Shown here piece by piece: positions 1 through 24,000 of a stretch of DNA of 24,000 bases. The stretch is from Candidatus Doudnabacteria bacterium (GTDB lineage Bacteria > Patescibacteriota > Dojkabacteria > J137 > JAEUSD01): contig JAEUSD010000011.1 of assembly GCA_016788825.1 (NCBI GenBank), positions 12,322 to 36,321 on the forward strand. The letters are read 5' to 3'. The notes beneath the pieces were generated by a model. That model did not search any database and was not told the DNA's origin. It worked only from the letters and a program-made list of their open reading frames with translations. Each line of letters starts with the position of its first letter. Position 1 is the stretch's first letter. A program made the translations under genes and the position numbers.

Positions 1-1170
1 GAGTAGATTTTGAAGGTTTTGGGTGATAGCAGAATTATCTTTGGCCTCTGCCTTGACTTTGGTTAGCTCGGCTTCTAGCTCGCCCACCTTTTTCTTCATT
101 TCTTCAGCTTCTTTCTTTGCTTTCACCAAATCTTGGTGTTCTTGAGAATCGATCATCTTTTGAACCAGATCTTGCTCAGAAGTCCCTTGGTTCAGGAAAT
201 AGTTCATATCTGACTGGCTGGGCTCACGTCCAAGGATTTTGACGTAGTTCTTTTTGATCATCTCGCGGCGTTGCTCGCGATCCATCATAAAATTATTGCC
301 GCCTGGCTTTGGGGCGCCGAAGGCGCCCGGAGTGCTCATAGGTGGCGAGAATCCTCCAGCGCCTATCCCCGGTGTAGAGAATCCAGCTGTGGAACCAGGG
401 GCTGGTACTGCTGGTGGGGTAGGTAAGCTTGGTTTTGTCGCTGGCGCTGGTATTGGTGGCATACCCGGCATGGATAAGCCATCTGCGAAAATATCATCAT
501 CGAGGTCGTCCATGCCGAACCCATCTAGCCCTGTTCCAGGTGCCGGAGCGGGCCTTGGCACTGGTTTTAGGTCGTCATACTTCGGTTTTTGATCTTCTGG
601 CAAGTCTTTGCCTTGCAAATCCTTCCCAAAGTATTTCAAGATTCCTTTTGCCACAGCTTTGGCCAACTCTTCCAACTTCGCATCTTCCTTCAAAATAGCG
701 ATATCTTCGGGATTATCTATGTACAATAGTTCCAATAATAATGCTGCTGGCTTGCTGCGATTCAAAAACGTCAAAGAGCGTAATTCGTGTTCATGTTCTG
801 CGTGGATGCCTTGGTTTTGGTAACCAGTTTCGCCGCATACGGTATCTACGACGACTTTAGCTAGTTTTTGTGAGTTGTTACCGCCTTCGCCTTCAAACCA
901 GGCTTCTATACCTCTTTTACCCCCGTCATTCACATGGATTTCCACGAGTACATCGTTAGCTTCTTTTGTATACCCAGTGTTATTGATCCATTCCACACGC
1001 TGGAGCAGGGGAAGATCCAAAGGAACGCCTTGAACTTCGACACCGGCTGCTTGTAGGTGGGGGATGACTTTGGGTGCAATCTTGCGGGTTAGGTCTGCTT
1101 CCCTCAGGTCACCAAATATTTGACCTGGATCCATGACTGTATGTCCTGCGGAGATTAGTGCTCGTGGCAT
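1..1170 (-). CDS. N-acetylmuramoyl-L-alanine amidase (Amidase_3 type) with Pro/Gly-rich linker, DUF4214-like segment and coiled-coil tail; partial, C-terminus lies beyond the left window edge
   Basis: This ORF is not in the supplied track because it runs off the edge. Hand translation from the ATG at 1170-1168 gives MPRALISAGHTVMDPG...LVEIHVNDGG...ALLLELLYIDNPED, a His/Glu/His zinc-amidase pattern. That is followed by a PAPAPGTG...PPIPAPATKPSLPTPPAVPAP linker, then MIKKNYVKILGREPSQSDMNYFLNQG (DUF4214-like), then KAKKEAEEMKKKVGELEAELTKVKAEAK. The frame stays open to base 1 (390 codons). Confidence 0.75.
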   Translation of the reverse strand, partial: MPRALISAGHTVMDPGQIFGDLREADLTRKIAPKVIPHLQAAGVEVQGVPLDLPLLQRVEWINNTGYTKEANDVLVEIHVNDGGKRGIEAWFEGEGGNNSQKLAKVVVDTVCGETGYQNQGIHAEHEHELRSLTFLNRSKPAALLLELLYIDNPEDIAILKEDAKLEELAKAVAKGILKYFGKDLQGKDLPEDQKPKYDDLKPVPRPAPAPGTGLDGFGMDDLDDDIFADGLSMPGMPPIPAPATKPSLPTPPAVPAPGSTAGFSTPGIGAGGFSPPMSTPGAFGAPKPGGNNFMMDREQRREMIKKNYVKILGREPSQSDMNYFLNQGTSEQDLVQKMIDSQEHQDLVKAKKEAEEMKKKVGELEAELTKVKAEAKDNSAITQNLQNLL

Positions 1171-1176
1171 GCCAGG

Positions 1177-1182
1177 ATTATA
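1177..1182 (-). promoter_or_regulatory. -10 box TATAAT (extended TGa) 6 nt upstream of the amidase ATG; candidate leaderless promoter
   Basis: The minus strand reads aaTGaTATAATcctggcATG. There is no purine-rich SD between the box and the start codon. Confidence 0.4.
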
Positions 1183-1207
1183 TCATTTGGAATATATCTA
1201 GTGGGGT

Positions 1208-1615
1208 TTAGCCGTTTAACTTTCCCATAAACTGCCAGCAATTGCCGTCGGGGTCGAGCCAGGTGCAGACATAGATCTGTTTCTCGTCTGTGGCGAAGGG
1301 GGTGAGGGCAGGGGGTTGCAAGATCTCGCAGCCTGCAGATTTGACTTTCTCATACCATTTTTGAACCTCATCTGTCTTAAGATTATGCATGATGCGGACA
1401 GGCTCTTTGCTTTTGCCTACGACCTCAGAGTGTTTACCGATCCAGCAAACTGGGAGCTCTCCGCTATTCATTTGGTAACCGTAGTCGGCACCGACTTCGT
1501 TTTTGGCTGGGAGGTCGACTTTCTCGGCGACTTGAAGCTCGAGCACGTCACGGTAGAATTCCATGAGCTTATCTGGATTTTCGGACCAAATGAGGATGTG
1601 TGTACCTTTGAACAT
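1208..1615 (-). CDS. VOC (glyoxalase/bleomycin-resistance/dioxygenase) family protein
   Basis: The N-terminus MFKGTHILIWSENPDKLMEFYRDVLEL and the small size are typical of VOC-fold proteins. I chose the ATG at 1615 rather than the TTG at 1630 used by the ORF track. Confidence 0.65.
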   Translation of the reverse strand: MFKGTHILIWSENPDKLMEFYRDVLELQVAEKVDLPAKNEVGADYGYQMNSGELPVCWIGKHSEVVGKSKEPVRIMHNLKTDEVQKWYEKVKSAGCEILQPPALTPFATDEKQIYVCTWLDPDGNCWQFMGKLNG

Positions 1616-1620
1616 GGGAT

Positions 1621-1626
1621 ATTTTA
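1621..1626 (-). promoter_or_regulatory. -10 box TAAAAT (extended TGc) 5 nt upstream of the VOC ATG
   Basis: The minus strand reads tttTGcTAAAATatcccATG. This is one half of a 42-bp back-to-back divergent promoter region (1616-1657). Confidence 0.4.
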
Positions 1627-1646
1627 GCAAAAATGTAGAAACCAGA

Positions 1647-1652
1647 TATAAT
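1647..1652 (+). promoter_or_regulatory. -10 box TATAAT 5 nt upstream of the ATG at 1658
   Basis: The plus strand reads ccagaTATAATgcagcATG, with no SD. Confidence 0.4.
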
Positions 1653-1657
1653 GCAGC

Positions 1658-3472
1658 ATGGATAGATTAGAAGAAGGGCTTGCTAAGGTTCAATCTCTGG
1701 AACTGGCAAGAGCCTGGAAAAAGTATAGAGTAACTCCCCGTCTTATCGTTATGTCAGCAGCGTTAATGACTTTTGTACTTGCCCAGAATATAACAGAACC
1801 GATGAGGCATCCTCGGCAACGCGGAAGAGGTGTTAAAGTGGAAATACCTGAAAAACCCTTACTAAAAGATCTTACTGCACATAGTGATTACACTGCTGAG
1901 CCATTCTCGTTAGACCCTACTGGTCGAGTTATTGTAAATCCGGCCTATCCGGGCCAATTGGCAAGATATTACTCATTGATAACCAGTGTAAACCTTGCTG
2001 CGCTTGACGAGCAAAGTATAGAGGAAGTTCTAAGGTTATTCCTTAGCGTAATAAATGGAGATCAAGAACTTCCTCCTGCGGATGAGTTTTTTACACCTGA
2101 AGCTGAGATGCAGATAACTGTGCCCAACGTGATTAGGTCGATGAGACCCTTTTTGGCAGAATTGCCAAGTGAACAGTTTTTTAAATTGTACCAAGCGATT
2201 AACACATGGTTAGGAGGTAATCCTCCCACTTACGATATCAATCGCGAATCGAATCTGGCTTTAGTAGAGTTTCTGTTCCGAAAACTAGCCTATGGTATGA
2301 ATAATATTGACCCGCAAGCAGATACTTCATACACACTGATTCCTGAGTTGCCTTTGACTGGAGATAAGGTAAACGAATTTAAGGCGGGATTGATTGCTTA
2401 TCGTGACTCGCAGCCTGCTGAAAAAGTAGAAATTTATCGAATCTGGCTGCTGAAAGTCATGCTGGAAAGTGATTTGGGGGCTTACGAGCTTGGACAGATC
2501 TTAAGTACAATGAATTCGGTTTTTGGTTCTATTAATCTTGATGCATATCCCTTCGATTTGAATACGGGAACTATCTCGGTGCCTTCTCCGTTACCCGAAA
2601 GGTTAAACACAGATAAGATCCTAACAGAACTTGCAAACCAGATAGGTTTGAGTACTAGTGCGATAGACCAGGAGATCGGGCTAGGGCTTTTGTTTGGCTC
2701 ACTAGGTCAGATTGATGAATTAGGACTGGCTGAGCCATTTCCAGGTGCTGATGGACAGTTCTTTGCTAAATATCCACTGATGGGGGTACGTGATACAGAT
2801 CCTAGTAGTGAGGTAATTAGGAATTATGTTGGGGTTGTTGTTCATGAGTTTGCTCACACACGCTACAGCGCACTTAGGTTCAAGACCTGGTCTGAGGTAG
2901 CAGGCGTACAAATGACCTATGAACAAGCATTTTGGTATTACATTTTCAGGGTGTATGCTGGGTATGAGGAAGTAGATGCTGGTTTCTACGAACTTGTGAA
3001 GACTACAATTGATTCTAGGGGCAAGACTGACAAGTATGGTAGCTATATGGGGGTAATAGGGAGGTATTTCCATGATGTAGGGTTAGATATCGAATCTGTT
3101 CCCATAGAAGATCCAAAATTATTTGCAGATTTCTGGACTACCAGCGGGCTTTCGGCTGGTGTTGTGACAACACAAATTGAAGGAGCGGATATTGGTCCTT
3201 TTGATGAAGGTCATTCGCGCATAATGCAGGGAAGTTACCTCTTTATCCGTGAGCTGCCAGCGGATTTCGCAAAGTTTGCTGCACAGGTCTATGATTCTGA
3301 GAACAGGCTAATGCTTAGTGACTTAGACGAGTTTATAATTGGATTTGCGGATTTTATAACTATGCTCATGATTATGATGAGTGTGGTTAGTCCTGAAATA
3401 CTTGATCTTACCTTAGCTTTGGGAAAAAAGCGATCTACACGGCGAGTTCCGACAGAAGTTTATAAAAGCTAA
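1658..3472 (+). CDS. Hypothetical membrane-anchored protein with an HExxH (HEFAH) zinc-metalloprotease-like motif
   Basis: This is a 604-aa uninterrupted ORF. It has a hydrophobic N-terminal segment (LIVMSAALMTFVLAQNI), the motif VVVHEFAHTRY around residue 395, and a hydrophobic C-terminal segment (FIIGFADFITMLMIMMSVV). I recognise no other family signature. Confidence 0.6.
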   Translation: MDRLEEGLAKVQSLELARAWKKYRVTPRLIVMSAALMTFVLAQNITEPMRHPRQRGRGVKVEIPEKPLLKDLTAHSDYTAEPFSLDPTGRVIVNPAYPGQLARYYSLITSVNLAALDEQSIEEVLRLFLSVINGDQELPPADEFFTPEAEMQITVPNVIRSMRPFLAELPSEQFFKLYQAINTWLGGNPPTYDINRESNLALVEFLFRKLAYGMNNIDPQADTSYTLIPELPLTGDKVNEFKAGLIAYRDSQPAEKVEIYRIWLLKVMLESDLGAYELGQILSTMNSVFGSINLDAYPFDLNTGTISVPSPLPERLNTDKILTELANQIGLSTSAIDQEIGLGLLFGSLGQIDELGLAEPFPGADGQFFAKYPLMGVRDTDPSSEVIRNYVGVVVHEFAHTRYSALRFKTWSEVAGVQMTYEQAFWYYIFRVYAGYEEVDAGFYELVKTTIDSRGKTDKYGSYMGVIGRYFHDVGLDIESVPIEDPKLFADFWTTSGLSAGVVTTQIEGADIGPFDEGHSRIMQGSYLFIRELPADFAKFAAQVYDSENRLMLSDLDEFIIGFADFITMLMIMMSVVSPEILDLTLALGKKRSTRRVPTEVYKS

Positions 3473-4170
3473 TATTTTTCGACTATAAATTTCTTCTCGC
3501 TGAAGCGGATGTGTTTGTCGTTGATGCTTTCAATTATCCGTACAACATCAGGGAAGAGGTCTGGCAATTCGGCGATTTCTTCTTTTGTTAGCCAAACATT
3601 TTGTCCTCCTTCGAAACTTTCAATCAAATCTCCCTTGCAGTTTTCTGCCCGGAAACGTAGAAATACCTTGTCTTCTAGCAAATTACCATCCGTAGCATAG
3701 TCCATTTTGTGCCAGATTTCGGTCAGAGTGAGATCGCCCGATAAGCCAGCTTCTTCTAGGAATTCTCTGTTCGCACATTCTTCAATGGTTTCTCCCCAGC
3801 GAACTTTTCCGGTTACAAAACCGTAGAATCCGAAGTAAGGATTTTTCAATCTTTTTTGAACCAAGTACTGAGTTTTACCTTTCTCCTTGCGAACACCGAC
3901 GACAACGATGCTGACTTTAGGCTGTCTCTCAAGCTTTTGTTCTTCTGTATCGAAACGGTTGGCGAACTCTTTGCCTTCATTTGTGAGGCTGTACTCCCCA
4001 GATTTCTGCTTAACCACTAACCCTGCCTTCACAAGACTTTGGAGGTGGAAGTTGAAGTGGTCAGTCTCCAATTTCTGATCGTTGAGATCGGCGAAGCGGA
4101 TGTCTGGTTTGAATAGTAGTTTAGTTAAAATCTGGGCTTGGATAGAATGAACTTTGATTTCTGTATGCAT
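3469..4170 (-). CDS. Winged-helix (ArsR/MarR-like) domain fused to a NUDIX hydrolase domain
   Basis: The Nudix box is GKVRWGETIEECANREFLEEAGL (Gx5Ex7REUxEExGU). The N-terminal segment QAQILTKLLF...HFNFHLQSLVKAGLVVKQKSGEYSLTNEGKEF looks like a wHTH. Confidence 0.8.
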   Translation of the reverse strand: MHTEIKVHSIQAQILTKLLFKPDIRFADLNDQKLETDHFNFHLQSLVKAGLVVKQKSGEYSLTNEGKEFANRFDTEEQKLERQPKVSIVVVGVRKEKGKTQYLVQKRLKNPYFGFYGFVTGKVRWGETIEECANREFLEEAGLSGDLTLTEIWHKMDYATDGNLLEDKVFLRFRAENCKGDLIESFEGGQNVWLTKEEIAELPDLFPDVVRIIESINDKHIRFSEKKFIVEKY

Positions 4171-4259
4171 AGTTGAGATTTAAGTGACTGAATTCTAGCG
4201 CACGAGAGCGAGGTTTCAAGTGAAGAGGGTTTCGGCAAAAGTGATTAATATATTCGTGA

Positions 4260-4265
4260 TAATAT
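4260..4265 (+). promoter_or_regulatory. -10 box TAATAT (extended TGa) 5 nt upstream of the ATG at 4271
   Basis: The plus strand reads cgTGaTAATATccagcATG. This supports the 4271 start rather than the GTG at 4220. Confidence 0.35.
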
Positions 4266-4270
4266 CCAGC

Positions 4271-4699
4271 ATGGATAATCTTCTACAAAGAAATGGAATA
4301 CTCTGGGGTCAAATTGAAACTGAAGGATATAGAATTGAGCAATTTTTAGTGGGCAATGTCTATACGACTCAGCCCTCAGTTTACAGAGATGAACTTGAAG
4401 CTATACTTGAACTTTATAGGGGACGAAAAGTTAGGGTAGCGCCTCCCACGGCATTTATTCTTGAAGGGCAAGATAAAGTGGTCATATTTGATGGAAATAA
4501 AAGAGCACTAGCAATGTTAAAGTTAGTTCAAGAAGAGGGGTATGTTAGTACTGACAAAGGACTTTACCCTTCACATGAGGCCTTTCAAATGGACTGTGGC
4601 ATTTATTTAAACCATATTCCATTAGCAATCTTAAAACCTCACGGACTTCCTGGGTATAGCCTTCACCACATCACTAAAACAGAAATTATTGAGAGGTAG
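4271..4699 (+). CDS. Hypothetical protein with a possible degenerate ParB/Srx-fold motif
   Basis: The 142-aa product contains DKVVIFDGNKRALAMLKLVQEEG, which resembles the hhhhDGxHRxxA core of ParB-like nuclease/sulfiredoxin-fold domains. The region is AT-rich and the gene converges on parB. Confidence 0.5.
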   Translation: MDNLLQRNGILWGQIETEGYRIEQFLVGNVYTTQPSVYRDELEAILELYRGRKVRVAPPTAFILEGQDKVVIFDGNKRALAMLKLVQEEGYVSTDKGLYPSHEAFQMDCGIYLNHIPLAILKPHGLPGYSLHHITKTEIIER

Positions 4700-4708
4700 T
4701 GACTATTC

Positions 4709-5560
4709 TTATCTCAAAAGCCCATAAATATTATCCAGCTCCTCATCGCTTGTGAACGGGATTACGATCTTGCCGCCTTTTTGAGAGCGACTGAGGGTGA
4801 CGGATTTGCCGAACTTGGCGCGGAGGGAGTTTTCGATCTCACTAGTTTTTTCGTCTAGGATGCGAAGGTCGCGCCTTACTTGGCGTTTGTGGCCTTTGTT
4901 GAGACGTCGGACTAGCTCTTCGACAGCGCGAACAGATAGGTTATCTCTGAGGATGATTTTATACGTGGCGATCATTGTTTCGGTCGAGTCTAGCCCAAGT
5001 AAGGCGCGGGCATGACCTTCGGTAATCTTTTCTTCCAGTAACCCGCGCTTGATCTCCTCTGGCAACGTCAAAAGGCGGATTTTATTTGCTACCGCCGGGC
5101 GGCTGAGGCCTAGTTTCTTGGCAATAGTGTCGTGAGTTTGTTGAAATATATTCGCTAATTGATCAAACGCAAGGGCTTCTTCAAGTGGATTCAAGTCGGC
5201 GCGCTGGACATTTTCAACAATTGCCAGTTCAAGCATCTCCTGAGCAGAGGCTTCCTTGACTACAACTGGCACAGTTTCAAGTCCGGCAAGTTTGGAGGCA
5301 CGCCAGCGGCGCTCTCCGGCGATCAATTCGTACTTGTTATCTCCCTTTTTGGTAACGATCAATGGTTCAATCACGCCGTGCTCACGGATAGAGTCAGCCA
5401 ATTCAACTAGCTGTTCAGGCTTCATCTCTACACGTGGTTGATAAGGGTTGGCCACAATGTGGTCTATTGGAAGAGTAGGGATGTATCCGGATTGGACACC
5501 GGCTACGGTTTCCTCGCTTATTAATGCTGATAGTCCTTTGCCTAATCCTTTCTTAGTCAT
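4709..5560 (-). CDS. parB: Chromosome partitioning protein ParB (Spo0J family)
   Basis: It has the ParB box LIAGERRWRASKLAG, an HTH region (TIAKKLGLSRPAVANKIRLL) and the typical N-terminus KGLGKGLSALI. Confidence 0.92.
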   Translation of the reverse strand: MTKKGLGKGLSALISEETVAGVQSGYIPTLPIDHIVANPYQPRVEMKPEQLVELADSIREHGVIEPLIVTKKGDNKYELIAGERRWRASKLAGLETVPVVVKEASAQEMLELAIVENVQRADLNPLEEALAFDQLANIFQQTHDTIAKKLGLSRPAVANKIRLLTLPEEIKRGLLEEKITEGHARALLGLDSTETMIATYKIILRDNLSVRAVEELVRRLNKGHKRQVRRDLRILDEKTSEIENSLRAKFGKSVTLSRSQKGGKIVIPFTSDEELDNIYGLLR

Positions 5561-5630
5561 AGTTTCACGGATTTAAGATAGGTAATGATCCCAGATTTTG
5601 GGTGGGAATTCAAGGGTAGAGCTTTTGCTG

Positions 5631-6425
5631 TTAATCCGAGTTATGTAAATACAGCCCGGGATTCTTAATGAGGTCAATAACTAGACTGTATAGGTCGGAG
5701 AGAACGGGAAAAGGAAGATCTTTTAGTACGGGTAACAGAGTTACTAGGATTAACTGATATCTTTCTAGGTTGCCTGTGGGATTCATTTTGATTTGTTCAA
5801 TTACTTTATCTACAACTGTGTAGAAAGCATTGAACCTCCTTGGAATTTGTCTGTAGAAGTTAGTAATACTATCTTTGTTTGTGTTTAAGTATACCGATAG
5901 TTTCATCAAACTTGTGTGGAATTCCGTTTGATCCATTATTAAAAGATCGTAGGTTTTTCTAAGCAGCAAACTATCTAAGTTGGGTACTTCCCTCAGGTAA
6001 TCAGGGTTGCCGTTCCTTAGCTTTTCTATTTTTTTGTCTACCTCTAGGATCAAAGGGTCCTGATACTCCTCTCTGTCGATTACCTCTAAAGCATCATTGT
6101 ATATTCTAAGGCCGAAGATTATGGACATATCTGTGACAAGGCTCACTAGATTATTAGTCCTGGTCTGTCCTTCGGCATCCAAGTAAGTTACCCTAATTTT
6201 TTTGGGTAACAGCAGTGGTGCGAGGTCAAGTACATTGGAGGCGTATCCGGCGTCATACATTCTCAGGAAAAGCCCAAAGAATCTTAAAGCCTTCTCATCT
6301 TCTAGGGCATTCAGTACTCCCTCTACCTCTGATTGCAAGCTCTCGCTTAATTCTTGTTGAAGGTCTAACTGGCTCAGGAATTCGCCCAGGTTTGGTTTAT
6401 TGAAACCTTCAGGTCCGGAACTCAT
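5631..6425 (-). CDS. Hypothetical protein (264 aa) encoded between parA and parB
   Basis: This is a clean ORF on the same strand as the flanking par genes, with 31-nt and 70-nt gaps. I see no recognisable motif. It looks predicted-helical and acidic and lacks a TM segment. It is visibly more AT-rich than parA and parB. Confidence 0.6.
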   Translation of the reverse strand: MSSGPEGFNKPNLGEFLSQLDLQQELSESLQSEVEGVLNALEDEKALRFFGLFLRMYDAGYASNVLDLAPLLLPKKIRVTYLDAEGQTRTNNLVSLVTDMSIIFGLRIYNDALEVIDREEYQDPLILEVDKKIEKLRNGNPDYLREVPNLDSLLLRKTYDLLIMDQTEFHTSLMKLSVYLNTNKDSITNFYRQIPRRFNAFYTVVDKVIEQIKMNPTGNLERYQLILVTLLPVLKDLPFPVLSDLYSLVIDLIKNPGLYLHNSD

Positions 6426-6456
6426 AAACTTATCCTAGCAGACAGTAGTGTATGTA

Positions 6457-7254
6457 TCAAGCTGTAATGAATCTCTTAATGACTTCGGTTGCGAGGGCGG
6501 AGTAGGCCTTGGCGCCGGCGGATTGGGCGTCATAATCATGGATGGAGAGTCCATGCGACGGCGCCTCGGATAACCGGATGTTCCTTGGGATCACCGCTTC
6601 AAACACTGTATCTTTGAAAAATGCGCGCACTTCGTTTGCCACGTCGCGGCTGAGGTTTGTACGGTTATCGAACATGGTGAGGATCACGCCACCGATTTCA
6701 AGCTCTGGGTTCAGTTTAGATTTGACGAGTTTAATCGTGTTCATCAATTGGCCGAGTCCTTCTAGTGCAAAATATTCGCATTGAATTGGGATCAGCATCT
6801 TGTCCGCGGCTGTAAGCGCGTTGATAGTCAAAATTCCCAATGAAGGAGGGCAGTCGATGATGATAAGCTCGTAATCCTTTTTCACTTTCGCTAAAGCAGA
6901 CTTGAGAATGTTCTCGCGAGACATCATATTTACCATTTCCACCTCAGCCCCAGACAATTCGATTCCTGCGGGTAGTACTTCCAAGTTCTCTGTCTGCGAT
7001 TTAACGATGATTTCGGCGGGCTCAGCAGAGTTTACAAGGAGGTCATAGATGGTCTTTTGGGTACTGTCCTTGCCAGTGATATCCGTTGGACCATCTTTGT
7101 GCACATTGATGCTGAGCCCGGAAGTGAGATTTGCTTGAGGATCGAGGTCAACCAAGAGTACTTTATGCCCGGCGTTGGCTAGGTAAACGCCCAAATTTAT
7201 CACAGTGGTCGTCTTGCCAACGCCACCTTTTTGGTTCATCACACTGAGTATCAT
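6457..7254 (-). CDS. parA: ParA/Soj family partition ATPase
   Basis: It has the deviant Walker A NQKGGVGKTTT, plus LLVDLDPQANLT and IIIDCPPSLG. Confidence 0.92.
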   Translation of the reverse strand: MILSVMNQKGGVGKTTTVINLGVYLANAGHKVLLVDLDPQANLTSGLSINVHKDGPTDITGKDSTQKTIYDLLVNSAEPAEIIVKSQTENLEVLPAGIELSGAEVEMVNMMSRENILKSALAKVKKDYELIIIDCPPSLGILTINALTAADKMLIPIQCEYFALEGLGQLMNTIKLVKSKLNPELEIGGVILTMFDNRTNLSRDVANEVRAFFKDTVFEAVIPRNIRLSEAPSHGLSIHDYDAQSAGAKAYSALATEVIKRFITA

Positions 7255-7910
7255 TTTTGTACACTAACAGGGCAGAGTGTTTTGGGGGCAGTGTTGTTTG
7301 AGCTTATTAAACCGAAAGTGCTGAGCGGCCAATACGTCAAAATTACTTTGCCTTGTAGCCATTCACGTTTAATTTGTCCAATCTCGTTGAACCTAGAATC
7401 TAAACTGTTGTTACGGTTATCCCCCATCAAAAAGTAGAACCCTGGATCAATAGTTACTTCTTCACCTTCTGCCAAGTAACTTCCACCATTTGTACGTCTC
7501 TCTGGAGGGAGATAGCTTTCCAGCAACCGTTCTCCATTTACGTAAACCCTCCCATCACGAATGCTTACCTTGTCTCCTCCAATGGCGATAACTCTTTTTA
7601 CAAGAGCTTTTTCTCTGTCTGGTTTCTGGAATACCACGATATCTCCTCGCTGGTAATCTAACCCCATGCTTTGGCCGAACGGGGTAGAACCTAGCCATAC
7701 GGATAATTTATTCGTGAGCAAAAGCTGAGCGTCTTCGAAGTTGGGGCACATCGAGTAGCCATCAACTTGATTTGGTGTGAGGATAAACAGATACAGAACT
7801 ATGCAGATGAATAGTGCCACTACAATTGATTGCAGCATATCTACAACTATCCCCCCGCTTCTTTTCGGCTTTGCCGGTTGTTCAAAAAAAGGATTATCAA
7901 TATTGTCCAT
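7251..7910 (-). CDS. lepB: Signal peptidase I
   Basis: It has an N-terminal TM segment, the catalytic Ser box GYSMCPNF, the Lys box KRVIAIGGDKV, and GDNRNNSLDSR. Its stop overlaps the parA start in an ATGA arrangement (7251-7254). Confidence 0.9.
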   Translation of the reverse strand: MDNIDNPFFEQPAKPKRSGGIVVDMLQSIVVALFICIVLYLFILTPNQVDGYSMCPNFEDAQLLLTNKLSVWLGSTPFGQSMGLDYQRGDIVVFQKPDREKALVKRVIAIGGDKVSIRDGRVYVNGERLLESYLPPERRTNGGSYLAEGEEVTIDPGFYFLMGDNRNNSLDSRFNEIGQIKREWLQGKVILTYWPLSTFGLISSNNTAPKTLCPVSVQK

Positions 7911-15621: not shown

Positions 15622-16074
15622 TTACGATGGAGGTTCGCCGCCCTCCCTGCTCCAGATAAGAGTAAACCCTTTCATATCTTTCTTCCTTCTTCTGAAAGCG
15701 GTTACAAGATGTAACTCATTTTCTTTCTTGTTTTCTTCTATTGCAAGTAGGTAAAGCTGATCCTTATAGGTGTGCGTAAAAACTAAATCTGCTGTGCGTC
15801 CAGGTTTATTCAAGTATACAGCATCGGGATTGCTTATCATGGCTCGTAAGCGTTTTATGAGGACCAAGTAATCTGAAAGTGGGCGTTTGTCATAAATGTG
15901 CTTGAGTGTTTTTGTACTCAGGATAAGGACAGTATCTCTAAAGTAGAGCTTTCGATTTATATAAAGATTCAAAGCTAAAATTGCGAATGACTTCACTGTA
16001 ATGAAAACTTGGGGTGCAGTTTCAGCAACATACCTATTGTGGATTGTAATCGGTCGAGAAAATCTTTGCCTCAT
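15622..16074 (-). CDS. Hypothetical protein, possible Barnase-EndoU-ColicinE5/D-RelE-like (PBECR-type) toxin-like nuclease
   Basis: The pattern LILSTKTLKHIYDKRP...LIKRLRAMISNPDAVYLNKPGRTADLVF...QLYLLAIEENKKENELHLVTAFRRRKK resembles small phage/toxin-associated RNase-fold modules as I remember them. The start is uncertain: the alternative ATG at 16143 adds 23 aa, and the track start at 16260 is implausible because it overlaps fmt. The local sequence is very AT-rich. Confidence 0.4.
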   Translation of the reverse strand: MRQRFSRPITIHNRYVAETAPQVFITVKSFAILALNLYINRKLYFRDTVLILSTKTLKHIYDKRPLSDYLVLIKRLRAMISNPDAVYLNKPGRTADLVFTHTYKDQLYLLAIEENKKENELHLVTAFRRRKKDMKGFTLIWSREGGEPPS

Positions 16075-16130
16075 CCAGATATAGTACTGGGCAGTTATTA
16101 ATTTTTTATTAACTTCACAAACATGTAAGG

Positions 16131-16136
16131 TATAAT
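16131..16136 (+). promoter_or_regulatory. -10 box TATAAT 5 nt upstream of the fmt ATG
   Basis: The plus strand reads gtaaggTATAATttcgcATG, with no SD. Confidence 0.4.
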
Positions 16137-16141
16137 TTCGC

Positions 16142-17092
16142 ATGCAAGGTAAAATAAAAACGCTTTTTATCGGGACAGGGGAGTTTGCCGTGCCGGTGTT
16201 GAAGAGTTTGGTGGGCTTGGAGCTGGTGGATTTGGTCGGAGTGGTGACGCAACCCGACAAGCCCGCAGGTCGTAAACAGGAGTTGACACCAGGGCCTTTG
16301 AAAAAGGCCCTACAAGAAATTCCAGACTTGGGAAACGTACAACTTTTCCAACCCGAGAAGCTACGCGAGGCCGCCGACGATATTATGTCTCAAACTTCGC
16401 CAGAGTTAATTGTCGTGGCGGCCTACGGTCAGATGATCCCAAACAGCATGCTAAATACCCCGAAACATAAATGTTTGAATTTGCACGGTTCATTACTCCC
16501 ACAACTCCGTGGTGCCGTTCCTGTGCAAATGGCTATTTTACAAGGGCTATCCGAAACCGGGGTGACGATCCAACAAATGGTGAAGGAGCTAGATGCTGGA
16601 CCGATTCTGACGACAGTAGATTGCGAGATCTCGCCAAGTGAAACCGCAGAATCGCTTATGAAGAAGCTGGCTGACTTGGGTGCTGCATTGCTCGTGGAAA
16701 CTTTACCTCGCTGGGTAGCTGGTGAGATTCAGCCCCAAGAGCAAGACCACTCCCAAGCGACCTTCTGTTACCAGGCTGACATCGCCAAAGAGAAGGCTGA
16801 AATTCGCTTTGAGACCCCGCTAGAACAGGTGGAAAGAATGGTGAGAGCTTTCTACCCCTGGCCAGTGGCCTGGGCGAAATTAGATGCGCAGGAGGGGAAA
16901 GCCTTAAAAATCTTCAAAGCCCGAATCGAGCAAGAGTTAAAGTTTAAATCAAACGAACTAGAGATACGAAGAGATGGTAAGAGATTGTTTCTAACATTGC
17001 AGAATGGCGTCTTAGAATTATTAGAAGTTCAGTTGGAGGGGAAACAAAGGCTGGGAGCTTTGGACTATCTCTGGCTAGTTAATGCTAAATGA
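16142..17092 (+). CDS. fmt: Methionyl-tRNA formyltransferase
   Basis: It contains FIGTGEFAVPVL, VVTQPDKPAGRK, LNLHGSLLPQLRGAVPVQMAIL and the C-terminal Fmt domain. Confidence 0.9.
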   Translation: MQGKIKTLFIGTGEFAVPVLKSLVGLELVDLVGVVTQPDKPAGRKQELTPGPLKKALQEIPDLGNVQLFQPEKLREAADDIMSQTSPELIVVAAYGQMIPNSMLNTPKHKCLNLHGSLLPQLRGAVPVQMAILQGLSETGVTIQQMVKELDAGPILTTVDCEISPSETAESLMKKLADLGAALLVETLPRWVAGEIQPQEQDHSQATFCYQADIAKEKAEIRFETPLEQVERMVRAFYPWPVAWAKLDAQEGKALKIFKARIEQELKFKSNELEIRRDGKRLFLTLQNGVLELLEVQLEGKQRLGALDYLWLVNAK

Positions 17093-17626
17093 ATTGACTA
17101 CTTGCATGTAAGCTTGTAGATGTTGTGAAAATAATGCGGGTACGGCAAAATATTGGATGGAGTAGACCTCTCCATCCTTAACTATTATAGTGACTTTTTG
17201 TTGAAGAGTTCTTCCGGCAGGTTCTGTGTAAGAATATGTAAACGAAGGATAGTCCTGTTTCCCCGAGGTAATTTGCTCTAGGTCAATTAACTTAAAATCT
17301 GCAAGGTTTTCACTGTGATAGTCTATTTCGCTATTAGCATAGGCTTCCGCAGAGTTATCTATGGTGGGGAGATCGGATTTATAAACTGCAATTACTCCGG
17401 CGGATTCTATAGCTGTTCCTGTGATTAGGGTAACACTTGCCTCACCCTGTAAAGCAGCTTGTAAATTCCAATTTAGAGGGTATTCGAATGTGTAGTACTC
17501 ATTGCCAAATGTTCTTGGTCGATTTAGTAAAAATATCATGCCAACAACCAACAACCCGACAACTAGGGCTATCCCGATAAGCATGGAGTTCTTCTTGTTT
17601 GGCAGTTTTATATTTATATACCCCAT
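17075..17626 (-). CDS. Hypothetical N-terminally membrane-anchored protein (possible PsbP/DUF1795-like fold)
   Basis: It has a TM segment (MLIGIALVVGLLVVGMIFLL). This is followed by YYTFEYPLNWNLQ...VYSIQYFAVPALFSQHLQAYMQVVNSFSI, which is reminiscent of PsbP-like domains. The fold guess is low confidence. Confidence 0.55.
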   Translation of the reverse strand: MGYINIKLPNKKNSMLIGIALVVGLLVVGMIFLLNRPRTFGNEYYTFEYPLNWNLQAALQGEASVTLITGTAIESAGVIAVYKSDLPTIDNSAEAYANSEIDYHSENLADFKLIDLEQITSGKQDYPSFTYSYTEPAGRTLQQKVTIIVKDGEVYSIQYFAVPALFSQHLQAYMQVVNSFSIN

Positions 17627-17645
17627 AATTACCTTTATAATAATA

Positions 17646-19385
17646 TTAACCTCTAGGAATTACTGTCGCGTCTTTGGGCAGGCAGAGCGATTGTTCCGAG
17701 CTACACACTCCCTCTTCCACGCAGTTGGATTCGACATCTGTTGCTTTTCTACACTCTAAACCCCAGTCACATTGATTATTGTTCTGATCACAAACGCTTC
17801 CGTAAGGCAAAAATTTTACACATATGTCACCCACACATTTGTTATCTGGCTCCTCACAGTATCTGTCACTACCGGAGCATTTCCCGCCTGTTTTAATAGG
17901 AATAAATGGCAGGTAGTCTGCCTCTGAAGCATCATCGGTGATTGGCACAGCTATAAGTCCATTTTGGGCAACAACACATTTACCAATACGATTAACCCAG
18001 TCATTCTCTGCGCCGATAGTTTGTATGGCGACTATTTGCCCTCTAAGAGTACAACCCAAGGTAAAGTTTCCGGTTTGAGGCTCCTCTGTACCTGCAGTCT
18101 GGCATGTATTATTTAGACACACTAACCCACTCCCGCAAGCGGCGGAATTAGGACAATATATTCCTTCACGGGCTTTACAGGTAGATACTGGGTAAGATAT
18201 CCCGTTTGCAAGCGTTTTTGTCTCTGTGACGCAGCTACCACTTATGCAGGAGTTTATTTCTTCGTCTGGTATGCAGTTTCCGCCTGGCATGATATAGGAA
18301 ACTGCAGAGGTGCAAGTAGGGTTTTTTATAGTTTGAGGGAAAAGTGTGACCTCATATTGCCCCGTGTCTGGGTTAAGGTACCTGATTGGGTTTTCGCGAC
18401 AGATTTCAGAGGGCACTACACCACAGCTTCCGGTTGATGTATACCCAATAACATCACCTGCTTCTTTGTTCGCACACTTCCCATCTGGGTCTAGATCATT
18501 AGTAGTAGCCTGGTTGGCCGTACCTCTTATTGGTATTGGAAACCTATAATCGTTAGTTACTGTTTCCATGCCGATGCTTTGACTTTTTTTGACACAAAGC
18601 CTATCGCTTTTACACTCATATGTACTATCACTACACCGTTTCCCACTACCTCCGCACTCCACACCTGTCGGAGCTTTCACTTGTTTTGATAAACGGCCTG
18701 TATAAATATTCTGTTGAACAGTCGGATTTTCAGCAGGGGGATTAACAGGGTTAGGATCACTTGAGATCTCATCACACCTACCACCAACACAAGTTAGGCC
18801 AGACCGACAACTGGAGTCTCCCACGCATTTTGAACCAACATTTCCTTGCCCAGTACCCACACACTTACAAGCAGTATTGCATACACAGTTAGAATCAGTA
18901 GAGTCTCCCGGTCTCAAGCCATTGCAAATATCTCCGGGAACACTACACGCAGGATTCTCAGCTGGTGGTGGAGGTGTAGGGGTAGGTTTAGGAGGCTCTG
19001 GGTTACTCTTGAAAGGCACGCAAGCACAGGCGTTAGGATTCGTACTTGTTGCAGACCTCACACAACGGCAGATATCTCCGGGGGTTTGGTTAATCTGGCT
19101 ACAATTGCGTGCATTGCCTGGCCCGGAGCATGTATTTCCATCACCTGGAGGAGGGTTTGTAGGATTGTCACAGGTTTGGGCATATGGTCCTGTAGTAGGA
19201 ATACAGCCCTTATCTGGGCACCATATCTCGTAATGTGGTGGTTCTACGCGACAACCATGTTCATCCACTACTGAAATATCTACAAAGCTACTTAGAAACC
19301 CATTAGAGACTGCGAGAAGCAGTGCACTCACTGCTAGGGTGATAACAAGAAGGATTAAAGCAACGTTACGTTTAAAGTTAGCCAT
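17646..19385 (-). CDS. Membrane-anchored or secreted cysteine-rich modular protein (579 aa)
   Basis: It has an N-terminal hydrophobic anchor (VALILLVITLAVSALLLAVS) and about 48 Cys by hand count. Repeated modules include GSKCVGDSSCRSGLTCVGGRCDE, GKRCSDSTYECKSDRLCVKK, GIYCPNSAACGSGLVCLNNTCQT, GGKCSGSDRYCEEPDNKCVGDICVK and GSVCDQNNNQCDWGLECRKA. Pro-rich linkers include PEPPKPTPTPPPPAENP and NPPAENP. Confidence 0.75.
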   Translation of the reverse strand: MANFKRNVALILLVITLAVSALLLAVSNGFLSSFVDISVVDEHGCRVEPPHYEIWCPDKGCIPTTGPYAQTCDNPTNPPPGDGNTCSGPGNARNCSQINQTPGDICRCVRSATSTNPNACACVPFKSNPEPPKPTPTPPPPAENPACSVPGDICNGLRPGDSTDSNCVCNTACKCVGTGQGNVGSKCVGDSSCRSGLTCVGGRCDEISSDPNPVNPPAENPTVQQNIYTGRLSKQVKAPTGVECGGSGKRCSDSTYECKSDRLCVKKSQSIGMETVTNDYRFPIPIRGTANQATTNDLDPDGKCANKEAGDVIGYTSTGSCGVVPSEICRENPIRYLNPDTGQYEVTLFPQTIKNPTCTSAVSYIMPGGNCIPDEEINSCISGSCVTETKTLANGISYPVSTCKAREGIYCPNSAACGSGLVCLNNTCQTAGTEEPQTGNFTLGCTLRGQIVAIQTIGAENDWVNRIGKCVVAQNGLIAVPITDDASEADYLPFIPIKTGGKCSGSDRYCEEPDNKCVGDICVKFLPYGSVCDQNNNQCDWGLECRKATDVESNCVEEGVCSSEQSLCLPKDATVIPRG

Positions 19386-19400
19386 ATTCGGACTGAAGCT

Positions 19401-19429
19401 ACTCTAAACATTTTTAAATGTCGTGTCAA
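19401..19429 (-). promoter_or_regulatory. Sigma-70-type promoter for the cysteine-rich gene
   Basis: The minus strand has TTGACA (19429-19424), an exact 17-nt spacer, then TAGAGT (19406-19401). The ATG lies 15 nt downstream, with no SD. Confidence 0.5.
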
Positions 19430-19438
19430 CAGGGGTTT

Positions 19439-20875
19439 TTACGAAACCCCTAATTTCGTGCGGATGGCTTGCTCAGCAAGCTTTGGATTGGCCTGCCCTT
19501 TGGTAGCCTTCATCACCTGGCCGACAAGAGCATTGATCGCATTAGGATTTTTTGCCAGGGAATCGACAAGTTTCTGATTATTTACAATTACCTCATCCAC
19601 AATCTTTTCTAGTGCTCCGGAATCAGAGATCTGTTCCAAACCCTGAGATTTCACGATCTCCTCAGCCCTCCCACCACTTTCAAACATCTCCTCCAAAACC
19701 TTTTTCACAATCGTCCCAGATATCTTGTTCTCAGCCACACTTTCAACCAAGAAAATCAGATCTGTTGGGGAAACGGGCAGTTCGGCGACGGAGACACCCT
19801 TCTTTTCCATCAAACCTGACACGTCGCCGATAAACCATTTCACAGCCTGCTTCAACTTTTCAGCTGCTAAGTCTTTGCTTAGCAAATCAATCCAATCACC
19901 CTTGTCACGTTGTTCAACCAAGATCTCTGCCTGTTCAAGCTCCAAACCCCAGTCGTGGACGTAACGGTCGCGGCGAGCGGCAGGCAACTCTGGCAATTCA
20001 GACCTAATCTCCGCGAGCCACTCGTCAGAAATATAAATCGGAGGGATATCTGGCTCTGGGAAATATCTGTAATCGTCCTCTGTCTCTTTGAGACGCTGAG
20101 ACACTGTAGCCCCAGACATATCTCGAATCCCTCTAGTCTCAGCCACCACCTTCTCCCCCTTAGCCAAAATCTCTGATTGGCGCTTAACTTCAAACTGCAA
20201 GACTTTTTCCAGCACAGAGATAGAGCCAATATTCTTTACCTCCACTTTGTAGTTAGGCAGCTTACCGTCTGGCTCATTTGTACGTACAGAAATATTTAAT
20301 TCAAAGCGCATCTGACCTTTTTGCATTTCAGCATCACTGATCCCGACGTACTGCACAGTCTGCTTCAATAGTTTGGCAAATGCAGTAACTTCCTTTAACT
20401 CCTGAAAGTCTGGCTCCGTCACGATCTCAATCAAAGGGACACCAGCTTTGTTATAGTCCAAAAGCGTGCCATCGTCTGTGTGGATGCTTTTACCTGTATC
20501 TTCCTCAATATGCACGCGACGAATGCGGATGCGTCGTGCATCCCCCTCTACATCGATTTCTAAGTACCCATCGTGACCGACGGGGTAATCGTACTGCGAG
20601 ATCTGGTAGCCCTTTGGTAAATCCGGGTAAAAGTAGTTTTTGCGGTCGAATTTAGTTTTCTGATTTATCTGACAATTCAAAGCCAAAGAAATGGCAATAC
20701 ATTTACGGATAGCCTCCTCGTTTGGCACAGGCATCGCTCCCGGAAGTCCGAGAGACACAGGGTCTACATGCGAGTTTGGTTCGTCTGCAAAGTATTCTGC
20801 AGAAACCGGACTAAACATCTTGGATTTTGTTTTGGCCTGAACGTGAATTTCAAGACCGATTACTGGTTGCGCCAT
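19439..20875 (-). CDS. gatB: Asp/Glu-tRNA amidotransferase subunit B
   Basis: It contains IGLEIHVQ, NYFYPDLPKGYQISQ, IHIEEDTGK and the C-terminal GatB/YqeY domain. Confidence 0.95.
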   Translation of the reverse strand: MAQPVIGLEIHVQAKTKSKMFSPVSAEYFADEPNSHVDPVSLGLPGAMPVPNEEAIRKCIAISLALNCQINQKTKFDRKNYFYPDLPKGYQISQYDYPVGHDGYLEIDVEGDARRIRIRRVHIEEDTGKSIHTDDGTLLDYNKAGVPLIEIVTEPDFQELKEVTAFAKLLKQTVQYVGISDAEMQKGQMRFELNISVRTNEPDGKLPNYKVEVKNIGSISVLEKVLQFEVKRQSEILAKGEKVVAETRGIRDMSGATVSQRLKETEDDYRYFPEPDIPPIYISDEWLAEIRSELPELPAARRDRYVHDWGLELEQAEILVEQRDKGDWIDLLSKDLAAEKLKQAVKWFIGDVSGLMEKKGVSVAELPVSPTDLIFLVESVAENKISGTIVKKVLEEMFESGGRAEEIVKSQGLEQISDSGALEKIVDEVIVNNQKLVDSLAKNPNAINALVGQVMKATKGQANPKLAEQAIRTKLGVS

Positions 20876-20883
20876 AACGATTT

Positions 20884-20889
20884 ATGATA
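20884..20889 (-). promoter_or_regulatory. -10-like TATCAT 8 nt upstream of the gatB ATG (possible internal promoter)
   Basis: The minus strand reads aattaTATCATaaatcgttATG. The same TATCAT plus 8-nt arrangement occurs in front of gatC. Confidence 0.3.
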
Positions 20890-20958
20890 TAATTACTTAT
20901 CACGATGGTAGGACTACCAAAGGAAGATGTCGATCTCCGCGGGAATGCCTACCTTTTT

Positions 20959-21468
20959 TTACGCCTTTTTTACCTTTTCCACCTTTCCTTTAGCGTTGCT
21001 GATAGGTGCAATATAGTCAGCAAAACGCCTCAGCAAGGAAGAGTATCTCTGATTTGGAGTAATAACTTTACCCAACTTCTCTTGGTCTTCTAAATATTCA
21101 ATCAAGCAGTGAAAATCCCCATCTCCCGACACAATGATAGCCTTATCATATTTGGGGTAGTGGATCATTGTGTGCAAAACAAGCTCAGCATCAACATTTC
21201 CCTTTACCTCTACTGTCTTTCCTTTCTTGATTTCAAGTATAGGTTTGAAAACTAAGATATACCCAACCCTCTGTAGGTAAGAGTATAGAACACTATTACC
21301 AGGAATAAAACCAATAAATAGGTACGCTTGCTCCACTCCGTACTTACCTCGCAGGTATTTACGAAATCTACCAAAATCTAACTCCCAACCGGCTTGCTTC
21401 ACGCCTTTGTAAAGATTTTGGCTATCAATAAAAGCGTAGGTATTTTTTTGCTTAGTAGAATCTTTCAT
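20959..21468 (-). CDS. NYN domain (LabA/PIN-like) putative ribonuclease
   Basis: The product contains TYAFIDSQNLYKG...GNVDAELVLHTM...KAIIVSGDGDFHCLIEYL, the NYN-domain acidic-residue pattern. The ATG at 21468 lies 1 nt after the gatA stop (TAG, 21472-21470). The track start at 21492 overlaps gatA. Confidence 0.8.
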   Translation of the reverse strand: MKDSTKQKNTYAFIDSQNLYKGVKQAGWELDFGRFRKYLRGKYGVEQAYLFIGFIPGNSVLYSYLQRVGYILVFKPILEIKKGKTVEVKGNVDAELVLHTMIHYPKYDKAIIVSGDGDFHCLIEYLEDQEKLGKVITPNQRYSSLLRRFADYIAPISNAKGKVEKVKKA

Positions 21469-21469
21469 C

Positions 21470-22876
21470 CTAATTTGTACAATTTTGAGCAATCATAAAT
21501 AACTTCTCTTCTTCAAACCTATTTGTCATGATCTGGAAGCCGATAGGCAAACCTTCACTGTTGGTGCCGCACTTCACGCTGATCGCTGGGCAACCAGTGA
21601 GGTTTGCCGTCACCGTATAAATGTCCATCAAATACATGGCCAACGGGTCATCAGATTTCTCGCCAATCTTTGGCGCTACACAAGGAGCCGTTGGCCCGAC
21701 AACTGCATCTACATCTTTGAATGCGTCAGTCACTTGCTGAGTCAACTTCGCTCTCACTTTGGCTGCTGTTTTGTAGAACGCATCAGCATAACCCGCAGAT
21801 AGCGCGTAAGTTCCGATCATAATTCTGCGCTTCACTTCTGGCTCAAAAAACTGGCCGCGGCCTTTCATCATATTCTCGTGGTAATCTTCAGAAACTTTTG
21901 GACCGAATCTCACACCGTCATAGCGGGCCATGTTTGAAGAGATTTCAGCCGGAACGAGTACATAGTACACGGCAAGACCGATTGGTAACAAAGGAATAGA
22001 GATATCCACAATTTCAGCACCTTGCTCTTTCAAGTTCTCAATCGCTGTTTGAACTTTTTCTCTCACTTCATCATCCAAGCCTTCAGCAAAATATTCTTTG
22101 GGCACACCAATCCGCATACCTTTGACGCTAGATTTCTGCGCGGCGGCTGTATAGTCTGGCACAGGGTGATCATAAGTTGTGGCATCGAGGGGATCTTTGC
22201 CGGCTAGGATAGTCTCAACGTAGGCGACATCGTTAACTGAGTCAGCAAAGATCCCCACAGTGTCAAAAGACGAAGCCATCGCAATCAGTCCATACCGAGA
22301 ATTTCGACCATAGGTCGGTTTGAAACCTACTGTACCTACAAAACTAGCTGGTTCGCGTACTGAGCCTCCGGTGTCCGTTCCCAAGGAGAATAGACCGATC
22401 CCGGCGGCCGCGGCCGCGGCCGCCCCTGAGCTGGACCCGCCAGGCACTCTACTCTTATCCACCGGATTCAACGCGGGTCCATAACCTGAGTTTTCTCCGC
22501 TTCCTCCAAACGCAAATGGATCACAGTTTGTTTTGCCAATGATGATTGCGCCTTCTGCTTCGATCTTCTTCACAACCGTAGCCGAGTAAGGCGCGATAAA
22601 ATCTTTGAGATACTGTGAGCCAGCAGTCGTTCTAACCCCTTCGGTCATGATCACATCTTTCACCGTACAAGGGACCCCTGCTAGCGTGCCCACCTCTTCA
22701 CCTGCCGCAATTTTGCGATCTATCTCACGTGCCTTCTCGATTGCTTCTTCAATCACAGTTGTAAAAGCATTGAGCTCTTTACCCAAAGTCTTGGCTTTTT
22801 CAATGTGTTCGCGAACTAGCTGTTCAGAAGACAGTTCTTTAGATTTAATTTTGTTTACAACTTCTGAGATTAACAT
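21470..22876 (-). CDS. gatA: Glutamyl-tRNA(Gln) amidotransferase subunit A
   Basis: It has the amidase signature GGSSSGAAAAAAAGIGLFSLGTDTGGSVREPASF and a typical GatA N-terminus. Confidence 0.95.
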   Translation of the reverse strand: MLISEVVNKIKSKELSSEQLVREHIEKAKTLGKELNAFTTVIEEAIEKAREIDRKIAAGEEVGTLAGVPCTVKDVIMTEGVRTTAGSQYLKDFIAPYSATVVKKIEAEGAIIIGKTNCDPFAFGGSGENSGYGPALNPVDKSRVPGGSSSGAAAAAAAGIGLFSLGTDTGGSVREPASFVGTVGFKPTYGRNSRYGLIAMASSFDTVGIFADSVNDVAYVETILAGKDPLDATTYDHPVPDYTAAAQKSSVKGMRIGVPKEYFAEGLDDEVREKVQTAIENLKEQGAEIVDISIPLLPIGLAVYYVLVPAEISSNMARYDGVRFGPKVSEDYHENMMKGRGQFFEPEVKRRIMIGTYALSAGYADAFYKTAAKVRAKLTQQVTDAFKDVDAVVGPTAPCVAPKIGEKSDDPLAMYLMDIYTVTANLTGCPAISVKCGTNSEGLPIGFQIMTNRFEEEKLFMIAQNCTN

Positions 22877-22905
22877 TATCTTAGAACTTAGAATTTAAAT
22901 TCTGA

Positions 22906-23211
22906 CTACTCCTCACCTCCTACAATCTTACTTGTTTTAAAGCTTGAACCTTCAGACCGTCCTTCTGTTGCATTGATTGTAATTTTATCCTTAGCAATCG
23001 GTGCGCCGGCCTCATCTTTGCGTAAAACTGGACCTGCAAAATCTGCCACATGAGTTGTATCTGTGACATCTGAAATATCTATATCTTTGAGCTGGGAAAC
23101 ATAATCCAAGATGGAGCTAATCTCTCCGGCATACTTATCCAACTCTTCATCTGTGAGATCCAATTTGGCCAGCAAAGCGATGCGGCGAACTTCTTCACGG
23201 GTAAGTTTCAT
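22906..23211 (-). CDS. gatC: Asp/Glu-tRNA amidotransferase subunit C
   Basis: The 101-aa product begins MKLTREEVRRIALLAKLDLTDEELDKYAGEISSILDYVSQL, the GatC pattern. Confidence 0.9.
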   Translation of the reverse strand: MKLTREEVRRIALLAKLDLTDEELDKYAGEISSILDYVSQLKDIDISDVTDTTHVADFAGPVLRKDEAGAPIAKDKITINATEGRSEGSSFKTSKIVGGEE

Positions 23212-23219
23212 ACCAGGGA

Positions 23220-23225
23220 ATGATA
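23220..23225 (-). promoter_or_regulatory. -10-like TATCAT 8 nt upstream of the gatC ATG
   Basis: The minus strand reads gcgcTATCATtccctggtATG, with no SD. Confidence 0.3.
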
Positions 23226-23316
23226 GCGCAGGAAGGAGATCTTGAGCAACTTTAGAGCTCAGACTTACTTTTACCTAGAATCGAATCGCATACTACACGT
23301 ATATATCCCAGAGATA

Positions 23317-24000
23317 TTACAGTGAAATTTCTTCAAACCTTTGTGGAATATGCGGATGGTCTATCCCCTCTTGTTCAAAACGTTGCTTGAGAGCCTCAGC
23401 CGACTCCGGCTCAGCATGCACCAGCATAATTTTCTTCAACCTCGGAGAGTTATAGCGTTTTACCCAGGCAATATAATCATTCGTATCTCCATGAGCAGAA
23501 AAACCAGTCAAATGCACAATTTTCGCTCTCACCTGAACCAATTTATCCTCAACTACTATCTCCTTCACACCATCCACAAGTTGACGCCCGATAGTCCCCT
23601 CTGCCTGATAGCCAACAAAGATAACAGTATTCTTGGAGTTGCCCAAGTTTGTAACCAAATGCTCAAGAATACGGCCGCCATCAGCCATTCCACTACCCGC
23701 CATAATAATTTGGCCTGGCCGACGAGAAATCTTTTGTGACTGTCTAAAATTCGAAACCCAATGCAATTCTTCGAAGTCAAACAAAGAATCCTCAGCATGA
23801 TCCAAAGCTTCGTGATAAATCTGAGTGACGCGCTGGGCCATTGGACTATCTAGCCACACAGGAACATCACTGCCCAGCGCGCCAGATTGTTTAGCCAGTT
23901 TAAAATCATTCAAAAGCTCTTGGGTACGTTGCACCGCAAAACAAGGAATAAACACACTTCCCCCTCGCTCCAGAGTCTCATTTACAGCATTGATCAATTC
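23317..24000 (-). CDS. MBL-fold beta-CASP family RNA-metabolising hydrolase (C-terminal part; N-terminus beyond the right window edge)
   Basis: The beta-CASP motifs are GGSVFIPCFAVQRTQELL, MAGSGMADGGRILEHL, LTGFSAHGD and MLVHAEPE. The frame is open to base 24000, so the track Met at 23997 is a TTG inside the gene. Confidence 0.8.
   Translation of the reverse strand, partial: ELINAVNETLERGGSVFIPCFAVQRTQELLNDFKLAKQSGALGSDVPVWLDSPMAQRVTQIYHEALDHAEDSLFDFEELHWVSNFRQSQKISRRPGQIIMAGSGMADGGRILEHLVTNLGNSKNTVIFVGYQAEGTIGRQLVDGVKEIVVEDKLVQVRAKIVHLTGFSAHGDTNDYIAWVKRYNSPRLKKIMLVHAEPESAEALKQRFEQEGIDHPHIPQRFEEISL

Follow-up and report, generated by a model that had tools for sequence, protein, structure and literature searches.

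A strain-specific orphan gene between parA and parB in a Patescibacteria genome is probably a recently acquired passenger

Introduction

The partition genes parA and parB usually stand next to each other, an expectation voiced in the initial annotation of this locus and borne out in about 90% of the relatives' loci that we compared. In the Patescibacteria (CPR) bacterium studied here, a 264-amino-acid (aa) open reading frame (ORF), which we call X, lies between the two genes on the same strand. This raises the question of why X is there, and the initial annotation put forward two possible answers: either a foreign gene has split the operon, or X is an uncharacterized third component of the partition module. 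We considered these possibilities by comparing the window (the whole 24,000-nt stretch of DNA that was analyzed) with near-identical strains and with more distant relatives, and by examining the coding potential, composition, homologues, and predicted structure of X.

Results

Five genes follow one another on the minus strand in the order ileS (7974-10943), lepB (7251-7910), parA (6457-7254), X (5631-6425), and parB (4709-5560). The extent of X is exactly that given in the initial annotation, although the genes run along the minus strand, and the overlap and spacers that it listed also hold: lepB overlaps the start of parA by 4 nt (the same overlap is called in L032, a strain without X that is described below), 31 nt separate parA from X, and 70 nt separate X from parB. 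The lepB gene encodes signal peptidase I (Peptidase_S26, E = 1.6e-38; TIGR02227, E = 1e-42), and parA encodes a 265-aa Soj-type ATPase (AAA_31, E = 6e-67) with the deviant Walker A motif KGGVGKTT. The 283-aa ParB has the ParB_N, HTH_ParB, and ParB_C domains, with an intact ParA-binding peptide (LGKGLSALI), the CTPase motif GERRWRA, the HTH, and the C-terminal dimerization domain. A search of the window that allowed up to 3 mismatches gave no parS site. The only near-consensus parS sites in the assembly are a pair on genome contig C11, at positions 53225 (TGTTACACGTGAAAGA) and 54572 (ACTTTCACGTGAAACA), each with 2 mismatches; 1.3 kb separates them, and both are outside the window and not beside parAB. 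With ParA, ParB, and parS all present, ParABS needs no X to form a complete, canonical system.

We found X to be a real coding frame whose codon usage is native. Scored against a codon table built from 783 long ORFs of the genome, its in-frame codon log-likelihood is -3.997 nats per codon, at the 51st percentile of genes, whereas its other five frames score from -4.49 to -5.34 per codon, which is 0.5 to 1.3 nats worse. Shuffling the 874-nt segment that holds X yielded an ORF of 264 codons in 0 of 5000 cases, and the parA-X spacer (6426-6456, minus strand) carries AGGA 7 nt before the ATG of X. All of this speaks against X being a chance ORF in non-coding insert DNA, a reading that we regard as next to impossible even though conservation cannot be shown for a protein without homologues and the confidence of the predicted fold is low.

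The initial annotation described X as AT-rich, and the GC content of X is lower than that of its flanks (0.404, at the 10.6th percentile of the genome's genes, versus 0.484 for parA and 0.490 for parB). However, this is not a mark of foreign origin. The GC3 of X is native (0.443, at the 45th percentile, with a genome mean of 0.447) and its codon usage sits at the genome median, so we rejected X as a compositionally foreign island. Its AT-rich look instead reflects both its amino acid composition, since GC2 is low (0.277) because the protein is rich in Leu, Asn, Asp, Glu, Ile, and Lys, and the unusually high GC of parA and parB, which lie at the 91st to 94th percentile of the genome's genes.

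No known family could be assigned to X, in keeping with the absence of any recognizable motif reported in the initial annotation. A word-indexed search of 5.8 billion proteins matched X to itself alone, on one contig, and HMMER, run exhaustively over 1.84 billion representatives, gave one marginal match (E = 3e-4) besides X itself. This match is a 2,541-aa TPR protein whose repeat unit aligns with X residues 109-155 at 26-30% identity, and its E value is inflated because the score is summed over the target's eight repeats. Among Pfam families none rose above noise (the best, COX5A, reached E = 0.01 and 16 bits against a cutoff of 24 bits), and searches of NCBIfam, PHROGs, PADLOC, and PDB sequences gave no significant match. 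A metagenome pattern scan found no relative of X, tblastn against 50,697 phage records found no match, and tblastn against plasmids returned noise alone (E of at least 0.06). X was present in 0 of 40 related genomes, and its own genome holds neither a paralogue nor a second copy. By these searches X is a true singleton, and it adds one protein without relatives among 15 billion sequences.

The X protein has a mass of 30.4 kDa, a pI of 4.8, and a net charge of about -11, with 18% Leu and no Cys or Trp. It has no convincing transmembrane segment, since even the most hydrophobic stretch of 19 residues includes Lys, Asp, and three Pro. An AF2 model of full-length X consists of about 14 helices and one beta-hairpin (pLDDT 45.1), and the C-terminal 160 residues modeled alone (105-264) again gave helices (pLDDT 46.5). 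When this low-confidence model was compared with the PDB by Foldseek, nothing was found at E <= 0.001 and TM scores did not exceed 0.24. X is thus predicted to be a soluble, acidic, leucine-rich, and mostly alpha-helical protein. Our best guess is that it could be a helical binding scaffold, possibly TPR-like, on the basis of secondary-structure propensity and the marginal TPR-like match, with models at pLDDT 45 to 46. Given these possible helix-turn-helix, TPR-like units, the most plausible mode of action would be the binding of another protein. We did not assign X to the TPR repeat proteins, for which we took a significant TPR profile HMM match plus at least 3 tandem 34-residue repeats as defining: X matches no TPR model at E <= 1, has no detectable internal repeats, and offers a single TPR-like unit.

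We compared the spacing of parA and parB across relatives. In 27 of 30 relatives' ParB loci, parA lies directly upstream of parB with a gap of about 40 to 220 nt (all <250 nt), and two genomes of the same family (G001 and G003) have gaps of about 44 and 47 nt. A wider set of 41 Patescibacteria-type loci, which partly overlaps the set of 30, includes 38 loci with both genes; the gap is below 250 nt in 35 of these 38, and X occurs in none. Three loci (L044, L048, and L074) encode a ParB without parA within the upstream flank retrieved. In G038 (L031) no parA adjoins parB, and its place is taken by a small ORF, acidic in composition, and a gene for a multi-pass membrane protein of 283 aa. Larger gaps hold other genes: G002, of the same family, has a gap of about 640 nt with an opposite-strand 146-aa ORF that bears an N-terminal membrane anchor (L003:2430-2870; no Pfam match, with a run of N in the sequence), and G034 has a gap of about 770 nt with a 187-aa class I SAM methyltransferase (Methyltransf_25, E = 2e-23; L030:889-1452, with the same gene at L038:2894-3457). 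The genes that fill these gaps are unrelated to X. The presence of three unrelated genes at this position (X and the inserts of G002 and G034) suggests that the spacer between parA and parB is tolerant of insertions.

An exact look-up of ParB provided a much closer comparison, as it returned two metagenome contigs, L032 and L033 (runs SRR17651514 and SRR17651513), that carry the same 283-aa ParB at 100% identity; an exact-sequence look-up of the window's ParA returned no other contig. Both L032 and L033 have parA, then a 77-nt gap, and then parB, with no X. The ParA of the window and that of the X-less strain share 98% protein identity over the first 250 residues, and the downstream synteny of L032 is that of the window, with the same small ORF, Nudix gene, ORF of about 606 aa, glyoxalase, and amidase. 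Using blastn, we aligned L032 to window positions 7502-6491 at 97.1% and to 5616-718 at 95.0%. These alignments and the base-level junctions delimit a strain-specific cassette of 874 nt (5617-6490, minus strand) that replaces 58 nt of L032 and L033, with breakpoints at 6490/6491 and 5616/5617 that are the same in both strains. The 300 nt to its left are 99% identical to the X-less allele, and the 300 nt to its right are 98% identical. X is therefore a strain-level presence/absence polymorphism with an empty site. The reading of X as a conserved third component of ParABS fails the test that the initial annotation set for it, because relatives have a contiguous parAB and X occurs nowhere else: it is missing from all 40 relatives, with parA-parB gaps below 250 nt in the proportions given above, and from L032 and L033, in which parA adjoins an identical ParB gene.

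Two further ORFs of this region, of 159 aa (4220-4699, plus strand, convergent with parB) and 604 aa (1658-3472, plus strand), are without a Pfam, PHROG, or PADLOC match, and the corresponding calls in L032 have 142 aa and 606 aa. Since both are conserved in L032, they are, unlike X, not strain-specific.

The cassette carries more than X. Its first part is a swapped 3' tail of parA, comprising about the 12 last codons including the stop (6457-6490, minus strand), that has 47% nucleotide identity to the X-less allele. This tail is in frame and homologous, with ATEVIKRFITA preceding the stop in the window versus ALEVAKRFLAKS in the X-less strains; the longer endings are ...ALATEVIKRFITA and ...ALALEVAKRFLAKS, respectively, again up to the stop. 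The parA tails of relatives are too variable to tell which of the two is ancestral. At the other end, identity between the window and the X-less strains resumes 14 nt past the X stop, at CCCTTGAATTCCC, and the parB leader of 56 nt that runs from there to the parB ATG (5561-5616, minus strand) is untouched and identical to that of L032 and L033. Given that the parA tail was swapped for a homologous one, we infer homologous recombination or gene conversion from a parA-bearing relative, a route read from one junction pattern, and the native GC3 of X agrees with a related donor. Alternatively, the divergent end of parA could be a variable patch with a history of its own that happens to border the insertion. 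With the same-family genomes as outgroups, parsimony makes the absence of X the ancestral state and its presence a gain. Thus, the split of the operon suggested by the initial annotation is real and recent, given that near-identical strains are contiguous, although the gene that split it is native in composition and the parA tail points to a related donor. In the X-less allele, each breakpoint has a copy of the 9-mer GCCCTTGAA (near 1013-1075 in L032 and L033), one within the parA tail and the other directly ahead of the parB leader that the alleles share; this may be a microhomology that bears on the exchange, or a coincidence.

We also looked at the wider pattern of identity between the window and L032, in which runs of 99-100% alternate with patches of 75-92% at 7152-6900, 4416-3900, 1720-1400, and 1125-975. 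The 4416-3900 patch covers the divergent intergenic region between the 159-aa ORF and the Nudix gene and reaches into the 5' ends of both. This mosaic pattern is what would be expected of a recombining population, and the X cassette is the sole large indel across the roughly 6 kb compared. Mosaic local populations, a 56-contig metagenome-style assembly, and the occurrence of X on one contig only are also what an assembly artefact would draw on, in which the contig follows a variant path that belongs to a related population living alongside and the mosaic is absent from any one cell. The junctions are nevertheless coherent, with parA in frame with its homologous tail and the parB leader intact, and the codon usage of X is that of this genome. 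Moreover, a relative with parA-X-parB would have to exist even if the path were mis-threaded, and we consider an artefact extremely improbable.

X might instead be cargo that a phage, plasmid, or transposable element left in the operon, for instance a moron-like gene or one for defence or anti-defence; in favour of this, it is a single-gene, strain-variable ORFan, acidic as some anti-defence proteins are and lower in GC than its neighbours. The borders of the cassette have no terminal inverted or direct repeats and no target duplication, and no recombinase, integrase, or transposase domain accompanies it; as extra copies are lacking too, we rejected a transposable element, an IVS-like element, or an integron-type cassette. 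The PHROG, PADLOC, phage, and plasmid searches described above likewise count against mobile cargo, as do GC3 and codon usage that equal the genome's, and the homologous parA tail on the cassette calls for a parA-bearing donor. We therefore rate a mobile-element origin as quite unlikely.

Since X shares the strand of the operon that encloses it, and only short spacers without a terminator-like site set it apart from its neighbours, it might also be a strain-specific modulator of ParABS. It could, for example, tune or hijack segregation by binding to the dimer of ParA or the clamp of ParB, and its place in the operon would ensure matched expression. The N-terminus of X offers a superficial likeness in this regard: by eye, residues 10-20 (K10..LGEFLSQL) resemble ParB residues 3-13 (K3..LGKGLSAL), with Glu replacing the central Lys. 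In the ParA-binding peptide of ParB, the central Lys/Arg matters for ATPase stimulation (PMC12462528). We scored X with a position-specific scoring matrix (PSSM) built from the ParB peptides of 18 relatives and obtained -1.4 bits, which ranks 26th among the 986 proteins for N-terminal matches and 127th for matches anywhere. Shuffles of X reached its score in 0.8% of cases at the N-terminus and in 8% anywhere. We thus rejected mimicry of the ParB peptide as indistinguishable from background, with 25 other members of the proteome matching better at the N-terminus. Together with this weak score and its ranks, the absence of X from strains with identical ParB and from all relatives, and the filling of the same gap elsewhere by unrelated genes, make a modulator unlikely.

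With the parB leader intact and no terminator-like site found between lepB and parB in a sequence scan, X is probably read through with parA and parB. A promoter-like sequence, TTGATA-17-TAGGAT, TG-extended, lies at 6460-6432 (minus strand), where it overlaps the parA stop and ends 6 nt before the X ATG. Some of its bases can also be read as the AGGA Shine-Dalgarno, and promoter-like consensus matches in the scanned region were no more numerous than in shuffled sequence. As the site falls inside the cassette, X may have brought its own candidate promoter with it.

Discussion

We conclude that X is probably a recently acquired, strain-specific accessory passenger gene that most likely came in via recombination, and not a conserved part of the partition system. 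In the course of events that we envisage, a single-gene cassette of 874 nt would have entered the short parA-parB spacer of a lepB-parA-parB operon in a Patescibacteria bacterium with a genome of about 1.1 Mb, most likely by homologous recombination with DNA of a related, unsampled lineage. X would then be co-transcribed with its neighbours, and the protein would bind some other protein. The two-protein ParABS would keep working without needing X, given that X-less strains exist.

Dispensability in the sister strains may still be compatible with a strain-specific effect of X on partition. A bolder form of this idea is that X is a population-variable, fast-evolving modulator or hijacker of segregation that engages ParA or ParB (for instance, an inhibitor without the central basic residue of the ParA-binding peptide), that such factors spread by recombination owing to their embedding in the operon, and that parA|parB is a dedicated CPR slot for them. 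We hold this to be very unlikely. What stays new is the singleton protein X itself, with a slim chance that its location reflects an effect on segregation, and X would be of interest only if it were shown to touch ParA or ParB.

The attractive reading of X as a hidden third partition protein is ruled out by the empty-site comparison of near-identical strains. The same comparison provides a cleanly delimited case in which tiny-genome CPR bacteria gain single orphan genes, with recombination even rewriting the end of an essential neighbour. In addition, the three unrelated genes observed at the parA|parB junction hint that this junction repeatedly takes in unrelated inserts.

Accessory partners of ParABS include PadC/bactofilin in Myxococcus, TipN/PopZ in Caulobacter, ParJ/Scy in Streptomyces, and HubP in Vibrio, and the Sulfolobus plasmid pNOB8 has a three-gene AspA-ParB-ParA system. 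Like such partners, X is neither an ATPase nor a centromere-binding protein, is encoded beside parA and parB, and is predicted to be helical. However, the known accessory partners are conserved within their own clades, whereas X is found neither in conspecific strains nor in any relative and has no sequence similarity to any protein family. With TPR and other helical-repeat scaffolds, X shares a predicted all-alpha structure, the alignment of residues 109-155 with a TPR unit, and the weak COX5A-like helical match below the cutoff, but it differs in having one such unit, no internal repeat, and no TPR match in Pfam at E <= 1.

The closest likeness is to the strain-level accessory ORFans of CPR/Patescibacteria and other bacteria. 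As in those cases, X is present or absent between near-identical strains whose core flanks are conserved, and it is a single gene without homologues, of native composition, in a mosaic, recombining background. It differs from them in its site, which lies inside an otherwise tightly conserved parA-parB pair, and in that the event rewrote the 3' end of parA and came from an unsampled donor. Taken as a whole, X acts like ordinary cargo of the flexible genome, a finding that is real but ordinary.

Follow-up and report, generated by a model that had tools for sequence, protein, structure and literature searches.

The window analysed here, a stretch of 24,000 nt, carries on its minus strand a gene for a cysteine-rich protein of 579 amino acids (17646..19385) which is considered, with moderate confidence, to be an exported, disulfide-stabilised and strain-variable CPR envelope protein that owes its diversity to recombination at the conserved 5' end. 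Some four sequences are all that is known of its family, and its locus beside gatB is polymorphic among the three assemblies compared. The host of the window is a CPR/Patescibacteria bacterium; the best matches to its GatB protein (54-67% identity) were all from Patescibacteria MAGs. All features described below lie on the minus strand unless stated otherwise.

The open reading frame has an ATG start and the length given in the original prediction, and the gene was judged to be real. The GenBank model of the gene consists of residues 273-579 alone (307 aa, MBL8015185.1), and the N-terminal half is overlain by an annotated ORF on the plus strand, MBL8015186.1 (JNK26_03280, 18877..19233). This stretch is a Gly-rich antisense shadow of Pro codons, and the ORF is probably spurious. 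The N-terminal half of the window protein is backed by homology: residues 1-269 are homologous to the family member P0001 (E = 4.6e-32), and the BLASTP alignment to the same sequence covers residues 1-328 and so includes M273, where the GenBank model starts. Because the public annotation cuts the gene short and calls the antisense ORF instead, the true 579-aa protein is missing from the public protein databases, and it was not found in a collection of 15 billion proteins. Such atypical genes, rich in Pro and Cys, may be under-counted systematically. It is highly improbable that the 579-aa ORF is an artefact, i.e. a chimeric join at the repeated 5' segment or the remnant of a decaying gene, and that the 307-aa GenBank model is correct. 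The GenBank call and the missing full-length protein would fit such an origin, as would a break in similarity exactly at the strain-shared sequence and the loss of synteny for the rest of the window. Against it, the reading frame and the family register (the VDxSV motif and the conserved Cys) run across the junction, the homology to P0001 crosses M273, the alternative offered by GenBank is the antisense shadow, purifying selection acts in the family where it is measurable, and intact family ORFs are present at the site in three out of three independent assemblies.

Cysteine makes up exactly 48 of the 579 residues (8.3%), as compared with 43 of 6356 residues (0.68%) in the remaining 21 long ORFs; the even count of about 48, or some 8%, obtained earlier by hand was thus accurate. 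The motif PAENP is repeated as predicted (residues 141 and 217). Regarding the repeated Cys module, the repetition itself was upheld, but not the claim of at least five copies, since the pattern given for it matches only three times. A relaxed pattern, C-x5-6-C-x5-6-C-x4-5-C, yielded four clean copies (residues 187-204, 244-264, 411-428 and 503-522), and two further candidates were no better than shuffled sequence. The three to four copies observed compare with 0.06-0.18 expected, and none of 5000 composition-preserving shuffles reached the observed count. No DNA-level tandem repeats were found beneath the modules.

The part of the ectodomain that is conserved in the family, as seen in the alignments A1 and A3, spans residues 35-208 (18762..19283) and contains the VDxSV motif and 20 Cys; the invariant positions include D36, S38, V39, C108, C120, C154, C167, C169, C173, C175, C187 and C193. 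The same alignments delimit a Pro-rich linker inside this interval (residues 124-146), which ends in PAENP and overlaps the start of a 10-Cys core (residues 145-208, 18762..18953). The core includes module 1 (residues 183-206, 18768..18839, VGSKCVGDSSCRSGLTCVGGRCDE). Module 2 (residues 240-266, 18588..18668) is preceded by the second PAENP (18723-18737). The strain-specific C-terminal half (residues 273-579, 17649..18569) has 24 Cys and holds module 3 (residues 407-430, 18096..18167) and module 4 (residues 499-524, 17814..17891). No homologue of residues 273-579 was found besides their own GenBank fragment, MBL8015185.1.

An extracytoplasmic, disulfide-bonded ectodomain, as originally proposed, is the best reading of this composition: the window protein contains neither CXXC nor CC motifs, each of the four family members has an even number of ectodomain Cys (48, 38, 30 and 16), and the predicted topology is N-in/C-out. 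Very little probability is assigned to a thiol- or metal-binding protein whose Cys would be kept reduced in an anoxic habitat, there to bind metals or carry out redox chemistry. Many CPR bacteria do live in anoxic groundwater, and the high Cys content includes four CxC pairs, but these occur at chance level (3.8 expected). The lack of CXXC and CC, the even counts and the regular, hairpin-like Cys spacing also argue against this reading, as does the enrichment of disulfide-forming families, namely MdbA-like oxidoreductases and VKOR, in CPR (PMC6744442). No gene for an MdbA, DsbA or VKOR-type oxidoreductase was found within the 24-kb window.

The N-terminal hydrophobic anchor of the original prediction was borne out as a segment: strongly hydrophobic 19-residue windows are confined to residues 1-40 (peak at residue 8, Kyte-Doolittle 3.06), and AlphaFold2 places a helix over residues 2-33. 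An N-in/C-out orientation is suggested by the flanking charges, with K5 and R6 ahead of the segment and D36, D41 and E42 behind it. A type IV pilin or pseudopilin was ruled out, since the class III signal (G/A|F-x-x-x-E before the hydrophobic helix) is absent in MANFKRNVALILLV; the NCBIfam match to the pilin UpsA is limited to 25 residues of the hydrophobic segment (E = 0.19, 11.8 bits vs a cut-off of 130). A sortase substrate was likewise ruled out, as the protein has no C-terminal LPXTG with a hydrophobic tail. The AlphaFold2 models reached a pLDDT of 41 from the single sequence and of 58 with four sequences and are poor over about 85% of the protein; they show beta-hairpins on the modules, and the 10-Cys core is the only fairly confident part (pLDDT ~80). 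A Foldseek search against PDB and BFVD gave no match at E <= 0.001, and matches to a Pithovirus 'transmembrane protein' (E 0.06-0.1, rmsd 7-11 Å) were set aside as uninformative.

When 1.84 billion representative proteins were searched exhaustively, only three relatives were returned in addition to the truncated copy of the window protein (P0001-P0004), and P0004 was the sole match in a word-indexed profile search with alignment A3. The original statement that the protein belongs to no nameable family was supported by the HMM searches that had been suggested along with it: no family-level match was obtained at E <= 10 in Pfam or NCBIfam, including TIGR02232-type, EGF and Dickkopf models. Specifically, the window protein matched no Pfam family at E <= 10, the Myxococcus Cys-rich repeat (TIGR02232/DUF4215) was not matched at that threshold in either collection, and P0001, P0003 and P0004 matched no Cys-rich domain family of Pfam at E <= 1. 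A search of PDB sequence profiles with the window protein gave nothing, and it had no match in PHROGs or PADLOC. No informative match came from tblastn against phage genomes, from a scan of IMG/VR viral contigs, or from searches of JGI metagenomes with the conserved 5'-end DNA pattern and with protein patterns.

Upstream of the gene, a promoter-like TTGACA - 17 nt - TAGAGT (19401..19429) agrees with the consensus at 10 of 12 positions and is identical in the other two strain loci, L001 and L002. The TTGACA hexamer and the 17-nt spacer are thus as predicted, but the attribute 'strong' was not supported, the site being a consensus match in a region that has seven promoter-like sites, as compared with 5.0 +/- 2.1 in shuffles. 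With only 15 nt between the end of the -10 hexamer and the ATG, the leader would be very short, and no recognisable Shine-Dalgarno sequence precedes this ATG. Inspection of the sequence revealed a hairpin, GGGGTTT-CGTA-AAACCCC (19432..19450), which spans the gatB stop codon and lies 2 nt upstream of the -35 hexamer; it was not called by the terminator scan because it has no T run. Neither the Rfam nor the tRNA scan found anything in the window. The first 31 codons of the Cys-rich gene (MANFKRNVALILLVITLAVSALLLAVSNGFL, 19293..19385), predicted to encode a signal-anchor or signal peptide, are essentially identical in DNA sequence in three strains, and strain identity breaks off in the window at ~19292/19293.

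The gene that starts 19 nt after the Cys-rich stop codon (17075..17626, with an AAGG Shine-Dalgarno-like motif) encodes a protein of 183 aa with an N-terminal TM segment and a PsbP/DcrB-like domain. It had been described as a second membrane-anchored orphan; the ORF and its N-terminal hydrophobic segment were confirmed, but 'orphan' does not hold in full in view of a marginal match to Pfam PsbP (PF01789; 24.1 bits vs a gathering cut-off of 23.5) over residues 43-182, corresponding to profile positions 11-155 of 155. The partner in L001 scored 25.4 bits with the same model and that in L002 did not match it. The DcrB match of the window partner is weak (21.9 bits), and NCBIfam PSII_PsbP scored 19.5 bits vs a cut-off of 60. 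At the three loci, the Cys-rich gene and its partner are 19, 7 and 2 nt apart and hence tightly coupled, and the three partners have the same TM and PsbP-like architecture at just 20-22% identity. A homologue search with the window partner found only itself. A neighbouring gene in L003 was examined as a candidate partner but discarded (hhalign probability 0.4%).

GatB is 99.4-99.8% identical across the window and the two other assemblies. DNA identity is 92-98% and ends at codon 31 of the Cys-rich gene in the window and at codon 40 in L002; beyond these first 31-40 codons, the loci differ by replacement or tandem duplication of the gene body and its PsbP-like partner, or by their reduction to a stub. 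Two tandem Cys-rich genes are present in L001, with a partner after the first, and the contig ends inside the second; in L002, a stub of 43 codons precedes a complete pair of the P0003 type. The window protein and P0001 share 42% amino-acid identity, and dS between them is saturated. For the P0003-type allele, which could be compared between L001 and L002, dN/dS was 0.10; this allele type is under purifying selection and therefore functional. The gatB-side locus is a strain-level recombination hot spot in the three genomes of the lineage in the collections searched. The synteny break in the window extends downstream of the gene pair over at least 17 kb; the event was therefore either a rearrangement on a larger scale or a join made during assembly, rather than the clean exchange of a cassette. 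A nearby NYN gene is likewise mosaic, so that allele swapping is not unique to the Cys-rich gene. No Cys-rich ORF was found at the Dojkabacteria-type gatB loci L004-L025. A diversity-generating retroelement target was ruled out, as the window has no reverse transcriptase and the divergence spans the whole gene body.

A polymorphic toxin/immunity pair is an unlikely explanation of this pattern. The Cys-rich protein would then be a secreted antibacterial or host-directed effector, the PsbP-like partner its cognate immunity protein or chaperone, and the extra pairs and stubs orphan cassettes. The likeness to CDI and Rhs loci consists in a conserved 5' part, a swapped 3' part together with the partner, tandem cassettes (the second pair in L001) and a truncated stub (in L002). 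The C-terminal halves are non-homologous and the small downstream gene co-varies with them, and the DcrB/DUF1795 fold includes Eag chaperones, which bind effector transmembrane domains (PMC7773334). However, no toxin domain was detected with Pfam, NCBIfam, PADLOC or PHROG, and the variable C-terminal half is itself Cys-rich structural sequence with the same modules. The partners are all of one fold and predicted to face outward, whereas the immunity proteins of swapped cassettes are usually mutually unrelated and sited where the toxin acts. The conserved part, in contrast to that of CDI and Rhs loci, covers just ~31-40 codons and is the signal segment alone, not a trafficking domain.

For the preferred reading, that of a variable envelope protein, the following scheme is proposed. 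The N-terminal hydrophobic segment would direct Sec export and either be retained as an N-in/C-out anchor or be cut at AVS|N, leaving about 545 residues outside the membrane, arranged as 4-Cys beta-hairpin modules and the 10-Cys core with Pro-rich spacers between them. The 48 Cys could form about 24 disulfides with the help of an MdbA/VKOR-type system, such as is common in CPR. The gene would form one operon with that of the membrane-anchored PsbP-like protein, a probable binder of the Cys-rich protein, and the pair would sit in a recombination hot spot adjoining gatCAB, where the promoter and codons 1-31/40 are held identical while ectodomain and partner are subject to exchange, duplication or deletion. 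The ectodomain would be under diversifying pressure between strains and under purifying selection within an allele type, and could be a surface-exposed recognition or protective element, serving host-cell attachment or phage avoidance.

A more speculative and rather doubtful extension is that the gatB-proximal site serves a CPR episymbiont as the dedicated 'expression site' of a variable surface system, in which the invariant promoter and signal-anchor act as a recombination handle for Cys-rich/PsbP-like cassettes. If so, cassettes would be imported from paralogues or other strains and would determine host-cell specificity or susceptibility to phages, and the locus would be the bacterial equivalent of variant-surface-protein systems, based on a protein family seen nowhere else. 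A life attached to other cells is assumed for CPR bacteria, yet hardly any of the molecules behind their contacts and host range are known. A lineage-restricted, disulfide-rich envelope protein that is wholly different between near-identical strains would be a reasonable candidate for such a molecule, and a locus with a conserved 5' end and a variable body offers a concrete, tractable test case for surface diversification in CPR-type genomes.

Among known structures, the modules resemble knottins, the Dickkopf N-terminal region and colipase-type mini-domains in being small, Gly-rich, Cys-spaced hairpins. The top Foldseek matches in PDB were the N-terminal region of Dkk4 and EETI-II and other squash inhibitors (TM 0.67-0.72 over 24-26 residues), but none of these mini-domain matches is significant (all E >= 1.1, probability <= 0.44; knottins only at E 1.8-7). 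A cystine knot (I-IV, II-V, III-VI) needs six Cys, whereas the repeated unit of the window protein has four, and the protein differs from all three groups in lacking a Pfam match. Regarding the partner, it differs from PsbP and DcrB proteins in being membrane-anchored via its N-terminal TM segment, and a role in photosystem II, as known for PsbP, would not be expected in a CPR bacterium. [quoted passage not shown] VSPs likewise combine a variable Cys-rich ectodomain with an invariant membrane-anchor segment, and their disulfide density is thought to give a protease-resistant coat. VSPs are eukaryotic and CXXC-rich, whereas the window protein has no CXXC; their anchor is C-terminal with a CRGKA tail, whereas the sole hydrophobic segment of the window protein is N-terminal; and they vary by expression switching among many genes in one genome, whereas variation of the window gene is seen just between strains.

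The closest parallel is found within the CPR. The original prediction regarded such an architecture as unusual for a small bacterial genome, which is not supported for a CPR host, since Cys-rich (~7%), strain-variable extracellular proteins (PMC4736985) and the MdbA and VKOR families mentioned above have already been described there. The window protein shares with the proteins of Ca. Peribacter riflensis (Anantharaman et al. 2016, PMC4736985) the CPR host, a Cys content of ~7-8%, a signal peptide or membrane association, the lack of a functional annotation, strain-to-strain variation and a proposed role in attachment. It differs from them in showing no detectable sequence homology, in lacking any similarity to the Myxococcus repeat, and in being three times smaller (579 aa vs a mean of 1655 aa); the genes of Ca. 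Peribacter riflensis form a cluster of 14, whereas the window has a single gene with a PsbP-like partner beside gatCAB. With a CPR genome, a Cys content at that level, a predicted export signal and variation between strains, though without the large size and the sequence relatedness of that class, the window protein fits an already described, uncharacterised kind of CPR variable surface protein rather than a categorically new one.

The cysteine-rich gene is a minus-strand open reading frame (17646-19385) with an ATG start and 579 codons for amino acids, as had been claimed. Its GenBank model (17646-18569, minus strand; MBL8015185.1, JNK26_03275, 307 aa) covers residues 273-579 only, and GenBank annotates an antisense ORF of 118 aa (18877-19233, plus strand; MBL8015186.1, JNK26_03280) over the N-terminal half. 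The full 579-aa sequence was absent from a collection of about 15 billion proteins. When 1.84 billion representatives were searched exhaustively with phmmer, four matches came back: the GenBank fragment itself (recovered as P0002) and the three relatives P0001 (523 aa), P0003 (423 aa) and P0004 (208 aa, E = 1.5e-4). From these comparisons the long model is the correct one, since homology to P0001 (E = 4.6e-32), and also to P0003 and P0004, covers residues 1-269, the BLASTP alignment with P0001 reaches residue 328 and thus crosses the GenBank start at M273, and the cysteine positions are conserved family-wide. The antisense ORF is a glycine-rich shadow of the proline-rich codons. The corrected gene model is one of four points added by this analysis.

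The original prediction could name no family, and the HMM check it proposed agrees: Pfam and NCBIfam gave no family-level match at E <= 10, the sole listing being the hydrophobic segment against the pilin UpsA, far under the cut-off. No match was obtained in PHROGs or PADLOC at E <= 0.1, nor in PDB sequence profiles, phage genomes, IMG/VR or two JGI metagenome scans. By the tests run the protein does not belong to the Myxococcus-repeat, Dickkopf, EGF or pilin families, and membership among the knottins is unsupported. A cysteine-rich ORF was found in none of 22 Dojkabacteria-type gatB loci which, together with the few phmmer relatives, restricts the family to a very narrow lineage and a single, more distant short member. 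Evidence for about four family members among some 15 billion proteins is a further added point.

The protein contains exactly 48 cysteines (8.3%), matching the predicted number, as against 43 in 6356 residues (0.68%) across the window's 21 remaining long ORFs, which makes the gene an extreme outlier within its own genome. PAENP is repeated, at residues 141 and 217. The cysteine module does recur, but not in the predicted five or more copies: the pattern originally given matches three times, and the relaxed pattern C-x5-6-C-x5-6-C-x4-5-C yields four clean copies (residues 187-204, 244-264, 411-428 and 503-522). When the ectodomain was shuffled 5000 times with its composition preserved, the mean count of the module patterns was 0.06-0.18, and the observed count was never reached. 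A small HMM derived from these modules detects held-out copies at residues 258-275 of P0001 and 203-217 of P0003; it gave no support to a fifth and sixth candidate module in the query. The ectodomain cysteine counts of the four family members are all even (48, 38, 30 and 16), the query protein has no CXXC or CC motif, and its CxC pairs occur at chance frequency; by these properties the cysteines are more probably in structural disulfides than in metal or redox sites. The gene is real, extremely cysteine-rich and modular, and its family is restricted to one lineage.

The N-terminal hydrophobic segment described as an anchor is present, with strongly hydrophobic windows confined to the first ~40 residues (peak at residue 8) and residues 2-33 modelled as a helix by AlphaFold2. 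Alignments show that all four members begin with this hydrophobic segment and have N28 invariant, a D-x-S-V motif, a first cysteine-rich stretch, a proline-rich linker (with PPAENP in two of the four) and then a core of the pattern C..G...C.C...C.C.G...C..D.SC.....C; beyond about residue 270 they are not alignable. AlphaFold2 with the four-sequence alignment placed short beta-hairpins on the modules and reached a pLDDT of ~80 only at residues 145-208, the remainder being below 50. Foldseek found nothing significant in the PDB for this model. Its list is headed, without significance, by the Dkk4 N-terminal region and squash-type knottins (E 1-7, TM 0.67-0.72, ~25 residues), which agrees with the description 'knot-like' but is not evidence of membership.

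The predicted promoter-like site, TTGACA-17-TAGAGT at 19429-19401 (minus strand), is present; its strength is not borne out, because the region has 7 such sites versus 5.0 +/- 2.1 in shuffles, so that it stays a consensus match. The ATG follows 15 nt after the end of the -10 hexamer, with no Shine-Dalgarno sequence seen on reading the sequence, which would leave a very short leader. A perfect 7-bp hairpin (GGGGTTT-CGTA-AAACCCC, 19432-19450, minus strand) extends across the gatB stop codon to a point 2 nt upstream of the -35 hexamer; it is kept in assembly L001 and carries one mismatch in L002. Lacking a T run, it is not a canonical terminator.

The main new result is a polymorphism among near-identical strains in which a conserved 5' segment is followed by a variable body, seen by comparing the window with two Logan assemblies, L001 (SRR23814898) and L002 (SRR17651514), that is, in three genomes only. 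The three share the gatC-gatA-NYN-gatB block, with GatB at 99.4-99.8% amino-acid identity (dS 0.05-0.13) and flanking DNA 92-98% identical to the window. DNA similarity to the window spans the gatB stop, hairpin, promoter and start of the cysteine-rich gene, and ends abruptly at codon 31 (window). Past the breakpoint, L001 carries P0001 followed by a PsbP-like gene and, after it, a second member of the family, of the P0003 type, and L002 carries a 43-codon stub (9873-10004; MANFKRNV...DTSVAHGL, then stop) identical to the N-terminus of P0001 and of the window protein, with the junction at codon 40; the stub lies directly upstream of a complete P0003 gene, whose start it overlaps, and that gene is followed by its 184-aa partner. 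The stub looks like what was left by a deletion or recombination event. The window protein and P0001 share ~42% amino-acid identity with dS saturated at 1.86, which indicates old swapped alleles or paralogues and not recent point-mutational divergence. The P0003-type allele is 93.5% identical between L001 and L002 at the amino-acid level with dN/dS 0.10; the family is therefore functional and under purifying selection within an allele type. Across these three genomes the gene is replaced between strains at the conserved 5' segment. Downstream of the pair the window and L002 lack synteny (a convergent fmt in the window, ftsE/X and an M23 peptidase in L002), which makes the window event a rearrangement on a larger scale, or possibly a join made in assembly at the repeated 5' segment.

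The NYN-domain gene between gatA and gatB (window 20959-21492, minus strand; L001 7925-8437; L002 7791-8300) is also mosaic: window and L002 are 99.4% identical, the L001 allele is 61% identical, and protein-level identity of the flanks is at least 97%, which makes allele replacement a general feature of the gatCAB region. A second variable spot lies between a beta-CASP/RMMBL gene and gatC (window ~23285-23298; L001 5600-6133; L002 5489-6007). There L001 and L002 each have a ~175-aa ORF, mutually unrelated (24% identity over 72 aa, E = 0.04), and the window lacks the ~0.5-kb segment altogether.

The downstream gene (17075-17626, minus strand) starts 19 nt after the stop of the cysteine-rich gene, with an AAGG motif upstream; the corresponding gaps are 7 nt in L001 and 2 nt in L002. 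Each of the three partners has a TM segment at its N-terminus and a ~140-residue domain, with only 20-22% pairwise identity, and two of the three marginally pass the Pfam PsbP threshold, one also with a weak DcrB match. The 'second membrane-anchored orphan' of the original prediction thus has its TM segment and is an orphan only in part; no other homologue turned up in the databases, and no PDB sequence matched. The common fold, tight operon coupling and co-variation suggest from sequence that the two proteins may be physically associated. The locus of P0004 has no PsbP-like neighbor. The co-varying partner is another added point.

The neighbors are housekeeping genes (gatC/A/B, the NYN-domain gene, fmt, lgt, ileS, parA/parB, signal peptidase I). 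When GatB was compared with 185,579 species representatives, the best matches, at only 54-67% identity, were Patescibacteria MAGs that carry the label Dojkabacteria or Saccharibacteria, so the host is a CPR bacterium without a close species representative; the submitter's label for the GenBank MAG (the window's contig measures 36,322 bp), Candidatus Doudnabacteria, disagrees with the Dojkabacteria label of the nearest GatB relatives. The original interpretation has partial support. Given a CPR host the architecture is unsurprising, and its description as unusual for a small bacterial genome is not supported. The window has no thiol-disulfide oxidoreductase despite several envelope-processing genes, among them signal peptidase I (7251-7910) and lgt (13604-14479, plus strand); near lgt lies a small, Ser/Thr-rich predicted lipoprotein (lipobox LLVGC; 11870-12277, plus strand). 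An ORF at 15622-16260 (minus strand), which shares 119 nt with the 5' end of fmt, has a sub-threshold PBECR3/PBECR2 domain (barnase/EndoU/RelE-like nuclease), and 4 kb away lies a Phd/YefM antitoxin-domain ORF (11356-11802, minus strand); the two may be toxin-antitoxin remnants. A 264-aa ORF without cysteines (5631-6425, minus strand) separates parA (6457-7254) from parB (4709-5560), where an extra gene is unusual, and a 604-aa ORF (1658-3472, plus strand), also without cysteines, contains HEFAH, which could be a metalloprotease HExxH site; neither matched Pfam, PHROGs or PADLOC.

The protein would be exported via Sec in an N-in/C-out orientation, with K5 and R6 inside and acidic residues past the helix, or its signal would be cleaved at AVS|N. 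About 24 disulfides would be made by an MdbA/VKOR-type system, a type enriched in CPR (PMC6744442). Proline-rich spacers would keep the small rigid modules off the membrane, the strain-specific distal half would form an exposed recognition or protective surface, and the protein would associate with its outward-facing PsbP-like partner. Bodies and partners would be exchanged by homologous recombination in the invariant promoter/anchor segment. By analogy, and from the pattern of variation as well, the role may be host-cell attachment or phage escape. Among known kinds of protein, the nearest are the extracellular proteins rich in cysteine (7.2 +/- 2.4% Cys), signal-bearing and variable between strains, that were described in the CPR bacterium Ca. 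Peribacter riflensis, for which a role in attachment was proposed (PMC4736985); the query shares all their descriptive features except size and sequence relatedness. Polymorphic toxin/immunity loci have a similar architecture, whereas here a toxin domain is lacking and the partners are of one fold. Giardia VSPs follow a similar logic, an invariant anchor with a variable cysteine-rich ectodomain, but differ from the query in motif content (no CXXC in the query) and anchor position.
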